Shown one piece after another: positions 1 to 64,000 of a DNA stretch of 64,000 nt (positions are counted from its first letter, which is position 1; the number at the start of each line of letters is the position of its first letter). Position numbers and translations under genes: made by a program. This stretch comes from a virus. The notes beneath the pieces are model-generated. The model worked only from the letters and a program-made list of their open reading frames with translations. It was not told the origin of the DNA and made no database searches. The stretch lies in the IMG/VR virus record IMGVR_UViG_3300002056_000074; one strand, 5' to 3'.

Positions 1-96
1 TACTTCTAGCTTGGCTCAGGATTGCCTCAAATGAGGTTTCCCTGAATTCACCCGGTTATCACTTTAATATTTCTATTAAAGGCTCCACATATCTTT
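1..96 (-). other. Group I self-splicing intron, 5' part (continues beyond window start), in the DNA polymerase C-terminal gene
   Basis: Minus strand after exon AAC TCT|: IGS GGAG pairs with exon CUCU with a U.G at the splice site. P2 is UAAUA-GAAA-UAUUA, the P element GAAUUCAGGGAAAC and Q element GGCAAUCCUGAGCCAAGC pair as P4 (UUCAGGG/UCCUGAG), and P5 is CCUC-AUUU-GAGG. The pol frame hits TAA shortly inside. Confidence 0.88.
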
Positions 97-216
97 AGAG
101 TTTAATTTAATTTTCATAACATATTGTAGCGAATCCCAATAGTCTGCTTCATTCATCAGCCTATCATATTCTTCAGCATCTTCTTCTGTAATTTCTATAC
201 CACCTCTTTTCGGCAT
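97..216 (-). CDS. polB: Family B DNA polymerase C-terminal subunit, exon 1 (40 aa MPKRGG...DSLQYVMKIKLNS); not in ORF track
   Basis: ATG at 216 with AGAGGA RBS. Translation ends in PolB motif B (Q-x3-K-x3-N-S), exactly the motif missing from the 587-aa upstream ORF. Confidence 0.85.
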
Positions 217-1385
217 AAATTATCCTCTCTAGAAATTTCTGACTTCATTATATCATGTATGTATGAAATATACTCGTTTTTATTTTTTGGAATATTTTCT
301 TCTTTAATTCTAATTACTTTATATCCACATCGCTTAGCATATAAATCAAACGTAGCATCCCTCCTTTTTGCATCATCAAACGAATGCCAATATGTTCCAT
401 CCATTTCTACCAATATTTTAGTATCACAAACAAAGAAATCATATCTATGCCAATTTTCTTTTAATTGATATTCTCTTTTTATACTAACACTATATTCATT
501 TGCCCAATCAATAAATGCCTGTTCTATCCAAGTAATTCTATTTGCGTTAAGCGGTCTCTTATAAAAATTTGTTCGATGAACTTCTCGCAATTCTGGTTTT
601 TGTGTGTAAGTGTTATCTCCAGCAATTTTATAGTCTCTCAATTCAATTCCATAATAAAGGAAATCATAACGTACTGCTGTTCCATTATTATAATATTTAA
701 GTTTTGTAGCTATATCATGAAGTGAATATTTTTTTGTGTGGTACATATACCGCAATACATTTTCTGGATATTTGGGTAAACATAATTCATTTTTACCGTT
801 TTTTAATCGTGTATCAATGTTATAACGTCTCAGAGAATTTAGTACCGTTGCAGGAGTTATCCCAAATTTTACACTAATTTCTTGCATCGACAATTTTTGA
901 TTTATATACAGTTCATATAAGTCATCCTTATTCAATTTTCTACATTTTCTTCTAGCTTTATTTGTAGATAAGCTTTTACCATTAATTTCCTGAATATTTC
1001 GGTATTTGATTTTATTTGTTTTGATGTAACTATAAAGTGTATGATATTTGATATCGTATTTAACGCTAAGTTCACTGATATTATATTTGGTTAATAATTT
1101 TTCCAATTCACTATTATTAGCCACATTTAATAATTTTAATACACCCAGTTTATTATCCATTAAAACTTTAGTTTTTTTAATTGCACATGATGTGCATCCA
1201 TGCTTTGAATCTAGGTGAATTCTAGGCTTTTGTTTAAAAGTAGATTTACATTTTTTACATATTAATGTTATCGGTGAATTACCATTAACGTACTCTACAC
1301 ACAAATAATCAAATGCGTTTCCAAATTTATAAACACTTCTTTTTATAAATCTTTCTTTTAGGTATTCTGGTGTGATTTTACTCAT
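195..1385 (-). CDS. Free-standing homing endonuclease-like protein (zinc-ribbon repeat, HTH repeats, C-terminal DUF559/Vsr-like PD-(D/E)XK domain)
   Basis: CKKC...H...GCTSC zinc ribbon; C-terminal YDFF...ILVEMDGTYWH...RD motif; start overlaps the polB-N stop (ATGAGTAA). Confidence 0.8.
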   Translation of the reverse strand: MSKITPEYLKERFIKRSVYKFGNAFDYLCVEYVNGNSPITLICKKCKSTFKQKPRIHLDSKHGCTSCAIKKTKVLMDNKLGVLKLLNVANNSELEKLLTKYNISELSVKYDIKYHTLYSYIKTNKIKYRNIQEINGKSLSTNKARRKCRKLNKDDLYELYINQKLSMQEISVKFGITPATVLNSLRRYNIDTRLKNGKNELCLPKYPENVLRYMYHTKKYSLHDIATKLKYYNNGTAVRYDFLYYGIELRDYKIAGDNTYTQKPELREVHRTNFYKRPLNANRITWIEQAFIDWANEYSVSIKREYQLKENWHRYDFFVCDTKILVEMDGTYWHSFDDAKRRDATFDLYAKRCGYKVIRIKEENIPKNKNEYISYIHDIMKSEISREDNLCRKEVV

Positions 1386-3141
1386 ATTTTTTCAGTATAT
1401 CAAGTGCAGCATCTTTTGCAACTGCCATATTCTTTTGATATTTTTTACGAGATGTGTACCAATCTTCTAAAATCATTGGAATAACACCCTTTTTATCCTT
1501 CGTAAACACTGTACCAAAAGAACTCATGCACCAATTTCTTTCGATTAATTCATTTTTCCATTCGTATGCTGGTAAAGATTCTGATGTTCCATCCGAATAT
1601 ATTAATTCTAGATCATCATCAGTTTTAGAATTGATTGCATTAAATGCGTCCTCTTCTATTAGGAATTGTCCCATTTTGGTATCTGGTGATATATTGCATG
1701 TGCGAATAGCAGATGGGTAAAGTGAATTTAAATCTATTGAACTTACCCAATCATGCATTCCTACTACTGGATCAAGAACGATAGCGCCCTGTATCTTTTC
1801 CTCTCCCCAATCCTCCTCAATTTTGTCATTAACAATTACATCTAGCTCGTGGTGACAGTAATTTATAACCGCCATTTCCGTTAGCATTATAGTTCCGGCA
1901 ACATCCTTAAATTGACCAGTTGATATATGAACCATTGTATTAGCTAGTGCAACATATTTGAATTTATCTTCAAAACCCTTCAGGATTTCAGTATCACGTA
2001 TATTGTATCTAATAAAATAAAGAAAATTATCTTTATACAATGATGCGAGTGATCCTTCATATTCCAGTTTTGGTAAATCTGGTTCTCCATTAGTTCTCAA
2101 GAATTTATCAGCAATGAATTCCAATGAATATGATGGTTGATTTTCAACCATGTATTTCTTAAACAAGGTTAAGTAATCCAGACTCACTCTACCGTTCAAT
2201 CTAATGATAGGCTGCTTCTTTCCGAAGATTTCAACATCTTCCCATCGCGGAGGTGGAGCATCAGGAAAACATAAGCGCTTCAGGAATTTATTACCCATCT
2301 TCTCCAATCGCTTGCCAACATAAGGATCATCAAATCCACTGTTGTTCCAACCACAAATAATATCACTACTCTCAATTTCCTCTAGAAATAATCGTAGTAA
2401 AGTTCGTTCACTGGATACAATCTTAATTTCTACCTCAACACCATCAATTATCGGAGCAATATCATTCATCTTCTTGAGATAATTATCTCCCATTGTGCCC
2501 ACATTGGGAACTTCACAATTGGGATTTTCTGGTGGTATAGCAATCACTACAATTTTATTCAGATGCATATGGATTAATGCAACCGAATTTACTATTGCAT
2601 AGGGATCAGATACTGATGAGAATCCAGTCTTTCCTGTATACATATAATCAGATTTATCAACTTCCATCCACTTTTCAGTATATTCGTCAAAGACTTCACA
2701 TATATTTCTATCGGGAATTGCACGAAGCTCACCAACTGATATATCCTTCTCTTTTCCGTTGTAGCGTATACGCACTATATGTTCAGAATCATACTTTATA
2801 TTTTTATAATCAACCTCTATATCGTAAAATGTGACATTTAGGTCGGGATCTTTGACACCATAATAATTATCAGTGAGTACTTTATATACTGGAGATATAT
2901 CAGACTCAAACATAGGTACTTTACTAGCCTCAAATTGCTTCTTAGCGTTGTAAAACTCTTTACCAGTGTGGAAGTCTAGGCGCTGTAGTTTATCCCCGTA
3001 TAGGCTCTTATAATCGCCATCTTCAGACGGAACATAGAAGTAATAGGGAGCAGGATATTCAACGGTCTTTCGATTTCCCTCTTCATCCCTCTCCCATATA
3101 GTAACAGTGTCACCATTTTTGACGCCTGATATATAACTCAT
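1378..3141 (-). CDS. polB: Family B DNA polymerase N-terminal subunit (3'-5' exonuclease plus palm motif A), ending in the fingers
   Basis: YDIEVD (ExoI), GWNNSGFDDPY (ExoII), YNIRDT (ExoIII), SIDLNSLYPSAI (motif A); lacks motifs B and C. Confidence 0.95.
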   Translation of the reverse strand: MSYISGVKNGDTVTIWERDEEGNRKTVEYPAPYYFYVPSEDGDYKSLYGDKLQRLDFHTGKEFYNAKKQFEASKVPMFESDISPVYKVLTDNYYGVKDPDLNVTFYDIEVDYKNIKYDSEHIVRIRYNGKEKDISVGELRAIPDRNICEVFDEYTEKWMEVDKSDYMYTGKTGFSSVSDPYAIVNSVALIHMHLNKIVVIAIPPENPNCEVPNVGTMGDNYLKKMNDIAPIIDGVEVEIKIVSSERTLLRLFLEEIESSDIICGWNNSGFDDPYVGKRLEKMGNKFLKRLCFPDAPPPRWEDVEIFGKKQPIIRLNGRVSLDYLTLFKKYMVENQPSYSLEFIADKFLRTNGEPDLPKLEYEGSLASLYKDNFLYFIRYNIRDTEILKGFEDKFKYVALANTMVHISTGQFKDVAGTIMLTEMAVINYCHHELDVIVNDKIEEDWGEEKIQGAIVLDPVVGMHDWVSSIDLNSLYPSAIRTCNISPDTKMGQFLIEEDAFNAINSKTDDDLELIYSDGTSESLPAYEWKNELIERNWCMSSFGTVFTKDKKGVIPMILEDWYTSRKKYQKNMAVAKDAALDILKKYE

Positions 3142-3153
3142 AATATAATACTA

Positions 3154-3459
3154 TTATTCTTCAGATTCTTCTTCTAATGAATCACTTTCATTGGATGTTA
3201 TCATTCCTTCAACAATAGATTCGTACATCAACTCAAAATCCTCATTTTCCTGCTGAAGTGTGGAATATGATCGGTCATACATAGTTTTTGCCATTTTTCG
3301 AGATATTTTTGGTTGTATCTCAAATTTTTCTTTGAGCATACCAAAAACATCTTTGATATGATCCTTTTCCGCTGCAATCCGATCCATAGATGCGGTGATT
3401 TGTTCAAGTGCAACTTTAATATTTTGGCGGTCTGATGGACTAGATGGTACTGTACTCAT
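3154..3459 (-). CDS. T4 DsbA-like double-stranded DNA-binding protein
   Basis: Helical ~100 aa with IAAEKDHIKD...LKEKFEI.PK..RKMAK pattern, next to the polymerase. Confidence 0.55.
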   Translation of the reverse strand: MSTVPSSPSDRQNIKVALEQITASMDRIAAEKDHIKDVFGMLKEKFEIQPKISRKMAKTMYDRSYSTLQQENEDFELMYESIVEGMITSNESDSLEEESEE

Positions 3460-3468
3460 ATATTTCTC

Positions 3469-4056
3469 CTAAGATAAGTGACTGAACCAATCAATATAAG
3501 TTCCCTTAAATTGATCTGACTCATATATGTACATTGTATCAGATCGATGAAATATGCGCAATACGTCTAATTTCCCAATTTTGATTTCTGATATTGCATT
3601 TAAAAAATTTGGAACACAAGGAAATGTAACAGAAGTCCCTCGCTCGGGATTTAATCCAAAACCAAAAGATGGAAATTCTAATTTTCCACCATATACCTCA
3701 AAGTTTGTATCTATGGGTGGCGTCTCTAAAAAACTCTTTAGGAAAATAACAGTCTCAAAATCATAATCTTTATTTCGAAACCACATATTATTTTTTCTTA
3801 CTGTGCTGGCACATGTAAACTCTGGAATATAACTTTCAGTATAAGAATCTAAACTAATAATTGAGTTAATTATTTTCGTATTAAAATGTGACCCAATTTG
3901 TGCCTCTAAAAAAGAATTATGTATATTGATATAATTATGACTAAGGGGTTCACTATATACCTTAGTCTCATTTGAAATATCAAGCGTCAAATCGACTATC
4001 TCTTGACAGATTTTTTGGGGGATAAAATTTTGTTGTATTAAAAAGGGTGATTTCAT
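3469..4056 (-). CDS. 2OG-Fe(II) oxygenase-fold protein, apparently degenerate
   Basis: YGGKLEFP..G...P.RG..V.FP motif; no intact HxD...H iron ligands seen. Confidence 0.55.
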   Translation of the reverse strand: MKSPFLIQQNFIPQKICQEIVDLTLDISNETKVYSEPLSHNYINIHNSFLEAQIGSHFNTKIINSIISLDSYTESYIPEFTCASTVRKNNMWFRNKDYDFETVIFLKSFLETPPIDTNFEVYGGKLEFPSFGFGLNPERGTSVTFPCVPNFLNAISEIKIGKLDVLRIFHRSDTMYIYESDQFKGTYIDWFSHLS

Positions 4057-5132
4057 TATCGATCCAATGTTGACAACTCATCACTCACTGGTGACATTTC
4101 ACCATCAACAATATCTGAAGATTCTAAGTGTGTAATTATATCACTAAATGAAATGTCACTTTTTCGAAGTATTTCAACCAATGAGTGTATATCTTCATCA
4201 TGATCCACTCCATGCATTTCATCATGAACATCTACTTCATCATTTATATCATCCATCACGTTAGTTTCTACTCGATCTTCATCTGGATTCGGCAATAAAT
4301 CATCTACCACACTATCTGGAATACTACGTGCAATCATACTCAAATGTTCCCAGTCAACATCATGTGTTTCTAATTTTTGATCTTCCATAATAGATTCTTT
4401 TGAGGGATCGATTAAAAATTTTCCAGCATCTAAAATATTCTGACCTATTAATACTGGATGTTCCATATCCGCACGATTTTTTAGATTAAATTTTACATTT
4501 TCGATTACTTTATCACCCACCTTAATTGACAATTCAATTACTGGTCTATTTTTAACACCATCAGCAGTTTTCACTGCTTGAATATCATTCAGTGGTAGTG
4601 TGATATTATTATTTGAAAGATGTGAACATGAAAAAGTAATCCTATTGGAAGCTTTATCTATATCATAATTATCACAATGTAATGAACTTATATCAGCACC
4701 AGTATCTACCTTCCCCTTCAAAATATTACTTGATGGGAGATTTGTGAATCGTAACTCCATAGTTTCGCCAATGACATCCCTATTATTTGTCGCATCCCTT
4801 TCTACAATATTTGACATACTTTCTTCCCTGTTTAGATTGCGATTATGTCGTGCTCTACTAGTCATTAATATTTTTATGGGCTTCATTTTTTTATAAACAA
4901 ATACCATCCATTCCCGCATATTTTTTTCTTTAATTTGATCCCGATGTTTTGGAATAACTATATAGACGAGATATCCAAAATCTTTCCCGGTTACTATATG
5001 CTTAAATGGTATATTTGAAGATGTTTGGTATTGATACACCATACCTGCAATTTCAATTTTGGTATCTGATGGTTCAATATCACCATTCCTAAAAGCTCTT
5101 GTAGCATCTTCGATTTTTTCAAATTTAAGCAT
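4056..5132 (-). CDS. Retropepsin-like aspartic protease (RimK-associated 'Zn_protease' family) with acidic tail
   Basis: GKVDTGADISSLH and FNLKNRADMEHPVLIGQN motifs. Confidence 0.8.
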   Translation of the reverse strand: MLKFEKIEDATRAFRNGDIEPSDTKIEIAGMVYQYQTSSNIPFKHIVTGKDFGYLVYIVIPKHRDQIKEKNMREWMVFVYKKMKPIKILMTSRARHNRNLNREESMSNIVERDATNNRDVIGETMELRFTNLPSSNILKGKVDTGADISSLHCDNYDIDKASNRITFSCSHLSNNNITLPLNDIQAVKTADGVKNRPVIELSIKVGDKVIENVKFNLKNRADMEHPVLIGQNILDAGKFLIDPSKESIMEDQKLETHDVDWEHLSMIARSIPDSVVDDLLPNPDEDRVETNVMDDINDEVDVHDEMHGVDHDEDIHSLVEILRKSDISFSDIITHLESSDIVDGEMSPVSDELSTLDR

Positions 5133-5817
5133 GATGTAACTCCAATCCGTGATTTGTTTTGTTGAATTTTTTAATATCAGCTTTTAACGGTTTTATCCAC
5201 TTATTCACGGGTTCAATAAATTCGATAGGAACAAGACTATTTTTGACTGTCATTAAAATTGCAATACTATCTATACTTATGCCAGTTAACTCTTCCCACA
5301 TAATAGAATATGCAGCACCTTGCTTAAAGTAGTTTGAAATTTTACTTTTATCCTTGATGTTGGTAGACGTTTTAAAATCAATAATTGATAATTTCCCTTT
5401 ATATTCACCAATACAATCAACTCTTCCAGCGATTCCCAATTCTTCACTATACAACCCTTGTTCTTGAGTTACTATATTATCTATATGTTTCAATAAAAAC
5501 CTAAGTCTATGAAACATAATAATATGAATATGTTCTCGGTTTAATATGACCTCTTTTCTATCCATATTATTCAGATAATTTTCGGTCATATCATGCACAG
5601 CATCACCGCGCACAGTAGCAATTTTTGAAATTTGGTTTGCTCGAAAGTCTCCTACATCCCTCCTCCACTCTTCCAACCACTCTTCATCATTAATTGATAG
5701 TACGGTTGTGATAGATGGAACGACACTACCTGACGGCAAAGTATATGTTCTACCTGCTTCAGTTGTGGTTGCTGATATTTCTGGGATTATGAAATTTGTG
5801 GGTACATGTTTAAACAT
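5125..5817 (-). CDS. PD-(D/E)XK exonuclease
   Basis: PSITTVL, RGDAVH, AGRVDCI...IIDFKTS, YFKQGAAYS motifs. Confidence 0.85.
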   Translation of the reverse strand: MFKHVPTNFIIPEISATTTEAGRTYTLPSGSVVPSITTVLSINDEEWLEEWRRDVGDFRANQISKIATVRGDAVHDMTENYLNNMDRKEVILNREHIHIIMFHRLRFLLKHIDNIVTQEQGLYSEELGIAGRVDCIGEYKGKLSIIDFKTSTNIKDKSKISNYFKQGAAYSIMWEELTGISIDSIAILMTVKNSLVPIEFIEPVNKWIKPLKADIKKFNKTNHGLELHHA

Positions 5818-5855
5818 CTAATAATTTTAACATGGATGGGACTGGGTGTGAACTA

Positions 5856-6212
5856 TTATTTTTTAGATAATAATTGATTCATCTTAGCAACTCGCTTTGT
5901 TCCAGCACGCTTCTTTGTGATGGACCCCTTTCGCCTAATAATGGCACCCTTCTGTTGCATAACCCGCCGACCAGCTCTAATTTTTTTGGGATCTTTTCGA
6001 ACTCCACAATCACCGGGCTTAGACACTAATCTACCTGCTTTTGGTCCTGCTAAACATCTAAATCGCTTTTCAATTTTACCACCAACCATTTTAAATTGTC
6101 GAATGGCATTTTCATCAAGCAATTCATTACCATCCGAATCTAAATAAACAACTTCACAACCTTCTAAAATATCATCAGGATTGTTATTATCAAAAATATC
6201 AGAGAGTAACAT
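5856..6212 (-). CDS. Hypothetical basic protein
   Basis: 118-aa ORF in co-oriented operon, K/R-rich C-terminal half. Confidence 0.65.
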   Translation of the reverse strand: MLLSDIFDNNNPDDILEGCEVVYLDSDGNELLDENAIRQFKMVGGKIEKRFRCLAGPKAGRLVSKPGDCGVRKDPKKIRAGRRVMQQKGAIIRRKGSITKKRAGTKRVAKMNQLLSKK

Positions 6213-6223
6213 TTATATATTCC

Positions 6224-6736
6224 TTATGCTGAGTTATTATCAGAATTACTCATGTCATCTGACATGCGCTGAATGCTAAGCTTGATTTCTTGTTTTCGCT
6301 TAGGGTCTTTTTCAGTTTTAAGTTGTTCACGAGCTGCAAGAATTTGCTTTCGCATTAACATTTTTGGGTCCATACGAGCAGCCATAGCTGCGTCTTGTTT
6401 GAAAGATTTTGATTCGGTATCAAGAGTCACCTTTGCTTCAGCTAACTCTGCTTCATGTAAAAGAAAGTCTGAAAATGTACCAACAGATTCTTTAACCTCA
6501 CCAGAAGCATCCTTCATTGCTTCCTTTTTGTCTGGGTCACGTTCCTTAGATTCTTCTTTGGTATCAGCATCAACTAGCAAATCAAGCTGCCTGCGCTGTG
6601 TAGAGCTTAGTGATCGCTTTACATTTGCATCCGCAATTGCAGTAGCATTACCACCGGCACGAATTACTTGAGTCAACTTTTTTACAGTTGCATCGTCAAT
6701 GTCAAAAACGCGCTTCATAAGTTTTTCAAAATACAT
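6224..6736 (-). CDS. Hypothetical protein
   Basis: 170-aa ORF with AAGGA RBS region and operon context. Confidence 0.65.
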   Translation of the reverse strand: MYFEKLMKRVFDIDDATVKKLTQVIRAGGNATAIADANVKRSLSSTQRRQLDLLVDADTKEESKERDPDKKEAMKDASGEVKESVGTFSDFLLHEAELAEAKVTLDTESKSFKQDAAMAARMDPKMLMRKQILAAREQLKTEKDPKRKQEIKLSIQRMSDDMSNSDNNSA

Positions 6737-6753
6737 AATAATTTTTCCTTGGG

Positions 6754-7851
6754 TTATTCTTGTGTTCGTGCGTATTTAATAATAATATCTGCTAATTGCT
6801 CCTTTGAAAGTGCCTTCACTTTAGCACTTCCTCCAGCTACTTCCTCTTGCTCTGATGATGAAGTAATCTTGTCTACACTATCAAGAGGTACTCCAACATC
6901 TGGATCATCGCTAGTCTCTTTTTTATATTTAGCTAATTTGGCGAGAGTTTCTGCTTCTTTTTTTGCTTCTTTTTTTGCATTCTCATGGTCTTTCATGGCC
7001 AAAATATCTTCTTCTTGGGAAACTTTGGCCTTTGCAGCATCTGCAGCATGGGCAGAAATCGCAGCTTCAGCTTCAGCCTTTCGTGCTTCAGCATCTGCCA
7101 ATTTTGCTTTGGCCTCAGCTTGCATCATGTTTATAACGGCCTGTAATGCACTGGTAGCTTCCGTCTCACTTTCATCTGCGACATCATCACCACCCGCTAA
7201 ACCTTCACCTTCTAAACCAGACTCATCACCACCCTCTCCAGCTTCATCACTTGATGTCGAATCATCACCTTCTAGATCACTAGGTTCATCAGATGAAACA
7301 TCAGTATCCTCTTCCTCTTCTTCATCGCCTACAATCCTTCCCCATTCAACATCAATTATATCAAATTCACTTTTTAATTTGAATAAAATCTCTGCAATTT
7401 CGGTAGCATTTTTTGGCTCAACATCATCAACAAACATTTGATCTTGATCGGCTAGCATATTAGCTAAGGCACTTTCAAAAGAATCCGCCTGATCTTTATT
7501 AACAAAAACTTTGATAATTTTACCTTCATCATCCTCAAGGCCAAATACTGCAACATCATCACGATTCTCTGCCGCTGTTTTAACGGCTTGATCAAGCTTG
7601 TTTATTGTTTCTTGATAATCATAAGGCTTAACGGTATTGTCCAATCCTTCTGACACACATATTTTACGACGCTTCTTCTTTTTAGACGGAAGATCATTAA
7701 CGGGAACATATCCCATTCTGCGCATTATCATGGTTCCACCATTTTGCCCACCAAATAAATTTCCTGATGAATTGGCAATTGCACCACCACTGGTTCCACC
7801 ACTCATTGATTCTTTTAGAAGAGTTGACAACAATGACATATATTTTTCCAA
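6754..7851 (-). CDS. Hypothetical acidic/coiled-coil protein, possible virion protein
   Basis: 365-aa ORF with long E/D-rich linker and Ala-rich coiled coil; TATAAATA upstream. Confidence 0.7.
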   Translation of the reverse strand: MEKYMSLLSTLLKESMSGGTSGGAIANSSGNLFGGQNGGTMIMRRMGYVPVNDLPSKKKKRRKICVSEGLDNTVKPYDYQETINKLDQAVKTAAENRDDVAVFGLEDDEGKIIKVFVNKDQADSFESALANMLADQDQMFVDDVEPKNATEIAEILFKLKSEFDIIDVEWGRIVGDEEEEEDTDVSSDEPSDLEGDDSTSSDEAGEGGDESGLEGEGLAGGDDVADESETEATSALQAVINMMQAEAKAKLADAEARKAEAEAAISAHAADAAKAKVSQEEDILAMKDHENAKKEAKKEAETLAKLAKYKKETSDDPDVGVPLDSVDKITSSSEQEEVAGGSAKVKALSKEQLADIIIKYARTQE

Positions 7852-7874
7852 TTAATTTATACTACAATATAAAG

Positions 7875-7882
7875 TATTTATA
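7875..7882 (-). promoter_or_regulatory. T4-type late promoter-like TATAAATA
   Basis: Exact TATAAATA about 25 nt upstream of ORF 6754..7851. Confidence 0.5.
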
Positions 7883-7956
7883 GTCACTAAACAAAAGGGG
7901 AGAGTAAAATGAATTACTCTCCCCTTTTGATAAAAAATACTGATTTCAATTTTTTA

Positions 7957-8214
7957 TCAATTAGTAGAACCTTCTGTCGCTGCTTCATTATCAGCATTTA
8001 ATTGTGCTACAATTTGATGCTCAACCTGCTTAACGGCAGCCGAAGCCTTATTTGCCTCATTATTTAGTTTTGCTAGTGCAACATCAGCTTCTTGAGACCA
8101 TTGAGCATGAACTGCCAACAATTGCTGAACTTTCTCGGAAAGGTCTGATGTTTTATAACTCTGTCCGTTAATTTCTACAGTTGGTTCGTTATTTTCATTC
8201 ACTTCTTCACTCAT
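7957..8214 (-). CDS. Small coiled-coil hypothetical protein
   Basis: 85-aa ORF with GAGGA RBS; downstream GGGGAG...CTCCCC hairpin with T tract. Confidence 0.65.
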   Translation of the reverse strand: MSEEVNENNEPTVEINGQSYKTSDLSEKVQQLLAVHAQWSQEADVALAKLNNEANKASAAVKQVEHQIVAQLNADNEAATEGSTN

Positions 8215-8237
8215 TATTATTTCCTCGGTATATAAAA

Positions 8238-9539
8238 TTAATCAATGTTATCGAACATATCTATGATGCTAGCCCCACAGTCTACATGATTGGAATTCTT
8301 TTTACTACTGTTTTTTCCAATCAATGATAAATCATTTGATTCTGCTGATATTCGTAGATTTTCATTAAATGTCATGTTAATACTAGAACCCACTCCATCA
8401 CTATTGCGTGTTTTCTGAAAACTCATTTTCATATCACCAGAAGTTCGCATTAAAGTATTCATGTATATAGTTACAAAGGTGTCAGATTCATTAATTTTTG
8501 ATATACCACCGGCAATATGAGAATGGTTATGTTCATCTTCTCCTACTGCTGATCTATTCAATTGTGATGCACTAACAATTAATGCATCGTGGTCAACACC
8601 GATCTGTCGCAATTGTTCTGATATTTTTTTATCGATATCAAAGGAATTTCCGTTTACTCGTTTATTGGGTGTCATCTTATCTAAGTAATCTACCAAAATG
8701 ACATCGGGCATACATCCTCTATGTAGGTGATAATTTTTTAGATATGATCGCAGCTCCATAGGTTTTGACTCAGAGGGCATATAGATAACATCCATCTGTC
8801 CAGTTTCAGCAGTCCTATAATTCCTAACACCATTGATAATTTCGGGAATATGGTCAATCCATACTTTCCGCGAAATGCCAGTAATCATGGTATCAAATCG
8901 TTGACATACTATATCTTGTGATAATTCAAGTGATACATATAGGACATTATAGCCATTGTCTGCATAATCCAATGCCAGATTAGACATACACACTGATTTA
9001 CCACCACCAGAACCAGCAGCAAATAGCAACAATTCTTTTCTAGCTGGTCCACCACCTAATTTTTCATTAAAATTTGGCCACTTAGTTGGTAATATCTCAT
9101 CGGCATGTTTAAGGCGCTCTAGGCGTTCCTCAATATCTTCATAATAATTAACACCCAAATCATTATGTACTGATAGGAGAAGGGCTTCTTTTATTAACTC
9201 TTCAATATCATCACTATTTTCAGTGTCTATTAATTTAGCCGATTCCATAATGGCATCTTGGAGCGCCATTTTCTTGCAAAACTTTTCTATTTCATTGACG
9301 GTATAATCAATTTGATGCTTTTCAATTTCATACTCTTCTAATAGAAGATCGGTTTCAGAATCAATTTGTTTTGGTGAAGGGACCGCGCTATATTCTTCAT
9401 AATAATCAAGAATAAACTTAACCACGGGCTGTAGGCTAGGATCGAAAAACTCATGATCAATTATAGAATGACAGATAGTAAATGTATCTGGGGATGAAAT
9501 TAGATATTCAATTAGTTCCCGCTGCTTTTTAAGTTTCAA
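8238..9539 (-). CDS. Replicative DNA helicase (DnaB/T4 gp41-like)
   Basis: Walker A AAGSGGGKS, YVSLELS, VILVDYLD, SASQLNR, KTRN motifs. Confidence 0.93.
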   Translation of the reverse strand: MKLKKQRELIEYLISSPDTFTICHSIIDHEFFDPSLQPVVKFILDYYEEYSAVPSPKQIDSETDLLLEEYEIEKHQIDYTVNEIEKFCKKMALQDAIMESAKLIDTENSDDIEELIKEALLLSVHNDLGVNYYEDIEERLERLKHADEILPTKWPNFNEKLGGGPARKELLLFAAGSGGGKSVCMSNLALDYADNGYNVLYVSLELSQDIVCQRFDTMITGISRKVWIDHIPEIINGVRNYRTAETGQMDVIYMPSESKPMELRSYLKNYHLHRGCMPDVILVDYLDKMTPNKRVNGNSFDIDKKISEQLRQIGVDHDALIVSASQLNRSAVGEDEHNHSHIAGGISKINESDTFVTIYMNTLMRTSGDMKMSFQKTRNSDGVGSSINMTFNENLRISAESNDLSLIGKNSSKKNSNHVDCGASIIDMFDNID

Positions 9540-9554
9540 ATAGAATACCTACAA

Positions 9555-10496
9555 TTATGAAATTGTTAACTCAGGATAAACTGTGTTAATGATCTCATTA
9601 TTGCAAAATATTTCATCGTTGTCAAAGAAAAGAGAGTTTGGATTTTTATCCACCATAACCCTTTCAATAATTTGTGAGCGAATTATGTCTGCACGATCAA
9701 AGGGTGAATTTGCCAATAAAATATGGGTTATTTCACTCGAAGAATTTTCTTCATTAAATGATATCGTGGTTCCAGATGCGATTAATGCTGTATTAAATCC
9801 AGATGCGAAAAAATTAGCAATTCCTACGTAGTACATTTTATTTCTAATAATAACACTTCTAATACCATTCCACGGAGAATTACTATTTATATTACTTAAT
9901 TCCAATGTTGCTCGCTCAACTCCTCCAGTCGGTGTTGTTATATTTAACGCAACAACATCATTATTTCGTGGCTCCTTTGTTAGAAAGGCAATAGTTCCAT
10001 GAATCAGTGATGTACTTATTTGTGTTTTATTGTTCGATATAACAGAGGAGTCTTGGGCAATGGGAACTATATTTGAAACTTCCCTAACATACATTTGTGC
10101 AGTTCCAGCGACTGATCGCCTGAATGTTAATGATATGGTATTTTTATCAATGAGTTTAACTGAAAATTCAGTATCTGGAATTATTTCTTTATCCACTCCA
10201 TAAACAGTGATGACTGGAAATGCATTCAAATTATGACTGATATACCAAACTTTTTGTTCAAACTGTTGAGAAAAATTTGAAAGTTTTCTTCTAGGTGAAA
10301 AATTTTCTAACCCAAACACCTCTTCAGTTGTGGATAGAAAGGGTGTAGTGGTCTTAAGAATATCTGAAATATACAATTTTCCACGACAATTTTTAGTAAT
10401 TATGCACCCACCCACAGTCTCCAAACCAAAACGATTTCGTTGTAGTTGGGTGGTTCTATCACAAACGTTACAGGTGTATACTACTATATCTCTCAT
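9555..10496 (-). CDS. Hypothetical protein, possibly structural
   Basis: 313-aa beta-rich ORF with N-terminal CxxC...C...C; CTAAATA upstream. Confidence 0.65.
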   Translation of the reverse strand: MRDIVVYTCNVCDRTTQLQRNRFGLETVGGCIITKNCRGKLYISDILKTTTPFLSTTEEVFGLENFSPRRKLSNFSQQFEQKVWYISHNLNAFPVITVYGVDKEIIPDTEFSVKLIDKNTISLTFRRSVAGTAQMYVREVSNIVPIAQDSSVISNNKTQISTSLIHGTIAFLTKEPRNNDVVALNITTPTGGVERATLELSNINSNSPWNGIRSVIIRNKMYYVGIANFFASGFNTALIASGTTISFNEENSSSEITHILLANSPFDRADIIRSQIIERVMVDKNPNSLFFDNDEIFCNNEIINTVYPELTIS

Positions 10497-10512
10497 CCAT
10501 CTATTTAGGTGT

Positions 10513-10845
10513 TTAGACGAGCGATATCGCAGATGTATCTTTTACAAAATTGTCATATAAATCATCTGACACATTCATGTGTTCAACCATGATAGCTGAT
10601 TTATAAATTTTCATCTCAACAGAAGCCTTAATATCAACAAACAATCCTTGATCTGTAACCATTAGTGGATGTGGTGCAATGTGCATTCCCTCAGCAGATT
10701 CTTTAATTCCTAAGATTCTTGGATGGGTTACGGTAAATGTCGTATCATCCTCACTTTCAATTCGAGCAATACATTCTTCACCTGTTGTGAGACGAAACAT
10801 CCTAACATCTACTGCTCTATTATTAATTTTTAGCATTACATACAC
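10513..10845 (-). CDS. Hypothetical Sm-like-fold protein
   Basis: FRLTTGEECIARI pattern typical of small T4-like phage proteins. Confidence 0.5.
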   Translation of the reverse strand: MYVMLKINNRAVDVRMFRLTTGEECIARIESEDDTTFTVTHPRILGIKESAEGMHIAPHPLMVTDQGLFVDIKASVEMKIYKSAIMVEHMNVSDDLYDNFVKDTSAISLV

Positions 10846-11393
10846 TCCAATAGTTGTTTATATGGGACATTAGCTCGCACCACATAAAAGTAGGGTATAT
10901 TATATATGATGATTTCTACTTTATCAAGTATTGCCTTTTCGAGATCAACTTGCTGATAATTATACTGTATTAAATCTCTAAACATACTTTCTGAAGTTGC
11001 CTCATTTTTCATCATATTTTGCATTTCGGTAAGTGTTGTACCATATTGATTTTTAGAATTTTTGATGTTGGGTGAATATAAAAATTTAAATCCGTCAATT
11101 GGAAAAACGTAAAACATTTCATCTAAAATATTTTTATAATCATCATTTATAATAATTGATCGACTACGAATAGAGGGATATTCTACACTAAACACTCTAT
11201 TAAATAATTCATTGAATTTGATGTTGTCGCGGTGTTTCCGCTTTCTAACCTTTACTTTATGTAGATTGGGATATTCAGTTGAGCAATATTTCAACAGGGG
11301 GAGTCCACCAGACTCCTCTAGGAATTGTTGGCACTCTAATGATATTTTTTTATAGTCATCAGTATTAGTACGGGTGACATTATGAAGTTTCAT
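10836..11393 (-). CDS. Hypothetical protein
   Basis: 185-aa ORF, translationally coupled. Confidence 0.65.
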   Translation of the reverse strand: MKLHNVTRTNTDDYKKISLECQQFLEESGGLPLLKYCSTEYPNLHKVKVRKRKHRDNIKFNELFNRVFSVEYPSIRSRSIIINDDYKNILDEMFYVFPIDGFKFLYSPNIKNSKNQYGTTLTEMQNMMKNEATSESMFRDLIQYNYQQVDLEKAILDKVEIIIYNIPYFYVVRANVPYKQLLECM

Positions 11394-11629
11394 TTATCTT
11401 TTATTGGATTTATTGAGATATTTTTTCTCATATAGTATTCATCATATTCAATTTTCAATACAGTGGCAATACCACCCACTGCGGCGGCTGCGAGAATGCT
11501 AGGGGATAGAAAATAAACATTTGCGATGAATACACCATATATCGATATTCCAATCAAGACTAATAAGAATGCTATCACTAAGTAACTTATAATTGTAATG
11601 TGAAAAAATCTATAAAATAAAAATTTCAT
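11390..11629 (-). CDS. Two-TM membrane protein (paralog 1)
   Basis: Two hydrophobic segments followed by EYDEYYMRK. Confidence 0.7.
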   Translation of the reverse strand: MKFLFYRFFHITIISYLVIAFLLVLIGISIYGVFIANVYFLSPSILAAAAVGGIATVLKIEYDEYYMRKNISINPIKDK

Positions 11630-11883
11630 TGTAATTTTCTCGTTGAAATTACTACAGGTGTATTGGGGTATTTTTTTCTCATGTGATATTCATCATATTC
11701 AAAATGTAATATTCCCGCCATACCACCCAAACATCCTGATATAAGTAGAGTTGGAAAGAAGAAAAATATATCTTCGATAAAAATTGCATGAAGTGATAAT
11801 CCAACTAGAAATAAAAGAAATGCAACTGCTCCGTAACTTACAACCATAATTTGAAAAAATCGCCGACTTAAAATATCATACAT
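11626..11883 (-). CDS. Two-TM membrane protein (paralog 2)
   Basis: Two hydrophobic segments followed by EYDEYHMRK. Confidence 0.7.
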   Translation of the reverse strand: MYDILSRRFFQIMVVSYGAVAFLLFLVGLSLHAIFIEDIFFFFPTLLISGCLGGMAGILHFEYDEYHMRKKYPNTPVVISTRKLQ

Positions 11884-11935
11884 TGGATTGCTTACCTAGA
11901 TTAATTGATTTAGGATTATAGCACAATGTTTCTGG

Positions 11936-12118
11936 TTATACGACTTCCGATCCAGTAGGTTGTGTGATGGACTGCTTCATTTCAGTCAATACTCGAAGTG
12001 TTATCGCATAAATTTCTTGCTCATTTATATCTTCCTTGAGATATGGTCGTAGTTCATCTACCATACCAATAAGATTGAATTCGAGATAGTTCATTAGTGC
12101 TAATTCTTGTCGAGTCAT
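11936..12118 (-). CDS. Hypothetical protein
   Basis: 60-aa ORF with AGAGGA RBS. Confidence 0.6.
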   Translation of the reverse strand: MTRQELALMNYLEFNLIGMVDELRPYLKEDINEQEIYAITLRVLTEMKQSITQPTGSEVV

Positions 12119-12264
12119 TTTGTTGTCCTCTTGAGAATTATTTATGTGATTGATGTCATATTTTAAAAAAATAAAAGACGTGACAAACTACGCATAAATC
12201 TTTATGATGGTTGCTAAATATTCAAACAAAAATATTACACACAAAAAACGAGGAAGTATTTCGT

Positions 12265-15200
12265 ATGACAAACAAAGCCCCAACTACAATTTTTAAAAAC
12301 AGTTTTTCGGAAGAAATTTGGGATAGTACATATCAATATTATAAAGATGATAACGTAGATGACACCATGTATCGTGTTGCCAGAGGGATTGCAGAAGGTG
12401 AATATACCGAAGAGGCAAAAAAATTATGGACTGAAGAATTTTTTGAGATGTTATCAGAGTTTAAGGGTACTACGGGTGGTCGAATTTATGCGAACGCTGG
12501 TACAGAAAGTAAAGGGACTACACTTTTCAATTGTATTAGTGGTGAAACATTAGTTCAAACTGATAATGGATTAATCAGGGCTGATGAAATTCCACAAAAT
12601 AAAATTATTAATGTTCTAACTGAAAATAGTAAATATGAGCCATCAACATGGAATTCTTATGGCCAGCAAAGTTTATATAAAGTAATTTTTAATACGGGTG
12701 ATTATGTTTACGCTACCGATAAACATGAATGGGTAGTTACCATTGGTAATGGCAAGACGAAAAAAACTACGACATTAGATTTAGTTGGAAATAATATTCC
12801 GCTCATTGGAAATGACAAATATGAATATTTGTCAGATGATGAATACATTAAAGGCATACAAAATGGATTGATGTTTGGTGATGGTTATGTATATACCCAT
12901 CTTTCATTAGGTGAAAAATTTTCCAAATTACCACAGTTTGGAGATAGCCGTCACTTAATTCAAGATTATTTTGGTCATTGTTGTATTGCACCATATAATG
13001 GTGATGATGAAGGTATGCATTATGTCAATGGATTGCCCCCCGAATTAAAAGAAGTACCAATAGTTGAAAATCATTCGATGGATTATTTGAGAGGGTTTAT
13101 TGCTGGTGCAATTGGAGCAGATGGATGTGTTGATTCTCGTGGCTCAGTTTCTCTTTTTAGTGCCAATTATGATAAATTAACCACTATTCGAAATATTGCA
13201 TCGCATTGTGGTTTACCTTCGATCTCTTTGCGATTAGAAAGATCAAATATAGCATATGATGGAACTGAAAAAATGGGTAGTAATTTATGGAAATTAACAT
13301 TTGTTAAGAAATTTTTTCAGAACGATGAAAAATTAATAATAAAAAATGCACATAAAGAAAAAATGCAAAATTCACCAGTGTCGAAAAATAAAACATCAAT
13401 AAAATGCATCAGTGTTGAAGAAACAGACCGATTTGAAGAAGTATATTGTTGTGAACAAGAATCAACTCATACATTCACTATTGAAAATGGAATTTTAACA
13501 GGAAATTGTTTTGTTGGAGGATTGACCAAAGATCCAGATTCTATTGAAGGAATTATGACACATCTTAAATGGCAATCTAAAACTCTATGCTCAGAAGGTG
13601 GCTGGGGAGAGAATTTCTCGTATATTAGACCCCGAGGCGCGTTTATTCATGGTATTAATGTTGAGTCTCCGGGTGTTGTTAAATTCATGGAAATGTTTGA
13701 TTCTTCTTCTGATGTAATTACATCAGGCTCTGGATTGGTAAGTAAAAATCCCAAAGCTAAGAAAAAGATAAGAAAAGGTGCTCAAATGGCTATTCTTTCT
13801 ATATGGCACCCGTCAATTTTTGAATTTATTTCAGCCAAACAAAATCAAGGCAAATTAACTAAATTTAATATGTCAGTTGATTGCTCTGATGAGTTTATGC
13901 AAAAAATTATCAAAGTTAAAGAATTGCAATCACAACTGAATGATGATATGAGTGAAGAAGATCTCATGGAATTAAAAGCGAAAATTGCTGAGGAAGATAA
14001 ATGGGATTTAGTTTTCCCTGATACTCAAGATCCACAATATAAACAAATATGGGATGGAGATATTCAAACGTGGAAAAGTGCTGGTGGAAAAATTGACGTT
14101 TATGAAACAGTATCTGCAACTGACCTATGGAATGCAATCACAGATAAAACTTATAATAGAGCAGAACCGGGAATTTTATTTCTGGACAGAGCTAATGCAT
14201 TGGCTCCAGCTACCTACCATCCAGAAGAACGCCTTCGAGCAAGTAATCCTTGTGCTGAACAGATCATGAGTGCGTTTTCCATCTGCTGCTTAGGAAGTAT
14301 AAACTTAACTCAAATGCTAAATGATAATTTTACTGATTTCGATTATGATAAAGTAGCTCGAACTGCAAAAACAATGGTAAGATTTTTAGATAATGTAAAT
14401 AATGTATCTAAAACACCACTACCACAATACGATCATTCGCGTGATCACAAACGAAGAATTGGTGTTGGTGTACTTGGTTGGGGTTCAGCCCTTCTGATGT
14501 TGAAGACCAAATTTGCATCTCCGAAAGCATTAGAGCTTCAAGAAAAATTAATGTCTTTAATTGCCAGATCTTCATACGAAGCTTCAATCGATCTAGCGAT
14601 TGAGCGAGGTATGTATACTAATTGTATCCCCGCGAAGCACGCGGAGGAGATATTTGTAAAAAGGCTCAATTTATCAGACGAATACATGGAAAAACTTCGC
14701 ACAACTGGAATTCGAAATAGTTCAATTTTGTCAATACAACCTACGGGCAACACTGGTATATTTGCCAACAATGTTTCTGGTGGCCTTGAACCAGTTTTTA
14801 TGCATGAATACATTCGAACTGTGATTGTTAATTCAATGCCCGATGATATTGCACACGCATGTCCAAAGTGGTATCAAGGTGAATGGTATGAGACTGAAAT
14901 TTTTAAGAAAGCAAAGGAAGGTGATGAAGATATTCTCAAGGGTGTTGGACCTGACGGAACAGTTTATAAAATTGATGTCAATCGTGGCCTAACCAAAGAG
15001 GTACTTTGTGAGGATTATGGTGTGGCTGAACTAAAGAAGCGCGGAGAATGGAATCCAGATGCTGATTGGGCTAGTTCCACTATGGATCTTAGTGTACAAG
15101 ATCATCTAAATGATATGTCAGGATTTGCAAAATATATTGATTCTAGCATGTCAAAAACCATCAATGTACCAAATGATTACTCATTTGAAGATTTTCAGAA

Positions 15201-15858
15201 TGTATATCTAGATGGTTACAAGACTGGTAATATTCGCGGAATCACTACCTATCGTGATGGGTCTATGACTTCAGTTTTATCTGCTGCTGAAGAGAAAACT
15301 ATTGAAGGAGAAGAAGAGATCATTCTTGATGATGTCAAACTACCAGAAAGTTCTCCAGCCGAAATTAAAATTCTTCGAGCAGAAGGCAAAAAATATTACG
15401 TAACTACCAGTTTTTTTCCAGAAACAAATCGACCATTTGCTATGTTTGTTAAATCAAACTATATTGAAAAATCAGTAGTTGCTGACGAAGCAGTTGAATT
15501 ACTTATTGAATTAGCAGAATCGAAGGGAATCCCATCTGCTTATATTCAAGATCAAGTCAAGAAAATGGTGAATGATAATAATATCAATAAGGTTGCCCGC
15601 GCAATTTCTCTATGTCTTCGTCACGGGGTGCTGATTCGTAATATTGTATTAACTCTTGAAAAATCCGAAACTGCCGTCATTGGATCATTCACACATGCCA
15701 TCAAGCGACATTTATTAAATTATGTTAAAGACGGAGAAACTGTAGAAGTAGGGGATGTGATGAAAGACACATTATGTGGAGAAGCTTGTAGTGGAATTAT
15801 GAAATTTGAGGCAGGGTGCGCAGTTTGCACAACTTGTGGGCTTGGTGCATGTAATTAA
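12265..15858 (+). CDS. nrdJ: Class II (B12-dependent) ribonucleotide reductase with intein
   Basis: GGRIYANAG..TLFNC, SNPCAEQ, CCLGSINL, IQPTGN motifs; C-terminal TSCPD-like domain ending in CxxCxxCG; likely start MTNK at 12265 with GAGGA RBS; no nrdB in window. Confidence 0.85.
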   Translation: MTNKAPTTIFKNSFSEEIWDSTYQYYKDDNVDDTMYRVARGIAEGEYTEEAKKLWTEEFFEMLSEFKGTTGGRIYANAGTESKGTTLFNCISGETLVQTDNGLIRADEIPQNKIINVLTENSKYEPSTWNSYGQQSLYKVIFNTGDYVYATDKHEWVVTIGNGKTKKTTTLDLVGNNIPLIGNDKYEYLSDDEYIKGIQNGLMFGDGYVYTHLSLGEKFSKLPQFGDSRHLIQDYFGHCCIAPYNGDDEGMHYVNGLPPELKEVPIVENHSMDYLRGFIAGAIGADGCVDSRGSVSLFSANYDKLTTIRNIASHCGLPSISLRLERSNIAYDGTEKMGSNLWKLTFVKKFFQNDEKLIIKNAHKEKMQNSPVSKNKTSIKCISVEETDRFEEVYCCEQESTHTFTIENGILTGNCFVGGLTKDPDSIEGIMTHLKWQSKTLCSEGGWGENFSYIRPRGAFIHGINVESPGVVKFMEMFDSSSDVITSGSGLVSKNPKAKKKIRKGAQMAILSIWHPSIFEFISAKQNQGKLTKFNMSVDCSDEFMQKIIKVKELQSQLNDDMSEEDLMELKAKIAEEDKWDLVFPDTQDPQYKQIWDGDIQTWKSAGGKIDVYETVSATDLWNAITDKTYNRAEPGILFLDRANALAPATYHPEERLRASNPCAEQIMSAFSICCLGSINLTQMLNDNFTDFDYDKVARTAKTMVRFLDNVNNVSKTPLPQYDHSRDHKRRIGVGVLGWGSALLMLKTKFASPKALELQEKLMSLIARSSYEASIDLAIERGMYTNCIPAKHAEEIFVKRLNLSDEYMEKLRTTGIRNSSILSIQPTGNTGIFANNVSGGLEPVFMHEYIRTVIVNSMPDDIAHACPKWYQGEWYETEIFKKAKEGDEDILKGVGPDGTVYKIDVNRGLTKEVLCEDYGVAELKKRGEWNPDADWASSTMDLSVQDHLNDMSGFAKYIDSSMSKTINVPNDYSFEDFQNVYLDGYKTGNIRGITTYRDGSMTSVLSAAEEKTIEGEEEIILDDVKLPESSPAEIKILRAEGKKYYVTTSFFPETNRPFAMFVKSNYIEKSVVADEAVELLIELAESKGIPSAYIQDQVKKMVNDNNINKVARAISLCLRHGVLIRNIVLTLEKSETAVIGSFTHAIKRHLLNYVKDGETVEVGDVMKDTLCGEACSGIMKFEAGCAVCTTCGLGACN
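12532..13506 (+). mobile_element. Intein (325 aa) with LAGLIDADG homing endonuclease in NrdJ
   Basis: Starts CISGETLV, ends IENGILTGN|C; LAGLIDADG blocks GLMFGDG and GFIAGAIGADG; extein junction TLFN/CFVG. Confidence 0.92.
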
Positions 15859-15918
15859 TACTTTTTAAAATAATATGTGTTATAATACATTAATATTAAA
15901 ATTTAAATAGTTTAATTC

Positions 15919-17619
15919 ATGCCAAAAAAGGTAAATATTGAGAAAATGATCGCCGATGCAATAGAGTATCATGGTGATCATTATTCTTTTGAAAATTTCA
16001 CATATAGTGGAAATAAAAAATTTTGCACTATAACATGTAAATATCATGGTGATTTTCAAATTCGAGCAGGGCAATTTTTCAATCCATCCTCTCTAACTGG
16101 GTGTAGAAAATGTGGAATTATAAAAAATTCAAAATCTAAAAAATTGGATAGGGAAGAGGTATTTGATCGAATATATAAAAAATTTAATAATGCGTTTAAT
16201 ATAGATACTGAGTCATATACTTTGGTTAATTCACCATTAACATGCATCTGCCCTAAACATGGGGAGTTTGTTACTAGCGCAAATAGATTATTAAATCCTA
16301 AAATGAAATATGGGTGCAATTATTGTGCAACAGAACATGGATCTAAGAAGTTAAAATTATCAGATTCGGTACTTGAAGAAAGGTTGTTGGGAAAATATCC
16401 GTCATTTAAATTTGATATGAGTACTTATACTGCTGTCAATAAAAATATTAAATATGTATGTCCCGATCATGGAATAATGTTCTCAACGCCAAAAAATTTA
16501 TTACGTGATGATGTTAAACATGGGTGTATAAAATGTAGCCATGATTCAAATGCAGAAAAATTATTATTAACGGCTGATCAAATAAACGAACGTTTGATTA
16601 ATCGATTTAATGGAAAGATTAAATTTTTAAAATTTCCCAAAAACGATGATGGAATGCATACATTCGAGTGTTTACATCATGGAAAATTTGAAAATTTATT
16701 ATTTAATGTATTACAACCAAATAATGTTCATGGATGTAGAAAATGTTCTCGAATGGGAAATTCTAAATTTGAGGAGGGTATTAAATTATACTTATCTCAA
16801 ATATCACACTCAATCCAACGAGGAAATAGGAAAGTAATAAAACCACAAGAATTAGATTTTGTTTTAAATAACGAAATAGCAATTGAGTGTAACGGAAATT
16901 ATTGGCATTCAGAATTACAGGGGAAAGCGAAAAACTACCATTTAAATAAAACAGAAAAATGTAATGAATCTAATATTCGATTGATACATATTAGAGAGGA
17001 TGAATGGGAACATAAATCTGATATTGTTAAATCTCGCTTATCAAATATTTTACACTCAGATAATATAAAAAAATATCATGCTAGAAAACTAATAGTTAAA
17101 ATAGTCTCTAAGAAAAATGAAATGCAGTTTTTGGTCGATAATCACATACAAGGAAAATGCCCAAGTTCATTGGCCATAGGGTTATACGATGGAGTTGAAT
17201 TACTATCTATTATGACTTTTGGTAAATCAAGGTTTAATAAGAATTATGAATATGAACTTATTAGATTTTGCTCTAAAAATTTTACTTTGGTTCGGGGAGC
17301 TGCCAGTAGGTTATTTTCATATTTCATAAAAAATTATGATCCTAAGTCTATAGTGTCTTACTCTGATAGAGCGTGGAATACCGGAAAGTTATATGAATCT
17401 TTAGGATTTGAATTTAGTCATAACTCAACACCCAATTATAAATATTTTCATAGAAGTAGCGTATTACATTTAATGTCTAGACAAAAATTCCAAAAACATA
17501 AACTATCGAATATTCTAGAACATTATGATTCTAATAAGACCGAATGGGAAAATATGCAAGATAATAATTATGATAGAATTTGGGATTGTGGAAATTCGGT
17601 ATATGTATGGATGAAATAA
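15919..17619 (+). CDS. Homing endonuclease-like protein (CxxHG zinc-ribbon repeats, PD-(D/E)XK domain, C-terminal Hef-like domain)
   Basis: Repeated C..HG.F...L....GC..C units; ELDF..IAIECNGNYWH; C-terminal YDRIWDCG. Confidence 0.8.
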   Translation: MPKKVNIEKMIADAIEYHGDHYSFENFTYSGNKKFCTITCKYHGDFQIRAGQFFNPSSLTGCRKCGIIKNSKSKKLDREEVFDRIYKKFNNAFNIDTESYTLVNSPLTCICPKHGEFVTSANRLLNPKMKYGCNYCATEHGSKKLKLSDSVLEERLLGKYPSFKFDMSTYTAVNKNIKYVCPDHGIMFSTPKNLLRDDVKHGCIKCSHDSNAEKLLLTADQINERLINRFNGKIKFLKFPKNDDGMHTFECLHHGKFENLLFNVLQPNNVHGCRKCSRMGNSKFEEGIKLYLSQISHSIQRGNRKVIKPQELDFVLNNEIAIECNGNYWHSELQGKAKNYHLNKTEKCNESNIRLIHIREDEWEHKSDIVKSRLSNILHSDNIKKYHARKLIVKIVSKKNEMQFLVDNHIQGKCPSSLAIGLYDGVELLSIMTFGKSRFNKNYEYELIRFCSKNFTLVRGAASRLFSYFIKNYDPKSIVSYSDRAWNTGKLYESLGFEFSHNSTPNYKYFHRSSVLHLMSRQKFQKHKLSNILEHYDSNKTEWENMQDNNYDRIWDCGNSVYVWMK

Positions 17620-17634
17620 AACAATTTAAATTTT

Positions 17635-18837
17635 TTGAAAAGTATTTTAATGCCTACTAAAAAACTAACCTTTGATACCTTTATAGAACGTGCTGTTGAG
17701 AAACACGGCACGTTCTATGATTATTCTAAAATACAACTTACAGATTCAGGACATATTATATCAACAAAAAAGAAGGTTGATATAATATGTCCATTACATG
17801 GACCGTTTAAACAAACTCCAGCCAACCATTTTAAATCAACGTGTAAACAATGCTCGTTTGGGCACAGGTCATATACATCTTCTTCATTTATTGAAAAGTT
17901 GAAAACTTTATACGGCACAAAATATAATTATGATTTAGTCAAATTTGAGAATTATGATACTAAAATTATATTAATATGTAATAAACACGACACACGAATA
18001 AAAGTATCCGCCAAGGGTGCATTAACCAAACCACAATACATAAGATGTTCTTCGTGTAGAAACGAATTATACAAAAAACAAGAAGTTTCTATTGATAAAA
18101 TAAAACAGATACATGGTGATGATATTGATTTAAGTAGATTTGTTTTCAACGGAATCAGAAATAAATCTACGTTTGGATGTGAAGTACATGGATGGTTTGA
18201 TAGGGTTCTGTGTGACATAATTGCTGGCGCGGGTTGTCCAAAATGTGGGGTTGAGAATAAGCATAATAAATTTAGATTATCCAAACGGGAGATGTTGGGT
18301 AGATGTAGAATTATACATGGGGAGAAATATAATTACGATTTTTCAAATTATTATAATCTTAAATCTAGTATTTCTATAAAATGTCCTGAGCATGGAAATT
18401 TCAATCAGACAATTGAAACCCATTTAAATGGGTCAGGATGTCCCCTTTGCGCTAAATCTGGTAATATATCTGAATTAGAAATTTTTAATTATTTACTTGA
18501 ATATTTTGGTGATGATGCACAAATAATTAATGGAATAAGGCCAATATTTTACGAACATACAAATTCTTTTTTGGAACTTGATATATATTTTCCCGAACAT
18601 AAATTAGCAATTGAATATAACGGCCATCAACATTATCATAAAGACTCATATTTTAATCGAATATCAAAATCAAAAACATCAATATTTGATCGAGATGAAT
18701 ATAAGCGTCAATGGTGTGAAGAGCGTAATATAAAACTTATAGAAATACCCTATTGGGAGTTTTCTATGCAACATACCAAACAAGAGCGAGATGAATATCT
18801 TGAAGATTTGACAACACTACTTGAAGAATATTTATAA
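17635..18837 (+). CDS. Homing endonuclease-like protein (zinc-ribbon repeats plus PD-(D/E)XK)
   Basis: ICPLHGPF, CPEHGNF..HLNGSGCPLC; LELDIYFP..LAIEYNGHQH. Confidence 0.8.
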   Translation: MKSILMPTKKLTFDTFIERAVEKHGTFYDYSKIQLTDSGHIISTKKKVDIICPLHGPFKQTPANHFKSTCKQCSFGHRSYTSSSFIEKLKTLYGTKYNYDLVKFENYDTKIILICNKHDTRIKVSAKGALTKPQYIRCSSCRNELYKKQEVSIDKIKQIHGDDIDLSRFVFNGIRNKSTFGCEVHGWFDRVLCDIIAGAGCPKCGVENKHNKFRLSKREMLGRCRIIHGEKYNYDFSNYYNLKSSISIKCPEHGNFNQTIETHLNGSGCPLCAKSGNISELEIFNYLLEYFGDDAQIINGIRPIFYEHTNSFLELDIYFPEHKLAIEYNGHQHYHKDSYFNRISKSKTSIFDRDEYKRQWCEERNIKLIEIPYWEFSMQHTKQERDEYLEDLTTLLEEYL

Positions 18838-19025
18838 TGAATGAAATAAAATCCCCATGCATCAACATATGCAAGATAGAAATTATCAATAATGAAAAAA
18901 CTTGTGTTGGATGTTACCGAACCTTAGAACAGATTCGAGATTGGGGATTGTATTCAGATGCGGAGCGTGATAAAATTATTGAAGAACTAAAACCTAATGA
19001 ATGCCGTGGTAATATCTATAAATAA
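18837..19025 (+). CDS. DUF1289-family small Cys-rich protein
   Basis: SPCINICKI...CVGCYRTLEQIRDW. Confidence 0.75.
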   Translation: MNEIKSPCINICKIEIINNEKTCVGCYRTLEQIRDWGLYSDAERDKIIEELKPNECRGNIYK

Positions 19026-19036
19026 TGATCAAATAA

Positions 19037-19112
19037 CTGGGTATAGCTCAGTCTGGCCAGAGTGCCGCTCTTGGAGTGCGGAAGTTCGCAGGTTCAAATC
19101 CTGCTACCCAGA
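19037..19112 (+). tRNA. trnP: tRNA-Pro(UGG)
   Basis: Acceptor CTGGGTA/TACCCAG, D arm GCTC/GAGT, anticodon loop CTTGGAG, T arm GCAGG-TTCAAAT-CCTGC; CCA not encoded. Confidence 0.92.
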
Positions 19113-19119
19113 CATTCGA

Positions 19120-19146
19120 ATGGGGAGCCTTAGCTCCCCATTTTTT
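19120..19146 (+). terminator. Rho-independent terminator after tRNA
   Basis: ATGGGGAGC-CTTA-GCTCCCCAT followed by T run. Confidence 0.8.
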
Positions 19147-19205
19147 AAATTTTACCCCCTTAGAATCTTAAAAATAATAAATAGAGTCATACTGAGGGGA
19201 AAATT

Positions 19206-19415
19206 ATGCCACGCATCACAACCACAAAAAGTATTTCGAAAACTGGAAATATTGTTACCGTCACTATGGATAATGATGATGTATACACCACCGATTTATC
19301 TGATTCGGTCATGACTATTAAGGACGCCACTGGCTCAGTGGTGACTCCTGCTAAAAATACCACCATTTATAAGAACGTAGAAACGGCATTTAATGTCATG
19401 CAAAAAATCAATTAA
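19206..19415 (+). CDS. Hypothetical protein
   Basis: 69-aa ORF with GAGGGG RBS; ATAAATA upstream. Confidence 0.6.
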   Translation: MPRITTTKSISKTGNIVTVTMDNDDVYTTDLSDSVMTIKDATGSVVTPAKNTTIYKNVETAFNVMQKIN

Positions 19416-19468
19416 AGTTATCGGCTAGCAGTAGGAATCCCCCGTCTTTAGGCGTGGGGAGATGTCAA
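19416..19468 (+). mobile_element. IS200/IS605-family right-end remnant
   Basis: GAAT guide, CCCC..GGGG hairpin and terminal TCAA (IS608-type RE layout); preceded by TTAA. Confidence 0.75.
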
Positions 19469-19552
19469 TCAGGTTTCGTGATCGAATAGTATTTAATTTG
19501 TAATTTTTGGTGTATAATCCTCAATCACATTTTAAAATTGGGGATGTCAATA

Positions 19553-22225
19553 ATGAATCGAATAACGTTTTTGGTTGTATCCACATTGATAACAGCCAAT
19601 GCTTTCGGACATGGTGCCACCCATGTTGGAGAATTGTCTCCTGAATGGACCTTGCGTGCAGATACTACAAATGTTGAAGGTGGGGCATGGTCAGAACCAG
19701 AAGATTGGCCTGTATTGGCAGTTCATGCGACCGTGTTGCCAACAGGCAATGTATTTGTATGGGATGCAACACCTGATGATTTTGATATCGGGTTTGGAAC
19801 TCGGGAATATCACGATCCTCAGAGAAATCAAACTCGGGTAACAGTCTGGAACCCAACAACCAATGAACATGTTGAAACCTTTAATCCAGATGGAAGTGGT
19901 GATTTGTTTTGCGCTGGTAGTGTTCACTTAACCGATGGAAGAATTATTTTTGCTGGTGGTGATTCTGGTGTGTCCGGGAAAAATGGTGCATCTATAAACA
20001 GTACTATATATAATCCGTGGACGAATCGATGGAAGAGTACTGATAGTATGCACGCTGCTCGATGGTATTCATCTGCTACTTCATTATCAAATGGAGAAGT
20101 ATTGACTGTAGGGGGTTCATATAACCCTGAAACGTATTCAGAAATTTTCGGATTTAATGAAAAGTGGCGAGTATTTGATGCTGAAAGTAATGGCAATGAG
20201 ACATTATCTGGAGATTATGCTTGGTTGGTGGGGGCATCGGATGGATCAGTGGCTTACGTCGGCCCACACAACCGACTAGACAAGATATATGCTGAACCTA
20301 TATTCGACCAAGATGCTTGGGTTAATGGCCCTAAGCGGGATGCACAGGAGCTTGTAGGTGAGTTGGGTTCTTATCGCGGTTATGGTAGCTTTGCCATGTT
20401 TGATAAGGATAAGGTGTTGGTATCTGGTGGTGGATCATCCTCAACATCATCTGTCGTCATTGATATTAAGAATCAAACTGTTACAGAAACCACACCCATG
20501 AATTTTGGTAGGAGACAGCACAACCTCACTGTCCTACCAGATGGTACAGTTTTAGCCACGGGTGGTAATTCATCTGGCGTTGATCTATACGATCCAAATA
20601 ATGGAATCTTGACTCCCGAAATTTGGTCGCCAGATACCGGAACGTGGACTACTATGAACGATATGCAGATTGACCGCCAGTACCATTCAATTGCACTTCT
20701 ATTGCCTGATGCCCGCGTACTTCTTGCAGGTTCTGGTTATTGTATTCCATGCTTTGATTATGGACATGAGGAGCAAAATGCTGAAATATTTTCACCACCT
20801 TATCTTTTTGAGGGTGAACGTCCAGTATTGAACAATGTCCCATTGGCTGCAAATTATGGTGACACTTTGGGGATTACAGTATCTGGTGGTATTGATGCTG
20901 CAAATTTGGTGAAGTTAAGTTCTGTCACACATTCTCAGAGTCAAGATCAGAGATTGGTTAAATTGGAATTATCTGGATCGGGTGATAATTATGATTTGAA
21001 AATGCCTGCAAATCGCGAAGAGGCTCCACCCGGCCCTTATATGTTGTTTGTCCTGAGAGATGGTGTCCCGTCAGTATCTTCAATTATCCAAATCGGTCAA
21101 CCATTGGTACAAACCGAGGATGTTATTTACGGCAATGCTAAACCGAATCGGTGGGAAATGTATGAAATCAAGGGTTTTGATGATCACACATTAACCGTCA
21201 ATTTCAATGGAAATGTTGATGCAACTCATCTTCATGTAGCATCTGGTCGGTGGCCCACACATGACGATGGATTTGAATCATGTTCGATGAAGTCTGAAGA
21301 TGTATTGCAGTGTGTGGTGAGTGCCAACAATGATGCACGTTGGTATGTCGGTGTTTATGGTGAGGATCATAGTGAATTCTCACTGTCTTTTGATATGCGA
21401 GATGGTGTAGTGACTCCTATTGAATCGACAGTATCAACTCCTCGCAATTTTTCAATTCGCCAATTGGACTTGGGTGAATATGAACTAAATTGGTATGGTG
21501 TGCCAGAGGCTGAACATTATGAAGTGATACGAGATGGTCGAATTATGGCTAGGTCTGAATTTACATCATTCATAGATAAAAATTTGAATGCAATGAAATT
21601 CCACTCTTATTCAGTAGTAGCAATTGATGTTGATAATAATCGCTCTGAACCATCAGAGACATTAACGATTCGAACATCAGACACGCCTTACGTTAATGAT
21701 CCTACGACATTTTATAATCCAGTAGTTCCCACCATCCCCGTTGGTATCCGCCTATACAAAGAAGAGGCATCTTCTGGGTATTTAATATGGGAGCGTTCAT
21801 TTGATGATATTGGAGTTGATGGATATTTAATTTATAGAAATGGAGAATTGATTGGTGATCGGGATGATGCTGGTGTGTCATTCCCTCAAAATGATTTGAT
21901 CGTAGGAGAAACTTACACATATCAAGTGAGTGCATATGATCGTGATGGTAATGTTTCAGCACGATCTCAACCATTTACTACAACGGGAACCACATTACCC
22001 ACCTCTCAAGATGTTGTTCCGAATTTAATTGATCCTGATTTCAATCCAGTCGATGTGGGTGGGTATATTAAACCAGAAATACCAACACCAGAACCAGAAG
22101 TAGAGATTGGAGGGGGGGAGGAAACATCTCCCCCACCCAGAAAGGGTGGTGGATCAATTGCGCTGTATATGTTGATGTTGCTCGTTAGTGGTAATGTCTG
22201 GCGTAAACTTTTTAGGAAGGTTTAA
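19553..22225 (+). CDS. Secreted galactose-oxidase-like copper radical oxidase (AA5; Kelch + DUF1929 + PPC + 2 FN3) with GlyGly-CTERM anchor
   Basis: Signal peptide; LFCAG (Cys), ARWY (Tyr), RQYHS (Tyr/His) and VTHS (His) ligands; C-terminus KGGGS-hydrophobic helix-RKLFRKV. Confidence 0.88.
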   Translation: MNRITFLVVSTLITANAFGHGATHVGELSPEWTLRADTTNVEGGAWSEPEDWPVLAVHATVLPTGNVFVWDATPDDFDIGFGTREYHDPQRNQTRVTVWNPTTNEHVETFNPDGSGDLFCAGSVHLTDGRIIFAGGDSGVSGKNGASINSTIYNPWTNRWKSTDSMHAARWYSSATSLSNGEVLTVGGSYNPETYSEIFGFNEKWRVFDAESNGNETLSGDYAWLVGASDGSVAYVGPHNRLDKIYAEPIFDQDAWVNGPKRDAQELVGELGSYRGYGSFAMFDKDKVLVSGGGSSSTSSVVIDIKNQTVTETTPMNFGRRQHNLTVLPDGTVLATGGNSSGVDLYDPNNGILTPEIWSPDTGTWTTMNDMQIDRQYHSIALLLPDARVLLAGSGYCIPCFDYGHEEQNAEIFSPPYLFEGERPVLNNVPLAANYGDTLGITVSGGIDAANLVKLSSVTHSQSQDQRLVKLELSGSGDNYDLKMPANREEAPPGPYMLFVLRDGVPSVSSIIQIGQPLVQTEDVIYGNAKPNRWEMYEIKGFDDHTLTVNFNGNVDATHLHVASGRWPTHDDGFESCSMKSEDVLQCVVSANNDARWYVGVYGEDHSEFSLSFDMRDGVVTPIESTVSTPRNFSIRQLDLGEYELNWYGVPEAEHYEVIRDGRIMARSEFTSFIDKNLNAMKFHSYSVVAIDVDNNRSEPSETLTIRTSDTPYVNDPTTFYNPVVPTIPVGIRLYKEEASSGYLIWERSFDDIGVDGYLIYRNGELIGDRDDAGVSFPQNDLIVGETYTYQVSAYDRDGNVSARSQPFTTTGTTLPTSQDVVPNLIDPDFNPVDVGGYIKPEIPTPEPEVEIGGGEETSPPPRKGGGSIALYMLMLLVSGNVWRKLFRKV

Positions 22226-23615
22226 TAATATTCTCTATATCAGATAACAATTGAGAGATTTTATCAATATCAGATTTTGATAGAGTAATGGTATCAACTT
22301 CCTCCACGGTTGGAACATTGATTTTTGGGGGGAGTTGTGGTGATGGTTTTACTTCTGCTTTTATTTTTTTACCGAATCTATGACTTGATACATATCCATA
22401 TTCTGGCTCAATTTTAATATTATTAGCTGGCCGACGTTCATTTGTTTTGGTTAGGAAACAGGATAGGTATCCATAATATTCAGCCCGTCGATCAACAACC
22501 ATTTTCGTTCTTGAGTTAGTAACACCAGAACTTATTTTATGACTTTTACCGACTGATCCATCCGACATTAATTGGGTCATGGTAACGTCATCTCTAAAAT
22601 TACTAACAGTAAAAATATCACCATCGAAAGTAGTGACTTCCATAGTCCTATCTGATTTGACATTTTTTATAGGAGTAGTGACCCACTCAGTATTTTTTTC
22701 ATTTCGTCTAATATAATAATATTTCTTTTGGCGATCAGGTATAATCATGTGGGGCATACCAGAATCATCTACAGTGATTGATAACATGTTAAATGGTTTT
22801 GGATCACCCTTAGATGTATCCCAGATCAATTGTGTTTGGCTACCGGATTTCGAATTATGATAATAAGCGAATGGCAACTCGGCATGAGTTCCATCGATAT
22901 ATGTCCAATCTGTCCCGTTCATAGACATGATATGAAATAGATCCTGTTGCTTATCTGGACCTCCCCCATTTTTTTCATCCCTCCATAACCCACATAAATG
23001 GAGTCCAGACGGCCCCATTGCAATATTCGAGACATACATCCTCACCCAATCACTCGTATTAATTTGTGCCATTTCGGACCACTTTCCGGTTCTAACATCA
23101 AGTTTTTTCAAATACCAGATGAATAATGGAGCAGTTTTTCCTGAAATTCGTGTATGGTCCTGCTCTCTATATGAGAAACATAGATCATCACCATGATAAA
23201 AGAATTCTGGATAGGTAACTCGATCAGTATCCTTAGTGCCCAATAAACTCCGATTAACATTAGAAAATCCTGAATGTATGGTATATGGTGCATCTGATTT
23301 ACACATGTATAGGGGGTCAACATGATGATCTCCCGCCACGTAAATATATCCTAGAGTGTCAATACCAATTGTAATATTATTGTGACTATCACCATCAACA
23401 GTATTACAACCTAGGGCATCTGAAACATCAACTTCTTTAGACCATTCTCCTTCTGGAAACCTTCGAATGGAAACTTTTGCCCGCCGATCATCCCCCCAAT
23501 AAGTAACTAATTGTGACAGATCTCCATCAACATCTTCGAATGTTGTAAGGTTTTCATTGCCAGATACATTATATTGAAATGAACCATCTAATTTACTAGG
23601 AAGTTTTGCTTGCAT
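22212..23615 (-). CDS. BNR_4-family beta-propeller (family includes PL24 ulvan lyases)
   Basis: DSHNNITIGIDTLGYIYVAGDHH, RVTYPEFF, FSYR motifs; no signal peptide. Confidence 0.7.
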   Translation of the reverse strand: MQAKLPSKLDGSFQYNVSGNENLTTFEDVDGDLSQLVTYWGDDRRAKVSIRRFPEGEWSKEVDVSDALGCNTVDGDSHNNITIGIDTLGYIYVAGDHHVDPLYMCKSDAPYTIHSGFSNVNRSLLGTKDTDRVTYPEFFYHGDDLCFSYREQDHTRISGKTAPLFIWYLKKLDVRTGKWSEMAQINTSDWVRMYVSNIAMGPSGLHLCGLWRDEKNGGGPDKQQDLFHIMSMNGTDWTYIDGTHAELPFAYYHNSKSGSQTQLIWDTSKGDPKPFNMLSITVDDSGMPHMIIPDRQKKYYYIRRNEKNTEWVTTPIKNVKSDRTMEVTTFDGDIFTVSNFRDDVTMTQLMSDGSVGKSHKISSGVTNSRTKMVVDRRAEYYGYLSCFLTKTNERRPANNIKIEPEYGYVSSHRFGKKIKAEVKPSPQLPPKINVPTVEEVDTITLSKSDIDKISQLLSDIENIIKPS

Positions 23616-23727
23616 ATTATGTTTTTTATTGAGGATGATAATATATTATATTTATGGTGAGTAAAATAGAATATTGACATTTACCATCCAACTCAGCATA
23701 ATACATAAAATTTCTCGGGGTAATAAG

Positions 23728-23946
23728 ATGTCTGCACAAGGAAAAATTGAATATTACGAAACTGAATCTGGATGGGAGTGGCGATTTATCGCGGCAAATG
23801 GTGAAGTACTCGCCCACTCAGGCGAAGTGTTTAGTAGTAAACAAGCTGTTCTAAAAAGCATAGAAACCACTACTGAATATTTTATTAATTATGATAAATT
23901 TGGGTTGTTGGTAGAAGTTGATTATAAAAATGGAGAAGAAAAATGA
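23728..23946 (+). CDS. DUF1508/YegP-like protein
   Basis: WEWRFIAANGEVLAHSGEVFSSKQ. Confidence 0.8.
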   Translation: MSAQGKIEYYETESGWEWRFIAANGEVLAHSGEVFSSKQAVLKSIETTTEYFINYDKFGLLVEVDYKNGEEK

Positions 23947-24512
23947 ATTTTAAAGATTTTACACAAAACGCACTTCGAACGGAAAGTGTACCGGATGTAG
24001 TAAGGATACACACTGAATTATTTGAAACTATGCAAGCAGTGTCAGTTAGTGTGGCAGATAATCTCGATCTGATTAAGAAAAATGTTTTTTATGGCAAAGA
24101 TCTTGATCAGGAACGAGTAGTTCGAAATTTGCGACATTGCAAAGTAATGCTAGAAAATCTATCAAAAAATATAGATGGAGATTCGGGGACATTTTCAAAA
24201 ATTGATGAGATGGTCATTAACCCGAGAGAATTTCATGGTGTATTGGGAATTTTGACAGAAGCCAATGAATTATTAGACTGTGTAAATTTAGGTTCAAAAT
24301 CATTGCCCGTAAAGGAGTGCGTGGATGAGTTGGGTGATGTTATGTGGTATACAGCAATTCTGGCGGATGAAAAAAATATTGATGTGGAAGATCAGGTGTT
24401 GGTGGCTGTTATTGATAAACTAAGAACTCGCTTCCCTGATAAATTTGATGCTGCGTTAGCGATTTCAAAAAATAAGGATATTGAAGGTGAAGTAACACAA
24501 AAATATGTTTGA
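23943..24512 (+). CDS. MazG-like nucleotide pyrophosphohydrolase
   Basis: HGVLGILTEANELLD and DELGDVMWYTA. Confidence 0.8.
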   Translation: MNFKDFTQNALRTESVPDVVRIHTELFETMQAVSVSVADNLDLIKKNVFYGKDLDQERVVRNLRHCKVMLENLSKNIDGDSGTFSKIDEMVINPREFHGVLGILTEANELLDCVNLGSKSLPVKECVDELGDVMWYTAILADEKNIDVEDQVLVAVIDKLRTRFPDKFDAALAISKNKDIEGEVTQKYV

Positions 24513-24554
24513 GGGTATTGACAACACACATTCATTTTTGATATAAATATAGTT

Positions 24555-24607
24555 ATCAGATGCCTTATGGGTCTGATATGACATTAAACTTGCTTAACTA
24601 AGAGGAG
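24555..24607 (+). promoter_or_regulatory. ROSE-like RNA thermometer in the hsp20 leader
   Basis: 5' hairpin, then CUUGCUU pairing with SD GAGGAG around a bulged G (ROSE UYGCU signature); TTGACA at 24518 and TATAAATA at 24542 upstream. Confidence 0.6.
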
Positions 24608-24615
24608 AAAATATT

Positions 24616-25044
24616 ATGTCAACTAGAACTTTAGATAGTTTAATGAATGACCTTTTTCGATCAGCTATTGGTTATGACGATCTATTTCGATCTATATCGA
24701 GAGCATCGATCAAACAACCAAATTTCCCACCCTATAATATCGTCAATACCGAAGATGGGCATGTAATAGCTGTTGCTCTAGCAGGATATGGTAATGATGA
24801 TATTGAAGTTACCGTAGATGCCGAAATTCTGACCATTAAAACAGTGGATGAATTGGATACTGCCAAGGATGAAGATGGTTTGGAAAATGTTCAGTATCGA
24901 GGTATTTCAAAACGGAAATTTAATCTTACCTTTTCATTGAATCGAAAATTGGAGGTATCTAGTGCTAAACTAGAAAACGGACTCTTAATGATAGATATAC
25001 GTAATGTAAAAAATGAAGATGTTAAGATGATACCCATCCTCTAA
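24616..25044 (+). CDS. hsp20: Small heat-shock protein (IbpA-like)
   Basis: FPPYNIV, AVALAGY, YRGISKRKF, LENGLLMI. Confidence 0.93.
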   Translation: MSTRTLDSLMNDLFRSAIGYDDLFRSISRASIKQPNFPPYNIVNTEDGHVIAVALAGYGNDDIEVTVDAEILTIKTVDELDTAKDEDGLENVQYRGISKRKFNLTFSLNRKLEVSSAKLENGLLMIDIRNVKNEDVKMIPIL

Positions 25045-25061
25045 TATTATAATGCCGAGTT

Positions 25062-25601
25062 GTGGTGAGGAATTTTTCCTCACCACAACAAGGTTTCAAT
25101 AGGAAGGAGTATTATATTATCGATACTAATGAAACCATAAATTCAATGATCTCTGCAATGAATAAAAAGGATAGAAAAAAATTCTTTAATATAAATTTTA
25201 TGAGTAGACTCATTGATAATTTTTATTGGGGGATGGTTCATCGATTCCACCCCAAGAACAAATACAATACTATAAAAATTAGAAGTCTGAAACCCGGATA
25301 CTATGACCCAGATCAGCGAATTTTGCATGGTTGTTTTGATTTGTTTTGTGAATGGTTTGAAGACGAAAATATATCTAAAAATATAAGAGATGACATGAGC
25401 ACATATTCCAGAGAATGTGTTGATTTATATCACTATTGGATGGTAATCAGGCCCAAATATCTCGATCTTATAGACACCAAATTAATCAACGACGCAACGA
25501 GTGGCAAAACTTCAATGGATCTTCATGAAAAATTAGATGAAATTGATAATAAAATGTTAATTCGATTGATTCACATTAGAACTAGTATATGGTATCTCTA
25601 A
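25062..25601 (+). CDS. Hypothetical protein
   Basis: 179-aa ORF; start uncertain. Confidence 0.6.
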   Translation: MVRNFSSPQQGFNRKEYYIIDTNETINSMISAMNKKDRKKFFNINFMSRLIDNFYWGMVHRFHPKNKYNTIKIRSLKPGYYDPDQRILHGCFDLFCEWFEDENISKNIRDDMSTYSRECVDLYHYWMVIRPKYLDLIDTKLINDATSGKTSMDLHEKLDEIDNKMLIRLIHIRTSIWYL

Positions 25602-25695
25602 TAAAATCAAATAGTTAGAAGTTATTTTTTACTATTTCAAATTTTACCCTAAATAAGTTTATCTTACATTTTTAAGATACTAGAGGATAAAATTT

Positions 25696-26460
25696 ATGGG
25701 TAAAAAGGCTCGCAGATATTCACCCAACGCCACCCAACAGACAGATAACGTAGTATCTCTAAATTACCATGACCAACAAGCGAGATTGCATGGCCCTAAA
25801 AAGAAAAATTGGAGTATACATGATCTCCACAACGTAACTCCCCTAACAGAAAAACAAGAAGATATGTTTCATGCTTGGTTTCAGGGTGATGATATATGCG
25901 CTCATGGTTCAGCGGGAACAGGAAAATCCTTTTTATCGCTATTTTTAGCATGTTCGGAAATGTTAGACCGTGGAGAGCATGATAGGATAATTATTATTCG
26001 ATCTGCAGTTCAGGGGAGAGATATGGGCCATTTGCCCGGATCACTCGAAGAGAAATATGCAGAATATGAGGCTCCATATCAAGCAATTTTATCTGATTTA
26101 TTTGGACGTAAATCAACATATGCAGATATGAAAGAAGCTGGAAAAATAGAGTTTATGACAACTTCATTTATTAGGGGATTAACATTTGACAATGCCATTA
26201 TTATTCTTGACGAATTCCAAAATTGTACGTTTGCAGAAATCGACTCTGTAATGACGCGAGTGGGAAAGAATAGTAGAGTATTGGTGGCTGGTGATGATAA
26301 GCGTCAGTGTGATCTGAGGCACCATGAAGAGACGGGAAGTAATCGAATGATTAGTGCATTTAAGAAGATGGGGGAATTTTCTACTATCGAATTTAATACT
26401 GAGGATGTAGTAAGGTCTGCATATGCTAAATCGTGGTTGTTAGCAACTGGACAAGCCTAA
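25696..26460 (+). CDS. phoH: PhoH-family ATPase
   Basis: GSAGTGKS, GHLPGS, FIRGLTFDN, DEFQN, GD..QCDL. Confidence 0.95.
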   Translation: MGKKARRYSPNATQQTDNVVSLNYHDQQARLHGPKKKNWSIHDLHNVTPLTEKQEDMFHAWFQGDDICAHGSAGTGKSFLSLFLACSEMLDRGEHDRIIIIRSAVQGRDMGHLPGSLEEKYAEYEAPYQAILSDLFGRKSTYADMKEAGKIEFMTTSFIRGLTFDNAIIILDEFQNCTFAEIDSVMTRVGKNSRVLVAGDDKRQCDLRHHEETGSNRMISAFKKMGEFSTIEFNTEDVVRSAYAKSWLLATGQA

Positions 26461-26533
26461 ATTTGGGGTTGATTTAATGAAGTGAATCGTCTATAATCCA
26501 ACAAAATATAATCCAACAAAATAGGATTCATAG

Positions 26534-26749
26534 ATGAAAGAAAAAATTCCATATATTTACTTCAATAATGATTCATATGTTGAAGTGGAGACTACTGGCA
26601 GGGTAGCTAAAAAAACTATCCCTGCGGTGGGGACGATGAGAGCCAGAGTAGAACTTCTGGTAGAAGTTAAACCATCCAAAATGGAAGATGGAAGATGGGT
26701 TAAGTTTGTCAATGAATCCGAGCTACATGAGATTCTTGACGATGAATAA
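26534..26749 (+). CDS. Hypothetical protein
   Basis: 71-aa ORF coupled to thyA. Confidence 0.6.
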   Translation: MKEKIPYIYFNNDSYVEVETTGRVAKKTIPAVGTMRARVELLVEVKPSKMEDGRWVKFVNESELHEILDDE

Positions 26750-27641
26750 TTATCTATTATCTGAATACGACGATAATCTTCGAGCCATTTATGAAAATGG
26801 ATTTGATATATCTGGAGATCGTACTGGAGTTGGTACTAGGTGTTTATTTGGACTTAACACTACGATTGATTTATCAAGTGGTAGAGTTCCTATCTTAACA
26901 AAGCGGCGAGTAGCATACAAAAGTATCATACGCGAGGTGTTGTGGTATATCAGCGGCTCTTCAAATATTAATGATTTAGAGGCTATGGGATCTGGGATAT
27001 GGACTCCTTGGAAAAGTAAGGAGTTTACAGATAAACATGATTTACCAGAAGGTTCTGGTGGTTATTTGTATGGTCATAATTTGATACATTTTGGAAAAGA
27101 TATTAAAAATCCTGATGATGTGGGATTTAATCAGTTAGATTATGTAATCAATACACTGAAACAGAATCCAAAAAGTAGACAGGCATGTTTTACATTCTGG
27201 ATGCCGGGGAGTGGAAATAATGGCATAATCAGCGATTTCACCAAACCCGCATTGCTTCCGGCATGTCATGCTTTTTATTCTTTTATTGCGAGTCCAGATG
27301 AAAATGGTGATATTAAAAATTTAAATGTTGCTATACATCAACGCTCTGTTGATACTGCAATCGGTTTAGGAATGGGAAATTTATTAACGGGTGCAATCTT
27401 TTTACATTTGGTAGCACATCAAGTTGGATTATCTGCCAATAAAATTTTTCATTCAGGTGCACATTGCCATATATATCACAACCAATTTGATGCTGTTGAA
27501 GAATATTTGAAAAGAACTCCCATTGATTCTCCGATGATGCAAATCAATCATCATGATTCAATTTATAATTACAGTGATGAAGATTTCGAAATCATAAACT
27601 ATCAGGCTCATGAAAAAATAAAATTCGAAATTGCAGTATAA
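26742..27641 (+). CDS. thyA: Thymidylate synthase
   Basis: DRTGVGT, EVLWYISG, SRQ, LPACH (catalytic Cys), QRSVD, HIYHNQ; likely start MNNY at 26742. Confidence 0.95.
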   Translation: MNNYLLSEYDDNLRAIYENGFDISGDRTGVGTRCLFGLNTTIDLSSGRVPILTKRRVAYKSIIREVLWYISGSSNINDLEAMGSGIWTPWKSKEFTDKHDLPEGSGGYLYGHNLIHFGKDIKNPDDVGFNQLDYVINTLKQNPKSRQACFTFWMPGSGNNGIISDFTKPALLPACHAFYSFIASPDENGDIKNLNVAIHQRSVDTAIGLGMGNLLTGAIFLHLVAHQVGLSANKIFHSGAHCHIYHNQFDAVEEYLKRTPIDSPMMQINHHDSIYNYSDEDFEIINYQAHEKIKFEIAV

Positions 27642-27644
27642 AAT

Positions 27645-27992
27645 ATGGCACAAAAAACTACAGAAAAGTTTATTGAACAAGCGAAGGCTGTTCATGGAAA
27701 TCGTTATGATTATTCAAACACGATTTATATCCATTGGTCAGAAAAAATTAATATAGTTTGTAAAAAACACGGCGAAATTTCAATAAGACCAAATGATCAT
27801 TTGCAGGGTTATAATTGTAAATTATGTGCAATTGAAGGAAGAACCAACGATAAAGAGGGTTTCCTAAGAAATGCATTTGAGGCTCATGGTGATTTGTATG
27901 ATTATTCCCAAGTAGTTTATAAAAGTAACAAAAAGAAGGTTGATATAATTTGTCCAATCCACGGAATATTTAAATTTCCAATTGCAGTATAA
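27645..27992 (+). pseudogene. Truncated homing-endonuclease gene (zinc-ribbon repeats only) fused to a second copy of the thyA 3' end
   Basis: CKKHG/ICPIHG repeats without a nuclease domain; ends KFPIAV*, and 27972-27992 matches thyA 27621-27641 at 18 of 21 nt. Confidence 0.75.
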
Positions 27993-28100
27993 TTTACTGG
28001 CAACCGTAAACAAATGTCAACAATCCTTCTATACCCACTTTCCTATTGACATAATTGATATATACTTAGTCACTAACCAATAACAATAATATAAATTAAC

Positions 28101-28724
28101 ATGAATACTTTAGTTAAAAATAGAAAAATAGAATCCATACCACACATTAATTCCAAGCGAATGTTGGATATCGCTGGTGCATCATTGGCACTATTATTTC
28201 TTGCAGTACCAATGCTTGTTTCTTGTATATTAATAAAACTCACTAGTAAGGGCAGTATTATATATAAACAAACACGAGTCGGATTAAATGGCGAAGAGTT
28301 CGAAATTTTCAAATTTCGAACTCTTTATAGTGATAGGTGTGCTAGTGGCTTTCAGGCAAATTCGGACGATTCTGTAAAAACACCATTTGGAAAATTCGCA
28401 AGAAAATATAGTATTGACGAACTCCCCCAATTATTTAATGTACTGAGGGGTGATATGTCTTTAGTTGGTCCACGTCCCGTTGCACGATATTTGGATGAAC
28501 AGTTTTCTAGTGTTAGAAACTTACAACATCGATATAAAGTACTTCCCGGTATAACAGGTCTTGCACAAATAAATGGTTGTAGGGGTGAAACTACCACTAT
28601 AGAGGAATATCAAAAACGCATCAATTATGATATTTTATATGTCAAACATGCGTCACTATTGTTGGATTTTAAAATATTATTAAATACAGTTCGCACCGTT
28701 TTCACGTCAAACACGGGATCATAA
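28101..28724 (+). CDS. Monotopic phosphoglycosyltransferase (bacterial sugar transferase, PglC/WcaJ catalytic domain)
   Basis: KRMLDI, FKFRTL, SIDELPQLFNVLRGDMSLVGPRP, PGITGLAQING. Confidence 0.93.
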   Translation: MNTLVKNRKIESIPHINSKRMLDIAGASLALLFLAVPMLVSCILIKLTSKGSIIYKQTRVGLNGEEFEIFKFRTLYSDRCASGFQANSDDSVKTPFGKFARKYSIDELPQLFNVLRGDMSLVGPRPVARYLDEQFSSVRNLQHRYKVLPGITGLAQINGCRGETTTIEEYQKRINYDILYVKHASLLLDFKILLNTVRTVFTSNTGS

Positions 28725-28725
28725 A

Positions 28726-29256
28726 TTGAATTTAAATTTGATAGTGGCCGTTGATGAAATGGGTGGATTTGGGAAATCAGGAAAAATCCCTTGGAACGTT
28801 CCCGAAGATATGAAACATTTTAAAGAAGTAACATCTAATCATGTATGTGTAATGGGGAGAAAAACTTATGCTGATATGCTGAAGATGTACCAAGATAGAC
28901 TTGGTGACTCATTTGAATCTACACTGGGTGATTCACTGTTTCAAATTTTGCCCAATCGAGATTCTTATGTAGTTAGCAGAAACTCAGAATTGGAGGCTAT
29001 TGGTGCAAAGCGAGTTAATAGTCCAAGTGAAGTATTTGATAAATTTGTGAAGACTAACCGAAAAATCTTTGTGTTGGGTGGATACCAATTATTTGTAGCA
29101 GCATTAAATGAGGGTGCAAAGGTTTACATGACTATTATAAAAGGAGACAATTACAGTTGTGATGTTAAATTTCCCATCAAAATATTGGATAACTATAAAA
29201 TTGTTAATGGTAGGGAAACCAAAGATTGTTACTTCATTGAGTATGAACATAAATAA
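28726..29256 (+). CDS. folA: Dihydrofolate reductase
   Basis: LIVAVD..GG.G..GKIPWN.PEDMKHFK, VMGRKTY, LPNR, FVLGG. Confidence 0.93.
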   Translation: MNLNLIVAVDEMGGFGKSGKIPWNVPEDMKHFKEVTSNHVCVMGRKTYADMLKMYQDRLGDSFESTLGDSLFQILPNRDSYVVSRNSELEAIGAKRVNSPSEVFDKFVKTNRKIFVLGGYQLFVAALNEGAKVYMTIIKGDNYSCDVKFPIKILDNYKIVNGRETKDCYFIEYEHK

Positions 29257-29293
29257 GTAAATAAATATCAAATAACATTGTTATGGAGAATGT

Positions 29294-29524
29294 ATGAGTA
29301 AATTAATCGAAAGTTTAGCCCGTTGGATCGAAGAGGTAGAGTCTGGTGAGCGAAAGGCTCCCAGTAAATATGAATTTGATCGAATTAAAAAAATTGTTGA
29401 TGAAAGTTCAACTACAGAAGATGAAGTAGTTGAAGATGAAGTAGTTGAAGATGAAGTAGTTGAAGAATTACTAGAAAGTTGTTTCTACCGGGGGTATGTT
29501 GATGATTTTGGAAGAATTATTTGA
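29294..29524 (+). CDS. Hypothetical protein with EDEVV x3 repeat
   Basis: 76-aa ORF with GGAG RBS; 15-bp unit GAAGATGAAGTAGTT x3 at 29417-29461. Confidence 0.6.
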   Translation: MSKLIESLARWIEEVESGERKAPSKYEFDRIKKIVDESSTTEDEVVEDEVVEDEVVEELLESCFYRGYVDDFGRII

Positions 29525-30020
29525 GTCAGAAGAAAAACCCCCCGGTACTTATGCTGCAGCCATATTTGATAAAGATTCTCAAAAAATAGTTGCAGACTAT
29601 ATTCGAAAAAATGAAATTCCAAATTCTACCAAACCGACAAAAATACATTGCACTATAATTTACAGTAGAGAACATATTCCAAATTTTAAAATAACTAAGA
29701 ATTATGATACTCCCTTAAAATGTGTACCTAATGGCCTTGTCGTATGGAAAACTCAACCAGATGATGACGGCAATACTAAAAACTGTTTAGTATTAAAATT
29801 GAAGTGTCCTGAAATTGTTAAGCGCCATGAGGAATTAATGCAAAAATACCCGATGGCAACATATGATTATCCAGAATTTAAGGTGCATATGACATTATCA
29901 TATGATATAGATGATATGACTAAGGATGATTTCCCAGATTTCGATGAAGAATTATATCTAAGTGGAGAAATTACAAGTCCATTGGATACTGTTTGGGCCA
30001 AGAAAAACACCAAAAAGTAA
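29496..30020 (+). CDS. acb1: Acb1/T4 gp57B-like 2H phosphodiesterase (anti-CBASS candidate)
   Basis: GTYAAA start, HCTIIYSR and HMTLSYD HxT motifs, LVLKL. Confidence 0.8.
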   Translation: MLMILEELFESEEKPPGTYAAAIFDKDSQKIVADYIRKNEIPNSTKPTKIHCTIIYSREHIPNFKITKNYDTPLKCVPNGLVVWKTQPDDDGNTKNCLVLKLKCPEIVKRHEELMQKYPMATYDYPEFKVHMTLSYDIDDMTKDDFPDFDEELYLSGEITSPLDTVWAKKNTKK

Positions 30021-30073
30021 AAATAGTGTAAAAATTTGCAGATAAATAATATTATTCCTTAAAGAGTAATAAT

Positions 30074-30838
30074 ATGATTTCCAATAATTCATCTACTTTA
30101 GAGTTGACTTCCGAGCCAAATCCACCCGTACATTATTACCAAGAACATATCACTAATATAATACACCATTTTTATCTATCAACTGATATTGGTCCCGCAA
30201 CACATTATGTAGAGATGATTCACGCCATACGTACAGCAGCGCCTACTGATGTCGTCTTCATTCACTTAAATTCTGCTGGTGGTCACTTAGATACTGGAAT
30301 CCAAATAATCAACGCTATGCGCGAATCAAGAGCACATATTATATGTAGTATCGAATCCGAAGCGTACTCAATGGCATCATTAATCTTTTTGAGTGCTGAT
30401 GAATTTATTGTACATGAGAATTGTATGCTAATGATTCATAATTTCAGTAGTGGTATGGTTGGGAAGGGTAATGAACAGCGTTTGCGCCTAGATGCAACAT
30501 CTACACTTTTTGAGCGGTTTGCTCGTCCACTGTATGTACCGTTTATCTCAGAAGATGAATTTGATGGTGTGTTAGACGGGAAAGATATGTGGTTTCACAC
30601 AGATGAAATTCGGGATCGACTCATTAAAAATATGAATATCGCGAATGAAGATGAGATGCTTGGTGTTTTAAATCATGAAGAGGATGATGTTGAAGAAGAG
30701 GAGGTGGAGGTAGTGAAACCCAAACCGAAGCACAAGAAACGCCCGACACCACCACCAGTTAGGGATATAAAAGAGAGTGATGAACATAAGAAACGCATCT
30801 CATTATTAAAAAGTATTGACGCTGATGACGAAGTTTGA
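30074..30838 (+). CDS. ClpP-like serine protease
   Basis: HLNSAGG, AYSMASLIFL (Ser), LMIH (His). Confidence 0.85.
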   Translation: MISNNSSTLELTSEPNPPVHYYQEHITNIIHHFYLSTDIGPATHYVEMIHAIRTAAPTDVVFIHLNSAGGHLDTGIQIINAMRESRAHIICSIESEAYSMASLIFLSADEFIVHENCMLMIHNFSSGMVGKGNEQRLRLDATSTLFERFARPLYVPFISEDEFDGVLDGKDMWFHTDEIRDRLIKNMNIANEDEMLGVLNHEEDDVEEEEVEVVKPKPKHKKRPTPPPVRDIKESDEHKKRISLLKSIDADDEV

Positions 30839-31175
30839 TCCGAAAACAAAAGAGCTGCTAGGAGCCGATGGCTTGGCTAGGTATGAAGCTTTTCAGCAAT
30901 TTAGCCCAATCTCCGGTGAAAGCTCGATGTCGAAACTGTCCGTGGCTGTCATGAGCACATTCGTTTCCGCACTAGATAAAATAGACTTTGAGCCAAGTTT
31001 GTTCTTAACAAGCTCGGGTAATCTGGAATTGGGATGGGAAGACGAAAGTGGTCAACAAATTTCTGTCGAATTTTATTCAGATAGAATTGAATACTTCATC
31101 GAGAAGAATGATTGTGAAGGTGAGGTAGGTGTTGATATCGCAGAAATAAAATCGATTTTTTCCGGGTCACGTTAA
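30825..31175 (+). CDS. Hypothetical protein
   Basis: About 116-aa ORF overlapping the ClpP-like stop. Confidence 0.6.
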   Translation: MTKFDPKTKELLGADGLARYEAFQQFSPISGESSMSKLSVAVMSTFVSALDKIDFEPSLFLTSSGNLELGWEDESGQQISVEFYSDRIEYFIEKNDCEGEVGVDIAEIKSIFSGSR

Positions 31176-31276
31176 TACTCTTCCCTATCTCCGTAATCTA
31201 TGAGTTCGATAGAATTGCTGACCGATGAGATGGTTGTATATGATATAATGGATCTTCCAAAAGATGAACAAAAATC

Positions 31277-32296
31277 ATGTCCGAATTAGAAGAATTAATT
31301 AAAGAGAATATTGAATTGCACGGCGAATCTGCAAAGGGTTGGCAGGCATGTTTGCATATTGGGTGTGATCATGGACGAAAAGGCAATCGTGCAGGATTTA
31401 ACTTTAATGGTGACACCATTTCATTTCAATGTTTTAATTGTTCAACTGCTGCTGTGGTTAATGTCACAGAAAATAAAAAAATGTCTATTAAGTTCCGTGG
31501 AGTATTAGAAGATTTTGGTATTGATAAAAAATCATTGGATGCAATAGATTTTAATTTATTTCTTCAAAATGGAAAGTCAACTTCACAAAAATCATCAAAA
31601 AAGAAGAAAATTGAATCACTAATTCCTAAAAAAATTGATCTCCCTCACGAATTCATGTTGTTGGATAGGTGCAAAAATAAAAAATTTAAAGAGCAGTGTG
31701 AAAAATATTTAATCGATGAGAGGGGTATTTCTCCCGACGAATATCCATTTATGGTTTGTGACCGGGTTAACAATTTAGGCATGAAATCATGGGAACAACG
31801 ACTTATAATTCCAATTATAAACAATGATAATATAGTCTTTTATCAGGGACGTGATATGACGGGGTATGCACCCAGTAAATATTTAAATGCGTCCGGTTCC
31901 AATATTGATAGGGAGAAATTGTTAAGTAATTATGATGTTTTATTTGAGAAATTAGAAAAGCCACTATATATAGTGGAAGGATGGTTTGATGCTCATCTTT
32001 TGGATGGTATAGCATTGTTTGGAAATCGTATAATGGATGGACAACGAGCATGGATAGGAAAATCTCACAGAGATAAAATTTTTATTCCTGATCGGTATGG
32101 TGATGGTGTGGATATAGCAAAAAGTGCGTTAGAATTAGGTTGGAAAATCTCGGTTCCTTATGCTAAACTTGACGAAAATATTAAAGACGTGACTGATATG
32201 GTAGTGCGATATGGAAAATTATTTACGTTGAAACAGATTAAAAAACATACATCTACTTCTATTACAGAGGGAAATATAATGTTGAGTCTTTTATAA
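31277..32296 (+). CDS. DNA primase (T4 gp61-like)
   Basis: Zn-binding C..C...CFNC, FYQGR, TOPRIM IVEGWFDA, PD..GDG, KDVTD. Confidence 0.9.
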   Translation: MSELEELIKENIELHGESAKGWQACLHIGCDHGRKGNRAGFNFNGDTISFQCFNCSTAAVVNVTENKKMSIKFRGVLEDFGIDKKSLDAIDFNLFLQNGKSTSQKSSKKKKIESLIPKKIDLPHEFMLLDRCKNKKFKEQCEKYLIDERGISPDEYPFMVCDRVNNLGMKSWEQRLIIPIINNDNIVFYQGRDMTGYAPSKYLNASGSNIDREKLLSNYDVLFEKLEKPLYIVEGWFDAHLLDGIALFGNRIMDGQRAWIGKSHRDKIFIPDRYGDGVDIAKSALELGWKISVPYAKLDENIKDVTDMVVRYGKLFTLKQIKKHTSTSITEGNIMLSLL

Positions 32297-32298
32297 AA

Positions 32299-32742
32299 AT
32301 GAGCCAACAAAATATTCAAGATATAAGAGATTTAATTAAAACTGCCATTAAAATTGGTAGACGTGTTCCTATCACAGTCGATAAAAGGACTACGATGCAC
32401 TGGTGGGAATTAATAAACCAATCTCTTTATGATAACAAACTAACACCACCAGTAGATTTTGAGTTCAAATGGTTTTATAATGACGTATTGGGTTGGTGTA
32501 GACCATATGGGAAATCTAGGAAAGATGGTAAGCGTCGTGTTAAATTGGGAATGTCAACAGACTTAGATACCTTGGATGAATTTCTAATTATTCTCATACA
32601 TGAAACAGTGCATCAGTGTGAATATGAACTTGAGGGTGTATGGCATGATGCAGTGGCACATTCAAAATATTTCTATTCGTGGCGAAATAAAATTGAAGAA
32701 TATTATGATGCCCCACTGAAGGCTAAATATGCGTTTACATGA
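32299..32742 (+). CDS. SprT-like metalloprotease
   Basis: ILIHETVHQ (HExxH) and H...F. Confidence 0.75.
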   Translation: MSQQNIQDIRDLIKTAIKIGRRVPITVDKRTTMHWWELINQSLYDNKLTPPVDFEFKWFYNDVLGWCRPYGKSRKDGKRRVKLGMSTDLDTLDEFLIILIHETVHQCEYELEGVWHDAVAHSKYFYSWRNKIEEYYDAPLKAKYAFT

Positions 32743-33020
32743 ATAGACCATATTTAATCTCACCAGATTCTAGAAGTCCTAACAGAACAAATGGAGATTT
32801 TCTTGACATAATTATTGGTGGAGACTATAGTTACTTAGATGTACATATAAAATTAGACGGTGAATATATTGAGCCTATAGCTATTGAGCGAATTACAAAT
32901 TTCATGGGTGGGTACCAACCATTCCATAAAATAACGGTCAGGGGAGTTGAATTGGGGCGACATACAATTCAGATTAATAATGGACATATACATGTTTTTT
33001 ACACCAACCCATTGTATTAA
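32739..33020 (+). CDS. Hypothetical protein
   Basis: 93-aa coupled ORF. Confidence 0.55.
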   Translation: MNRPYLISPDSRSPNRTNGDFLDIIIGGDYSYLDVHIKLDGEYIEPIAIERITNFMGGYQPFHKITVRGVELGRHTIQINNGHIHVFYTNPLY

Positions 33021-33035
33021 AATGGAGCAAATAAC

Positions 33036-34907
33036 TTGAGTAAGAATTATAGTGAAGATGATATTAAGGTATTGTCTGAAATTGAGCATATTCATAAGCG
33101 AACATCCATGTATCTCGGAACTACTGAGGAGACTGAATATCAAGTACCACTATTAAATAATACTTTTGAGATAGCAAATATTAGTTTTATTCCGGCAGTA
33201 ATGAAATTATTTTCCGAGATTGTTGATAACGCCAACGATGAGTTAATACAGGCTAATGTTAAATCACCTACAATAACAATAACCGCAGATTATGAAAGTC
33301 AAATTTTTTCAGTGGAAGATAATGGTAGAGGAATTCCTATTGGTAAGCATGAAACCGGGAAGTATACACCCGAGGTTGTATTTACATCTCTTCGATCAGG
33401 AAGGAATTTTTCCGATAATAAACAAAAGGGTGTTATAGGGTTAAATGGTGTAGGCTCTAGTATAGTGTGTATGTGCTCTGAATGGTTTGAGATTGAGATA
33501 TATCGTGATGGTAAGTGTTATAAGCAACTGTTTAGTGATGCATCTCGAATCATTGGCGACCCAATTATTTCAAAATCAAAGCGAATATCAGGAACTAAAG
33601 TATCTTTCAAATTGATGGATGGTATATTTAAAGATAAAACTCTACCAGAATCGTTAATTAGAAATCGGGCTGTCGAATTAGCAGCAACCAATCCCAATAC
33701 TAAAATAATTCTCAATGATGAGGAGTTTTTATATAAGAGGGGATTTCCAGAATTGGTATCTAATTATTTTGATGAAAGTATTCTCTTCGGTAATGATGAA
33801 ATAGAGTTTCATATTATTCGTGACTTTCATAAGGGACAAAATGAGCTTATTTTTTCATGGGTTAATAGTTCATTTTTGTATAATGGTGGTATTTGTAATA
33901 CGCAATTTATGAATGCATTCGTTGATAAAACTATTTCTCATTTAGCTACAATAGCAAAAAAACGAAAAATTAAATTGACTCGGGGGGATGTCCTCACAAA
34001 TTTACTATTTCTTGGAAATCTTAAAGTTAGTGATCCACAATATGATTCTCAAGCAAAAACTAAATTGACTGGCCCAAATTTGCGAAAGCCGATGGATGAT
34101 ATTATTGAGGCTAAGTGGAAGTTGTTTGTTCGAAATAATAAAGACTGGTTAGAAGAAATTGTTGAGCGTGCTGTTAGGAGAAGTAATGTTGCCGCTACAA
34201 AAGATATTTTAAAAGATGTTGGGAAAAGCAAGAAAATAAAATTAGAAGGATTTATGGATGCGACATCAAAGCAGCGCGAAGAATGTCAGTTATTGATAAC
34301 AGAAGGATTATCTGCAAGGGCCAATATAGTTGAATCCCGGAATCCAGAGACTATGGCTGCTTTGCCCCTAACCGGAAAAATAAACAATGTATATGGGGCT
34401 TCAGTGGCAGAATTAATGAAAATGGGCAAGGTATCTGATTTAATTAATGTCATTGGTTTGGTTCCCGGAAAAAGGGCAATTCGATCAGAACTTCGATATG
34501 GAAAAGTACATATATGTTCAGATGCAGATACTGATGGTGATCATATATGCGCTCTATTAATAAATCTGTTTTATCAATTTTGGCCAGAATTATTTGATCC
34601 ACGCTACCCACCATTTTTTCATAGAATGGTTGTTCCAAATATTGTTGCAGTTAAAGGGAAGAAAAGAATTCATTTTCCAAATAGGGGATCATATGAGGTG
34701 GTGAAAAATAAATATAAATCGTATGAAATTTCATATTTAAAGGGGTTGGCAACCATGAGTCGTGTAGATTGGGCAATGATTCTTGGTGGAGAATTTGATT
34801 CCTGTGATCCGATTCAGGATATTGATGGGACACTAGCTGACGTTATGAAGTTATTATTCAGCCCTGATGTTGATGCAAGAAAGGAATGGTTACACGCTGA
34901 TGAGTAG
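33036..34907 (+). CDS. Type II DNA topoisomerase large (ATPase+TOPRIM) subunit, T4 gp39+60-like
   Basis: EIVDNA.DE, DNGRGIP, GLNGVG, TEGLSA, DAD.DG.HI, YLKGL. Confidence 0.95.
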   Translation: MSKNYSEDDIKVLSEIEHIHKRTSMYLGTTEETEYQVPLLNNTFEIANISFIPAVMKLFSEIVDNANDELIQANVKSPTITITADYESQIFSVEDNGRGIPIGKHETGKYTPEVVFTSLRSGRNFSDNKQKGVIGLNGVGSSIVCMCSEWFEIEIYRDGKCYKQLFSDASRIIGDPIISKSKRISGTKVSFKLMDGIFKDKTLPESLIRNRAVELAATNPNTKIILNDEEFLYKRGFPELVSNYFDESILFGNDEIEFHIIRDFHKGQNELIFSWVNSSFLYNGGICNTQFMNAFVDKTISHLATIAKKRKIKLTRGDVLTNLLFLGNLKVSDPQYDSQAKTKLTGPNLRKPMDDIIEAKWKLFVRNNKDWLEEIVERAVRRSNVAATKDILKDVGKSKKIKLEGFMDATSKQREECQLLITEGLSARANIVESRNPETMAALPLTGKINNVYGASVAELMKMGKVSDLINVIGLVPGKRAIRSELRYGKVHICSDADTDGDHICALLINLFYQFWPELFDPRYPPFFHRMVVPNIVAVKGKKRIHFPNRGSYEVVKNKYKSYEISYLKGLATMSRVDWAMILGGEFDSCDPIQDIDGTLADVMKLLFSPDVDARKEWLHADE

Positions 34908-36402
34908 TAAAAAATCTCAAGAGCAAGTTATTCATGAATTTAAAGAAAATCACGGAAATAAATTTGATTATAGTGAAGTTGTTTACGAAGGCACTAATAA
35001 CAAGGTTTCTATAATTTGTCCCATACATGGAAAATTTTATCAAACTCCACGAGAACATATAAAGAGAAGTTTTGGTTGCAGGGAATGTAGTATAGAGTAC
35101 GCAAGAACAAAGACCACTATTTCAACAGAAGACTATATCAATTCGATAGATATTAATCACAGAAATTTGTATGATTTATCAAAGGTTAAATATGTTAGAA
35201 ACAAAAAAAAGATAATAGTTATATGCCCGAAGCATGGAGAATTTACTATATCGGCCGCAGTATTTAAAAATGGTGGTGGATGCACTAAATGCCAATATGA
35301 AAAACTTTCCAACCTTAATAGAGATTCTGAATCTTCTTTTATAGAAAAAAGTAAATTACTCTTCGGCAAAGATTATTTTAATTATTGGCCCATGCAATAT
35401 GGTAAAAATGGACTAGACTATATATATCTGTGGTGCAATAAACATAGTAAACTAGTTAAAACAAAGCCTCAGTATCATTTACAGGGAAATAACTCATGTA
35501 GGAGTTGTAGGAGTTGTAGTATGTTTGAATTGACCATTAAAAATTTTTTAGATGAGCATAATATAGAATATATCGAAAATGATAAAAGGTTACTACATCC
35601 CAAAGAGATAGATATTGTAATACCTGACCACAATATAGGAATTGAATGTGATGGTATATATTGGCACGGTGAAAGTAAGGGGAAATATAAAAAATATCAT
35701 TTGGAAAAAACTTTATCTGCGAATAATAATAATTATAGATTGATACATATTTTTGAAAATGAAATAATTAATAATGAAGAATTGGTTAAATCGAGATTAT
35801 CGGTAATTTTAAAATTATCAAATATTAAAAAATATGGCGCTAGGGAATTGCGTGTTGATTATGTTGATAAACAATTATGTGTTGATTTCTTAAACGAAAA
35901 CCATATACAGAAAAGTAGTAGTTCTAGTATTGATATTGCATTATTTCGGGAGACTGAGATAATTGCAGTGATGACATTTGGTATGGCGAGGTACAGTCAA
36001 CGACACGAGTATGAATTGATACGATTTTGTTGTAAAAAATTTGTTACTGTTAGTGGTGGTGCTTCTAAATTATTTAAATATTTTATAAAGAATCATAATC
36101 CAAAATCGATAGTATCATATTCAGATATTCGCTGGAATACGGGCAAATTATACAAAAATCTCGGATTTCTCGAAACTCATAAATCTGCACCCAATTATAA
36201 ATATTTTTGCAAACCCGACATATATAACCTACTATCTAGGGTTTCTTTTCAAAAGCACAAACTAAAATCTAAATTACTCCACTATGATGAAAAACTCACA
36301 GAATGGGAAAATATGCAAGCAAATGGATATGATAGAATATGGGATTGTGGGAACATTGTATTTGAATGGTTGCAACCTGTTAAAGATAATGATATAATTT
36401 AA
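34900..36402 (+). CDS. Homing endonuclease-like protein, paralog of 15919..17619
   Basis: ICPIHG/ICPKHG repeats, IGIECDGIYWH, YDRIWDCG; likely start at 34900 overlapping the topo stop. Confidence 0.8.
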   Translation: MSSKKSQEQVIHEFKENHGNKFDYSEVVYEGTNNKVSIICPIHGKFYQTPREHIKRSFGCRECSIEYARTKTTISTEDYINSIDINHRNLYDLSKVKYVRNKKKIIVICPKHGEFTISAAVFKNGGGCTKCQYEKLSNLNRDSESSFIEKSKLLFGKDYFNYWPMQYGKNGLDYIYLWCNKHSKLVKTKPQYHLQGNNSCRSCRSCSMFELTIKNFLDEHNIEYIENDKRLLHPKEIDIVIPDHNIGIECDGIYWHGESKGKYKKYHLEKTLSANNNNYRLIHIFENEIINNEELVKSRLSVILKLSNIKKYGARELRVDYVDKQLCVDFLNENHIQKSSSSSIDIALFRETEIIAVMTFGMARYSQRHEYELIRFCCKKFVTVSGGASKLFKYFIKNHNPKSIVSYSDIRWNTGKLYKNLGFLETHKSAPNYKYFCKPDIYNLLSRVSFQKHKLKSKLLHYDEKLTEWENMQANGYDRIWDCGNIVFEWLQPVKDNDII

Positions 36403-36405
36403 AGA

Positions 36406-37068
36406 ATGAAAACAGAAAAATATAGAAAAGAGTACCTCGCTTCATTATTTGGAAGTGTTTACGATTCTGTACTTGATCGAACATTTCCCATTGTAAATAA
36501 TCCCCAAAAATATACCAATTGGTGTGATTTAAATCCAGCGTTGGCTGAGCACCGAGATGTTATTAACAGTAAAGTGTGGGTGGTAAGTGATCACCATTTT
36601 AATCATGCAAACATCATGAAATACGCGAATCGAAAATTCAGTAATGTCCCTGAAATGAATCAGTTTATGATTGATCAACACAATGCGGTTGTTAAGTCTG
36701 ATGATGTTGTCATTCTCGGTGGCGATGTTGCATTTTGCGCAACGAACAAGGCGAACGACTTCCTTTCTCAATTAAATGGTTACAAAATTTTGATTATCGG
36801 GAACCATGATTGGGAACGAAAGACTGGCAAGTTGAAAGTCTATGATGTGGATGAAATCCATATGAGTTATTTCATTGAACTTGATGGGACTGATATATTG
36901 ATTACTCATGTACCATTTTATTCAACAGTCATGATGGATAATAAAAATTTAAAAAATATTCATGGTCATATACACGACAAAAAAATGAATCATCCGCGAT
37001 ATATTAATATGTGTGTAGAACACATTGATTATCAACCAGTGTTATTATCAGAACTAATCACAGGATAA
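36406..37068 (+). CDS. Calcineurin-like metallophosphoesterase
   Basis: SDHHFNH, GGD, GNHD, TH.P, HGHIH. Confidence 0.9.
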   Translation: MKTEKYRKEYLASLFGSVYDSVLDRTFPIVNNPQKYTNWCDLNPALAEHRDVINSKVWVVSDHHFNHANIMKYANRKFSNVPEMNQFMIDQHNAVVKSDDVVILGGDVAFCATNKANDFLSQLNGYKILIIGNHDWERKTGKLKVYDVDEIHMSYFIELDGTDILITHVPFYSTVMMDNKNLKNIHGHIHDKKMNHPRYINMCVEHIDYQPVLLSELITG

Positions 37069-37072
37069 TATA

Positions 37073-38428
37073 ATGGGACAGGCATTATCATCAGAAAGAA
37101 TTACTGAAATGTGTAGGCTTTTTTCATTATATACCCTACAGTCAAGGGCGCTGCCACATGTTACAGATGGTCTTAAATCTGCTGCTAGAAGAGTGTTGTG
37201 GTGTGCAAAAGATGGAAAAAAATATAAAACAGCATCTTTAGCTGGTGGGACTCTACATTTACACCCGCATGCACCCCCAGAATCCGCGATTAATACAATG
37301 GCTGCATATTGGTCTAATAATATACCATTGTTATCGGGGACTGGTGCATTTGGAACTCTAATAAGTCCGGGGGATTATGGCGCTGGGAGATATACTTACG
37401 TACAAACATCTAAATTTACTAATGATGTAATATTTCGTGATATTGAAATTGTTCCCATGATGGAAAATTATGATTCGACTGAAATGGAACCCATACACTT
37501 TCTACCGTTAGTACCAACAGTTCTATTGAATCCACAGCAGGGGGTAGCCACCGGATTTTCAACTAATATTTTACCAAGAGCATTAATCGATATTTTAATA
37601 GCACAAATAAATCATCTTAATGGTGAAAATATTAAAGAATCTCTTCCGAATTTTACAACAACCAACAATAAGTGCATTAAAACGGAAACTGATTCAAAGG
37701 GGCAATTGAGATATATATTTCGTGGTGAATATAAAAAAACTAGTGCTACTACAGTTAAAATAATTAATTTACCCTATGGAATAACACACGCCAAGTTTAT
37801 GAATAAATTAGATAAACTTGAAGATAATTCAGATAAAATTGTTAATATTATTGATAATTCAAAAGATATATTTAACATAGATATACAATTTAAGCGTGGT
37901 TTTTTATCTAATAGTACTGAAGAGGAAATATACAAATTTCTTGAATTGGAAACAAAATGTACCGAAAATTTAAACGTGATTGATTTCAATTCAGAATCTA
38001 TACACAATACAAATTACAAAGAACTAATTCAAGATTTCAGCGACTGGCGACTGAGTTGGTATTCAACACGTTATAAACGCCTAAAAAAACTGTTAGAATT
38101 GGATATACAAAAATATAGAGATATCATAACTGCAATTGATAACGATGTTGGTGGACTTGCTAAAGAAATTCCATCCCGGAATGATTTGAAGCATGAACTT
38201 AAGTCGTTTAATATTGTCAATGTAGACTACATAGCTGACCTTCCTGTGTATCGCTTCACGGTTGATGAAAAAAAGAAGATCAAAAATAAATTATCTGATG
38301 CATTAAAGCAACTTAAGGATTACAATGATATTCTTAGAAGTGAAGATCGACGTAGAGACATCTATGTAAGTGAGTTGCAAGAAATCTTGGTTAATGCGAA
38401 GAAAGGCAAATATAAAACCATAATGTGA
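37073..38428 (+). CDS. Type II DNA topoisomerase medium subunit (T4 gp52/GyrA-like)
   Basis: DGLKSAARR, HPHA, GAGRYT (catalytic Tyr), GVATGFSTNI.P. Confidence 0.95.
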   Translation: MGQALSSERITEMCRLFSLYTLQSRALPHVTDGLKSAARRVLWCAKDGKKYKTASLAGGTLHLHPHAPPESAINTMAAYWSNNIPLLSGTGAFGTLISPGDYGAGRYTYVQTSKFTNDVIFRDIEIVPMMENYDSTEMEPIHFLPLVPTVLLNPQQGVATGFSTNILPRALIDILIAQINHLNGENIKESLPNFTTTNNKCIKTETDSKGQLRYIFRGEYKKTSATTVKIINLPYGITHAKFMNKLDKLEDNSDKIVNIIDNSKDIFNIDIQFKRGFLSNSTEEEIYKFLELETKCTENLNVIDFNSESIHNTNYKELIQDFSDWRLSWYSTRYKRLKKLLELDIQKYRDIITAIDNDVGGLAKEIPSRNDLKHELKSFNIVNVDYIADLPVYRFTVDEKKKIKNKLSDALKQLKDYNDILRSEDRRRDIYVSELQEILVNAKKGKYKTIM

Positions 38429-38500
38429 TTTACTTCCTAAATTTTTGAGTAAATAAGAGTATGATAAACCTACCAACCAATAGAGAACTAAGAAAGACTT

Positions 38501-38728
38501 ATGAGTAAAAATTCTTTTAATGAGCGCGTTATCCTGAATGACATCAAAACGATGGATAGTGAAGAATTACTATCTGTTCATGGCATTCGAATTAATGAGG
38601 ATGGCACTGTTTATGATCAAGCCTATGATAAATCCTTCCCGAATGTAGATGAATGGATTTATTTTTCGAGTAATGATGAGGATGTTGCTTTTGAAAAATT
38701 TGGATATGATGATGTCGAATTCCAGTAA
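38501..38728 (+). CDS. Hypothetical protein
   Basis: 75-aa acidic ORF. Confidence 0.6.
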   Translation: MSKNSFNERVILNDIKTMDSEELLSVHGIRINEDGTVYDQAYDKSFPNVDEWIYFSSNDEDVAFEKFGYDDVEFQ

Positions 38729-39122
38729 GGTTGGATACAGTGCGTTTCTTTTACCCAAGAATCACAGACTAACCCTACTTGAATTGATACCGCCTACGCA
38801 TGATAAGATCATTGCACATCATGTGACTTATCAATTCGGAATATCTCGTGAGCACTTCAATATGAGTAGTATTCTAGATGCTATTATAAAGCCGTATGCG
38901 GTGGTTGATGATGGAGATAGTATACAGGCATTGGCAGTAACGGTTGATGGCGAGAGTGAGCGTACCGATGGGAATTACTACCATATAACATGGTCATTAG
39001 ATCCAAGTAAGGCAAAGCCGGTTGATTCAAATAAAATTTTGAAAGATAAGACGTTATATACACCACTTGATGGTGCCAGCACAAAATCGATGGTATTCAA
39101 CCACGAATTTACAGAATTTTAA
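38712..39122 (+). CDS. Second 2H-phosphoesterase-like protein
   Basis: GYSAFLL start, AHHVT and YHITWS HxT motifs. Confidence 0.65.
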   Translation: MSNSSKVGYSAFLLPKNHRLTLLELIPPTHDKIIAHHVTYQFGISREHFNMSSILDAIIKPYAVVDDGDSIQALAVTVDGESERTDGNYYHITWSLDPSKAKPVDSNKILKDKTLYTPLDGASTKSMVFNHEFTEF

Positions 39123-39139
39123 TAAGTTTTGAGGTATTT

Positions 39140-39433
39140 TTGATGATTACAAGTGCAATATTAGCAGCATGGCTAGCTACAAATTTGGATCATCAATTTT
39201 GTGGAAGAATAGAAACCGTATTAGATTCCATCATAACCTATGGAATTCCTTTGGGAGTGGTGGCAGATTCACCAAATCACTTCGTCTTAGGATGGCCAGT
39301 AGATGATAACTATAATCGTTATTTGAGGGTGGCTGCGATAGAGCATGATGGATTCACTGTATGTCAGTCCGATTTTCGCTTTTATAATTCATCAAATCAG
39401 CGTGTTGATTCGAGTGGAAAAATTTTAGATTGA
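39140..39433 (+). CDS. Hypothetical, possibly exported protein
   Basis: Hydrophobic N-terminus; GAGG RBS. Confidence 0.55.
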   Translation: MMITSAILAAWLATNLDHQFCGRIETVLDSIITYGIPLGVVADSPNHFVLGWPVDDNYNRYLRVAAIEHDGFTVCQSDFRFYNSSNQRVDSSGKILD

Positions 39434-40348
39434 TTGGGATTCATCACTATGTATCCAATTTAAATCCCAAAGACACTTAACCGGAATAAGAAAGTGATAT
39501 CGATTTATGCTATACAATTTATATTTGTCGGCTAATTTTATATGAATGAAATCATTTTCTGATACTTTATTTTTCCTATCTCCCATATTATAGGAATATA
39601 ACGAATTTATTCTTACTAATTCTGCACCCACCAACGAATGGCGATTATTTCGTCTCGTTGCATATAGCCACTGTCGAGCCAGATTCCAGCTCGTGTATTC
39701 AAAATTTTCTGATATTTTATCATCCATCTCTAGATATTGTTTTTTAGAAATAAAATTAAATTGATCTGAAGAATCATATAAATCCATAATAGATTCAAAC
39801 GTTTTGAAATTACTCACATCCTCGGGAAAAAATTCCAAATGTGATGCGATCTTCTCATTAACTTTAGATGCATAGGTCGGTAAGTATGGACTTCCACATA
39901 AAAGTAGATAATCTGGAAATGAATCTTTAATTGCCTTAAAATCGATAGTATCTTCTCTGGTACTTGAAAGAATTAAATTATGAAAAATATCTGTAGATTT
40001 TCTTTTTTGTACGAGTAATATTATATATAAATCTCGGTATGCATAATACCACTTATCATTCCAAGCATATCCATTTTTCAATTTTTGAATATTTAAATTT
40101 GGTTCGAATCCACGATATACATCATATCCCAGAATTAAATTTCTTAAAAGAATTAATGCTGATGAATAATGCATATCAATATCGTAAGTAATTCTAGGAT
40201 GCTTCTTTCTTTTTTTATCGAGGAGCCGCTGCTCATTAATAGTTTTTTTCCACAACTTTGAAAAACGATTCATTAATTCCTTATCACGTTTATCTATTTT
40301 ATATGGAAAATTAGAAATTAACGGTCTTTTATGTTTTTGGTCACTCAT
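39425..40348 (-). CDS. Hypothetical protein
   Basis: 307-aa ORF. Confidence 0.65.
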   Translation of the reverse strand: MSDQKHKRPLISNFPYKIDKRDKELMNRFSKLWKKTINEQRLLDKKRKKHPRITYDIDMHYSSALILLRNLILGYDVYRGFEPNLNIQKLKNGYAWNDKWYYAYRDLYIILLVQKRKSTDIFHNLILSSTREDTIDFKAIKDSFPDYLLLCGSPYLPTYASKVNEKIASHLEFFPEDVSNFKTFESIMDLYDSSDQFNFISKKQYLEMDDKISENFEYTSWNLARQWLYATRRNNRHSLVGAELVRINSLYSYNMGDRKNKVSENDFIHIKLADKYKLYSINRYHFLIPVKCLWDLNWIHSDESQSI

Positions 40349-40410
40349 TTTGGTCCCATATATAGCTCAACCAAAAATGTGATTGAGCTATATATGCCTA
40401 TGTTGATGTG

Positions 40411-41946
40411 TTAATCTTTATCTGATCTTTTCAATAGTTTCATTAGAAGTGCAATTATCCTCTTAATGATCGAAGATGTTGATTCTTCCCCATCGTCCTT
40501 CACTTCTTCTGACTCCATAACTTCTGGTTTAATTATATCACTTCTTCCGATTTTATATACAACTTTTTCGGAATTAATGAATGGTCCACCATCAGGTGTT
40601 GATGTAACATAATATTCTCCTTCAGCACTACCTTCAGGGATAGTCCATTCGGTGCCCACCATCGAAGCTGTGTACACATTATCATTGAATTTGATATCAT
40701 ATTTACTATCTTTATTGACATCATTCCATCGCATGATATTACCATCAATAGTGATATTGAAATCATTAGAATCATTTGCTTCTGTGGTGGTATCAACAGG
40801 CTTAGATGGGGTGGTTACTGTAGATACAATAACTTCATCACTATCTTCAACACCACTTAAGTCGCGCCAATTAGGAGCCAACCAGTTTCCTTCCTGATCT
40901 TCATTTTGGTATACACGAACATATAGGATTGCACTTTTATCAGTCTCCAGTCGCTCATTAGACATAGTTCCGATATTATAACCCCAGAGGCCCGCATCGC
41001 GTTGGATATAGGGTGGATCTGCAGCGATTCCATCACCGCCACCAGCAGCACTATTCCCTTCGCGAGTTAAATATAGTGCCATTGCGATATGTACAATTGC
41101 AACATCATCCCTCGCAACTTCAATTCCATCGACATACCAAATAGTAACGGTGTTATCCCAATATACTGCAATAGTGTGATCACCTTTAGTGATATCAATG
41201 CCAAATTTTCTACAATCAACGGGTGGAATTTTTTTAGAATTTGCACCAATATTTTTACAAAGCAGAAAATGTTCTGCACCCGGTGATGGCTCATATTCAA
41301 AAATGTCACATTCTAAACCGTTTGCAGCAGAATCATCATATGTTCCACCAACCAGCGATCTATCTTCATCAATTGGATCGACGGCTGGTAATAACCAAAC
41401 ACTATTCCTACCACCTTCAACGTTGGTCTGTTCGAAATTTACACCAACTTCTACAAATCCATAACGAAAATAAAAGTTGGGACTATCTTGGCGAGCTGGC
41501 CTAACAGCACCATCATGCCATGACATCGCATAGGTATCTAACCATGAGGTATAAATCTTTTTCCTAAAATCTGCAACGTCACCGTTCCGGGGATTCGTAT
41601 ATGGGTGATGGCTTGATTTAATAGTGGGATCATCTTCATCACTCCTATAAAATCCCATATAAAGAGCACCATCCTTAACTTCAATAGTTTTGTCATGATG
41701 TTTGTCGTACCAAACAGCATGGCGCTTACCATGTGGATACTCACCATCTCTCCTGTTTCCCTGAGTATCAAAACCGAAAGTATTAGTTACATGTTGACTC
41801 ATCTGAGCATTATTTCCCTGAAAATCAGGAAGAATTTTTTCAATTCGCCACTTATCTTTATTCAGGCTATTGCCATTAAATTCATCATTCCAGACCATTT
41901 TCCAGTTTTTATTTTTATATGGTCCATCGTTTATAATTGGTAGCAT
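40411..41946 (-). CDS. Glycoside hydrolase family 16 protein with C-terminal extension
   Basis: WNDEFNG, YGFVE, GLECDIFE (ExDxxE catalytic motif), WYVDG, YVRVYQ; no signal peptide. Confidence 0.85.
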   Translation of the reverse strand: MLPIINDGPYKNKNWKMVWNDEFNGNSLNKDKWRIEKILPDFQGNNAQMSQHVTNTFGFDTQGNRRDGEYPHGKRHAVWYDKHHDKTIEVKDGALYMGFYRSDEDDPTIKSSHHPYTNPRNGDVADFRKKIYTSWLDTYAMSWHDGAVRPARQDSPNFYFRYGFVEVGVNFEQTNVEGGRNSVWLLPAVDPIDEDRSLVGGTYDDSAANGLECDIFEYEPSPGAEHFLLCKNIGANSKKIPPVDCRKFGIDITKGDHTIAVYWDNTVTIWYVDGIEVARDDVAIVHIAMALYLTREGNSAAGGGDGIAADPPYIQRDAGLWGYNIGTMSNERLETDKSAILYVRVYQNEDQEGNWLAPNWRDLSGVEDSDEVIVSTVTTPSKPVDTTTEANDSNDFNITIDGNIMRWNDVNKDSKYDIKFNDNVYTASMVGTEWTIPEGSAEGEYYVTSTPDGGPFINSEKVVYKIGRSDIIKPEVMESEEVKDDGEESTSSIIKRIIALLMKLLKRSDKD

Positions 41947-41997
41947 GTCTGTTGATCCTTTAGAAGTTAATATTTATTTAGTATTAATATTTTTTTC

Positions 41998-43710
41998 TTA
42001 GTTACCAACCCTAACCAACTCAATATAATCAATAGCATGGTTCTGAGATCTTCCCGAAAACTCTAAGGTATATGTGTTACCAGCTTCTAAACGAACCTTA
42101 AATTGTTCGTGAGCTGATTGACCTTCTACATCAGCACTTGAAGATACTACCCATTTATTAACAGCTCCACCACTAAACACTTTTGTCCAATCGGTGAAAT
42201 CAGCAGAACCCGATACCCTACCAGCATTAATTTTAAACCATGAATCATTAAAAAGATCAGATCGTGTGGGATTTACTGCCTGTGCCCGCATCCGAAACAC
42301 ATATTCTCCTGATTGTGTTGCATCAATAATAATTTTAGAAGCGCCTCTTCCCGCAGTGCTATGTGCAAATGAGTCACCACCATTCCAGCGAATATAACCA
42401 TCTCCTGAAAATCCAGAAATTGAAGATTCTTTTACCCATCCAGTACCTAGATTGGCCCTTTCTATTTCAACTCTAATCGTGCTTGATGTTTGATTAACTC
42501 TTAAATCATCACTACCTCCAGTATTATCACCACTCACATTTCCTGTAGGTGTTGTTGTAGTTGGAAGGAAAGCATCAGCAAATTCGAACCAATTTGCAAT
42601 ATCCCCACTATCAAGTCCAAGTACCCACATCATTTCAACCGCATCAGATCCGTCAAATTTACTTCTAGGATTTAACAAATCAAATGCAACATTCCATTCG
42701 TCGCCATATTCTGCATTGTTACGAAATCGATTTACTAACCCAGCATTAAAATTACTTCCAGAAATATTCAAGTTAGCAGTTCGGTTATTACTCACATTTC
42801 CATTATCAATTGTGAGATAATTTGCACGCGATGACATATAAGAAAGGTTTGAATTTAATGTATTATTCTGATTCCAAGCAGTGCTATGCTGGACTATGTT
42901 GATCTTTTTAAGATTTCCAGAATATCCAAGACTCTCAATTCTGCGAATGACCTCAGTTGAAAAATCCATTGGTCCACCATCTAATGCCCAAACAGAATTG
43001 CCTGCCTGTAACGTAGCTAACCACTTATTTGCCACTGCATTAACGGTGCTAGTATCAAAGGAGTTTGTTGTTCCAGATCTTCCCGCTGATTCATCATACG
43101 CATTAAACCACGTATTAATTGAACCTTCATTTCCATATAATTTATTAAAAATTCTTGGACTATCTTGGATGTAATTACTTCTTGGTCTATCAAAACCACA
43201 TGTTCCATTAACAACAATGTAGTCAGTTCCTCGCTCAAGTGCATAGAAATCCAATAACATTCTTCCCGCAGTAGCAGCATGAATATCATCTGGATCTGGG
43301 CAGCTATCGTACTGTGCAGAAATCAAATCACCATCTTTGAATAGGGCATTTGAAGGAATTGTTCCATCCCCCAAATTGACCGCACCTCCTCCGACTGGGG
43401 TGGTTATATTTCCACCAACATTATTAGTGACATCAGATAATGTTGGGTTATTAAAACCTGCACAAATCCATCTACCATCTCCTACGGGATCACAATCAAC
43501 ACTGGCTTTCCCTGCTGCATCAAAATAGCCATTGCGGGCGGCAAGGATATTATTTCCCATGATTGCAATAGGATCAACTACTGGTGTTGGTGTTGGTGTT
43601 GGTGTTGGTGTTGGTGTTGGTGTTGGTGTTGCAGATACATCTGCCATTGTGGGGTTGTTAAAACTTGCACAGACCCATCCACCATTCAAGATCAGTTCCA
43701 AATACTGCAA
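41998..43710 (-). CDS. C-terminal part of a broken mosaic secreted protein (PT linker, Cys repeat, nucleoside-hydrolase-like domain, CBM-like beta-sandwich)
   Basis: DSCPDPDDIHA, LDGGP, VQHS; C-terminal GFSGDGYIRW...SGRS..HAID domain; weak TTG start. Confidence 0.7.
   Translation of the reverse strand: MQYLELILNGGWVCASFNNPTMADVSATPTPTPTPTPTPTPTPVVDPIAIMGNNILAARNGYFDAAGKASVDCDPVGDGRWICAGFNNPTLSDVTNNVGGNITTPVGGGAVNLGDGTIPSNALFKDGDLISAQYDSCPDPDDIHAATAGRMLLDFYALERGTDYIVVNGTCGFDRPRSNYIQDSPRIFNKLYGNEGSINTWFNAYDESAGRSGTTNSFDTSTVNAVANKWLATLQAGNSVWALDGGPMDFSTEVIRRIESLGYSGNLKKINIVQHSTAWNQNNTLNSNLSYMSSRANYLTIDNGNVSNNRTANLNISGSNFNAGLVNRFRNNAEYGDEWNVAFDLLNPRSKFDGSDAVEMMWVLGLDSGDIANWFEFADAFLPTTTTPTGNVSGDNTGGSDDLRVNQTSSTIRVEIERANLGTGWVKESSISGFSGDGYIRWNGGDSFAHSTAGRGASKIIIDATQSGEYVFRMRAQAVNPTRSDLFNDSWFKINAGRVSGSADFTDWTKVFSGGAVNKWVVSSSADVEGQSAHEQFKVRLEAGNTYTLEFSGRSQNHAIDYIELVRVGN
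43582..43629. repeat. TGGTGT x8 (Pro-Thr linker)
   Basis: Direct 6-bp tandem repeat encoding TPTPTP. Confidence 0.9.
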
Positions 43711-43773
43711 TTCTATTATTAGTAGGTGTGGTTGGTATTACAGGTTCAATTGGTGTTGGTGTTGCAGATGTAT

Positions 43774-44751
43774 CTACATCTGCCATTGTGGGGTTGTTAA
43801 AACTTGCACAGACCCATCCACCACATTTCGTGCATCGGGTAAAGTTTTTCCGAATACTGCAACTGTTTGGGTTTCAAATACTATTGGAGTTTGATTTACT
43901 GGTGTTGTTTCAACTACTATATTATTAGTAATTGGAAAAAACTTATCAGCAAATGCTGATATTGTTGAATATTCACTAGTTTCTACTCCAAAAATATGCA
44001 TTACTGCAACAAACTCAGAAAAATCAATTATTCTGGGACTTGATTGGGGGTCTACGTAAGAATACGCGGTAGACCACTGTGGACCATAATCAGAATTTAA
44101 TGATCTCTCCTTAAAGTCATTTCTATCTTCTAATGTTGCATGTTTTCCGTTAAATGCTGGGGTACTGTTTGGGTCATTTCCATCATCAATATTAATATAA
44201 GTTGTTAAATTTTTAACTATTGTAAGTGAAATATTACTAGTACTACGCTCATTTGCATTGAAACTGTTTTGTACGACACGAATTTTTTTTAAATTTTCAA
44301 CCCCTCGATTATTTAATATATTAACCACTCGTGCAGTAAATTCAGATGGACCACCCTCAGCAACGTGAATAGTCCCTCCATTATTAAGAATTGCTTCCCA
44401 TGTATTAGCAACTGTTTGTGTTGTGGTTGGCCAATTTTTAAATCGGGCATCTATACCAGTTGGAAACATATTAATCATATGCTCATAGTTTCCCACTAAA
44501 GTAGTTGTTCCTGCTTTTGCGGAGTTTACGGTTGTCCCAACTACAGCAAGATAATTCACTTCACCATAATTATCAAATAATTCTCTAGTGGCAATCATTG
44601 CTTGCAAGTCATCATAATCTGGCAAAGCATCCCAATGTAAAGCAACTAAATCGCCCGGTTGATATGTTGAATTGGGTGTATTGTTAGATTGTCCGAATGA
44701 CGTACCGAAGAAAAAGATGGTTAAAAATATTACACTTAAAAAACGTCTCAT
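43774..44751 (-). CDS. N-terminal part of the same mosaic protein (signal peptide plus nucleoside-hydrolase-like domain)
   Basis: MRRFLSVIFLTIFFFG signal; DALPDYDDLQA, AEGGPSEF, VVQNS are paralogous to the downstream ORF; same frame as 41998..43710. Confidence 0.75.
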   Translation of the reverse strand: MRRFLSVIFLTIFFFGTSFGQSNNTPNSTYQPGDLVALHWDALPDYDDLQAMIATRELFDNYGEVNYLAVVGTTVNSAKAGTTTLVGNYEHMINMFPTGIDARFKNWPTTTQTVANTWEAILNNGGTIHVAEGGPSEFTARVVNILNNRGVENLKKIRVVQNSFNANERSTSNISLTIVKNLTTYINIDDGNDPNSTPAFNGKHATLEDRNDFKERSLNSDYGPQWSTAYSYVDPQSSPRIIDFSEFVAVMHIFGVETSEYSTISAFADKFFPITNNIVVETTPVNQTPIVFETQTVAVFGKTLPDARNVVDGSVQVLTTPQWQM

Positions 44752-44775
44752 TGAATATGCTCCTCTATATAAACA

Positions 44776-44783
44776 TATTTATA
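44776..44783 (-). promoter_or_regulatory. T4-type late promoter-like TATAAATA
   Basis: Exact TATAAATA followed by AGAGGAG RBS of ORF 44751. Confidence 0.55.
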
Positions 44784-44804
44784 AATCTTAAGAGGAGAAG
44801 AAAA

Positions 44805-45344
44805 TTAAGAATTTTTAGTGATAATCGCGACAGCTTCTGTGATAGTATTAACCTCTGGGAGATGATCTGATTCTACAATATTCATGACAATTTCTGCTTC
44901 TAATTCAGTTTTAACCGTCTGGTTTTGAGTTTTGCGATCAAAATAAGTGTATTGATACCTACCTGTATATTTTTCACCATGTGCCCATCTAAAAGGAGTT
45001 GGTAAATCAGGTGATCCTAAAACTCTTACAGTAAGAAGGACAAGATAGGAAAATATCCAATAAAAACATCTCTTAAAAATATTTTGATCTAGTCCACATT
45101 CTTTTATCCCCCAATGGAGATCATAATCTGCATATTTTCTTTGCCCACGTGTCCCACCATAAAAATATCGTTCATCATGTTGATGGCAGAATCGCAGAAA
45201 CGGTAATGTTCTCTCCTCACCGTAAATTAACTTGGTAATTTTTCGATATAAAATAGAAATACCACTACATCCATCAGAGTTTTCTAAAATAAATGGACCC
45301 TCTCCACGTTTGACACGTTTTGACATGGTTTTTCTTCTCCTCAA
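44805..45344 (-). CDS. Phospholipase A2-like (C-x2-H-D) membrane-associated protein
   Basis: DGCSG...FCHQHDERY...RKYADYDL and a hydrophobic segment. Confidence 0.5.
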   Translation of the reverse strand: MRRRKTMSKRVKRGEGPFILENSDGCSGISILYRKITKLIYGEERTLPFLRFCHQHDERYFYGGTRGQRKYADYDLHWGIKECGLDQNIFKRCFYWIFSYLVLLTVRVLGSPDLPTPFRWAHGEKYTGRYQYTYFDRKTQNQTVKTELEAEIVMNIVESDHLPEVNTITEAVAIITKNS

Positions 45345-45416
45345 GTTATATATTCTATTTATTGATTGAGGGTAAAATCACAACATTAGAATTTACTGTA
45401 AGATATAATATATTCC

Positions 45417-45731
45417 ATGAAGAAAACAAAGCAACAAAACGTGACCGCCATTATTTATGATAAGCGTGGACGGGTATTATCCATCGGGAAAAATTCTTAT
45501 ATTAAGACACATCCTCTTCAGGCACACCATGCCGAAAGAGTTGGCCTACCGGAGAAAGTGTATCTTCATGCAGAAATTGCTGCCATTGTCCGCTGCAAAA
45601 ATTTGAAACGAGCACATAAGATATTAGTATCTAGGGTGCTTCGTGACGGATCACTGGGAATAGCGAAGCCATGTCCCGTATGTGCAAGTGCAATAGAAGC
45701 TGCTGGAATAGAAATTATTGAGCATTCGTAA
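45417..45731 (+). CDS. Cytidine/dCMP deaminase-like protein
   Basis: HAEIAAI and PCPVC zinc motifs. Confidence 0.85.
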   Translation: MKKTKQQNVTAIIYDKRGRVLSIGKNSYIKTHPLQAHHAERVGLPEKVYLHAEIAAIVRCKNLKRAHKILVSRVLRDGSLGIAKPCPVCASAIEAAGIEIIEHS

Positions 45732-46371
45732 AATTTAACAATTCTTCATATTCCTCAAATCGATTTTTATCGATTATTTCTATTTTATTATCGATATACC
45801 ACATGATCCGTCTCTCCGCCTCTTTAAGTATTAATTCTTGAGTATCAAGGACGGAAAGTTTCGGAACCGGTACTGATCTCTCCATTCTTTTTGGTTTTGG
45901 TGAACATGCACTAATCACTGTACCAATGGCTTGCCAAGAACCTTTTAGGTCGATATCCTGTATATAAACAGTATCGCCAAAAGAAGTATACATCGTAACA
46001 TTATTACCACGTCTCAGGACATCTAATATAGTCTGATTTGATATATCATAGAACATTATATTATTTGAATTTATAGCAACTTTAGTAGCAAATCTAAATG
46101 CTCTATCATCATCTATCTCAAATGTTACACTATAATCAGTAGGGACTTTTGTGGATTGTCCACCCCTTGACATTACCATGTAGAGGTTGGGTGGTCGATC
46201 ATCAATTATTGAACATGATATAGATAATGAAGTATTTCCTGATGCCGTGGTTATCTTCTCGTCAGGAGCTTGGCGTACTTTTACTGACCACTCGGAAAAT
46301 ACTTCTACAGGAAACAACACTAAGCATGTACCGAAGATCAAATTTCTTAACAAGAAACAACATTTTCCCAT
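45715..46371 (-). CDS. Hypothetical exported protein
   Basis: Signal-like N-terminus. Confidence 0.6.
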   Translation of the reverse strand: MGKCCFLLRNLIFGTCLVLFPVEVFSEWSVKVRQAPDEKITTASGNTSLSISCSIIDDRPPNLYMVMSRGGQSTKVPTDYSVTFEIDDDRAFRFATKVAINSNNIMFYDISNQTILDVLRRGNNVTMYTSFGDTVYIQDIDLKGSWQAIGTVISACSPKPKRMERSVPVPKLSVLDTQELILKEAERRIMWYIDNKIEIIDKNRFEEYEELLNFTNAQ

Positions 46372-46377
46372 ATTACA

Positions 46378-46701
46378 TCAATTATTATTTTTGGTATATA
46401 TAGTATGGGCCGCAATTTTAGTATTGATTGCAGCATTAACAAGTGCGGGAAGTTTCGATTCCATGTCAGCGGAATTAGTAACTAAATTGTTTTGAAGATT
46501 GTAAATATCCATTAATAGCTGACTTATAGAATTTTCTATATCTGATATTCTCTGCTCAAAATTAACATGGATGTCTGGAGCACGCATATAATGTTGATGA
46601 ATTAACGAATCACTTTCCTGTTTATTCGAATCATAACAATTACACAGTTTATCAGCAATTAAATTTCCCGTCGTATCAATAACACTTCCGTAATTATTCA
46701 T
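46378..46701 (-). CDS. Hypothetical coiled-coil protein
   Basis: Coupled ORF. Confidence 0.55.
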   Translation of the reverse strand: MNNYGSVIDTTGNLIADKLCNCYDSNKQESDSLIHQHYMRAPDIHVNFEQRISDIENSISQLLMDIYNLQNNLVTNSADMESKLPALVNAAINTKIAAHTIYTKNNN

Positions 46702-47125
46702 TATTCTCTCCCCGTTTATTCCAAAACAATGGAAACTTTTTTGGTTTATTATCTAATTGATTTTTTGTAGATGAATTCATAACCTGATTGGCATCATGAA
46801 TCTCGCGCTTACGTTCACATACTTCCAACACAAAGCCCAAATCGATAAATGGTAATTCATCATCTATTCGTATTTCAGTTATAGCATCTTCTATTCTATC
46901 AGTAAGTATTTCGATTAATTGTTCAAGTTTTTGAGCACAAAAATGCACATTACCATCATCAATGGTTGTTTTCCCAAACATGGCTTGAATTTCGGGTGGC
47001 TCATCATCCCTAGAATGTCTTAATAGTACTGACTCTAACATCCATTCAAACTTTCGCTTCTTGAGAAATAATTTTTCAACATTCTCATATTTTGAGGCTG
47101 GCACATCTCCTATAGAATCATACAT
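46694..47125 (-). CDS. Hypothetical protein
   Basis: 143-aa ORF. Confidence 0.6.
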   Translation of the reverse strand: MYDSIGDVPASKYENVEKLFLKKRKFEWMLESVLLRHSRDDEPPEIQAMFGKTTIDDGNVHFCAQKLEQLIEILTDRIEDAITEIRIDDELPFIDLGFVLEVCERKREIHDANQVMNSSTKNQLDNKPKKFPLFWNKRGENNE

Positions 47126-47128
47126 AAT

Positions 47129-47380
47129 CTATGATTGTCCTATTTTTTTCTTTCGATATCTGGCAGGGCCGGGATCATCAGAACAGTTCCACATACTAGT
47201 TCCTGTGTGCTCCCCCGGAATTCTGAAACTCCCTGCAGGAACAATAATCCTTCGTAGTGTTCGCTGCCCACATTTTGGACATTCTACAAGTGGATCATCT
47301 TTCATGCTCTGAGTGACTTCAAATTGATCACTATGGAGTGGACAATCTTTATTATCGCATGTGTATGTATACGTTGCCAT
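47129..47380 (-). CDS. FmdB-family zinc-ribbon protein
   Basis: MATYTYTC...C...QSMKDDPLVECPKCG..LRRII. Confidence 0.8.
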   Translation of the reverse strand: MATYTYTCDNKDCPLHSDQFEVTQSMKDDPLVECPKCGQRTLRRIIVPAGSFRIPGEHTGTSMWNCSDDPGPARYRKKKIGQS

Positions 47381-47605
47381 AGAAAATATTCCTGTAATTT
47401 CTATGTATTATATCAAAGAATATACATCAATGCTAGTAGAATAATCACACTGGTGATGATCACCAAATCTATCCCCCAAAAGGTAAGATGATGAATATTA
47501 TTGTGATAGAATTTTTTAAGTTTATGACTAATAGTATTCATGTTCTATGGCCCGATATATTTGAAGTTATAGATTACACAAATCAATCTCTTAAGTCAAT
47601 GAGAG

Positions 47606-48193
47606 TTAGTCCTTGCCTTTATCTTCCAGTGCTTTAGCTTCACGCGCCTTTTGAAGATTGGTTGGACTCTTTCGCTTCTTCCTCCCCGCACCTCCCGCAA
47701 CATCAGTTAATGATGGTTTATCTTCTCCAACACGCTTCCTTGATAGAAACGCTATTGCTTTATCAAATGTGCTATTCATATGTTCTGCACTTGAAACCAT
47801 TTTTTCATGGTGTTCCTTATTTCGATTATCCTGCCCATGTGAATCTTTTTGTGGTAATCGCGCTCGAATTTTTGGAAGTTCAATTAATGCTAATTTTAGT
47901 GCTGCCTGAACAGTATCTACATCATTCTCTTTAATTGCATCACTTGTTGCTTGGGATACTGCTCTTGAATTACCGATAGTGTAGGGTCCGAGTTTCTGTT
48001 CACCAGTAGTATAGATAGTGTGAATTTTTTTAGCACCGCGCTTTGCAGCTGCATCATCTGCGACTTCTCTAGCCTTTCGTGCATCAACATCAAATCGATT
48101 TTTGTTTAATCCCCCCACTACTTTATTAGTGGCAGTTCGAAATTTTCGTGGTCCTTCATACAATTGTTCAAGATTCATGTGTAGCATTCCCAA
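47606..48193 (-). CDS. Hypothetical basic protein
   Basis: 195-aa ORF; ACTAAATA upstream. Confidence 0.6.
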   Translation of the reverse strand: MGMLHMNLEQLYEGPRKFRTATNKVVGGLNKNRFDVDARKAREVADDAAAKRGAKKIHTIYTTGEQKLGPYTIGNSRAVSQATSDAIKENDVDTVQAALKLALIELPKIRARLPQKDSHGQDNRNKEHHEKMVSSAEHMNSTFDKAIAFLSRKRVGEDKPSLTDVAGGAGRKKRKSPTNLQKAREAKALEDKGKD

Positions 48194-48266
48194 AGATTAA
48201 ATGTTATGCTATTATTTAGTCGTTTTTACCTGCGAAGTAATAAATATCAATAAAGGAGTGTATTCC

Positions 48267-48557
48267 ATGAAACTGAAGCAACTACACGAAAAAATTAAAT
48301 TTGCACATTCTGGGTTTGATCATATTCGAAAAGAGTTGGCGAAAGATCTTACAAAGGGTGAGAGGAATCAATTGGATGATCTTGATAGAAAAATAACAAA
48401 TGTCACCGATGAGGAAGATAAAGAGCGCCTTGAGACTATGGCACATGCATTACATTTAAAATTAATGAATAAATATCGATCCAAGGCACATTCTCGTGAT
48501 GATCTTCGAAATAAGAAGGAAGATAAGCGATTTAAAAAGGAAATGCGAGGGGAATAA
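48267..48557 (+). CDS. Hypothetical charged helical protein
   Basis: AAGGAG RBS; likely start MKLKQLHE at 48267. Confidence 0.6.
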   Translation: MKLKQLHEKIKFAHSGFDHIRKELAKDLTKGERNQLDDLDRKITNVTDEEDKERLETMAHALHLKLMNKYRSKAHSRDDLRNKKEDKRFKKEMRGE

Positions 48558-48558
48558 T

Positions 48559-48843
48559 TTAATATTTCCTTTTTAGTCTTTCTAAATCTATAGATTTCAT
48601 AACAATATCATATACAGATATGCACGGACATACTTCTAAGCAACTCGATGAACCAGAACCAGACTGTGCTACCCTCTTCCTAAAGTCCCTATCAGTATTT
48701 AACCGACGTATAATATCTACGTATCTAGCATCAGCTTCTTCTCGTGATTCAAATATAGTCCCCTGTATAATGTCGGGGACCATATTATCATGTGAATCAC
48801 TCCAAAAATAATCATTTGGTTTAGTATTTCTTATAAAAAACAT
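48559..48843 (-). CDS. Array paralog
   Basis: GTIFESREEA; C-term IDLERLKRKY. Confidence 0.75.
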   Translation of the reverse strand: MFFIRNTKPNDYFWSDSHDNMVPDIIQGTIFESREEADARYVDIIRRLNTDRDFRKRVAQSGSGSSSCLEVCPCISVYDIVMKSIDLERLKRKY

Positions 48844-48864
48844 ATACTTATTTATCCCAAAAAT

Positions 48865-49173
48865 TTAACACCGATTTATACGCTTTAAATTATCAATAGA
48901 CCTTTGTAATGCAGTAATTTCCATCGCAACAAGATTAGTATCGCAATGTAGTAAAAATTGGCGAGTGGAAAAAAGTGTATTCTTAATCATGTTAGATTCT
49001 AACCTATTTTTCATAAGATCTATAACTTCCTGCGCCTCAGCAGATGAAGAAAATATTTTTGCACCCATTTGACTATGAAAAACACTAAGACCCAAAATTC
49101 TATCGTAGTCCAACTCATAATCTTCTAGATAGAAATTTGTGCTGGTGTTTCTTATTGAATATAATCGCTTCAT
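48865..49173 (-). CDS. Array paralog
   Basis: AKIFSSSAEA; C-term SIDNLKRI. Confidence 0.7.
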   Translation of the reverse strand: MKRLYSIRNTSTNFYLEDYELDYDRILGLSVFHSQMGAKIFSSSAEAQEVIDLMKNRLESNMIKNTLFSTRQFLLHCDTNLVAMEITALQRSIDNLKRINRC

Positions 49174-49472
49174 CGTATAGCTCGCATTCGTTCAATACCT
49201 AGAAAATCACCAAGATCATATTCATAAATTCGTAGCCCATCAGCTATAAACTGTAGCATCAAGACACCTTCACCATCATAAGCCAAAGCAAATATGTCTT
49301 CTTTGAATTTAGTTGCATCTGTCATACAATCAAATAAGTGTGCCTCACCCACAACGGTTGTCAACAATTCTAAAGACCGCCCACCTTCGGAATTTCTATC
49401 ATCATTAATGAATAATTTGTTGGTGGAAATAAAATGATTAAATTCTTGATGGTATAGAAGATATTTTATCAT
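49170..49472 (-). CDS. Array paralog
   Basis: AHLFDCMTDA; C-term LGIERMRAIR. Confidence 0.78.
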   Translation of the reverse strand: MIKYLLYHQEFNHFISTNKLFINDDRNSEGGRSLELLTTVVGEAHLFDCMTDATKFKEDIFALAYDGEGVLMLQFIADGLRIYEYDLGDFLGIERMRAIR

Positions 49473-49768
49473 GTTTTAATTTTTTGCATTCTTTCTAGTT
49501 TGAGAAATTTTTTCATCTTTTCAATGGTTATAGCTTCTATGTTTATTATATCAGATAGGGTGTTGGAGATCAATATACTACCTGATGTTAGCATCAATAA
49601 TGATTTATGTTTATCTGCTGAGTGATATGTATCAAATAGTGCAACCCTAGTCATATTAGACGAAAATATATTGGTTAACAAATCAACAGATTCGGACGCG
49701 AATGCAGCATCGGTGGTTACATAAGAATTATTAGCAACGTTCCTCAATACAAAATATTTAACAGTCAT
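49469..49768 (-). CDS. Array paralog
   Basis: VALFDTYHSA; C-term LKLERMQKIK. Confidence 0.78.
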   Translation of the reverse strand: MTVKYFVLRNVANNSYVTTDAAFASESVDLLTNIFSSNMTRVALFDTYHSADKHKSLLMLTSGSILISNTLSDIINIEAITIEKMKKFLKLERMQKIKT

Positions 49769-50105
49769 ATCGAATATTCTTTAAACGTTCAAGATTGAGA
49801 TATCTTTTAAACTTCGTCGTATAGTCATTGTCGGTAACAATAACGAAATCATTCATTATAATACAGTTGTCCATGTTTTTACTAATATCTCCATTCCAAT
49901 ATTTTATTTTATTCAATGCATCTTCTGCAGATTCTTCTGATGTATAAGGACGTGCTTTACTTGGATCACCTGAAAGAATCATTTCATCAAAAATAAAACT
50001 AGCTGATACTGGTGGAGAATTTGATTTATCGATATAAAATCCCATTTTTGTTTCGGTTATTCCGGTGAAGTAACTCATGGTTTGTGGGCGAATAATATAA
50101 AACAT
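49758..50105 (-). CDS. Array paralog
   Basis: ARPYTSEESA; C-term LNLERLKNIR. Confidence 0.78.
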   Translation of the reverse strand: MFYIIRPQTMSYFTGITETKMGFYIDKSNSPPVSASFIFDEMILSGDPSKARPYTSEESAEDALNKIKYWNGDISKNMDNCIIMNDFVIVTDNDYTTKFKRYLNLERLKNIRYDC

Positions 50106-50149
50106 AGTGAAGATTCCTTAAAACAACATTTTTATATTTTTATAATATA

Positions 50150-50462
50150 TCATATACCTGTAAATGCCAATAACTTCATTCGGTTGATCCCCACCATATC
50201 CTTGAAATAGGGCTTAGAGAATGATACCACTCGCATTCTACCAATTAGAAATGTCATTAATAATGAAGTATTTTTCATATTCTGGAACCGTTTAACGTGT
50301 GCATCGGCGTCACTATATTCAGGAAAAAAAATAAGCCCCACATAGAGTTTGGGTTAATATAGATTTAGTGGTATCGTCTGAGCCATCTGTTGAGACAGCA
50401 ATATCAACAGTCGTTAGGTATGCCCCAACTGTATCTATCTGTATTACATAAACATTATCCAT
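50150..50462 (-). pseudogene. Array paralog frameshifted in a T8 run
   Basis: MDNVYVIQI... frame stops just after T8 (50324-50331); T7 would give GAYFFPEYSDA...VGINRMKLL. Confidence 0.7.
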
Positions 50463-50464
50463 AA

Positions 50465-50731
50465 TTAAACTTTCTGTAATCGTCTAATAGCATCATATAT
50501 TGGATCTTTTACAACCTTCTGATTAAATCGTTTGGTACTAATAAAATTCTCAATTATATATTCTTCTGCTGCCTCGCGACTTTTAAACTGCATACACCCA
50601 TTAAACCATATGCGAAATTTGCAACCTATTATATCATGATGAAGATAATAAATTGTGCCCTCTGGGTCGTCATCACGTATTCTATCACAAGTTATTATAA
50701 ATTTATCGTCCACGTTAACTATAACCACCAA
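50465..50731 (-). CDS. Array paralog
   Basis: CMQFKSREAA; C-term AIRRLQKV. Confidence 0.7.
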   Translation of the reverse strand: MVVIVNVDDKFIITCDRIRDDDPEGTIYYLHHDIIGCKFRIWFNGCMQFKSREAAEEYIIENFISTKRFNQKVVKDPIYDAIRRLQKV

Positions 50732-50774
50732 GAAATGGCACGAAAATAGTATATTTTAAATTTTCTTCTTTTTG

Positions 50775-51110
50775 TTATACGATACTCTTGAGTCTTTCTA
50801 GACCAATAACTTTTGACATATATTCTCTATTGACTTGGCGAACAACTATACCATCCTCATACAAAGATAACACATTTTCTGGATCATGAGATACTTTATA
50901 CCTGATCATTCCCCGAGCATCTGCCGACCTCCTCACATATTCCATTGCATGTAAAGCATCTGCTATATTGAAATACAATATAGCACTAAAGACATCATAG
51001 GTAAAATAATCATAATCAACAAACCTGTTTTGAAAATGCATATCACTATAGGCTATTTTTACCGTATATATTTTTTCAATATTGCCGAATGGTATATTAC
51101 GTTTCAACAC
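50775..51110 (-). CDS. Array paralog
   Basis: AILYFNIADA; C-term IGLERLKSIV. Confidence 0.78.
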   Translation of the reverse strand: MLKRNIPFGNIEKIYTVKIAYSDMHFQNRFVDYDYFTYDVFSAILYFNIADALHAMEYVRRSADARGMIRYKVSHDPENVLSLYEDGIVVRQVNREYMSKVIGLERLKSIV

Positions 51111-51484
51111 CGACTAATATCCTGCATTCGGAAAATAGTTTCCGGTAATGATATTTGATTTACATAGAAACCATCTCGAATACATAAACAATTTACATCA
51201 ATTACTTTTGGTTTTTCAAGATTGAAACTACATAACATTTTACCTTTATGATATTTGATGGCAGTATTTACAATTGTTTCGAGAAATTCATATGCAGTTG
51301 ACCAACCCATAAAACTGTAAGTAATCTCGTCTGAAAGATTTAATATTCTTATTCTATTATTACTAGAATAAACAGCACTACTAATCGAAAAATCAGTATA
51401 TTTCACACTAATGGCGTAGGCACTATCCAACTTTTTATAAAATAGTCTATCATAATTCTGTAAAATTACATTATTATAATCCAT
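51104..51484 (-). CDS. Array paralog (diverged)
   Basis: YSFMGWSTA; C-term IFRMQDI. Confidence 0.6.
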   Translation of the reverse strand: MDYNNVILQNYDRLFYKKLDSAYAISVKYTDFSISSAVYSSNNRIRILNLSDEITYSFMGWSTAYEFLETIVNTAIKYHKGKMLCSFNLEKPKVIDVNCLCIRDGFYVNQISLPETIFRMQDISRC

Positions 51485-51502
51485 TTCTTGATAACTCTCT
51501 CT

Positions 51503-51816
51503 TTGACATCCACCCCACGTCTAAAAGACGGGGGATTCCTCCAGCGAGACGGCCATGCCCGACCGCGAAATATATTTGTTCGTCCGCATCACTGGCAAAT
51601 ACATTCTTATTCAAGTTATGCCAAATGGCACGAACATAACTCGGTTATATTGCTTTATTGCTTTATTGCTTTATTGCTTTATTGTTACAACCCGATGGCC
51701 TAATAACCGGATACGTCGAGTTGATGGAAAGATGTTACTTGATTTGATTGAATATGTCAAGCACTTTCGTGCCTTATATCCCCATATCTGAAGAAAGGGG
51801 ATTTACAGCACATTTG
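51503..51816 (-). mobile_element. Non-autonomous IS200/IS605-family miniature element (314 bp)
   Basis: Minus strand: TTAA target, LE CAAATGTGCTGT-AAAT-CCCC..GGGG-ATATAAGGC, RE GAAT-CCCCC..GGGG-TGGATG-TCAA; internal TTGCTTTA x4. Confidence 0.85.
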
Positions 51817-51910
51817 TTAATCTATCAATTTTTATATCCGCCCTCAAATAAGCTTCGAAAATATTCGAAGCTATTAAAATATCTACAGATTCTTCAGTTT
51901 TGGTTGTCAC
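51817..51910 (-). pseudogene. Mini array paralog duplicating the 3' end of 52182..52523, interrupted by the MITE
   Basis: TEESVDILIASNIFEAYLRADIKIDRL vs TEESADILIASNIFEDYLKADIKLDRLKR; removing the MITE restores DRLKRELSRNGL*. Confidence 0.7.
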
Positions 51911-52185
51911 GAGATTTCTTCTCCGCTTCTTCGAATTTCCTTAGTTCTCCGAAGTTCTATTAAATTCATAAAATCACATTTAATAATTTCACAATCACGA
52001 AACATCATCATATATAAATATGAAGCACTACTCAGCAGTTCCAAGTGATCTTCGGCCTTCTTTACTGATGTAAAAAACAAAGCTTTCTTGATATCCACTA
52101 CAAACATATTTTGAATGTCAGTCGATGAATCAAAGGCAATGTAAGAATTAATTGAACTGTCATATATTGCATATACATTTTTCAT
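51907..52185 (-). CDS. Array paralog
   Basis: ALFFTSVKKA; C-term IELRRTKEI. Confidence 0.72.
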   Translation of the reverse strand: MKNVYAIYDSSINSYIAFDSSTDIQNMFVVDIKKALFFTSVKKAEDHLELLSSASYLYMMMFRDCEIIKCDFMNLIELRRTKEIRRSGEEIS

Positions 52186-52523
52186 CGAATAACTCTTTTT
52201 AATCTATCGAGTTTTATATCTGCCTTCAAATAATCTTCAAAAATATTCGAAGCTATTAAAATATCTGCAGATTCTTCAGTAATACATTCAGGATATCCAT
52301 CAAAAAAATATTTAAATTTCTTTCTTTTTGGCATCCTAGCTTCTAATATATAATCAATAGACCAAATAGCATTTTGTTTAGAAGAAAATGTGTAACAATC
52401 AAGAATGTCATCAGTAAACATTATTAATTCTTTACCCTCATCGAAATTTTTATAATATGCTGGTCTATTGGTAAGTATGAGCGTATACAATTCGGTCGAA
52501 GATTTTGACATTCTAGTTTTCAC
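52182..52523 (-). CDS. Array paralog
   Basis: CYTFSSKQNA; C-term IKLDRLKRVI. Confidence 0.78.
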   Translation of the reverse strand: MKTRMSKSSTELYTLILTNRPAYYKNFDEGKELIMFTDDILDCYTFSSKQNAIWSIDYILEARMPKRKKFKYFFDGYPECITEESADILIASNIFEDYLKADIKLDRLKRVIR

Positions 52524-52590
52524 TTAATTTTTCATAGCCATATCTTACCATGATTGGAATACTATTAATATGAAATAGGTCAGTTAATAT

Positions 52591-52881
52591 CTAATCTAAA
52601 TCATCCATACCGAAGAGCGGTAGCCGCTTAATTTGTTGCAGCCTATCGAGAATACTTTTAAAGGGTGATTTTTCAATTTTATAAGAATATACACCATGTT
52701 CAAATACTATATCACAGAAAGTATTCGCTTCTTCAAGTGTATTAAATGTAATACAACCAAGTTCTACTGATTTGAAATCATAAAGGCTGTTAATGATATT
52801 ATTTTCTTCATGAAGAAATATTGTTTTCATGTTTGGATTAGAAGAGGGTTTATTGAGTATGATTACATATTCTATTTTCAT
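52591..52881 (-). CDS. Array paralog
   Basis: CITFNTLEEA; C-term ILDRLQQI. Confidence 0.75.
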   Translation of the reverse strand: MKIEYVIILNKPSSNPNMKTIFLHEENNIINSLYDFKSVELGCITFNTLEEANTFCDIVFEHGVYSYKIEKSPFKSILDRLQQIKRLPLFGMDDLD

Positions 52882-52917
52882 TGTGGTGTTTTTCTAATTT
52901 TCTGCAATCTGGGTACA

Positions 52918-53193
52918 TTAATTAATGTTTTTTCGTAATACTTCACACATCCTATCAACATTAATAATTTTAGACAAGTGAATTATTTCGAACATCCCAT
53001 CAGCAAAACCATACATTTTACTTGCTCTGTGAACTGCCTGATTAGCATTATCCATAGTTTTCCAAGCAGTTGCATTGTTTATAATTCCAGTGAGATTCAT
53101 ACTGGAATCATCACCACCACATAGATAGACGTTTGGTAATATAATTCCATCCTTACCATCGGGGTAAACTGTTAATTTAACAATATACATCAA
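52918..53193 (-). CDS. Array paralog
   Basis: ATAWKTMDNA; C-term INVDRMCEV. Confidence 0.75.
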   Translation of the reverse strand: MMYIVKLTVYPDGKDGIILPNVYLCGGDDSSMNLTGIINNATAWKTMDNANQAVHRASKMYGFADGMFEIIHLSKIINVDRMCEVLRKNIN

Positions 53194-53456
53194 TATTGCC
53201 TAGTGACAGTCTTCATCCTTAAAATTTCAAGACTACCAAACAAATCATATTCAACAATTCGTAAGTCCTTAACAATTCTTACGTGATGGAGACTGTTTAT
53301 GGCATTTTCAGCACTTTCCATACTAGTAAAAAGTTGCGCATGATGTATATGTCTGGTGAACAAACTATTAGGATTGTTGGGGCTAGCAAAATATGTCCGA
53401 AAGTCCGTATTTAAAACATACATATCCCGCACAAACTCACGAATAATATAATTCAT
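53190..53456 (-). CDS. Array paralog (true start MNYII at 53456)
   Basis: AQLFTSMESA; C-term LEILRMKTV; the upstream in-frame extension is IS-derived. Confidence 0.75.
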   Translation of the reverse strand: MNYIIREFVRDMYVLNTDFRTYFASPNNPNSLFTRHIHHAQLFTSMESAENAINSLHHVRIVKDLRIVEYDLFGSLEILRMKTVTRQY

Positions 53457-53739
53457 AATCTTTGACATCCACCCCACGTCTAAAAGACGGGGGATTTGCG
53501 ACACATTCACTAATTAATTCAGAAGCATGGATTATTAGTATATTACTATTATCCATATTATGATATTCAACCATTAAATCATCTACAACTTTACTGACTT
53601 CGTAGTATGTATACCAGAGTTTCGCAAGGTTACAATTATCAAATAATTTCATTTCGCCTGAAATTTCCCCAACATACTTGGTTGAGTTTGGTACAGACCA
53701 AATGGATGGTTGCCAATCTTTTATTTCAATAATATACAC
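53437..53739 (-). CDS. Array paralog with C-terminus overwritten by an IS605 mini-element
   Basis: MYIIEIK, AKLWYTYYEV; last residues SECVANPPSFRRGVDV are read from the element. Confidence 0.7.
   Translation of the reverse strand: MYIIEIKDWQPSIWSVPNSTKYVGEISGEMKLFDNCNLAKLWYTYYEVSKVVDDLMVEYHNMDNSNILIIHASELISECVANPPSFRRGVDVKDYELYYS
53462..53509 (-). mobile_element. About 48-bp IS200/IS605 left-end/right-end hybrid (single hairpin)
   Basis: LE-like lead TGAATGTGTCGC-AAAT joined to a hairpin and TCAA end identical to the 51503 RE (36-bp exact match). Confidence 0.75.
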
Positions 53740-53740
53740 A

Positions 53741-54022
53741 TTAACACCGCTTAATTTCTAACAATCTATCAAGTTTGCACAAACCCCAAATATCAATTCT
53801 AATCACCTCAGCTGCTACAATATCAAGTCGAATATGACACAGCTTCTCTAGTTCATCATTAGCCTCTTCTTTACGTTTCCATACCATCGCATCTTCTAGG
53901 CCATTACAAAACCTATTGTGGCCGATTGTGGTGATATTATTATAGTCAAGTATATAGGTATTCTCCAAAGATGAAACAGCAAATCCCGGTGGCCTACACT
54001 TAGTAATTTTAATAGTGTACAT
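53741..54022 (-). CDS. Array paralog
   Basis: AMVWKRKEEA; C-term CKLDRLLEI. Confidence 0.78.
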   Translation of the reverse strand: MYTIKITKCRPPGFAVSSLENTYILDYNNITTIGHNRFCNGLEDAMVWKRKEEANDELEKLCHIRLDIVAAEVIRIDIWGLCKLDRLLEIKRC

Positions 54023-54141
54023 AATTAATCAGTATAGCATTTTTAGTCGTGATAAGTTTATACCATACCTCATTACATCCATTATAGAAATTAATAATAG
54101 ATAACTAGTTCACATTTTATTCGGAAAAAATTTTCTCTGGA

Positions 54142-54411
54142 TCAAATTTCGGATTTACAATTACTCAATATTGATTTCATTTGTTTCAACCCAATTAAAT
54201 CTTTAAGAATATCTTCCATATCGATTATTTCAGAAGAGCTGGCAGCGCCATTCCAATCATTTACGGTCCCGATTGCAGATTCAACTTCATCTCTAGTATT
54301 CCACACTCTAGCATCTGATGCATCTACTGTAGTGTCAATCCGCACAAGAGAAACCCACTTGATGAAATAAGTTTTATCATCAAAAACAACAGTAATTCCA
54401 TAAAATTTCAT
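54142..54411 (-). CDS. Array paralog
   Basis: ARVWNTRDEV; C-term IGLKQMKSI. Confidence 0.78.
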   Translation of the reverse strand: MKFYGITVVFDDKTYFIKWVSLVRIDTTVDASDARVWNTRDEVESAIGTVNDWNGAASSSEIIDMEDILKDLIGLKQMKSILSNCKSEI

Positions 54412-54418
54412 AGTTTTA

Positions 54419-54700
54419 TTATATCCTAATAATATTTTTCAATCGAGTTAAACCTAAATCATATTTGCCAATTTCATCTAGATTAACAATCTCAACTTTC
54501 CTTAATCCTTTAATTCCAAGCAACCACTCTGTTAATAATTTCATATCCTCATTAGCATCATCCTCTGTTATCCATATCCGAGCTGCCCATGCATATGAAG
54601 TCATATCACAATATGTCTGATTAATTATAGGCAATACATTGATGTTACTTGCATAATAACAACTATCATTAATGATTATTCGAATTCCATAATATATCAT
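54419..54700 (-). CDS. Array paralog
   Basis: ARIWITEDDA; C-term LGLTRLKNI. Confidence 0.78.
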   Translation of the reverse strand: MIYYGIRIIINDSCYYASNINVLPIINQTYCDMTSYAWAARIWITEDDANEDMKLLTEWLLGIKGLRKVEIVNLDEIGKYDLGLTRLKNIIRI

Positions 54701-54972
54701 TTTATACTCACAGATTTCATTCTATCTATACCCAATTCTCCTCGAATTTTAGTACATTCAACAATAGAAGAATTTACCAACTCTTGAGTAAATGCAGTCA
54801 TATGAATAAACTCTACTTTTATTTGAGTAAGCACTGCAGTTGCAGCTTCTCTGCTTGTGAATATAAATGCTTTGTGTGGATTGGGAGATGCAAATATATA
54901 ATCTTTGTCATATGGATTATTACTCGCAATAAAAATATTATATTGCTCGTTAAAAATAATATATACCTTCAT
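54697..54972 (-). CDS. Array paralog
   Basis: AFIFTSREAA; C-term LGIDRMKSV. Confidence 0.78.
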   Translation of the reverse strand: MKVYIIFNEQYNIFIASNNPYDKDYIFASPNPHKAFIFTSREAATAVLTQIKVEFIHMTAFTQELVNSSIVECTKIRGELGIDRMKSVSIK

Positions 54973-55259
54973 GTCAAATTCTTCATTCGATTGATGTTAA
55001 TTTGATCTCTAATTATTTCTTCTGCATCAATGACATGTATTGATAATCGCATACTCTGTATTTTATTACAAAGCGCCAATATTTTTTTTACTAATTCTTC
55101 GTCATAAAATATCACTGCGTTTGCGATATTTTGGCCAAATGTTGGCCAATCATCAACATCAACATTAACAACGTAATCAAAATTTTCGATAGTTCGTGTG
55201 TTGAGATCCACAGTACGCATTTCAATAGCCATATATTTAAGATTATATAATTTTCCCAT
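54969..55259 (-). CDS. Array paralog
   Basis: AVIFYDEELV; C-term ININRMKNL. Confidence 0.78.
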   Translation of the reverse strand: MGKLYNLKYMAIEMRTVDLNTRTIENFDYVVNVDVDDWPTFGQNIANAVIFYDEELVKKILALCNKIQSMRLSIHVIDAEEIIRDQININRMKNLT

Positions 55260-55293
55260 GAGATGCCATCTTATTTTAATTCATCTGGATTAT

Positions 55294-55512
55294 TTAATCA
55301 CCACCTTCTATCGCTGCCATCATATCTTCATGTTCCAAAATAGTAACATCAAGCATTTTGGCCATTCGCCTATACATTCGTAACACGCTGGGCGTCTGGT
55401 CAGAGTCATTACAACTCGAATCAAATATATCTCGCAAATCTGCGATTTCTTGTATAGAAGCATTGGCAATAGTTTCGATGATTATTAATGTTTCATCCGG
55501 ATCAATTTTCAT
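55294..55512 (-). CDS. Hypothetical protein (not array family)
   Basis: 72-aa helical ORF. Confidence 0.6.
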   Translation of the reverse strand: MKIDPDETLIIIETIANASIQEIADLRDIFDSSCNDSDQTPSVLRMYRRMAKMLDVTILEHEDMMAAIEGGD

Positions 55513-55517
55513 TATAT

Positions 55518-55733
55518 TTACCTACGTGGATTTCCTGTTAGTGCATCTAATAGTTGAATCATATGTTGGAGTTCGGATCTTTCCACTTCCAATAAACGAC
55601 ACGTCGAAATAATGTCACCAAGCTCTACTCTAACATTATGTATACGACCAGTGGTTTGATCTGATTCACATTTATCATCAAATGCGTTTTCTTTGTCTAG
55701 TTGTTCTGCTGCCCACTTTCGACCATCACCCAT
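55518..55733 (-). CDS. Hypothetical coiled-coil protein (not array family)
   Basis: 71-aa ORF with AGGAGAG RBS. Confidence 0.65.
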   Translation of the reverse strand: MGDGRKWAAEQLDKENAFDDKCESDQTTGRIHNVRVELGDIISTCRLLEVERSELQHMIQLLDALTGNPRR

Positions 55734-55811
55734 TTCATCTCTCCTAATTGTTTTTAGAACATGGATTATACCTATATCCTATCACATCCTAATATCATTT
55801 AGCCAACATAA

Positions 55812-56081
55812 TCAAATTCTCTGTATTGCCAACATTTGGTCAATTTTACATTCATCACGTAAGAAATCACTTAGATTTGTGGTAGTATATTGCATAACAT
55901 GCTGTGATTTATTTAACTCATCTACGAATTCATCAATATCATCCTTATTATTCCAAATTTCTGCGGCTGTTATATTAGCAGAATGTCCACATACTATATT
56001 CGTGTTATTTTTGTGTGATGTTATATAACTTACACGGCATAGAAATATGTCAGTACACTTAACCACATACATATTAACCAT
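55812..56081 (-). CDS. Array paralog
   Basis: AEIWNNKDDI; C-term CKIDQMLAI. Confidence 0.75.
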   Translation of the reverse strand: MVNMYVVKCTDIFLCRVSYITSHKNNTNIVCGHSANITAAEIWNNKDDIDEFVDELNKSQHVMQYTTTNLSDFLRDECKIDQMLAIQRI

Positions 56082-56260
56082 CTTCGTATTTCCTTTTTAA
56101 TTTTTCCAAGAGAGCCAATTCAATTTCCCGTTTATCTCTTGATTGGCGGCACTTCGAAAAGATCAACGCTTATAATCTCCCCCTCTGAATTACACACTTC
56201 ATCATTTCATGTCCTCATCAATATTTTAATATAACACAAACTAAAATATGTATTTGTGAA

Positions 56261-56449
56261 CTAATACTGCTTCAATCGCAATATAATAAGATAAAGTTCA
56301 TCCAACTCATCATTCATCTCTGCCAATATTGTCTTGGCTTCCAAAAACTTTTTTATATGGCGTCTAGAAAGCTTTCCTGTGTTTTGTCTGGCATTGTAGT
56401 ACGCAACAACACCCTTCATTCTATCCATATTAGCGGGTGTGTATTTCAT
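56261..56449 (-). CDS. Hypothetical protein
   Basis: 62-aa coupled ORF. Confidence 0.55.
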   Translation of the reverse strand: MKYTPANMDRMKGVVAYYNARQNTGKLSRRHIKKFLEAKTILAEMNDELDELYLIILRLKQY

Positions 56450-56715
56450 AAAAGTCTATTTACTAACTTCATTCTATTCAATTTAATACATTCAGTTCGT
56501 ATAATATGAGTGGCGTCAATAATTTCTAATGCTTCTTTTACTGCTGTAGATCGAATACGTGAAATAATTTTATAAACATCTACCATACTAAAAAATAGAG
56601 ATGCCTCATTTATACGGTCAGTTGCTAATAATGCACCTCCAGGATTTTCATACATGTAAAGTGGGATATTGCTGCCGCGCAAAAATTTATCTACTCTAAT
56701 AACATACATAATCAA
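56446..56715 (-). CDS. Array paralog
   Basis: ASLFFSMVDV; C-term IKLNRMKLV. Confidence 0.78.
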   Translation of the reverse strand: MIMYVIRVDKFLRGSNIPLYMYENPGGALLATDRINEASLFFSMVDVYKIISRIRSTAVKEALEIIDATHIIRTECIKLNRMKLVNRLL

Positions 56716-56957
56716 GATTTATCTATTGCCCTTAGTCTGTCAATATTAACAAATTCTCGAAGATGATTTTTAATATTAGTTACAACACCATAACAGTTCC
56801 ATTCGTATTTGAATGTGTTGAGTGTATCGTATGCTTCGTCAAATGTCTCCCACAATCTGGCTTCACGAAGTCTGGGTGTCATGAATATTTCCTCTTCATT
56901 CCAATGAGTAACATAACGTATATTATTGATGCCGATTTCTATTATATACATAATCAA
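56712..56957 (-). CDS. Array paralog
   Basis: ARLWETFDEA; C-term VNIDRLRAI. Confidence 0.78.
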   Translation of the reverse strand: MIMYIIEIGINNIRYVTHWNEEEIFMTPRLREARLWETFDEAYDTLNTFKYEWNCYGVVTNIKNHLREFVNIDRLRAIDKS

Positions 56958-57211
56958 ATCCTTTTTACAGATGCCATTCGTTTAAGCCCCAATTGATCCC
57001 TAACATATGAATCCTCAACCAAATCCACCCTATATTTCTTGGGGGATTTATCATAGATTAGTGTAAATTTTGAAAGCCATAACTGTGCATCCTCTTTCTT
57101 ATACCACATATACGCATTACGCAAAAGGTAGGTGGCCTCAATAGGCTCCAGCTCTCTAATATAATGCCCATGATTTTTATCTTCCTTAACGATATACATA
57201 ATTTTTATCAA
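56954..57211 (-). CDS. Array paralog
   Basis: AYMWYKKEDA; C-term LGLKRMASV. Confidence 0.78.
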   Translation of the reverse strand: MIKIMYIVKEDKNHGHYIRELEPIEATYLLRNAYMWYKKEDAQLWLSKFTLIYDKSPKKYRVDLVEDSYVRDQLGLKRMASVKRI

Positions 57212-57319
57212 TCACTTGTTTAGGATACAGGATAGTTTATCATATTAATGTATAGTCGTTCACTAATAATGATTTTCAAACTATGATATAGTCCCTATCC
57301 CAAAGAGGACAAAATCTCC

Positions 57320-57616
57320 ATGCCAGAAATATCAATCAAGACCGGCTACTTTTTTGCTATCATCTTCACTCTATTCGGATGGATCACGGCCATCAACCTC
57401 AGTCTCGTTCCACAATTCATTATATACGCCTCCCTTGCTTGGTTCATCACCACCTCATGGAAAGTCCAACAACTTGAATTAGGAGCAATTCCTTATTTTA
57501 TCATCTTTATTGGATATAGTCTTGGAGTATTAGCGGGCAATGCTGCCTACTTTCTCAAGTATGGATATACATCATCAAACACGTTATCTTTTCTATGGGA
57601 TCTAATCACACCTTAA
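57320..57616 (+). CDS. Multi-TM membrane protein
   Basis: Three hydrophobic segments; AGAGGA RBS. Confidence 0.7.
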   Translation: MPEISIKTGYFFAIIFTLFGWITAINLSLVPQFIIYASLAWFITTSWKVQQLELGAIPYFIIFIGYSLGVLAGNAAYFLKYGYTSSNTLSFLWDLITP

Positions 57617-57662
57617 CTCGTTATTTTGTGTTATAGTCTATTCAAACAAAGGAAAATTAATT

Positions 57663-57962
57663 ATGAAATCATTTATTAAGTTTGCATCAGCCACCCTTTT
57701 AGGTAGTGTCCTGACAGTAGGATTCATCTTCTCCAGTGCTCATGCATTTAGTCTCTGGAATATCGTCACGACAGGTGATTGGGAAACTATCATTCCACTT
57801 AAACAAAAGATTGATGTTAAGGGAGAGGACTTGCGAATCTATACATGGCCTGCACCATTAAACTCTAGTTATGCGTGTTCCGCAGTCTTTTCAAATGCAG
57901 GCACTAGTACAGTATGTTTCCCCGTTGATCCAAATCATGAATTAGTGAATGTTGAAGATTAA
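57663..57962 (+). CDS. Exported small protein
   Basis: Signal peptide ending AHA; AAGGA RBS. Confidence 0.7.
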   Translation: MKSFIKFASATLLGSVLTVGFIFSSAHAFSLWNIVTTGDWETIIPLKQKIDVKGEDLRIYTWPAPLNSSYACSAVFSNAGTSTVCFPVDPNHELVNVED

Positions 57963-58054
57963 AAAGGTCTGAGAGAATCCAAAATTTTTTTAGAAATTTT
58001 TAGAGATGTCGGGAATAATGGTGGGGTATTGTTTTTAGAGAGTTAGAAGAGTCG

Positions 58055-58104
58055 TTTTAGAAAGAATGATTTTAGAAAGAATGATTTTAGAAAGAATGAT
58101 TTTA
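58055..58104. repeat. 15-bp tandem repeat TTTTAGAAAGAATGA x3
   Basis: Direct reading. Confidence 0.9.
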
Positions 58105-58506
58105 AACTTTTTTCTAGAATACTTGCCGAACTGTGATGACCTTCAGATTGTGACATATCTCCCAGTGGTATCCCATCACAAAACAAAACATTCTTAAATT
58201 GTCTACCACATCACACCACGATGGCATCACAAAAAATAATTCTAATACCTAGACACCATCACAAAGTTACTACAAACATTTCTCTATAGTGTGAACATCA
58301 TTCCATATCATGAAGAACTACATCACATGTTAGATATCATGTTACTGTGTCACATAAATGAATATCCAATTGTGTGATGGATGCACAATGTGAGGAATGT
58401 CTCATATGAACTGTGTCACAAAAAAGAAAGAACTATGTCTCTCTTTTGATTATTGTGGACTGTAGCACAAAAAGAAGATTCCATTCTTCTTTTGTTGATT
58501 TGTGAT

Positions 58507-58785
58507 TCAGTACTCATTCCAGAACATTGAGTAATCATCTTCCATTATTGGGTGATCCATCACAAAATCACCCATCTCTTCGCGCACATTTTCCATTTCT
58601 GAGGCTTCATCCACAATCTCGTTAATTGCCCCGTGATCTATCTCATCATAATTGTGTCTTGTGTGCTCATCCACATAACGATCAACACACCCATTCACAA
58701 AACTCGATTCTGTGAAACCATTCACAAAATCAAGGACAATTTCACGAACAGCAATAACAAGAGCATCTTGTGATACAGTAGACAT
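58507..58785 (-). CDS. Early-cassette hypothetical acidic protein
   Basis: TATAAT promoter (58821-58826) and CAGGA RBS. Confidence 0.7.
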   Translation of the reverse strand: MSTVSQDALVIAVREIVLDFVNGFTESSFVNGCVDRYVDEHTRHNYDEIDHGAINEIVDEASEMENVREEMGDFVMDHPIMEDDYSMFWNEY

Positions 58786-59168
58786 ATTTGAATTCCTGTT
58801 TAGGATGAGAGGATGTGTCCATTATACCGCGCTGCCCGAGAATATTCGTGCTCCCATCACAAATTTGTTCGCAATCGAAAATTATTTTTTGTGATCGAAG
58901 TCCGATGATATATTTGTCCCGTTTTTGTGATCGCGTTCGCAGAACGTACATCTGGGATAAATGTCTCACCGTGCATAGTAGACATTGAGACATTTCTTCC
59001 AATAATGCGTTTTGTGTGGTTCATCACAAAAACGAGACAAATCTCTCAAGGGACTTGCATCACAAAAAATAATTCTGAAAGCTGTGCTTTTTTGTGCGCT
59101 ATGCACGGACAGGGCCGATAGCTCGGCCTATAATGGTCACATCTTCTACGCAATCAGGTACACGCAAC

Positions 59169-59417
59169 ATGGCTAACACTGAATCACTGTTCAAAAATCT
59201 TGAAGTTCTCACCATGCGTGAGCGCGGTGACTATAGAGAGTGGTCACTGGATAGTGACGAGGCCACCGTCATAAAGACGGTAAAAGGCGAATACTTTTAT
59301 GATAGTCTTTTTCATGTATCGGAAGCCCTGTTGGGTGATGTCCGTAGGACAGTGCCATATGAATTCTTCAGAAGTGAGGATTGTAGTAAACAAAAGTTTG
59401 AGATCTTCACAATGTGA
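59169..59417 (+). CDS. Early-cassette hypothetical protein (start MANTES)
   Basis: TATAAT at 59129-59134; ends at a terminator. Confidence 0.7.
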   Translation: MANTESLFKNLEVLTMRERGDYREWSLDSDEATVIKTVKGEYFYDSLFHVSEALLGDVRRTVPYEFFRSEDCSKQKFEIFTM

Positions 59418-59425
59418 TCTAATTC

Positions 59426-59451
59426 AAAAAAGGGGCTTCGGCCCCTTTTTT
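59426..59451 (+). terminator. Rho-independent terminator (GGGGC-TTCG-GCCCC)
   Basis: UUCG hairpin with flanking A and T runs. Confidence 0.85.
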
Positions 59452-59914
59452 GTGATCTATTTTTATTTTTGTAGGTTTGAGATATTTCTCACATGTCAAA
59501 TCAATCACAAAAAATAATGTGAACTTCTCGCATCGTTTTTTCTTTGTATGCCTTCGAGATAGTTACCCTATACACTGACATCACTCGCACCTATACGGCT
59601 CGGTATCGACGCTCAGAGCATCAGGAAACGATAGTTTGAACCAACGGCTGACAGTAATCTATAGCTAACAGACCAAAGGATCAACCCACAAGATATTGTG
59701 ATGGAGTAGACATTACAACATTTCTCACATTGTGATGTAAGTTTGTTGAGACATTTCTCTCAATACCACGTTCTGCGAACGCGATCACAAAAAAGGGACA
59801 AATACCTCATCGGACTTCGATCACAAAAAAATAATTCCAGAACCGATCCTTTTTTGTGACCCAAGCACGGGACATAACCGATCAATCGACCTACAATGGC
59901 ACCACACCAACGCA

Positions 59915-60382
59915 ATGAGACACACGACTATGACCGCATCTGCTACCCAGTTCGCTATTGTTGCCGTTTTTCAGGTTCGTGAGAACTACGCCGCCCATGA
60001 TGGTTTTACGGGCGAGTATTACTGGAAGTGTAAGGGAGGCGAGGAGGCCGTGTCCGATCTTATGTCGCTCGATACCCTTATGGGTATGGATCAAGCCGCT
60101 AAGGAAGCGCTGGTCGCTTCTATTGCGCCCGAGTCTAACGACTATTATGAGCACACGCTCATAGATTGGGAAATTGTTTCCCTTGACTCCGAATCTGCGA
60201 ACAGGGTCGCAGATTTTATTGCCGAATCTCCGGGCGAGGATATTGATTTCCTGCGGTACAAGTTTGGTAACGATTTCCTATTTGATTGGGCCGTGAAGCA
60301 GCGCCCAGAAATAGCAAAAAATACTTCCGACCCTTTCGGATATGCGAGGCGGTTGGGGATTGAGCTACCGACCGCTGCGTAG
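59915..60382 (+). CDS. Early-cassette hypothetical protein
   Basis: TACAAT at 59892; VxxQxRENYAAH..F.G..YWKCKGG motif; start may be 59930. Confidence 0.75.
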   Translation: MRHTTMTASATQFAIVAVFQVRENYAAHDGFTGEYYWKCKGGEEAVSDLMSLDTLMGMDQAAKEALVASIAPESNDYYEHTLIDWEIVSLDSESANRVADFIAESPGEDIDFLRYKFGNDFLFDWAVKQRPEIAKNTSDPFGYARRLGIELPTAA

Positions 60383-60390
60383 TTCACAAA

Positions 60391-60424
60391 ACAGAAAAGG
60401 GAACCAAAAGGTTCCCTTTTCTGT
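60391..60424 (+). terminator. Terminator hairpin
   Basis: ACAGAAAAGGGAACC-AAAA-GGTTCCCTTTTCTGT. Confidence 0.8.
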
Positions 60425-60664
60425 GATATAATTTTATTTTTATAGGTCTGAGACATTTTACACAAAAAACTTACATCACAAAATAAAAATGTGAAGTTAT
60501 CGCATCATTTTTTCTCTGTGTACTCTCATCCCAGTTATCCTATACGATGATACTACTGACACTTATACGGTCGCATACAGAGCCAATGGCTGGCACTGTT
60601 GGGTATTTATTGGCATATATACTGAAGTACCACCTCTCAATTCATTCGGTTGATGACGAGGAAT

Positions 60665-60707
60665 TGTGAGGTAGATCACCGAAAAATACTTTCGTACCCC
60701 CTATAAT
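60665..60707 (+). promoter_or_regulatory. CRP class II-like promoter: TGTGA-GGTAGA-TCACC centred at -41.5 plus TATAAT
   Basis: Box 60665-60680, -10 at 60702-60707, no TTGACA. Confidence 0.6.
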
Positions 60708-60744
60708 AGTTTACACACCAACGCAAAAACGAGACTTAAATCAC

Positions 60745-61188
60745 ATGAAAACTCGATTCACTAATGTTGATGCAGTTCGCACTTTCCTTGCCCAATCTCA
60801 GGATTATGGCACAAATGCTGGTGGATCGTTTTATTTTCGTGATTCCGTCGCATATTCGTATGGGGATCATTATCCGTTGGCGCGCTTCTTGTCATGTGGT
60901 ACGCTTCTCATTTCTGAGCGCGATAGCTCACCTACTACAAACAAACTCAACACATTACTAAGGCGTGAAGCCCGCTGTGAGATTATCGAAGTGCAAGATG
61001 TACTAGCAGATACCCGTGATGATCGTGGCGCTAACATGGACCGCTTGAATGCTCTAGCAGAGCAATCTAAAGCTAAGGCTAGCCGCTCGCGCAAATACGC
61101 TGAGCTTCATCTAAACGATGCCAGCCGCTACTATAATATGCTAACCCGATATATGGAATTGACGGTTCCCGATGCGATAGCCGCCTAA
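60745..61188 (+). CDS. Early-cassette hypothetical protein
   Basis: 147-aa ORF (YSYG.HYPLAR motif) between promoter and terminator. Confidence 0.75.
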   Translation: MKTRFTNVDAVRTFLAQSQDYGTNAGGSFYFRDSVAYSYGDHYPLARFLSCGTLLISERDSSPTTNKLNTLLRREARCEIIEVQDVLADTRDDRGANMDRLNALAEQSKAKASRSRKYAELHLNDASRYYNMLTRYMELTVPDAIAA

Positions 61189-61198
61189 CACAAACACG

Positions 61199-61236
61199 AA
61201 AAAGAAAGTGAGAGATGATTCTCACTTTCTTTTTTT
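61199..61236 (+). terminator. Terminator hairpin
   Basis: AAAAGAAAGTGAGA...TCTCACTTTCTTTT plus T run. Confidence 0.75.
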
Positions 61237-61468
61237 AATACACTTTTTTGTTTTGTGATCGGATACCAGTGAGACATTTTTCACACTGTGATCCAATTCT
61301 TTTGAGACATTTCTCACAAAAGTATTCTATCACAAAAATAAAGTGTGATCTAGTTCCAGTTGATCCACGTCACAAAAATAAAATAAAAAATCATCACAAA
61401 AATTGTGAACCAATGCCACCATTTTTTATTCATCGCAGTATAATGATCGCACACCAACCAACGTAGGA

Positions 61469-61744
61469 ATGGATATGCACAAGCTGACTGTCGTAGAACT
61501 TGATATCTGGGGCGACGAGGTAGACGGTTTTGAGGTGAACAATGCGTTCTATACGTCTTATTCACTGGGTGTCTCCGAGGATTGTAGCGATGCGAAAATC
61601 ATTCAAGGTTTGATCGACATTGATTACCTGTCAGTTGATGTGACCGAGGATGATGTAGAGATCGACGGAGATCCTGAGCACGGTCTTTATATCAACCTCG
61701 CAGAGAATGGTAAGCCGTTGATCCATCTCCTCCCCAGATACTAA
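61469..61744 (+). CDS. Early-cassette hypothetical acidic protein
   Basis: TATAAT at 61439; LDIWGDEVDGFEVNN motif. Confidence 0.75.
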   Translation: MDMHKLTVVELDIWGDEVDGFEVNNAFYTSYSLGVSEDCSDAKIIQGLIDIDYLSVDVTEDDVEIDGDPEHGLYINLAENGKPLIHLLPRY

Positions 61745-61786
61745 TAGGTAGGCGCTGGTAAGGTTTCTATAATTTACCAGCGCCAT

Positions 61787-61834
61787 ACACTTTTACACTT
61801 TTACACTTTTACACTTTTACACTTTTACACTTTT
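61787..61834. repeat. ACACTTTT x6 directly upstream of TATAAT (61837-61842)
   Basis: Direct reading. Confidence 0.9.
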
Positions 61835-61874
61835 CCTATAATGGACACCATACCAACGTAAACGGGCAAGCATT

Positions 61875-62084
61875 ATGAATAAGTCATTCCTATCTATTGA
61901 GCACACGTTCAAAAATGTTGAGAATGGTGAACTACTTAACATTGCAGTTGAGCGAACGGTGCCGCCCGAGAATGGTGTCTCAGAATGTGAGCACGTTACT
62001 GCCATTGGGCACAAAATGGCGAAAGCCATCACACTTTCTGGAACATGGGTATATTTTATGTCTCAATGGGTAAACTGTGAATAA
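61875..62084 (+). CDS. Early-cassette hypothetical protein
   Basis: TATAAT at 61837; 69 aa. Confidence 0.65.
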   Translation: MNKSFLSIEHTFKNVENGELLNIAVERTVPPENGVSECEHVTAIGHKMAKAITLSGTWVYFMSQWVNCE

Positions 62085-62326
62085 AATCACTAAATAATCC
62101 TACAGACTAATATAGGAAATTATTGTTGAGAACCAAATAACACAGATTTTTGTGTTATTTGGTCCATAATATACACAAAGTATGTCAGACTTCTTTATCA
62201 GACAACGATAGTGAGAGATAGATCACAAATTAACTTTTGTGATCTATCCTACAGCGAGACATTTCTCACAGATGTATTGGTCCACAAAAAGAAGATTCCA
62301 TTCTCTTTTTTGTGGACTACTGCTCA

Positions 62327-62521
62327 TTATTTTTTCGTAGCAGCCCGTTCTTCCTGATAGGAAAACAGTGTAGCTTGTGCATCTGTTAATGCTTTAATGC
62401 GCTTTTCAATTTGACTATATTCCATATCTGCATGGACAGCTTCTAATTCATTTGCACGGCGGATGACCGCCAGCTTAAAACCACGTTCGATCATGTTAGC
62501 AGTGTCAGTAGATACGCTCAT
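62327..62521 (-). CDS. Early-cassette hypothetical protein (true start MSVST at 62521)
   Basis: Minus-strand TATAAT (62558-62563) and CAGGA RBS; the longer ORF call runs across the promoter cassette. Confidence 0.7.
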   Translation of the reverse strand: MSVSTDTANMIERGFKLAVIRRANELEAVHADMEYSQIEKRIKALTDAQATLFSYQEERAATKK

Positions 62522-62557
62522 ATTTAGATTCCTGTATAGGTCGATTCGATGTGGTCC

Positions 62558-62669
62558 ATTATAACGCCATGTCTTAAAATATCCGTGATGTCGATCACAA
62601 AAAATAATTTCAAATCCGATTCTTTTTTGTGATCGTATTCTCTCCAATTTTTTTAGTCGCTGGTATAAT
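62558..62669. promoter_or_regulatory. Symmetric bidirectional promoter cassette
   Basis: ATTATA...CGTGA-N6-TCACA-AAAAA...TTTTT-TGTGA...TGG-TATAAT. Confidence 0.7.
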
Positions 62670-62700
62670 GGACATATTCCCACCAATGAATATGTAAACA

Positions 62701-63120
62701 ATGTCTGATCTTATCAATATGCGTGTTTTTCGCGTTGAACACATGACAGACAAGCATGATAGTTCTAAGCATTTCTTAGGTCCATTCGGTCACAATAGTT
62801 GTATGTTTGCCTACGCTTGTAACACGTTGCTAGATGATGATCCGTATTCCCATCCTATCCCTAGCAATGATGGAATATCCTTGCGATGGTTTGAAGGCAA
62901 CCGTGTATGTGCAGTGCAGACATTGGATATGGTAGCAGAATGGTTTGAGTGCCCGTTGGGAAGGCGAGCGATGGCTAGTCTAGGTTTTCATGTAGTCGAG
63001 TATCAAGCATCTGTTAACGCCGCTCATATAGGCGATATGCAAGTAGTATTTGATCCATCACTAGCCGAGCCTGTTTCGACCTATCATCTCGAAACCTTGC
63101 AGAAGTTCACAAATTGCTAA
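62701..63120 (+). CDS. Early-cassette hypothetical protein
   Basis: VFRVEH...GP...HP.P..DG...WF pattern; TATAAT at 62664. Confidence 0.75.
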   Translation: MSDLINMRVFRVEHMTDKHDSSKHFLGPFGHNSCMFAYACNTLLDDDPYSHPIPSNDGISLRWFEGNRVCAVQTLDMVAEWFECPLGRRAMASLGFHVVEYQASVNAAHIGDMQVVFDPSLAEPVSTYHLETLQKFTNC

Positions 63121-63295
63121 TAAAAGTTGTTTTGTGATTGGTTGATGGGTGATATTTTTCACAAATAGATGAGTTCACAAACCTCCATCACAAAAAATAA
63201 TTTTCAAATAGGAGTATTTTTTGTGAGTTAGTTACTGTACCTATCAATCCAATTTACCTATAATAGCCCCATCAACCAACGAGAGATTAGACGTT

Positions 63296-63490
63296 ATGAG
63301 CAAAGAGCAAATGCAAAAGATTTTCGCTGAATATGATTGTGAAAACAAGACTCAGTATCTTGAGATGCTCGCTGACGAGAATGATGTACCGTTGTCTGAT
63401 GTTCAGATGCTCGCTGATATTCTAGGTGATAATGAGTTGTTTGATGGTCTAGTGACTAGTGTTGAGGACATGGGAGGCGGTTGGATGTAA
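63296..63490 (+). CDS. Early-cassette hypothetical acidic protein
   Basis: YLEMLA...V..LADILG.NE.FDGLV motif; TATAAT at 63259. Confidence 0.75.
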   Translation: MSKEQMQKIFAEYDCENKTQYLEMLADENDVPLSDVQMLADILGDNELFDGLVTSVEDMGGGWM

Positions 63491-63537
63491 TTTTCTGTAG
63501 TGTGTTGTGTGTAGCAGAATCGTGGTGGATTCTGTAG

Positions 63538-63559
63538 AAGGGGCTTCGGCCCCTTTTTT
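63538..63559 (+). terminator. Rho-independent terminator (GGGGC-TTCG-GCCCC)
   Basis: Same hairpin as at 59432, with T run. Confidence 0.85.
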
Positions 63560-63574
63560 GTGATCTATTTTTAT

Positions 63575-63618
63575 TGTGACATTTCTCACATAAAAATAAT
63601 TATGTGAAATTGATCACA
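63575..63618. promoter_or_regulatory. Two perfect CRP-consensus cores TGTGA-N6-TCACA (63575-63590, 63603-63618)
   Basis: TGTGACATTTCTCACA and TGTGAAATTGATCACA. Confidence 0.7.
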
Positions 63619-63721
63619 CAAAAATAATATCAAATAGCACTATCAAATTGTGAATCAATACCACCATATTTTTATCCATCGCGCTATAATGACTCCACAT
63701 CAACCAAAACAGGAATACAAA

Positions 63722-63991
63722 ATGTCATCTGTCGAATCACTCAAGTTCGTAATTAACAACAACGGTGATGCTGCGAAAACGTTGATGGAAAACTATCGCA
63801 ATGTGTTCTTGCTTGCGATGGATTTAGACAAGGCTATGGCTCTTGCAAGCCCTCACGCTCGCAATTACCAGACTGCCGAGGTTGGAGAATTCGAGGCTGA
63901 TGTGAAGCTCTGGAATGAGCTGAGAACGCAACTAAAAAATATTGAGAACGTGGCTGCAAAAGCAGGCTACCGCGCAATCCAAAAGAAGTAA
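63722..63991 (+). CDS. Early-cassette hypothetical protein (start MSSVES)
   Basis: TATAAT at 63683; CAGGA RBS; VINNNGD...L motif. Confidence 0.72.
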   Translation: MSSVESLKFVINNNGDAAKTLMENYRNVFLLAMDLDKAMALASPHARNYQTAEVGEFEADVKLWNELRTQLKNIENVAAKAGYRAIQKK

Positions 63992-64000
63992 TAACAAAAT

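Follow-up and report, generated by a model that had tools for sequence, protein, structure and literature searches.

A Family-B DNA Polymerase Gene Split at the Finger Tip in an Uncultured Jumbo Phage, with a Free-Standing Vsr-Like Endonuclease Gene in the Break and an ORF-Less Group I Intron Close By

An uncultured giant (jumbo) phage encodes its replicative family-B DNA polymerase as two pieces, all on the minus strand, in the 64,000-nucleotide stretch of DNA analyzed here (the window; IMG/VR record IMGVR_UViG_3300002056_000074). Along polB, the order is polB-N, a free-standing homing endonuclease gene in the gap, exon 1 of polB-C, a group I intron, and exon 2 of polB-C, which contains an intein. 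Comparison with related phages suggests that the endonuclease gene and the intron probably constitute one mobile cassette that moves by collaborative homing, that this cassette joined a polymerase gene that was already split, and that the polymerase would function as two chains.

The larger piece, polB-N (1378..3141, minus strand; 587 aa in the list of open reading frames), runs from the N-terminal domain through the 3'-5' exonuclease and palm motif A (DLNSLYPS) to the first finger helix; its C-terminus reads ...AKDAALDILKKYE, closing with DILKKYE. It matches the Pfam families DNA_pol_B_exo1 and DNA_pol_B as well as PHROG 262 and the "half-polymerase" family PHROG 2062, and is 37-38% identical to the PolBs of jumbo phages. 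Exon 1 of polB-C (97..216, minus strand; 40 codons) covers the second finger helix as far as motif B, and in alignment it matches residues 1-40 of the 363-aa PolB-C from the intron-less relative L005. Its last residues, KIKLNS (ending AAC TCT), place the exon end at position 97, the coordinate from which the sequence-only reading had started the feature. That reading had also described overlaps at both ends of the endonuclease gene, and both are present. The polB-N stop and the endonuclease start share 8 nt (T ATG AGT AA; 1378..1385, minus strand), and the endonuclease gene overlaps polB-C by 22 nt (junction 195..229, minus strand), with a ribosome-binding site (RBS), GAGAGGA, at 229-223 and the polB-C ATG at 216-214. 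The location of this RBS within the tail of the endonuclease gene is an arrangement common to L010-L014.

The locus comes from a metagenomic assembly and might in principle be an assembly artefact, or the polymerase gene might be a pseudogene, but either would be very surprising. Identical polB-N is found on seven contigs, which argues against an assembly chimera; the longer contig L004 equals the window base for base across the 3141 nt compared, and the six others are grouped as having mostly the same neighboring genes. At least five other phages, all from different samples, share the layout, relatives show matching gene order, and the catalytic motifs are all intact once the predicted intron and intein are removed. 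A nucleotide search of isolated phages returned no match, and promoter and terminator scans yielded sites no more numerous than in shuffled controls.

When polB-N, exon 1, and exon 2 without the intein are joined, the product and the unsplit PolB (882 aa) of Xanthomonas phage Xoo-sp13 align collinearly from one end to the other. The motifs of a family B (T4 gp43-like) polymerase appear in collinear order, with DIEVDY and DLNSLYPS in polB-N; removal of the intron restores motif B (KIKLNS joined to TYGA), and removal of the intein restores motif C (YGD joined to TDS). After both removals, the mature PolB-C would be 363 aa, the same length as its uninterrupted counterpart in L005.

The intron measures 238 nt and is without an ORF. 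Its first 96 nt, comprising P1, P2, and the start of the core, lie at 1..96 on the minus strand, and the remainder is at L004:13142-13283. On L004, it matches Rfam RF00028 over the full model with 92.2 bits (E 1e-23; gathering score 50). The exon sequence CUCU pairs with a GGAG guide, with U at position -1 opposite G, the intron ends ...AUG, and this terminal G precedes exon 2 (ACA UAU GGA), so that splicing is predicted to join the exons in frame as KLNSTYGA. Exon 2 (L004:13284-14735, beyond the window) contains a 160-aa mini-intein in motif C, between YGD and TDS (L004:13449-13928, likewise beyond the window and absent from the sequence-only reading). The mini-intein, which presumably excises itself, has Ser1, a TEDH motif, and a C-terminal ...LLHN followed by Thr; it is endonuclease-free, matches Pfam Intein_splicing PF14890 at 36.0 bits (cut-off 35.8), and is 51-57% identical to same-site inteins of the relatives L007-L009, two of which retain a LAGLIDADG domain.

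The break corresponds to the gp43A/gp43B type. It falls in the loop between the finger helices, between RKKYQ...ILKKYE and MPKRGG...YDRL...QYVMKIKLNS, with about 15 residues more than in the unsplit relative, and each half has its own stop or start. A split intein at this point was considered and rejected, since intein sequence is absent from both halves and the surplus is limited to those ~15 residues. The proposal of a two-subunit polymerase broken at the finger tip is supported by these features. By analogy with gp43A and gp43B of Aeromonas phage 25, an active pair that co-purifies (PMC2988022), non-covalent association of the two chains via lengthened antiparallel finger helices is most likely. 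In keeping with such an assembly, the polB-N/polB-C pair of L005 co-folded with a score of 0.81, compared to 0.02 for the best control, passing a mark that was attained by 51 of the 78 solved complexes and by 2 of the 108 mismatched pairs; it is important to note that these are orthologous chains rather than those of this phage, and that the pass, which is expected for halves of a protein with a solved fold, may simply reflect the known single-chain PolB structures. Between runs, 97% or more of the contacts coincide, with a partner pLDDT of 84 or higher, and in the L005 model they connect tail residues 500-534 with head residues 4-38. Conservation of the split in many relatives, including split genes that have kept no insert, is likewise indirect evidence for two associating chains.

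The gene in the gap (195..1385, minus strand; 396 aa) encodes an N-terminal DUF723-type zinc-finger module (approximately residues 1-90), helix-turn-helix (HTH) modules (approximately 100-250), and a C-terminal Vsr-like, EDxHD-type nuclease domain (252..470, minus strand; residues ~306-378), the last delimited by Pfam coordinates and a PDB profile match. DUF723 was precomputed for this ORF, and Pfam reports DUF559 at 32.3 bits (cut-off 20.6), along with HTH_28 and MTES_1575. A PDB search with the single sequence produced only a weak HTH match, but a profile of eight homologues found as its best match 3R3P, the nuclease domain of I-Bth0305I (E 5e-5), with weak Vsr matches below. E327, D329, H334, and D343 are invariant in the homologue alignment. 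Judged by these matches, the enzyme is a member of the Vsr-like "EDxHD" family of I-Bth0305I and is neither GIY-YIG nor HNH. The ORF is of full length and the invariant catalytic residues are kept, which bears out the earlier identification of the inserted gene as an intact homing endonuclease gene, and its product is presumably active. Among isolated phages, no relative of the C-terminal two-thirds was found. The phage also encodes paralogous ORFs that combine DUF723 with a Vsr-like domain.

The sequence-only reading had attributed the split to the endonuclease, an explanation that does not hold as a recent event in this phage: relatives share the break without the endonuclease. Loci were read for six clade relatives, and five of them (L005, L007-L009, and the unsplit L006) are without an endonuclease gene; in four of these five, all except L006, polB is broken at the same place; no intron was found in L005-L009. 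Split polB genes without any insert comprise those of L005, L007-L009, and L348. The L005 junction is equivalent to the present locus minus an insert of ~1.16 kb placed directly after TAA, and by this comparison the endonuclease gene is a clean insertion after the polB-N stop of an already bicistronic junction. The split would at most be the legacy of older invasions. Within the clade of this phage, the cassette is confined to this genome, a distribution that fits either one gain or three losses.

A functional link between endonuclease and intron is supported by their co-occurrence. All seven homologue clusters with readable context (37-45% identity) sit between polB-N and polB-C, and downstream of each come a 40-codon exon and then a group I intron (75-94 bits) whose insertion site is identical. 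In L283, the same intron adjoins a Vsr-like ORF on the opposite strand. L347 and L349, which keep the split and the intron and have no endonuclease ORF, were rejected as exceptions because their spacers (105-109 nt) carry endonuclease remnants, each encoding a different fragment (E 4e-7 and 3e-13). A set of 76 polB loci drawn irrespective of the endonuclease yielded no intron. Overall, 14 of 23 polB loci with an endonuclease have the intron compared to 0 of 85 without one (Fisher p 6e-12), and in the jumbo clade alone the counts are 8 of 8 and 0 of 9 (p 4e-5), in both cases among loci that are not phylogenetically independent. The introns of the family are 220-268 nt long, and no internal ORF or ORF remnant was found in any of them. 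They are 76-92% nucleotide-identical between phages whose PolBs are 47-65% amino-acid-identical, and cassette-bearing alleles occupy at least three separate places on the PolB tree. Collaborative homing, suggested initially from a free-standing endonuclease gene about 120 nt from an intron site, hence receives strong comparative support, with endonuclease and ORF-less intron co-occurring in every close relative that has either. The intron is indeed close by, but 120 nt is the length of the exon, and the distance from the endonuclease stop to the 5' splice site is 98 nt.

More distant loci complicate this picture. Nine distant polB lineages (L017, L019, L022, L026, L031, L096, L075, L076, and L083) contain a Vsr-like endonuclease in the gap and no intron, which indicates that the endonuclease can persist alone and need not target the site where the intron is inserted. 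In a distant T4-like group, the intron is located 1 nt further 3', indicating more than one intron invasion. An endonuclease inside the intron, suspected for L036, L047, and other distant loci from the BLAST layout, was rejected, as ORF and Rfam coordinates show that the endonuclease ORF ends before exon 1.

The cassette model that we favor would operate during mixed infection. The endonuclease would cut a cassette-less polB in or near the conserved motif-B coding DNA, and repair of the break would copy the split finger tip as one unit with the endonuclease gene and the intron. In a carrier genome, the target would be interrupted by the intron, and the carrier would be protected for that reason. 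In the present lineage, the cassette would have arrived in a polB gene that was already bicistronic; in other lineages, decay would proceed by deletion of the endonuclease gene and then loss of the intron, leaving a bare split gene. To yield a polymerase from the allele of this phage, polB-C would mature by two removals, that of the intron from motif B and that of the mini-intein from motif C. Because the endonuclease of this phage shares just 37-45% identity with the others and differs from them in its N-terminal domain, its specificity may not be the same.

Alternatively, endonuclease and intron could be independent invaders, or endonucleases could have turned over at the locus, a process proposed by Barth et al. 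2023 (PMC10448857). The endonuclease would then target finger-tip or intercistronic DNA, the intron would be an immobile relic that once held its own endonuclease gene, and the two would be linked only through a shared co-conversion tract. This account accommodates the nine distant lineages with an endonuclease and no intron, the tendency of free-standing endonucleases to cut close to their own insertion point, the 1-nt difference in position between the two intron groups, and Aeromonas phage 25, where a different intron about 5 codons further 3' adjoins a GIY-YIG endonuclease. It is harder to reconcile with the fact that the intron was never found without an endonuclease gene or remnant (0/85), that no intron of the family (220-268 nt) has an internal ORF or remnant, and that the pairing recurs in at least three separate PolB clades. 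On balance, we consider independent invasion or turnover rather unlikely, though a serious competitor. Even then, endonuclease and intron would still move together, because at 98 nt apart they would fall within one repair tract wherever the cut lies.

The endonuclease might also have lost its mobility in this phage, as a frozen relic that is either inactive or retained for excluding competitors or regulating polB-C translation. Neither a Shine-Dalgarno sequence nor a hairpin was found upstream of its ATG, a region that in L010, L013, and L014 consists of a 27-54-nt spacer with a hairpin sequestering the RBS, and the 88-aa DUF723 module present here is absent from the polB-associated homologues. 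Such remodeling of the start, with the ATG moved over the polB-N stop and a module added, would be in line with immobility, as would the single genome of the clade that carries the endonuclease and the decay of the gene observed in L347 and L349. Nevertheless, the full-length ORF with all of its invariant catalytic residues, the polB-C RBS retained inside its 3' end as in the homologues, and the paralogous ORFs, which suggest an active family, make this explanation improbable.

A further extension of the cassette model, which we advance tentatively and put somewhat short of probable, is that the split finger tip itself belongs to the mobile cassette, including the stop codon, the new start, and the flanking helix extensions of ~14 and ~25 residues. 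The endonuclease would home into an ordinary short-tipped, single-chain polB, and repair would swap the tip for the donor's bicistronic long tip together with the endonuclease gene and the intron, turning a one-chain polymerase into a two-chain polymerase in a single step. Helix extensions derived from the element would supply the interface that holds the halves together; we infer this origin of the extensions from their distribution. At least 12 relatives (42-58% identity) share the 27-residue polB-N tail ...IL.KY[KE]. A mobile split tip would explain why identical tails are scattered among unsplit, short-tipped sister lineages, why bare split genes look like scars, and why P0003 resembles a re-fusion.

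The closest precedent is gene 43 of Aeromonas salmonicida phage 25, which consists of 43A, a seg-like homing endonuclease gene, and 43B, the last interrupted by a group IA2 intron (Petrov, Ratnayaka & Karam 2010, through PMC2993671, PMC2988022, and PMC3061061); the sequence-only reading mentioned split polymerases in some T4-like Aeromonas phages but not this full layout. Phages 44RR, 31, 65, and 133 have gene 43 splits that are bare or differently filled, and the phage 25 intron, itself without an endonuclease gene, is predicted to use the free-standing endonuclease. In both loci, PolB is divided at the finger tip into two cistrons that flank a free-standing homing endonuclease gene, the first ~50 codons of the C-terminal cistron include an ORF-less group I intron, and sister phages are split without an endonuclease (44RR there corresponding to L005 here). 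However, the phage 25 endonuclease is GIY-YIG (Seg-like) rather than Vsr-like/EDxHD, its intron follows ...NSLYGAL(N), ~5 codons 3' of the site used here, and phage 25 is a T4-like member of the Straboviridae, whereas the present PolB is nearest to those of the jumbo phages Xoo-sp13 and XacN1 (37%). Since endonuclease family, intron site, and host phage all differ, the parts are analogous and not homologous. According to its GenBank annotation (JN377894), the polB of Aeromonas phage Aes508 is likewise split at the finger tip, where it holds an endonuclease, and also has a group I intron close to motif B and, further 3', an intein. A VSR-like endonuclease gene interrupts that intein (a "fractured gene"), so that three polypeptides result, whereas in the present phage the 160-aa mini-intein is contiguous and it is the finger tip that houses the Vsr-like endonuclease. 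Phage 25 and Aes508 already exhibit the layout with a GIY-YIG endonuclease, and the layout itself is therefore not new.

Individual components have other parallels. I-Bth0305I (Taylor et al. 2011, PMC3239194) shares the C-terminal Vsr-fold nuclease, the E/D/H/D residues, and separate N-terminal DNA-binding modules, but is encoded inside a recA intron. The endonucleases of Dassa et al. 2009 (PMC2677866) are free-standing between halves of essential phage replication genes and preceded by an RBS-sequestering hairpin, as are relatives of the endonuclease here; those fractured genes are joined by split inteins, with one intein-less SbcD case, whereas the present locus has no split intein, polB as host gene, and a neighboring ORF-less intron as partner. 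Collaborative or trans homing is represented by F-CphI with the psbA intron of cyanophage S-PM2, the T3/phiI-type DNA polymerase intron with a neighboring HNH endonuclease (Bonocora & Shub 2009), and T4 mobE with the nrdB intron (PMC2790892), in each of which a conserved gene holds a group I intron that has no endonuclease of its own and is adjoined by a free-standing endonuclease gene. In the characterized cases, the intron-less allele is cut at or near the insertion site, whereas the cleavage site proposed here is inferred; moreover, their endonucleases (Endo VII-like, HNH) are of other families and do not split the host gene. Finally, NrdA of Aeromonas phage Aeh1 (Crona et al. 2011, PMC3045599) is an essential enzyme that is split by the free-standing endonuclease mobE and reassembles, and the mobile element appears to be the source of its interaction segments at the break. 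Both the enzyme and the endonuclease family differ from those considered here.

The locus illustrates the extent to which an essential replication enzyme can be colonized, in that two-cistron expression, RNA splicing, protein splicing, and subunit assembly would all precede the existence of a polymerase. For phage annotation and polB phylogenies, this is a reason for caution, since genes of this kind end up annotated as three to four unrelated ORFs. The comparative series would present every stage of a homing cycle at one site in natural genomes, from unsplit genes through cassettes with an intact endonuclease, cassettes with an endonuclease remnant, and bare splits to a probable re-fusion. 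Beyond the known phage 25 layout, the related phages point to an endonuclease and an intron that travel together, and polB would join the targets of the little-studied EDxHD endonuclease family. More generally, these observations bear on how endonuclease-less introns and free-standing endonucleases cooperate, by the Bonocora-Shub route or by endonuclease turnover, and on whether selfish elements create multi-subunit enzymes.

The first cistron of the minus-strand polB locus, polB-N (window 3141–1378; 587 aa), ends in ...AKDAALDILKKYE, and the ATG of the endonuclease ORF (1385–195, minus strand; 396 aa) lies within its final codons (T ATG AGT AA), giving an 8-nt overlap of the ORFs at 1385–1378. 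The start of the second cistron, polB-C, is embedded in the endonuclease end, with a GAGAGGA box at 229–223 and an ATG at 216 on the same strand, 22 nt before the endonuclease ORF ends. These overlaps had been described in the sequence-only reading and are borne out. From ATG 216, 40 polymerase codons lead to KIKLNS at base 97, followed by stop codons in frame; the window edge lies 96 nt past the end of this first exon. A longer contig (L004, 177 kb), recovered by exact-protein look-up, has the same sequence across these 3141 nt and extends downstream (window position = 13142 − L004 position). A gene for the ribonucleotide reductase large subunit lies at window ~12265–13141 and beyond (L004:1–877) on the strand opposite polB; because its called product of 1197 aa is much longer than usual, it may contain another intein or insert.

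Downstream of the 40-codon exon, L004 has 238 nt without an ORF, which the Rfam model for group I introns matches over its full length with 92.2 bits (E 1e-23; gathering score 50). At the 5′ splice site the last base of the exon is U, with the guide sequence GGAG pairing to CUCU; G is the final intron base, and the exon junction, KLNS-TYGA, restores motif B. Exon 2 (L004:13284–14735) carries a 160-aa insert in motif C, a mini-intein, that begins with Ser, contains TEDH and ends ...LLHN ahead of Thr, and its removal gives YGDTDS. Free of intron and insert, PolB-C is 363 aa long. Within the window, the sole above-threshold Rfam match is a tRNA gene (19037–19112, plus strand).

Concatenated, PolB-N and PolB-C give a collinear full-length alignment with the PolB of Xanthomonas phage Xoo-sp13, an unsplit protein of 882 aa. 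The break is in the loop that connects the two finger helices and adds only ~15 residues relative to that protein. A split intein at the break was ruled out, intein halves being absent there. Elsewhere, directly after the Exo I motif (DIEVDY), polB-N has a ~55-residue insertion (window 2633–2803, minus strand; residues ~113–170) that is extra relative to Xoo-sp13 and to relatives of 531–534 aa; judged by length, only P0004, a related PolB-N protein of 592 aa, shares it. When the orthologous natural pair encoded by L005, a contig with a related polB locus, was co-folded, it scored 0.81 against 0.02 for the best control, a pass that concerns the chains of L005 rather than those of the focal phage and that may reflect memory of the fold, because single-chain PolB structures have been solved. 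Of 78 solved complexes, 51 attained this mark, as did 2 of 108 mismatched pairs. Contact agreement across runs was at least 97% and partner pLDDT at least 84, with the tail of chain 1 (500–534) predicted to pack against the head of chain 2 (4–38). Assembly of the focal chains, which we infer, also rests on precedent: gp43A and gp43B of Aeromonas phage 25 co-purify and are active (PMC2988022), and Pfu polymerase with an engineered finger-tip split keeps full activity.

At its C-terminus (residues 306–378) the endonuclease matches DUF559/MTES_1575, its middle contains helix-turn-helix modules (both Pfam), and for the N-terminus a DUF723 zinc-finger module is recorded. When the protein was combined with its seven homologue clusters into a profile, the top match among solved structures was the I-Bth0305I nuclease domain (PDB 3R3P; E 5e-5), and Vsr itself came lower in the list. 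Because of this match and the invariance of E327, D329, H334 and D343 among homologues, the protein is assigned from its sequence to the 'EDxHD' family of Vsr-like homing endonucleases (Dassa et al. 2009, PMC2677866; Taylor et al. 2011, PMC3239194) and to neither the GIY-YIG nor the HNH class. Two further plus-strand ORFs, at window 15919–17619 (566 aa) and 34867–36402 (511 aa), each combine a DUF723 zinc finger with a nuclease-like domain of the MTES_1575 (Vsr-like) superfamily, and a 115-aa ORF (27645–27992, plus strand) matches the zinc-finger module only. Putative homing endonucleases seem to form a paralogous family in the focal phage. Orthologues of its polB-associated member in other phages lack the DUF723 module, which these paralogues may have supplied. 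Directly ahead of the endonuclease ATG, three homologous loci have a perfect 8–10-bp hairpin around an AGGAG box (L010:3107–3135, L013:1460–1490, L014:4971–5003). Such hairpins, which sequester the ribosome-binding site, are known from T4 endonuclease genes and were also noted by Dassa et al. (PMC2677866); the focal phage lacks one.

The split is shared by a lineage and not confined to the focal phage. The nearest isolated phages, jumbo phages of Xanthomonas, Stenotrophomonas and Ralstonia (~37% identity), are all unsplit. About one fifth of the best 120 PolB-N homologues are 507–592 aa long and share the stop ...IL.KY[KE], exactly 27 residues past the WY..RK motif. Within the focal phage's own well-supported PolB clade, in L005 a 6-nt spacer separates polB-N from a polB-C of 363 aa, and endonuclease, intron and intein are all absent; in L007 the spacer is 30 nt and a mini-intein is present; in L008 and L009 the cistrons abut, and a full intein that includes a LAGLIDADG domain occupies the same site in motif C; and L006, unsplit with a long tip, looks like a re-fusion. 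Because the L005 junction (AAATATGAG TAA TTTATT ATG CC) equals the focal locus minus ~1.16 kb directly after TAA, the endonuclease gene appears to occupy an already bicistronic junction rather than to have recently broken polB in this lineage. The earlier proposal that the endonuclease split the gene is, as a recent event, not upheld, L005 and L007–L009 being split without it. Split alleles require at least seven state changes on the PolB tree, and their unsplit sisters have a short tip without the ...IL.KYK tail or the M(P)xRxGxxxTxEDAxxYD head.

Homologues of the endonuclease form only seven clusters (37–45% identity) in a collection of 5.8 billion proteins. Wherever the context is readable (L010, L011/L012, L013, L014 and one contig without DNA), the homologue sits between polB-N and polB-C, and 3′ of it comes a 40-codon exon ending in KIKLNS and then, at the identical position, a group I intron of 220–222 nt (75–94 bits). 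A search for the intron-core pattern added one polB case, L283, in which the intron accompanies a gap holding an opposite-strand 538-aa ORF with a Vsr-like domain. The split relatives L347 and L349 retain exon and intron and lack the endonuclease ORF; because their spacers (105 and 109 nt) encode differing endonuclease fragments (KFIDWAEENNIG... and ...GYKVIRITDDEV...IIPLL; E 4e-7 and 3e-13), they are deletion derivatives of cassette loci, that is, of loci with endonuclease and intron. A further split polB without endonuclease or intron (L348) has a 68-aa ORF in its gap (5521–5727, plus strand), for which convincing similarity to the endonuclease was not found. Vsr-like endonucleases occupy the finger-tip gap of much more distant T4-like polB genes (27–32% identity) as well, accompanied in six or seven lineages (L036, L047, L063/L130, L064, L048, L054) by an ORF-less intron 1 nt further 3′, and in nine by no intron. 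In the motif-C intein region of one of these distant genes, a 318-aa ORF (L022:5067–6023, plus strand) weakly resembles MTES_1575/Vsr-like domains, and this polB may carry such endonucleases at both tip and intein.

No intron was found in the L005–L009 loci or in 76 IMG/VR polB loci chosen by N-terminal motifs alone, two of which are split. Overall, the intron is present in 14 of 23 distinct loci with an endonuclease or remnant versus 0 of 85 without (Fisher p 6e-12), and in the jumbo clade in 8 of 8 versus 0 of 9 (p 4e-5), the loci in both comparisons not being phylogenetically independent. Between phages, introns are 76–92% identical in nucleotides where PolB is only 47–65% identical in amino acids, and on the PolB tree cassette-bearing alleles are found at three or more separate positions.

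Given the anatomy, family assignments and comparative pattern shown here, the following mechanism is proposed as the most likely. The two cistrons would be translated separately, polB-C from the ribosome-binding site within the endonuclease ORF end; the intron would self-splice, the mini-intein would excise itself, and the chains would join via lengthened finger helices and the palm. During mixed infection, the endonuclease would cut cassette-less polB alleles near motif B, after which endonuclease, split tip and intron would be co-copied, the intron protecting the carrier genome from the endonuclease. In the main rival reading, endonuclease and intron are independent of each other, or turnover of endonucleases explains the locus (PMC10448857). 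The linkage of 14 of 23 versus 0 of 85 loci speaks for collaborative homing as the sequence-only reading had it, and the nine distant lineages with endonuclease and no intron speak against it and keep the rival alive, which we consider rather unlikely. What that reading observed is confirmed, and its interpretation is supported in part only. As to where collaborative homing would begin, AT-rich short palindromes lie at the motif-B I-K/N-L codons, a few bp 5′ of the intron site (window 97–130, minus strand: TTAAATTAA; AATTTAAATT in KINLNS-group relatives). I-Bth0305I is a homodimer that recognises a pseudopalindrome (Taylor et al. 2011, PMC3239194), and the palindromes offer a lead, and only that, to a candidate cut site.

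The overall architecture is not new, being preceded in Aeromonas phages 25 and Aes508. The focal parts nevertheless differ from, and are not homologous to, those of the known systems: the tip endonuclease is of another family, the intron follows NS rather than NSLYGAL as in phage 25, the mini-intein is contiguous whereas the additional intein of Aes508 is split and accompanied by a VSR-like endonuclease, and the host is a jumbo phage, unlike in those systems. What is new is the presence of Vsr-like endonucleases at the PolB finger tip in many uncultured phages, their recurring linkage to an intron at polB, and a decay series of the polB cassette.

What the first reader, a model, noticed from the sequence alone, without database searches (positions are those of the whole stretch)
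19553..22225. Phage-encoded surface-anchored copper radical oxidase with a GlyGly-CTERM (rhombosortase) signal
Seen: signal peptide, all four AA5 ligand motifs (Cys/Tyr cofactor, Tyr, His, His), PPC and FN3 domains, and a GG-hydrophobic-basic tail. Known: GlyGly-CTERM proteins are processed by host rhombosortase and displayed via type II secretion in Gammaproteobacteria, and AA5 enzymes oxidise galactosides and release H2O2. Inference: the phage makes infected cells display an enzyme that oxidises surface or algal galactans. Possible roles are receptor masking/superinfection exclusion, biofilm loosening or H2O2 warfare. I am not aware of this being a recognised phage auxiliary gene.
Basis: partly seen in the sequence, partly recalled or inferred. 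Interest (0 to 1): 0.78.

Follow-up and report, generated by a model that had tools for sequence, protein, structure and literature searches.

The report
Giant-phage exported copper radical oxidase
An uncultured giant phage from a seaweed-surface metagenome carries an intact, long-conserved copy of a bacterial secreted copper radical oxidase, complete with export signal and cell-surface anchoring tail. It was most likely captured from Granulosicoccaceae, and this kind of enzyme has not been described in phages.

Summary
ORF 19553-22225 (890 aa) is a complete copper radical oxidase (CRO). It keeps Cys120, Tyr172, Tyr377, His378 and His460, has a signal peptide, a PPC-like domain, two FN3 domains, a disordered linker and a Gly-rich/hydrophobic/basic tail.

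It is truly phage-borne. T4-type replication genes flank it, its GC3 matches the phage, and intact copies (77-55% identity, dN/dS 0.08-0.25) sit on at least four other phage contigs, one of 302 kb. This scan had already flagged that copy on other DNA.

The nearest cellular relatives are almost all Granulosicoccaceae, dominant seaweed epibionts. All five genomes checked have rhombosortase and a type II secretin.

- The tail scores 14.1 bits on TIGR03501, below the 15.5 cut-off, so it is GlyGly-CTERM-like rather than a proven member.
- The two galactose-binding residues of galactose oxidases are absent, so galactoside oxidation is unsupported.

A sister bacterial subclade sits in a cellulose-synthase-like GT2/DUF3131/CRO operon, which mirrors Streptomyces cslA-glxA. 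The best reading is therefore an early-expressed, host-exported oxidase that remodels an extracellular glycan. The biological role is inferred. No paper describing this was found.

The parts
19474..19518 (+). Promoter-like region: -10 TATAAT (19513-19518), no -35 box, and a CGTGATCG CRP-like half-site in a 22-nt site (19474-19495) centred 28.5 nt upstream of the -10
   Evidence: Sequence read. One search shows the same geometry (TGTGATCG..., 28-29 nt, TATAAT) at 60702, 62664 and 62563(-), in the presumed early-gene cassettes. No T4-type late TATAAATA motif is present. Timing is inferred, not shown.
19540..19544 (+). Ribosome-binding site GGGGA, 8 nt before the ATG
19553..22225 (+). Copper radical oxidase gene, 890 codons plus stop
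19553..19609 (+). Sec-type signal peptide (MNR, hydrophobic core ITFLVVSTLIT, ANAFG; predicted cut before His20)
   Evidence: Hydropathy 1.85; AF2 helix 2-15; equivalent N-termini in all homologues. No lipobox or twin-arginine motif. Inferred.
19610..19624 (+). HGATH: predicted mature N-terminus. His20 is invariant in 23 homologues, and a second His usually follows 3-5 residues later
   Evidence: Function unknown; a copper-capture role is speculation.
19670..20812 (+). Seven-bladed kelch propeller carrying Cys120 (19910-19912), Tyr172 (20066-20068), stacking Tyr190 (20120-20122), Tyr377-His378 (20681-20686) and the Cys397/Cys400 pair
20819..21094 (+). Galactose-oxidase-like E-set domain supplying the ligand His460 (20930-20932)
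   Evidence: Pfam PF09118 2.6e-21; alignment to His581 of galactose oxidase
21110..21418 (+). PPC-like beta-sandwich domain with two invariant Cys
   Evidence: Pfam PPC E 0.092; fold match to PPC domain 5sv5 at E 9.6e-4 and to ColG/ColH collagen-binding domains; invariant Cys
21434..21997 (+). Two FN3-like domains (about residues 628-712 and 728-815)
   Evidence: 1k85 FN3 at E 3.5e-6; FN3 region of NF041611 at 5.5e-17; beta-strand pattern
21998..22144 (+). Pro/Glu-rich disordered linker
   Evidence: pLDDT below 50 for residues 820-871
22145..22222 (+). GlyGly-CTERM-like sorting tail: GGGS, 15-residue hydrophobic helix, RKLFRKV
   Evidence: TIGR03501 14.1 bits against a 15.5 cut-off; AF2 helix 870-889. 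It scores 8.7 bits on a profile of 28 Granulosicoccaceae oxidase tails, and 0 of 250 shuffles reach that score.

Best explanation
What it is. This is a host-derived 'moron' of a T4-related giant phage: a complete secreted copper radical oxidase. An ancestor of this phage lineage captured it whole (catalytic head, PPC and FN3 stalk, linker and sorting tail) from a Granulosicoccaceae-type gammaproteobacterium, and the lineage has kept it under purifying selection.

Proposed course of events; only the sequence features are shown, the steps are inferred.
1. Host RNA polymerase transcribes it from an early-type promoter that lacks a -35 box.
2. The Sec system exports it and the signal peptide is cut before His20.
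3. Copper loads and the Cys120-Tyr172 cross-link forms.
4. The C-terminal helix first holds it in the inner membrane.
5. Host rhombosortase then processes the tail, and the type II secretion system carries the enzyme to the cell surface, where the stalk of about 350 residues holds it out.

There it oxidises a primary alcohol (or aldehyde) group on an extracellular substrate to the aldehyde (or acid), releasing H2O2.

The most likely substrate is a glycan that the infected cell makes or sits in, as for Streptomyces GlxA, not free galactose. The likely benefit to the phage is remodelling of the host envelope or biofilm glycan, for example to exclude superinfecting phages, alter the receptor, or keep or free the infected cell in the algal biofilm.
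For: Phage origin:
- The flanks are ribonucleotide reductase, homing endonucleases, MazG, Hsp20, PhoH, ThyA, primase, topoisomerase II, gp41-type helicase and a split PolB.
- The closest cultured phages are 300-490 kb T4-related myoviruses.
- GC3 is 0.297, within the phage gene range of 0.20-0.30, against 0.50-0.53 in the Granulosicoccus orthologues.
- Intact copies lie on four more independent phage contigs next to gp32/UvsX/topoisomerase II or MazG/PhoH/ThyA, and L106 is a further fragment.
- dN/dS among the phage copies is 0.08-0.25, with saturated dS.

Enzyme: all ligand residues are invariant, and fold matches are to galactose oxidases, aryl alcohol and alcohol oxidases and GlxA.

Donor and host:
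- Across 185,579 species genomes, the best cellular relatives are almost all Granulosicoccaceae.
- In the tree the phage copies are monophyletic (100*) and group with Granulosicoccaceae (99*).
- Only Granulosicoccus proteins of the L006-L008 type share the whole PPC, 2xFN3 and tail layout (45% identity over residues 44-852).
- The DNA comes from an algae metagenome. A Granulosicoccaceae-like contig lies in the same metagenome as the 302 kb relative.
- Granulosicoccus dominates kelp surfaces (PMC9238374).

Export route:
- The tail has the tripartite layout, and the signal peptide is the only other hydrophobic segment. These are Haft's criteria (PMC3237569).
- Sister phage copy P0006 passes TIGR03501.
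- 28 of 33 Granulosicoccaceae homologues end in the same kind of tail.
- 5 of 5 Granulosicoccaceae genomes have rhombosortase above the cut-off (0 of 14 controls) and GspD.
- No rhombosortase was found in the window or in the fetched flanks of the related phage contigs.
- In Vibrio cholerae this tail with rhombosortase is sufficient for membrane association (PMC13393428, PMC6219818).

Glycan substrate:
- A sister bacterial subclade (L009, L010, L011, L013) is encoded as BcsA-like GT2 (7lby, 3.5e-38), DUF3131, then the oxidase, followed in L013 by a copper P-type ATPase. This parallels Streptomyces cslA-glxA-endoglucanase (PMC3543389).
- The phage also carries a priming sugar transferase (Bac_transf 3e-60, also present in L095) and two glycan-cleaving-type genes.
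Against: - No experiment or transcript supports expression.
- The tail of this copy is under the TIGR03501 cut-off (14.1 against 15.5 bits). Two sister phage copies (P0004, P0005) do not hit the model at all, and only 6 of 37 family tails do at E 0.1 or better.
- The host is unknown. No CRISPR, tRNA or prophage link was obtained, and phage GC (0.35) is far from Granulosicoccaceae GC (0.47-0.55).
- An AU test does not reject a tree with the phage clade outside a monophyletic Granulosicoccaceae (p 0.167). 'Sister to or nested in' is all that can be said.
- The GT2 operon belongs to a neighbouring subclade whose oxidases lack the anchor tail. It is absent from the subclade that shares the phage's architecture (L006-L008).
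- The substrate is unassigned. A small alcohol or an algal polymer is equally compatible with the active site.
- The enzyme conserves no energy, so any benefit to the phage is conjecture.
Confidence: 0.7

Rival explanations
1. Classical auxiliary metabolic gene. The phage copy simply continues the host's own ecological job on the seaweed surface. That job would be oxidising algal exudates or cell-wall polymers (polyols, galactans, other alcohols), or making H2O2, to free nutrients or to act on neighbours or the alga. It would not act on the host's own envelope.
For: The donor family is a seaweed epibiont with 1-4 such oxidases per genome (PMC9238374). The sample is an algae metagenome. The phage also carries GH16-like and BNR_4 (GH145/PL25-like) genes. 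Viral laminarinase auxiliary genes are reported from kelp viromes (PMC11126160). Tyr at the stacking position and loss of the galactose-binding Arg fit a broader alcohol range.
Against: The reaction passes electrons to O2 and yields no energy or carbon by itself. The enzyme is tethered to the cell rather than released. The sister operon with a cellulose-synthase-like GT2 points to a self-made glycan. The GH16-like and BNR_4 proteins have no signal peptide, so they do not obviously work alongside it outside the living cell.
Confidence: 0.2
2. Plain membrane-anchored periplasmic oxidase. The C-terminal segment is just a stop-transfer anchor that rhombosortase does not process, so the enzyme stays on the outer face of the inner membrane and acts in the periplasm.
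For: The TIGR03501 score is below the cut-off here and absent for P0004 and P0005. Only 6 of 37 family tails hit the model. Streptomyces GlxA is itself membrane-associated (PMC3543389). In Vibrio cholerae, GlyGly-CTERM plus rhombosortase gives membrane association, but a second signal is needed to cross the outer membrane (PMC13393428).
Against: The Gly/Ser motif, helix and basic cluster are kept in all four phage copies, and they score above shuffles on a profile of Granulosicoccaceae tails. One phage copy has the canonical SGGS...RRIK tail. The 50-residue disordered linker before the tail is typical of GlyGly-CTERM proteins such as VesB (PMC13393428). The candidate host family has rhombosortase and a type II secretion system.
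Confidence: 0.2
3. Virion-associated enzyme. The FN3/Ig-like stalk would display the oxidase on the capsid or tail so that the particle can modify glycans as it moves through the algal or biofilm matrix.
For: Ig/FN3-like domains are common on phage particles (general knowledge). The neighbouring BNR_4 and GH16-like genes look like late, signal-less, possibly virion-attached enzymes.
Against: A Sec signal peptide and a C-terminal membrane anchor do not fit cytoplasmic virion assembly. The promoter is of the early type, not the late type. The architecture is inherited whole from a bacterial surface protein.
Confidence: 0.04
4. Artefact or dead cargo: host DNA mis-assembled into a phage contig, or a decaying passenger gene.
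For: The gene's GC (0.42) is above the window mean of 0.349. One relative (P0007 in L095, a 6.8x contig) is truncated.
Against: The same gene lies in the same neighbourhood in five independent assemblies. GC3 equals that of the phage genes. There are no stops, all catalytic residues are kept, and dN/dS is well below 1 over divergence down to 55% identity.
Confidence: 0.02

Closest known systems
Granulosicoccus / Granulosicoccaceae secreted copper radical oxidases (uncharacterised; e.g. the 1001-aa protein of MAG SGMAG-09, locus L006 / P0010)
   Same: Same full architecture: signal peptide with conserved N-terminal His, propeller, E-set, PPC-like domain, two FN3 domains, linker and a Gly-rich/hydrophobic/basic tail. 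Identity is 45% over residues 44-852 and 57% in the catalytic part. They are the closest branch in the tree.
   Different: These are chromosomal, with GC3 of 0.50-0.53 against 0.30. The phage clade sits on a long stem of 0.6 substitutions per site. None has a known substrate.
Streptomyces GlxA (radical copper oxidase of the cslA-glxA-cslZ locus; PDB 4unm; NCBIfam NF052501)
   Same: A bacterial, exported, membrane- or cell-associated copper radical oxidase with the same Cys-Tyr/2 His/Tyr site. It acts with a cellulose-synthase-like GT2 on a cell-made glycan (PMC3543389). A sister Granulosicoccaceae subclade has the same GT2/glycanase-like/oxidase gene order. This is what the phage enzyme most plausibly works like.
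   Different: It scores only 178 bits against the 800-bit equivalog cut-off and shares about 20% identity in the fold alignment. GlxA has an N-terminal anchor, an extra domain and a Trp stacking residue. The phage gene has no adjacent GT2.
Galactose 6-oxidases (Fusarium graminearum GalOx, AA5_2, PDB 1gof; Pseudoarthrobacter siccitolerans GalOx, PDB 9g43/9g8h)
   Same: These are the best sequence and fold matches (5e-54; Foldseek 4e-36; 27-31% identity). The five cofactor and ligand residues are identical and the Cys515/Cys518-type pair is kept.
   Different: The galactose-binding Arg330 is Leu218, the Gln406 loop is deleted and Trp290 is Tyr190. There is no N-terminal CBM32-type domain. The phage protein adds a PPC domain, two FN3 domains and a sorting tail.
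GlyGly-CTERM / rhombosortase substrates (VesB, VesC, Xds of Vibrio cholerae; ExeM of Shewanella; TIGR03501)
   Same: It has an N-terminal signal peptide, an unstructured linker, then a Gly/Ser motif, a transmembrane helix and a basic cluster at the very C-terminus, with no Cys in the motif (PMC3237569, PMC6219818, PMC13393428).
   Different: The HMM score is just under the cut-off. The gene lies in a phage that, in the parts available, has no rhombosortase, so the protein would depend on the host's. No oxidase of this kind is among the GlyGly-CTERM substrates named in the papers read here (PMC3237569, PMC13393428).
Phage morons and auxiliary genes that act on host surface glycans (O-antigen-modifying seroconversion genes, viral laminarinase/GH16 auxiliary genes)
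   Same: It is a host-derived gene inside a phage genome that is not needed for replication or assembly and is aimed at extracellular or envelope carbohydrate (PMC11126160 for viral CAZyme auxiliary genes in kelp holobionts; seroconversion from general knowledge).
   Different: The known examples are transferases, acetylases, hydrolases or lyases. An O2-dependent radical oxidase with a host sortase-type signal was not found in 50,697 GenBank phage records or in the literature searched.

Membership tests
Copper radical oxidases (CAZy AA5 in the broad sense) | Cys and Tyr that form the thioether-linked radical cofactor | tested here: met
   Cys120 (DLFCAG) and Tyr172 (ARWYSS) align to Cys228 and Tyr272 of galactose oxidase and are invariant in 23 homologues. 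The cross-link itself cannot be tested here.
Copper radical oxidases (CAZy AA5 in the broad sense) | Copper ligands: axial Tyr plus two His | tested here: met
   Tyr377-His378 (RQYHS) and His460 (VTHSQ) align to Tyr495-His496 and His581
Copper radical oxidases (CAZy AA5 in the broad sense) | Seven-bladed kelch propeller followed by the E-set domain that inserts the last His | tested here: met
   PF09118 at 76 bits against a cut-off of 25, plus Kelch_6. Foldseek TM-score 0.63-0.64 (normalised to target length) to 1gof, 9g43 and 4unm.
Copper radical oxidases (CAZy AA5 in the broad sense) | Family HMM above the curated threshold / CAZy (dbCAN) assignment | tested here: inconclusive
   Pfam Glyoxal_oxid_N scores 37.0 bits against a 37.5 cut-off. 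No dbCAN AA5 model was available. Bacterial oxidases are said to fall outside subfamilies AA5_1 and AA5_2 (PMC11267884).
Copper radical oxidases (CAZy AA5 in the broad sense) | O2-dependent oxidation of an alcohol or aldehyde with release of H2O2 | not testable with these tools
   Needs an enzyme assay
Galactose 6-oxidase (EC 1.1.3.9, AA5_2 GalOx type) | Galactose-binding Arg330 and Gln406, and Trp290 stacked on the cofactor | tested here: not met
   Arg330 is Leu218 (also against the bacterial galactose-bound 9g8h), the Gln406 loop is deleted and Trp290 is Tyr190
GlxA (NCBIfam NF052501 equivalog) | Score above the equivalog cut-off | tested here: not met
   178.4 bits against 800
GlxA (NCBIfam NF052501 equivalog) | Genetic linkage to a cellulose-synthase-like GT2 (cslA) | tested here: not met
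   No GT2 lies next to the phage gene. The linkage is present in the sister bacterial subclade L009, L010 and L013 (L011 is cut upstream).
GlyGly-CTERM sorting domain (TIGR03501) | HMM score at or above the trusted cut-off of 15.5 bits | tested here: not met
   14.1 bits on the last 40 aa and 13.6 bits on the last 45 aa. Sister phage copy P0006 scores 21.6 bits; P0004 and P0005 give no hit.
GlyGly-CTERM sorting domain (TIGR03501) | Tripartite layout at the extreme C-terminus: Gly/Ser motif without Cys, transmembrane helix, basic cluster | tested here: met
   GGGS / IALYMLMLLVSGNVW / RKLFRKV ends the protein; AF2 helix 870-889
GlyGly-CTERM sorting domain (TIGR03501) | N-terminal signal peptide and no other membrane segment | tested here: met
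   Only residues 4-18 and the tail reach transmembrane-like hydropathy; criterion from PMC3237569
GlyGly-CTERM sorting domain (TIGR03501) | Co-occurrence with rhombosortase (TIGR03902) in the same cell | tested here: inconclusive
   None was found in the window or in the fetched flanks of the related phage contigs. It is present above the cut-off in 5 of 5 Granulosicoccaceae genomes and 0 of 14 controls. The true host is unknown.
Phage-borne host-derived gene (moron / auxiliary gene) | Phage genes on both sides, and the same gene in independent related phage genomes | tested here: met
Phage-borne host-derived gene (moron / auxiliary gene) | Cellular origin shown by phylogeny, and composition adapted to the phage | tested here: met
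   The phage clade (100*) groups with Granulosicoccaceae (99*). Nesting inside that family is not decisive (AU p 0.167). GC3 is 0.297, like the phage genes.

The most novel reading that the evidence does not exclude
A lytic giant phage hijacks its host's rhombosortase and type II secretion pathway early in infection to plant a radical copper oxidase on the infected cell's surface. There it rewrites the host's own exopolysaccharide or capsule, which is the phage's receptor or the biofilm glue, by turning sugar C6 alcohols into aldehydes. That would be an oxidative mode of phage-driven surface remodelling (superinfection exclusion or matrix cross-linking), mechanistically distinct from the known transferase, acetylase, hydrolase and lyase routes. 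The invariant N-terminal His of the mature protein would be a built-in copper-capture site.
Probability: 0.25. Interest if true: 0.8.

Novelty: new variant of a known kind. Interest (0 to 1): 0.62.

Why it matters
Copper radical oxidases are known from fungi, plants and a few bacteria, where they shape cell walls and drive pathogenesis. Phage auxiliary genes for carbohydrates are so far hydrolases, lyases and transferases. A phage lineage that has kept an exported, tethered radical oxidase for a long time would add three things.
- It adds a new chemistry, O2-dependent glycan or alcohol oxidation with H2O2 release, to what phages are known to do to their hosts' surroundings.
- It gives a first case of a phage protein built to use a host C-terminal sorting protease.
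- It links these giant phages to Granulosicoccaceae, the dominant and still poorly understood bacteria of kelp and seagrass surfaces.
It also exposes an uncharacterised bacterial oxidase clade, with a conserved N-terminal His and in one branch a cellulose-synthase-like operon, that is worth biochemical study and could be useful as a biocatalyst.

Tried and rejected
- **Whole genome:** none is held for this window.
- **IMG/VR, single protein:** the scan found nothing.
- **IMG/VR, alignments:** these scans found only two contigs of the 302 kb lineage, plus one provirus-edge locus (L119). L119 is an oxidase-GDSL lipase fusion beside a YadA adhesin and a transposase-like gene. It looks like bacterial flank, not phage cargo.
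- **GenBank phages:** tblastn found only FN3 matches in Listeria phage records and no oxidase domain.
- **Expression:** no RNA holder was listed for the gene in public runs.
- **Conserved oxidase + BNR_4 cassette:** rejected. In L002 and L095 the convergent neighbour is not BNR_4. It is the GH16-like gene that lies 18 kb away in this window (59% identity).
- **Phage-encoded rhombosortase:** none found by tblastn.
- **TIGR03501 across 37 family tails:** only 6 hits at E 0.1 or better, so the curated model cannot decide membership for this clade.
- **Nesting in Granulosicoccaceae:** the AU test was not significant (p 0.167).
- **DUF3131:** no solved relative in PDB.
- **Literature:** searches on phage with copper radical oxidase, on Granulosicoccus with galactose oxidase, on the Pseudoarthrobacter enzyme and on phage with GlyGly-CTERM found nothing relevant.
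- **Promoter scan:** the generic sigma-70 scan did not call the promoter because there is no -35 box.
- **Not attempted:** a CRISPR-spacer or tRNA host link, because the tools are not suited to it.


Full report
**1. The gene.** A single ORF runs from 19538 to 22225 on the + strand. The ATG at 19553 follows a GGGGA by 8 nt, and all homologues align from this Met. I therefore take 19553-22225, 890 aa, as the gene (P0002).

**2. The enzyme.**
- Pfam finds the galactose-oxidase E-set domain at residues 423-514 (2.6e-21), kelch motifs, and Glyoxal_oxid_N at 37.0 bits against a 37.5 cut-off.
- NCBIfam's GlxA model matches at 1.9e-52 but far below its equivalog cut-off.
- phmmer against PDB gives galactose oxidases at 5e-54 to 1e-42, then Colletotrichum aryl alcohol and alcohol oxidases, then GlxA.
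- The alignments put Cys120, Tyr172, Tyr377-His378 and His460 on Cys228, Tyr272, Tyr495-His496 and His581 of the Fusarium enzyme. All are invariant in an alignment of 23 homologues, as is the Cys397/Cys400 pair.
- An AF2 model (pLDDT 76.8) matches the bacterial galactose oxidase 9g43 at E 4e-36, then the fungal enzymes.

So the active-site observation is confirmed.

The residues that hold galactose are not kept. Arg330 aligns to Leu218, both against the fungal enzyme and against the galactose-bound bacterial enzyme 9g8h. The loop carrying Gln406 is absent, and the stacking Trp290 is an invariant Tyr190. The protein is a copper radical oxidase, but nothing says it is a galactose oxidase.

**3. 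The rest of the protein.**
- *N-terminus.* Residues 1-19 have a basic start, an 11-residue hydrophobic core and ANAFG. AF2 draws a helix at 2-15, and hydropathy marks this and the C-terminal tail as the only membrane-like segments.
- *Conserved His.* The residue after the predicted cut, His20, is invariant in all 23 homologues, usually as A-H-x(2-4)-H.
- *PPC-like domain.* Residues 520-622 are only faintly PPC by Pfam (E 0.092). Modelled alone (pLDDT 86) their best structural match is a collagenase PPC domain (5sv5, E 9.6e-4), followed by the ColG/ColH collagen-binding domains.
- *FN3 domains.* Residues 628-815 are two FN3-like domains, supported by chitinase A1 FN3 at E 3.5e-6 and the CbhB FN3 region at 5.5e-17.
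- *Linker and tail.* A disordered Pro/Glu-rich linker (816-864) leads to GGGS-IALYMLMLLVSGNVW-RKLFRKV.
- *Tail score.* TIGR03501 gives the tail 14.1 bits (E 0.062), against a cut-off of 15.5.

**4. It belongs to a phage.**
- *Gene content.* The window holds a split family-B polymerase, an exonuclease, a gp41-type helicase, ribonucleotide reductase, several HNH homing endonucleases, MazG, Hsp20, PhoH, ThyA, DHFR, primase, both topoisomerase II subunits, Acb1 and a ClpP-like protease. No bacterial housekeeping genes are present.
- *Relatives.* Its helicase and topoisomerase are closest (33-40% identity) to the 300-490 kb T4-related myoviruses XacN1, Atu_ph07, GAP32 and CBB.
- *Composition.* The gene's overall GC (0.42) exceeds the window mean (0.349). 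That excess lies in codon positions 1 and 2. GC3 is 0.297, inside the phage range of 0.20-0.30, against 0.50-0.53 in the Granulosicoccus orthologues.
- *Other phage copies.* Homologues of 77, 57, 55 and 56% identity sit on other phage contigs:
  - a 70 kb contig (L001);
  - a 302 kb contig, beside gp32, UvsX, topoisomerase II and UvsW (L002, also two IMG/VR entries);
  - two 15 kb contigs, beside MazG, PhoH and ThyA (L094, L095);
  - one further fragment (L106).
- *Selection.* Among four intact copies dN/dS is 0.08-0.25 with saturated synonymous sites.

Contamination and decay are excluded. First-stage notes of this scan had already flagged the 302 kb copy on other DNA.

**5. Rarity.**
- tblastn against 50,697 GenBank phage records finds no oxidase domain.
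- Pattern scans of IMG/VR find only the 302 kb lineage and one provirus-edge locus that looks bacterial.
- The literature library holds no description of a phage copper radical oxidase or a phage GlyGly-CTERM protein.
- One automatic KEGG table lists 'GAOA' among Lake Baikal viral transcripts.

**6. Where it came from.**
- *Closest cellular relatives.* A scan of one genome per 185,579 species returns Granulosicoccaceae for nearly all of the best 40 matches (38-50% identity). Caldilineaceae, Actinomycetota, Acidobacteriota and others follow.
- *Tree.* In a maximum-likelihood tree of the catalytic region the phage copies form one clade (SH-aLRT 100). It lies inside a clade otherwise made only of Granulosicoccaceae (99), next to the long, FN3-bearing proteins (90).
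- *Limit.* An AU test does not reject placing the phage clade outside a monophyletic Granulosicoccaceae (p 0.167). The safe statement is 'sister to or nested in'.
- *Shared architecture.* The full PPC, 2xFN3 and tail architecture is shared only with Granulosicoccus proteins such as L006 (45% identity over residues 44-852). This independently favours capture from that family.
- *Habitat.* The window's DNA is held only by runs labelled algae metagenome. The metagenome with the 302 kb relative also holds a Granulosicoccaceae-like contig with the bacterial form.
- *Ecology from the literature.* Granulosicoccus is the most abundant kelp-surface bacterium (PMC9238374) and a commonly predicted host in a kelp virome (PMC11126160).

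**7. The export route.** Haft's definition of GlyGly-CTERM is a Gly-rich motif (often SGGS, never with Cys), a transmembrane helix and a basic cluster at the very C-terminus. It also requires a signal peptide, no other membrane segment, and co-occurrence with rhombosortase (PMC3237569).
- This protein meets all the architectural points but misses the HMM cut-off by 1.4 bits.
- Among sister phage copies, P0006 has a canonical tail (SGGSLGLLGLLGLIMLNIRRIK, 21.6 bits). P0004 and P0005 keep the layout but do not hit the model.
- 28 of 33 complete Granulosicoccaceae homologues end in the same kind of tail, yet only 6 of 37 tails reach E 0.1 or better. The curated model is therefore insensitive for this clade.
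- On a profile built from the bacterial tails, the four phage tails score 4-12 bits against about -1 for shuffles.
- All five Granulosicoccaceae genomes tested have rhombosortase above its cut-off (0 of 14 controls) and a GspD secretin.
- No rhombosortase is encoded in the window or in the fetched flanks of the related phage contigs.
- In Vibrio cholerae the tail and rhombosortase suffice for membrane association, and a second signal takes the protein across the outer membrane (PMC13393428, PMC6219818).

Use of the host pathway is therefore a well-founded inference, not a demonstrated fact.

**8. Timing.**
- A tRNA-Pro (19037-19113) and a strong hairpin with a T-run (19118-19143) lie upstream.
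- The gene has its own TATAAT at 19513-19518 with no -35 box.
- A CGTGATCG half-site is centred 28.5 nt upstream of the -10. Full TGTGATCG...TCAC sites lie in front of the presumed early mini-genes at 60-63 kb with the same spacing. An earlier agent's note gave this lead.
- There is no T4-type late TATAAATA motif.

Early, host-polymerase transcription would suit a protein that needs working host export machinery.

**9. What it acts on.** Direct evidence is lacking, but two contexts point to glycans.
- *Bacterial operon.* In one of the two bacterial subclades nearest the phage clade (L009, L010, L011, L013), the oxidase follows a BcsA-like processive GT2 (7lby, 3.5e-38) and a DUF3131 protein. 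In L013 a copper P-type ATPase comes next. This mirrors the Streptomyces cslA-glxA-endoglucanase locus, where GlxA is needed with CslA for a tip glycan (PMC3543389).
- *Phage glycan genes.* The phage carries other glycan genes:
  - a priming sugar-phosphate transferase (Bac_transf, 3e-60; also present in L095);
  - a BNR_4 propeller related to GH145 rhamnosidases, convergent with the oxidase and overlapping it by 14 nt;
  - a GH16-like gene whose orthologue is the oxidase's convergent neighbour in L002 and L095.

The latter two lack signal peptides, so they probably act from the virion or after lysis, not alongside the oxidase.

I therefore favour remodelling of a host-made or host-embedding glycan. 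An auxiliary role on algal substrates or H2O2 production is the main rival. The tail may also be only a membrane anchor.

**10. Verdict.** The family (copper radical oxidase) and the sorting signal type are known. Their presence, conserved and intact, in a lineage of giant phages appears to be undescribed. This is a new variant of a known kind (a host-derived phage gene acting on the cell surface), of moderate to high interest.

Noticed in passing
window 19037-19143: tRNA-Pro (UGG) at 19037-19113, followed at once by an 11-bp GC-rich hairpin and a T-run (19118-19143). The listed ORF 18997-19314 overlaps them and is probably not a gene.
   Followed up: partly
window 19610-19624 and alignment A1: The first residue after the predicted signal-peptide cut, His20, is invariant in 23 phage and bacterial homologues, usually as A|H-x(2-4)-H. 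It could be an N-terminal copper-binding (His-brace- or ATCUN-like) site for loading the oxidase. No test was possible, and the AF2 model is disordered there.
   Followed up: partly
window 22212-23615 (-): A 467-aa BNR_4 propeller (PF15892, 1.5e-35) whose nearest solved relatives are GH145 rhamnosidases (5mvh, 5mum, 5muk). It has no signal peptide and ends in a Pro-rich linker plus helix. It is convergent with the oxidase and overlaps it by 14 nt. It is not the neighbour of the oxidase in related phages.
   Followed up: partly
window 40411-41946 (-); L002 12698-14215 (-); L095 8237-9805 (-): A 511-aa GH16-like protein (Pfam only 0.006; W-N-D-E-F-N and E-x-D-x-x-E motifs). Its orthologue (59% identity) is the convergent neighbour of the oxidase in the 302 kb relative and, by position and shared motifs, in L095. 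Like the BNR_4 protein, it ends in an acidic linker plus an amphipathic helix, which may be a shared docking element.
   Followed up: partly
window 28101-28724 (+); L095 9960-10547: A stand-alone priming sugar-phosphate transferase (Bac_transf, 3e-60) lies between ThyA and DHFR and is conserved in a related phage contig. It is a second sign that these phages interfere with host surface-glycan synthesis.
   Followed up: partly
L013 2229-11451; also L009, L010, L011: Granulosicoccaceae operon: BcsA-like GT2, DUF3131, copper radical oxidase (this subclade has a different C-terminal domain instead of the anchor tail), then in L013 a copper P-type ATPase with YHS and HMBD domains. It is a gammaproteobacterial analogue of Streptomyces cslA-glxA that seems undescribed.
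   Followed up: partly
window 29496-30838: An Acb1 anti-CBASS nuclease homologue (PF23474, 8.7e-29) is followed by a ClpP/NfeD-like protease. The same pair occurs in L095.
   Followed up: no
window 23943-26460: MazG, Hsp20 and PhoH lie in a row. This trio is typical of marine T4-like phages, here in a giant phage related to the XacN1/Atu_ph07 group.
   Followed up: no
L119 4506-6821 (IMGVR_UViG_2617271021_000002): A copper radical oxidase fused to a GDSL lipase/esterase domain (771 aa) lies beside a YadA-type trimeric autotransporter and a transposase-like gene, at the edge of a predicted provirus from an isolate genome. It is probably bacterial flank rather than phage cargo.
   Followed up: partly
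L095 4613-7463: The oxidase copy on this 6.8x-coverage contig is split (759 aa plus a 197-aa ORF). Its sequence becomes unrelated after about residue 700. This is probably an assembly or read-error frameshift rather than real decay.
   Followed up: no
window 4056-5132 (-): A 358-aa protein with a putative ATP-dependent zinc protease domain (PF05618, 8.5e-15) lies inside the replication module.
   Followed up: no

Follow-up and report, generated by a model that had tools for sequence, protein, structure and literature searches.

The array of small genes at positions 48559-57211 of the window (the whole 64,000-nucleotide stretch of DNA analysed here) is a lineage-specific multigene family derived from old tandem duplication, with at least 23 copies bearing a common C-terminal tail, together with relics. 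Its carrier is an uncultured, myovirus-like jumbo phage of roughly 281 kb, distantly T4/RaK2-like, from an algae metagenome. The array comprises 28 small co-oriented ORFs of 47-126 aa. The co-oriented set of about 24 small paralogs reported in the preliminary description is real, and its single direction can now be specified as the (-) strand.

Composition and history of the array

Paralogy is evident at several levels of sensitivity. All-versus-all BLASTP yields 11 ORF pairs at E<1e-3, and an iterated HMM converges on 20 array ORFs; of 1428 decoys (shuffled or reversed) it matches none, nor does it match any of the approximately 300 other ORFs of the window. In leave-one-out HMM searches all members score between E 8e-14 and 5.5e-3, the best decoy reaching about 0.06-0.2. 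Four further ORFs, 48865-49173, 52591-52881, 50465-50731 and 51104-51484, align by hhalign (E 2e-4, 9e-4, 0.014 and 0.084, respectively) with the register kept at the A..F.s.eeA motif, and each carries the tail; judged by sequence, they are probable diverged members.

Read 5′ to 3′ along the (-) strand, the array is preceded by a divergent intergenic region (57212-57330), the presumed start of leftward transcription, whose -10-like boxes are consensus matches only. Three members follow, at 56954-57199 (81 aa from MYIVK, tail LGLKRMASV; HMM E 1e-18, leave-one-out E 7e-7), 56712-56951 (79 aa, VNIDRLRAI; leave-one-out E, as hereafter, 8e-14) and 56446-56709 (87 aa, IKLNRMKLV; 6e-8). The supposed mini-copy, a 62-aa ORF at 56261-56449, proved to be something else: its tail motif (ANMDRMKGV) is N-terminal, the rest is helical and the core domain is absent. 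Beyond a member with Gln in place of the motif Arg (55812-56081, 89 aa, CKIDQMLAI; 6e-8) lie two unrelated acidic helical orphans, one of 71 aa (55518-55733) with no match to the HMM and no usable Atlas match, and one of 72 aa that is very acidic (55294-55512, net charge -10). The family resumes with members at 54969-55259 (96 aa, ININRMKNL; 1e-8), 54697-54972 (91 aa, LGIDRMKSV; 2e-9), 54419-54700 (93 aa, LGLTRLKNI, used for structure prediction), 54142-54411 (89 aa, IGLKQMKSI), which forms the best-scoring BLASTP pair with its neighbour (E 5.5e-10), and 53741-54022 (93 aa, CKLDRLLEI; 3e-7). A core-only member (53437-53739; 9e-5) has a 38-nt stem-loop element in its sequence where the tail would be. 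It is followed by members at 53190-53456 (88 aa from MNYIIREF, LEILRMKTV; 2e-8) and 52918-53190 (90 aa, INVDRMCEV; 5e-6), the probable diverged member at 52591-52881 (96 aa, SILDRLQQI plus a 12-aa extension), and members at 52182-52511 (109 aa, IKLDRLKRV) and 51907-52185 (92 aa, degenerate tail IELRRTKEI; 4e-9).

The 3′ end of the 52182-52511 gene is the source of an orphan tail fragment at 51803-51898 (TEESVDILIASNIFEAYLRADIKIDRLTNVL*), of which an 85-nt part (51814-51898) has 91% DNA identity to 52196-52280. Next come a GC-rich 38-nt stem-loop element (51500-51537), identical to 53459-53496 and 84% identical to 19422-19468; the most diverged ORF, a possible member (51104-51484, 126 aa, ETIFRMQDI); a member at 50775-51110 (111 aa, IGLERLKSI; 1.6e-4); and the probable diverged member at 50465-50731 (88 aa, DAIRRLQKV). 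The region 50150-50462 holds a single member (tail VGINRMKLL) that reads as two ORFs, 50319-50462 and 50150-50341, because the frame shifts within a T8 run (about 50322-50329). The array closes with members at 49758-50105 (115 aa, LNLERLKNI; 4e-11), 49469-49768 (99 aa, LKLERMQKI; 2e-5) and 49170-49472 (100 aa, LGIERMRAI; 2e-4), the probable member at 48865-49173 (102 aa, RSIDNLKRI; hhalign over 51 columns, and E 0.003 with an HMM built only from sequences outside the array) and the last member at 48559-48843 (94 aa, IDLERLKRKY; 2e-4). The two orphans and the split copy correct the earlier description.

Similarity at the DNA level is nearly erased, as had been noticed before: the only repeats left are the 85-nt pair (91%) and the 38-nt element, and mean protein identity within the family is 17.5%. 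The further apart two copies lie in the array, the lower their identity tends to be (rho -0.21, p 0.004). The frameshifted copy, the tail-less copy, the orphan tail and the ORF with the N-terminal motif are relics that show gene birth and death within the array. Together with the distance-dependent identity, they indicate long retention with turnover. The family was not found in the nearest relatives sampled, whose topoisomerase II is about 50% identical, and is therefore dispensable for this type of phage, a point against the binder reading preferred below. That absence and the relics, including the frameshifted copy and the orphan tail, would also fit a neutral or selfish expansion whose ORFs are decaying duplicates of no present function. 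However, some 23 frames are still open although mean identity is down to 17.5%, and the residues that define the fold and the tail are conserved, a situation that requires long purifying selection, and we regard functionless decay as the least probable of all the readings considered here.

Core fold and its relatives

The preliminary description envisaged variable bodies joined to a constant tail. The bodies are instead versions of a single conserved beta-beta-beta-helix-beta fold, differing in their loops and inserts. The AF2 model of 54419-54700 (pLDDT 89.3) has strands at residues 4-10, 13-23 and 28-34, a helix at 46-60, a strand at 66-73 and a helix at 74-81. The core is confidently predicted (pLDDT 86-97) and the tail less certainly so (65-68). 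Indels are concentrated in the loops around the core strands. Even the most diverged ORF, 51104-51484, gives a model (pLDDT 60) with a strands-helix-strands-terminal helix order compatible with the family. Each copy is a small protein without a signal and is presumably cytoplasmic.

No curated family matches the array in Pfam, PHROGs, NCBIfam, PDB sequences or the PDB and Swiss-Prot fold libraries, which agrees with the former statement that no described family fits, and a Pfam scan of ten ORFs gave no match to a ClpP-like family. Nevertheless, the core shares ancestry with a small, uncharacterised domain that is widespread in phages; what is private to this phage is the tail and the extent of amplification. 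A search of 1.8 billion representative proteins returned 14 outside matches, all to the core only. The array alignment and the outside alignment match each other by hhalign (97.2%, E 2.8e-11, 51 columns), and an HMM made from outside sequences only picks out 11 array ORFs (E<0.02) without matching anything else in the window. The core also superimposes on viral models with TM 0.55-0.84 (0.69-0.84 over residues 1-75 for small viral models). The outside set includes phrog_15945, phrog_5247, BFVD entries (for example Lactococcus phage 1358 D3W0G7 and Vibrio phage ICP1 ORF150/ORF158) and the multi-repeat proteins P0004, P0019 and P0020. It shares with the array a Y-[IV]-[IV] strand, a Y-rich second strand, the helix start A-x-x-F-x-[ST]-x-[ED]-[ED]-A and the final strand; unlike the array, it lacks the tail and occurs as single genes or as repeats in one long protein rather than as about 24 tandem genes. 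The neighbourhood of one outside homologue is a run of small co-oriented ORFs of a kind typical for phages.

The core is possibly a distant relative of DUF2849 (PF11011), a small protein required with the sulfite reductase CysI in some bacteria (bioRxiv 10.1101/072470). This is a remote lead only. The outside relative P0004 matches DUF2849 at E 0.0024, a sub-cut-off value; comparison of the fold with Atlas DUF2849 clusters gives TM 0.54-0.59, weak evidence for so short a domain; and, judged by features, the closest of the named clusters is a viral DUF2849 one (0.79-0.86). However, a search with 18 array members gave no match to PF11011 even at E 10, and the array family is phage-encoded and lacks the cysI context. 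An anti-CRISPR chain (8g9s_A; Z 4.4, 59 residues aligned) fell inside the noise stated for the search.

The conserved C-terminal tail

The tail, with consensus phi-x-[LI]-x-R-[ML]-[KR]-x-[IV], is present in relaxed form in 23 of the 28 ORFs. Its strict form occurs within the last 25 aa of 13 of them, compared with a mean of 0.043 and a maximum of 1 in 1000 shuffles, so the motif noticed earlier withstands comparison with shuffled controls. It is a family-private turn plus a short basic amphipathic helix, phi-[G/N/K]-[LI]-[D/E/N]-R-[ML]-[KR]-x-[IV]-x-[RK], and no tail-bearing form was found outside this phage among the 1.8 billion representatives. Both the motif Arg (AGA 9, AGG 3, CGA 7, CGT 1) and the motif Leu are encoded from both of their codon families, which indicates selection on protein rather than DNA and excludes the tail as a DNA or RNA signal; retention of the tail at the protein level despite the loss of DNA similarity is thus confirmed.

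What the tail does may be approached through its structural context. It follows directly on the strand (66-73) and helix (74-81) of a compact domain, its conserved hydrophobic positions are helically spaced (hydrophobic moment 0.41 versus 0.28 for body windows, p 4e-4), and family-specific terminal extensions are common on small folds. The tail might accordingly be purely structural, a C-terminal helix capping the open face of the sheet or mediating homo- or hetero-oligomers of paralogs, with each paralog acting alone and no external partner. We consider this unlikely: outside homologues fold the same core without such a tail, the invariant Arg and Lys are residues of exposed type, and the best-conserved segment is the one modelled with the lowest confidence. 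Low confidence despite highest conservation would fit a motif that requires a partner, but could be a mere effect of the shallow alignment (18 sequences).

The charge of the tail, always net positive (+1 to +4), together with its invariant Arg, might point to small RNA- or DNA-binding regulators, and rows from the fold library place a similar core beside HNH, GIY-YIG and reverse-transcriptase domains. Those rows have TM of only about 0.45-0.57 and include no true fusion, the bodies range from neutral to strongly acidic, the lowest at -9, and known nucleic-acid-binding folds are unmatched, so that nucleic-acid binding seems highly improbable. Similarly improbable is an amphipathic membrane-targeting helix of the MinD/FtsA type that would bring the paralogs to the inner membrane. 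The position of the tail at the C-terminus, its length of about 10-13 aa and its basic, amphipathic character would suit such a helix, and the HeliQuest-type discriminant is above 1.34 in 4 of 23 tails and 0.68-1.34 in most others. Nevertheless, the tails average only about 0.2 in hydrophobicity, a low value, and their mean moment (0.41) is no more than moderate; a conserved acidic/N-cap residue and a Gly turn are not known as features of such anchors.

Expression and proposed role

Neighbouring genes of the array are mostly -23 to +7 nt apart, a spacing suggestive of translational coupling. Transcription seems to yield tightly coupled polycistronic messages that start at host-type (sigma-70-like) promoters rather than at late promoters of the T4 type. 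Gaps in the array contain -10-like boxes as consensus matches, and promoter-consensus matches number 50 in the region versus 64 in its shuffles, i.e. fewer than in the shuffles. No TATAAATA, and with it no T4-type late promoter, was found on the (-) strand of the array, and no RNA runs containing array sequence were found. Hyperplastic early regions of large T4-like phages contain PeSL cassettes, in which a composite early promoter/stem-loop motif flanks each small ORF (PMC4122927). The array resembles them in its dense, small, lineage-specific genes in a non-core part of a large phage genome, in its repeated stem-loop element and in its signs of indel turnover. It differs in that one mostly translationally coupled family fills 8.6 kb without a promoter/stem-loop cassette for each gene: the junctions are mostly too short for such a motif, and of the 38-nt stem-loop there are two copies in the array and one at 19422-19468.

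The distant T4/RaK2-like affinity of the phage raises another explanation, namely that the proteins are packaged in the capsid and co-injected with DNA, the tail directing them to the capsid and the bodies acting as a varied set of anti-restriction or anti-defence proteins. The phi-x-phi-[E/D] pattern of the tail recalls L/I-x-E protease sites. T4 internal proteins, a set used against host defence, likewise are diverse small proteins that share only a short constant peptide, in their case an N-terminal capsid targeting sequence cut after L/I-x-E and attached to mutually unrelated bodies (PMC3012670). In the array, by contrast, the constant peptide is C-terminal, the residue that would be P1 is Glu in no more than 5 of 23 tails, the bodies are mutually homologous and no late promoter was seen. 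A T4-type peptide was therefore rejected, and packaging is considered very unlikely.

The reading we tentatively prefer, while holding it to be somewhat doubtful, is that of a panel of small binders for host takeover or counter-defence. The copies would be deployed early in infection against host functions or defence, variable loops and inserts giving each copy its own target and the conserved tail serving all of them as a handle on a single partner or site. In favour of this reading stand the indels concentrated in loops, the basic tail set on neutral-to-acidic bodies, the low model confidence of that best-conserved segment and the lack of TATAAATA on the array strand. That the genes are expressed early, that the proteins are binders and that the tail docks are all features that we infer, and since fold-library searches found no characterised protein with the same fold, "binder" is used by analogy. 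The earlier proposal of a library docking on one shared partner may be called plausible. In a more specific and quite improbable version, the array would be some 24 interchangeable receptors whose loops bind different host or defence proteins and whose R-[ML]-K helix plugs into a single hub; candidates would be a host AAA+ protease, RNA polymerase or an adaptor encoded by the phage. The working analogy is with the ankyrin/F-box-like (PRANC) families of poxviruses, many viral paralogs in which a target-binding body is joined to a short C-terminal module docking on one host hub (PMC9414399, PMC4353913), although these are eukaryotic and ubiquitin-based, with unrelated sequence and fold. If true, the receptor version would make the array their bacterial-virus counterpart.

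Large phages spend much of their coding space on small genes of unknown function. One fold amplified about 24-fold and long kept open, with a nine-residue tail held constant, constitutes an unusually clean natural experiment. The diverged bodies are a ready panel for screens against defence systems or host factors, and the constant tail, as a peptide or an Arg-to-Ala mutant, offers a direct handle for partner capture. A partner, if found, would provide the first functional foothold for a core domain that is widespread in many phages.

The array and its phage

The window comes from a large uncultured phage. Its genes include those for ribonucleotide reductase, the two subunits of topoisomerase II, a family-B DNA polymerase in split form, a DnaB-like helicase and Hef-like homing endonucleases. 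A single tRNA-Pro is also present and was the only match in an Rfam scan. The medium subunit of the phage's topoisomerase II shares only 32-34% identity with its counterparts in Phosso, Atu_ph07 and RaK2-type jumbo phages. Proteins identical to those of the window are found on contigs as long as 280,865 bp. The sequencing runs containing window DNA, from JGI samples, carry the label algae metagenome, and none of them is an RNA run. Two homing-endonuclease genes of the DUF723 (Hef-like) type lie at 15919-17619 and 34867-36402; one DUF723 gene is inserted between the two topoisomerase II subunit genes, with DNA 69-71% identical to Hef genes of Campylobacter phages.

Positions 48559-57211 hold 28 ORFs of 47-126 aa, every one on the minus strand, with junctions mostly of -23 to +7 nt and frequent ATGA-type overlaps. 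A preliminary description had read this region as an array of about 24 co-oriented, strongly diverged paralogs plus a mini-copy. BLASTP among the array ORFs linked 11 pairs below 1e-3, and an HMM built from a seven-member seed and iterated against all 333 window ORFs and 1428 shuffled or reversed decoys converged on 20 ORFs, all within the array, with none of the 1428 decoys recovered. In leave-one-out searches 20/20 members were found again (E 8e-14 to 5.5e-3; best decoy about 0.06-0.2), and four further tail-bearing ORFs line up in the family's register around the central motif (hhalign E 2e-4, 9e-4, 0.014 and 0.084). The paralogy is thereby borne out, except for the unrelated acidic orphan ORFs at 55518-55733 and 55294-55512 (both minus strand) and for 56261-56449 (minus strand), which begins with a tail motif (ANMDRMKGV) and continues into an unrelated helical stretch.

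Pairwise protein identity averages 17.5% (range 7-32%) and declines with distance along the array, weakly but significantly (rho -0.21, permutation p 0.004), which fits old local duplication. The near-erasure of DNA similarity noted earlier was also confirmed, an 85-nt pair and a 38-nt element being all the DNA repeats seen in the array. An AlphaFold2 model of the protein encoded at 54419-54700, with an 18-member alignment as input (mean pLDDT 89.3, pTM 0.76), has three strands, a helix, a fourth strand, a second helix (residues 74-81) and the tail, in that order, the first helix beginning at an A-x-x-[FW]-x-[ST]-x-[ED]-[ED]-A motif. Model confidence is 86-97 across the core and falls to 65-68 in the last 13 residues, despite these being the best conserved. 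For the most diverged candidate, 51104-51484, pLDDT reached only 60; the order of its elements is compatible with the family, and the model lends weak support to its membership.

The C-terminal tail

Twenty-three ORFs end in the motif phi-[G/N/K]-[LI]-[D/E/N]-R-[ML]-[KR]-x-[IV], which x-[RK]-x follows in most cases, with L/I in 22/23, Arg in 20/23, M/L in 22/23 and I/V in 20/23 at the respective positions. A strict regular expression for this tail matched within the last 25 residues of 13/28 ORFs; 1000 shuffles gave 0.043 on average and never more than 1, so that the reported conservation of the tail holds against shuffled controls. The other window ORFs, 30,463 residues together, contain it twice, in neither case at the C-terminus.

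The motif arginine is encoded by AGA (9), AGG (3), CGA (7) and CGT (1), tail leucine positions by both CTN and TTR, and the spacing between the motif and the following start codon spans -23 to +422 nt. Given such variable spacing and the use of both codon families for Arg and Leu, it is the peptide that is under constraint, rather than a promoter or ribosome-binding site; the tail as a by-product of the next gene's Shine-Dalgarno or promoter signal is thereby ruled out. The tail carries a net charge of +1 to +4, the bodies +3 to -9 and mostly neutral to acidic. It is moderately amphipathic, with a mean hydrophobic moment of 0.41 versus 0.28 in body windows (p 4e-4), and of low mean hydrophobicity. 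Four members terminate in cysteine, namely 53741-54022 (...KRC), 51104-51484 (...SRC), 49758-50105 (...YDC) and 48865-49173 (...NRC), three of them sharing a CGGTGT-stop end.

The preliminary description had the constant tail docking on one shared partner. We consider a shared interaction handle possible, though somewhat short of an even chance; such a tail could contact a single outside partner, fellow paralogs or the core of its own protein. The homodimer prediction for two copies of 54419-54700 scored 0.00, which is evidence neither for nor against binding.

Relics, repeats and expression signals

Several loci in the array, all on the minus strand, record turnover of its members. ORFs 50319-50462 and 50150-50341 are a single member whose frame shifts within a T8 run; were the run seven T long, the frame would stay open through GAYFFPEYSDADA. 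The core-only member 53437-53739 has a 38-nt GC-rich stem-loop element in place of the tail. An orphan tail fragment at 51803-51898 follows the gene 51907-52185; its 85-nt repeat part has 91% DNA identity to the end of the gene 52182-52511.

The 38-nt stem-loop, AATCCCCCGTCTTTTAGACGTGGGGTGGATGTCAAAG on the minus strand, occurs in identical form at 51500-51537 and 53459-53496, with a gene beginning 10-16 nt after each copy, and a copy of 84% identity, at 19422-19468, is found upstream of the oxidase gene. Logan contigs end at this element, and a 23-kb contig that differs in depth carries 33 nt resembling it. The element could have a regulatory or recombination role of the PeSL kind; the stability of the hairpin was not above that of its shuffles (z -0.9). 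A 422-nt gap within the array contains a tandem repeat, (AATAAAGC)x4 (region of 51648-51687 and 51732-51760, minus strand), as well as TTGACA-17-TAACAT, a consensus match oriented along the array and the strongest sigma-70-like candidate in the region. Larger array gaps contain -10-like boxes, likewise as consensus matches only, and no TATAAATA and no late promoter were seen on the array strand. Just past the array, in the adjoining small-gene region, the 15-nt unit AAGAATGATTTTAGA is repeated three to four times (58047-58104).

A 3139-nt contig from JGI sample 3300002055 (L003) corresponds to window 51375-55037 without 53565-53686, 52260-52396 and 51652-51913, and is 99.9-100% identical elsewhere. 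Either strains differ by deletions in the array, or the low coverage of the sample led to faulty assembly; Logan contigs of three runs are compatible with presence or absence of the deletions. A second contig (L004) is without one array segment, the gap there being a run of N.

Relatives of the core and a possible role

Member scans of Pfam, PHROGs and NCBIfam gave scattered sub-threshold matches only. Solved structures (Foldseek PDB E>0.5; best Z 4.5 in a wide VIA-align search; PDB sequence profile search) and Swiss-Prot models yielded no match above background, in agreement with the initial failure to place the proteins in a described family. Model residues 1-75 match many uncharacterised small viral proteins (TM by hit 0.69-0.84). 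Megablast of the array and tblastn of one member against 50,697 phage records produced nothing useful and no array DNA match, a related-locus search of IMG/VR with one member found no match, and word-indexed searches gave back nothing beyond the queries and the window's own proteins.

When 1.84 billion representative proteins were searched with the array profile, 32 matches emerged, and the tail-bearing form was found in the window phage only: all 18 full-length matches are proteins of the window itself or a variant differing at one residue. The remaining 14 cover the core only; several are long proteins with 2-7 core repeats, and some are single-domain proteins of 59-131 aa. The alignment of these outside cores matches the array profile with 97% probability (E 2.8e-11), and an HMM made from no other sequences picks out 11 array members at E<0.02, with no further match in the window. 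One outside homologue is a single copy within an ordinary run of small co-oriented phage ORFs. Five IMG/VR relatives of the phage, which share about 50% identity in topoisomerase II and include a 244-kb record, gave no match to the array profile. Given these core-only outside matches and the lack of profile matches in the five relatives, the core is a domain of long standing that is common among phages, and what is private to the lineage of the window phage is the tail together with the 24-fold amplification. The fold-plus-tail family is undescribed.

P0004 (1113 aa), P0019 (627 aa), P0020 (543 aa) and P0022 (1973 aa), proteins from the same search, carry 4-7 tandem core repeats per chain, in some cases with Cys-rich, zinc-ribbon-like inserts, and form an uncharacterised repeat-protein class built from the phage core domain. 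DUF2849, the nearest named family to the core, serves only as a lead, its Pfam model matching no array member. In some bacteria DUF2849 is required together with sulfite reductase (10.1101/072470), a role that says little about phages.

We argue that the array is functional and not junk, because some 23 frames have long been kept open at this level of divergence (17.5% identity) with fold and tail residues conserved. The closest published designs are the internal proteins of T-even phages and the ankyrin/F-box families of poxviruses (reviewed in PMC9414399), as analogies and not as memberships: the T4 internal-protein signal is N-terminal and Glu-specific, whereas the array tail is C-terminal and no late promoter was seen for the array. 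On our reading, which we rate at somewhat below even odds, the array would encode a set of small binders that act in the cytoplasm and are produced at an early stage of infection.
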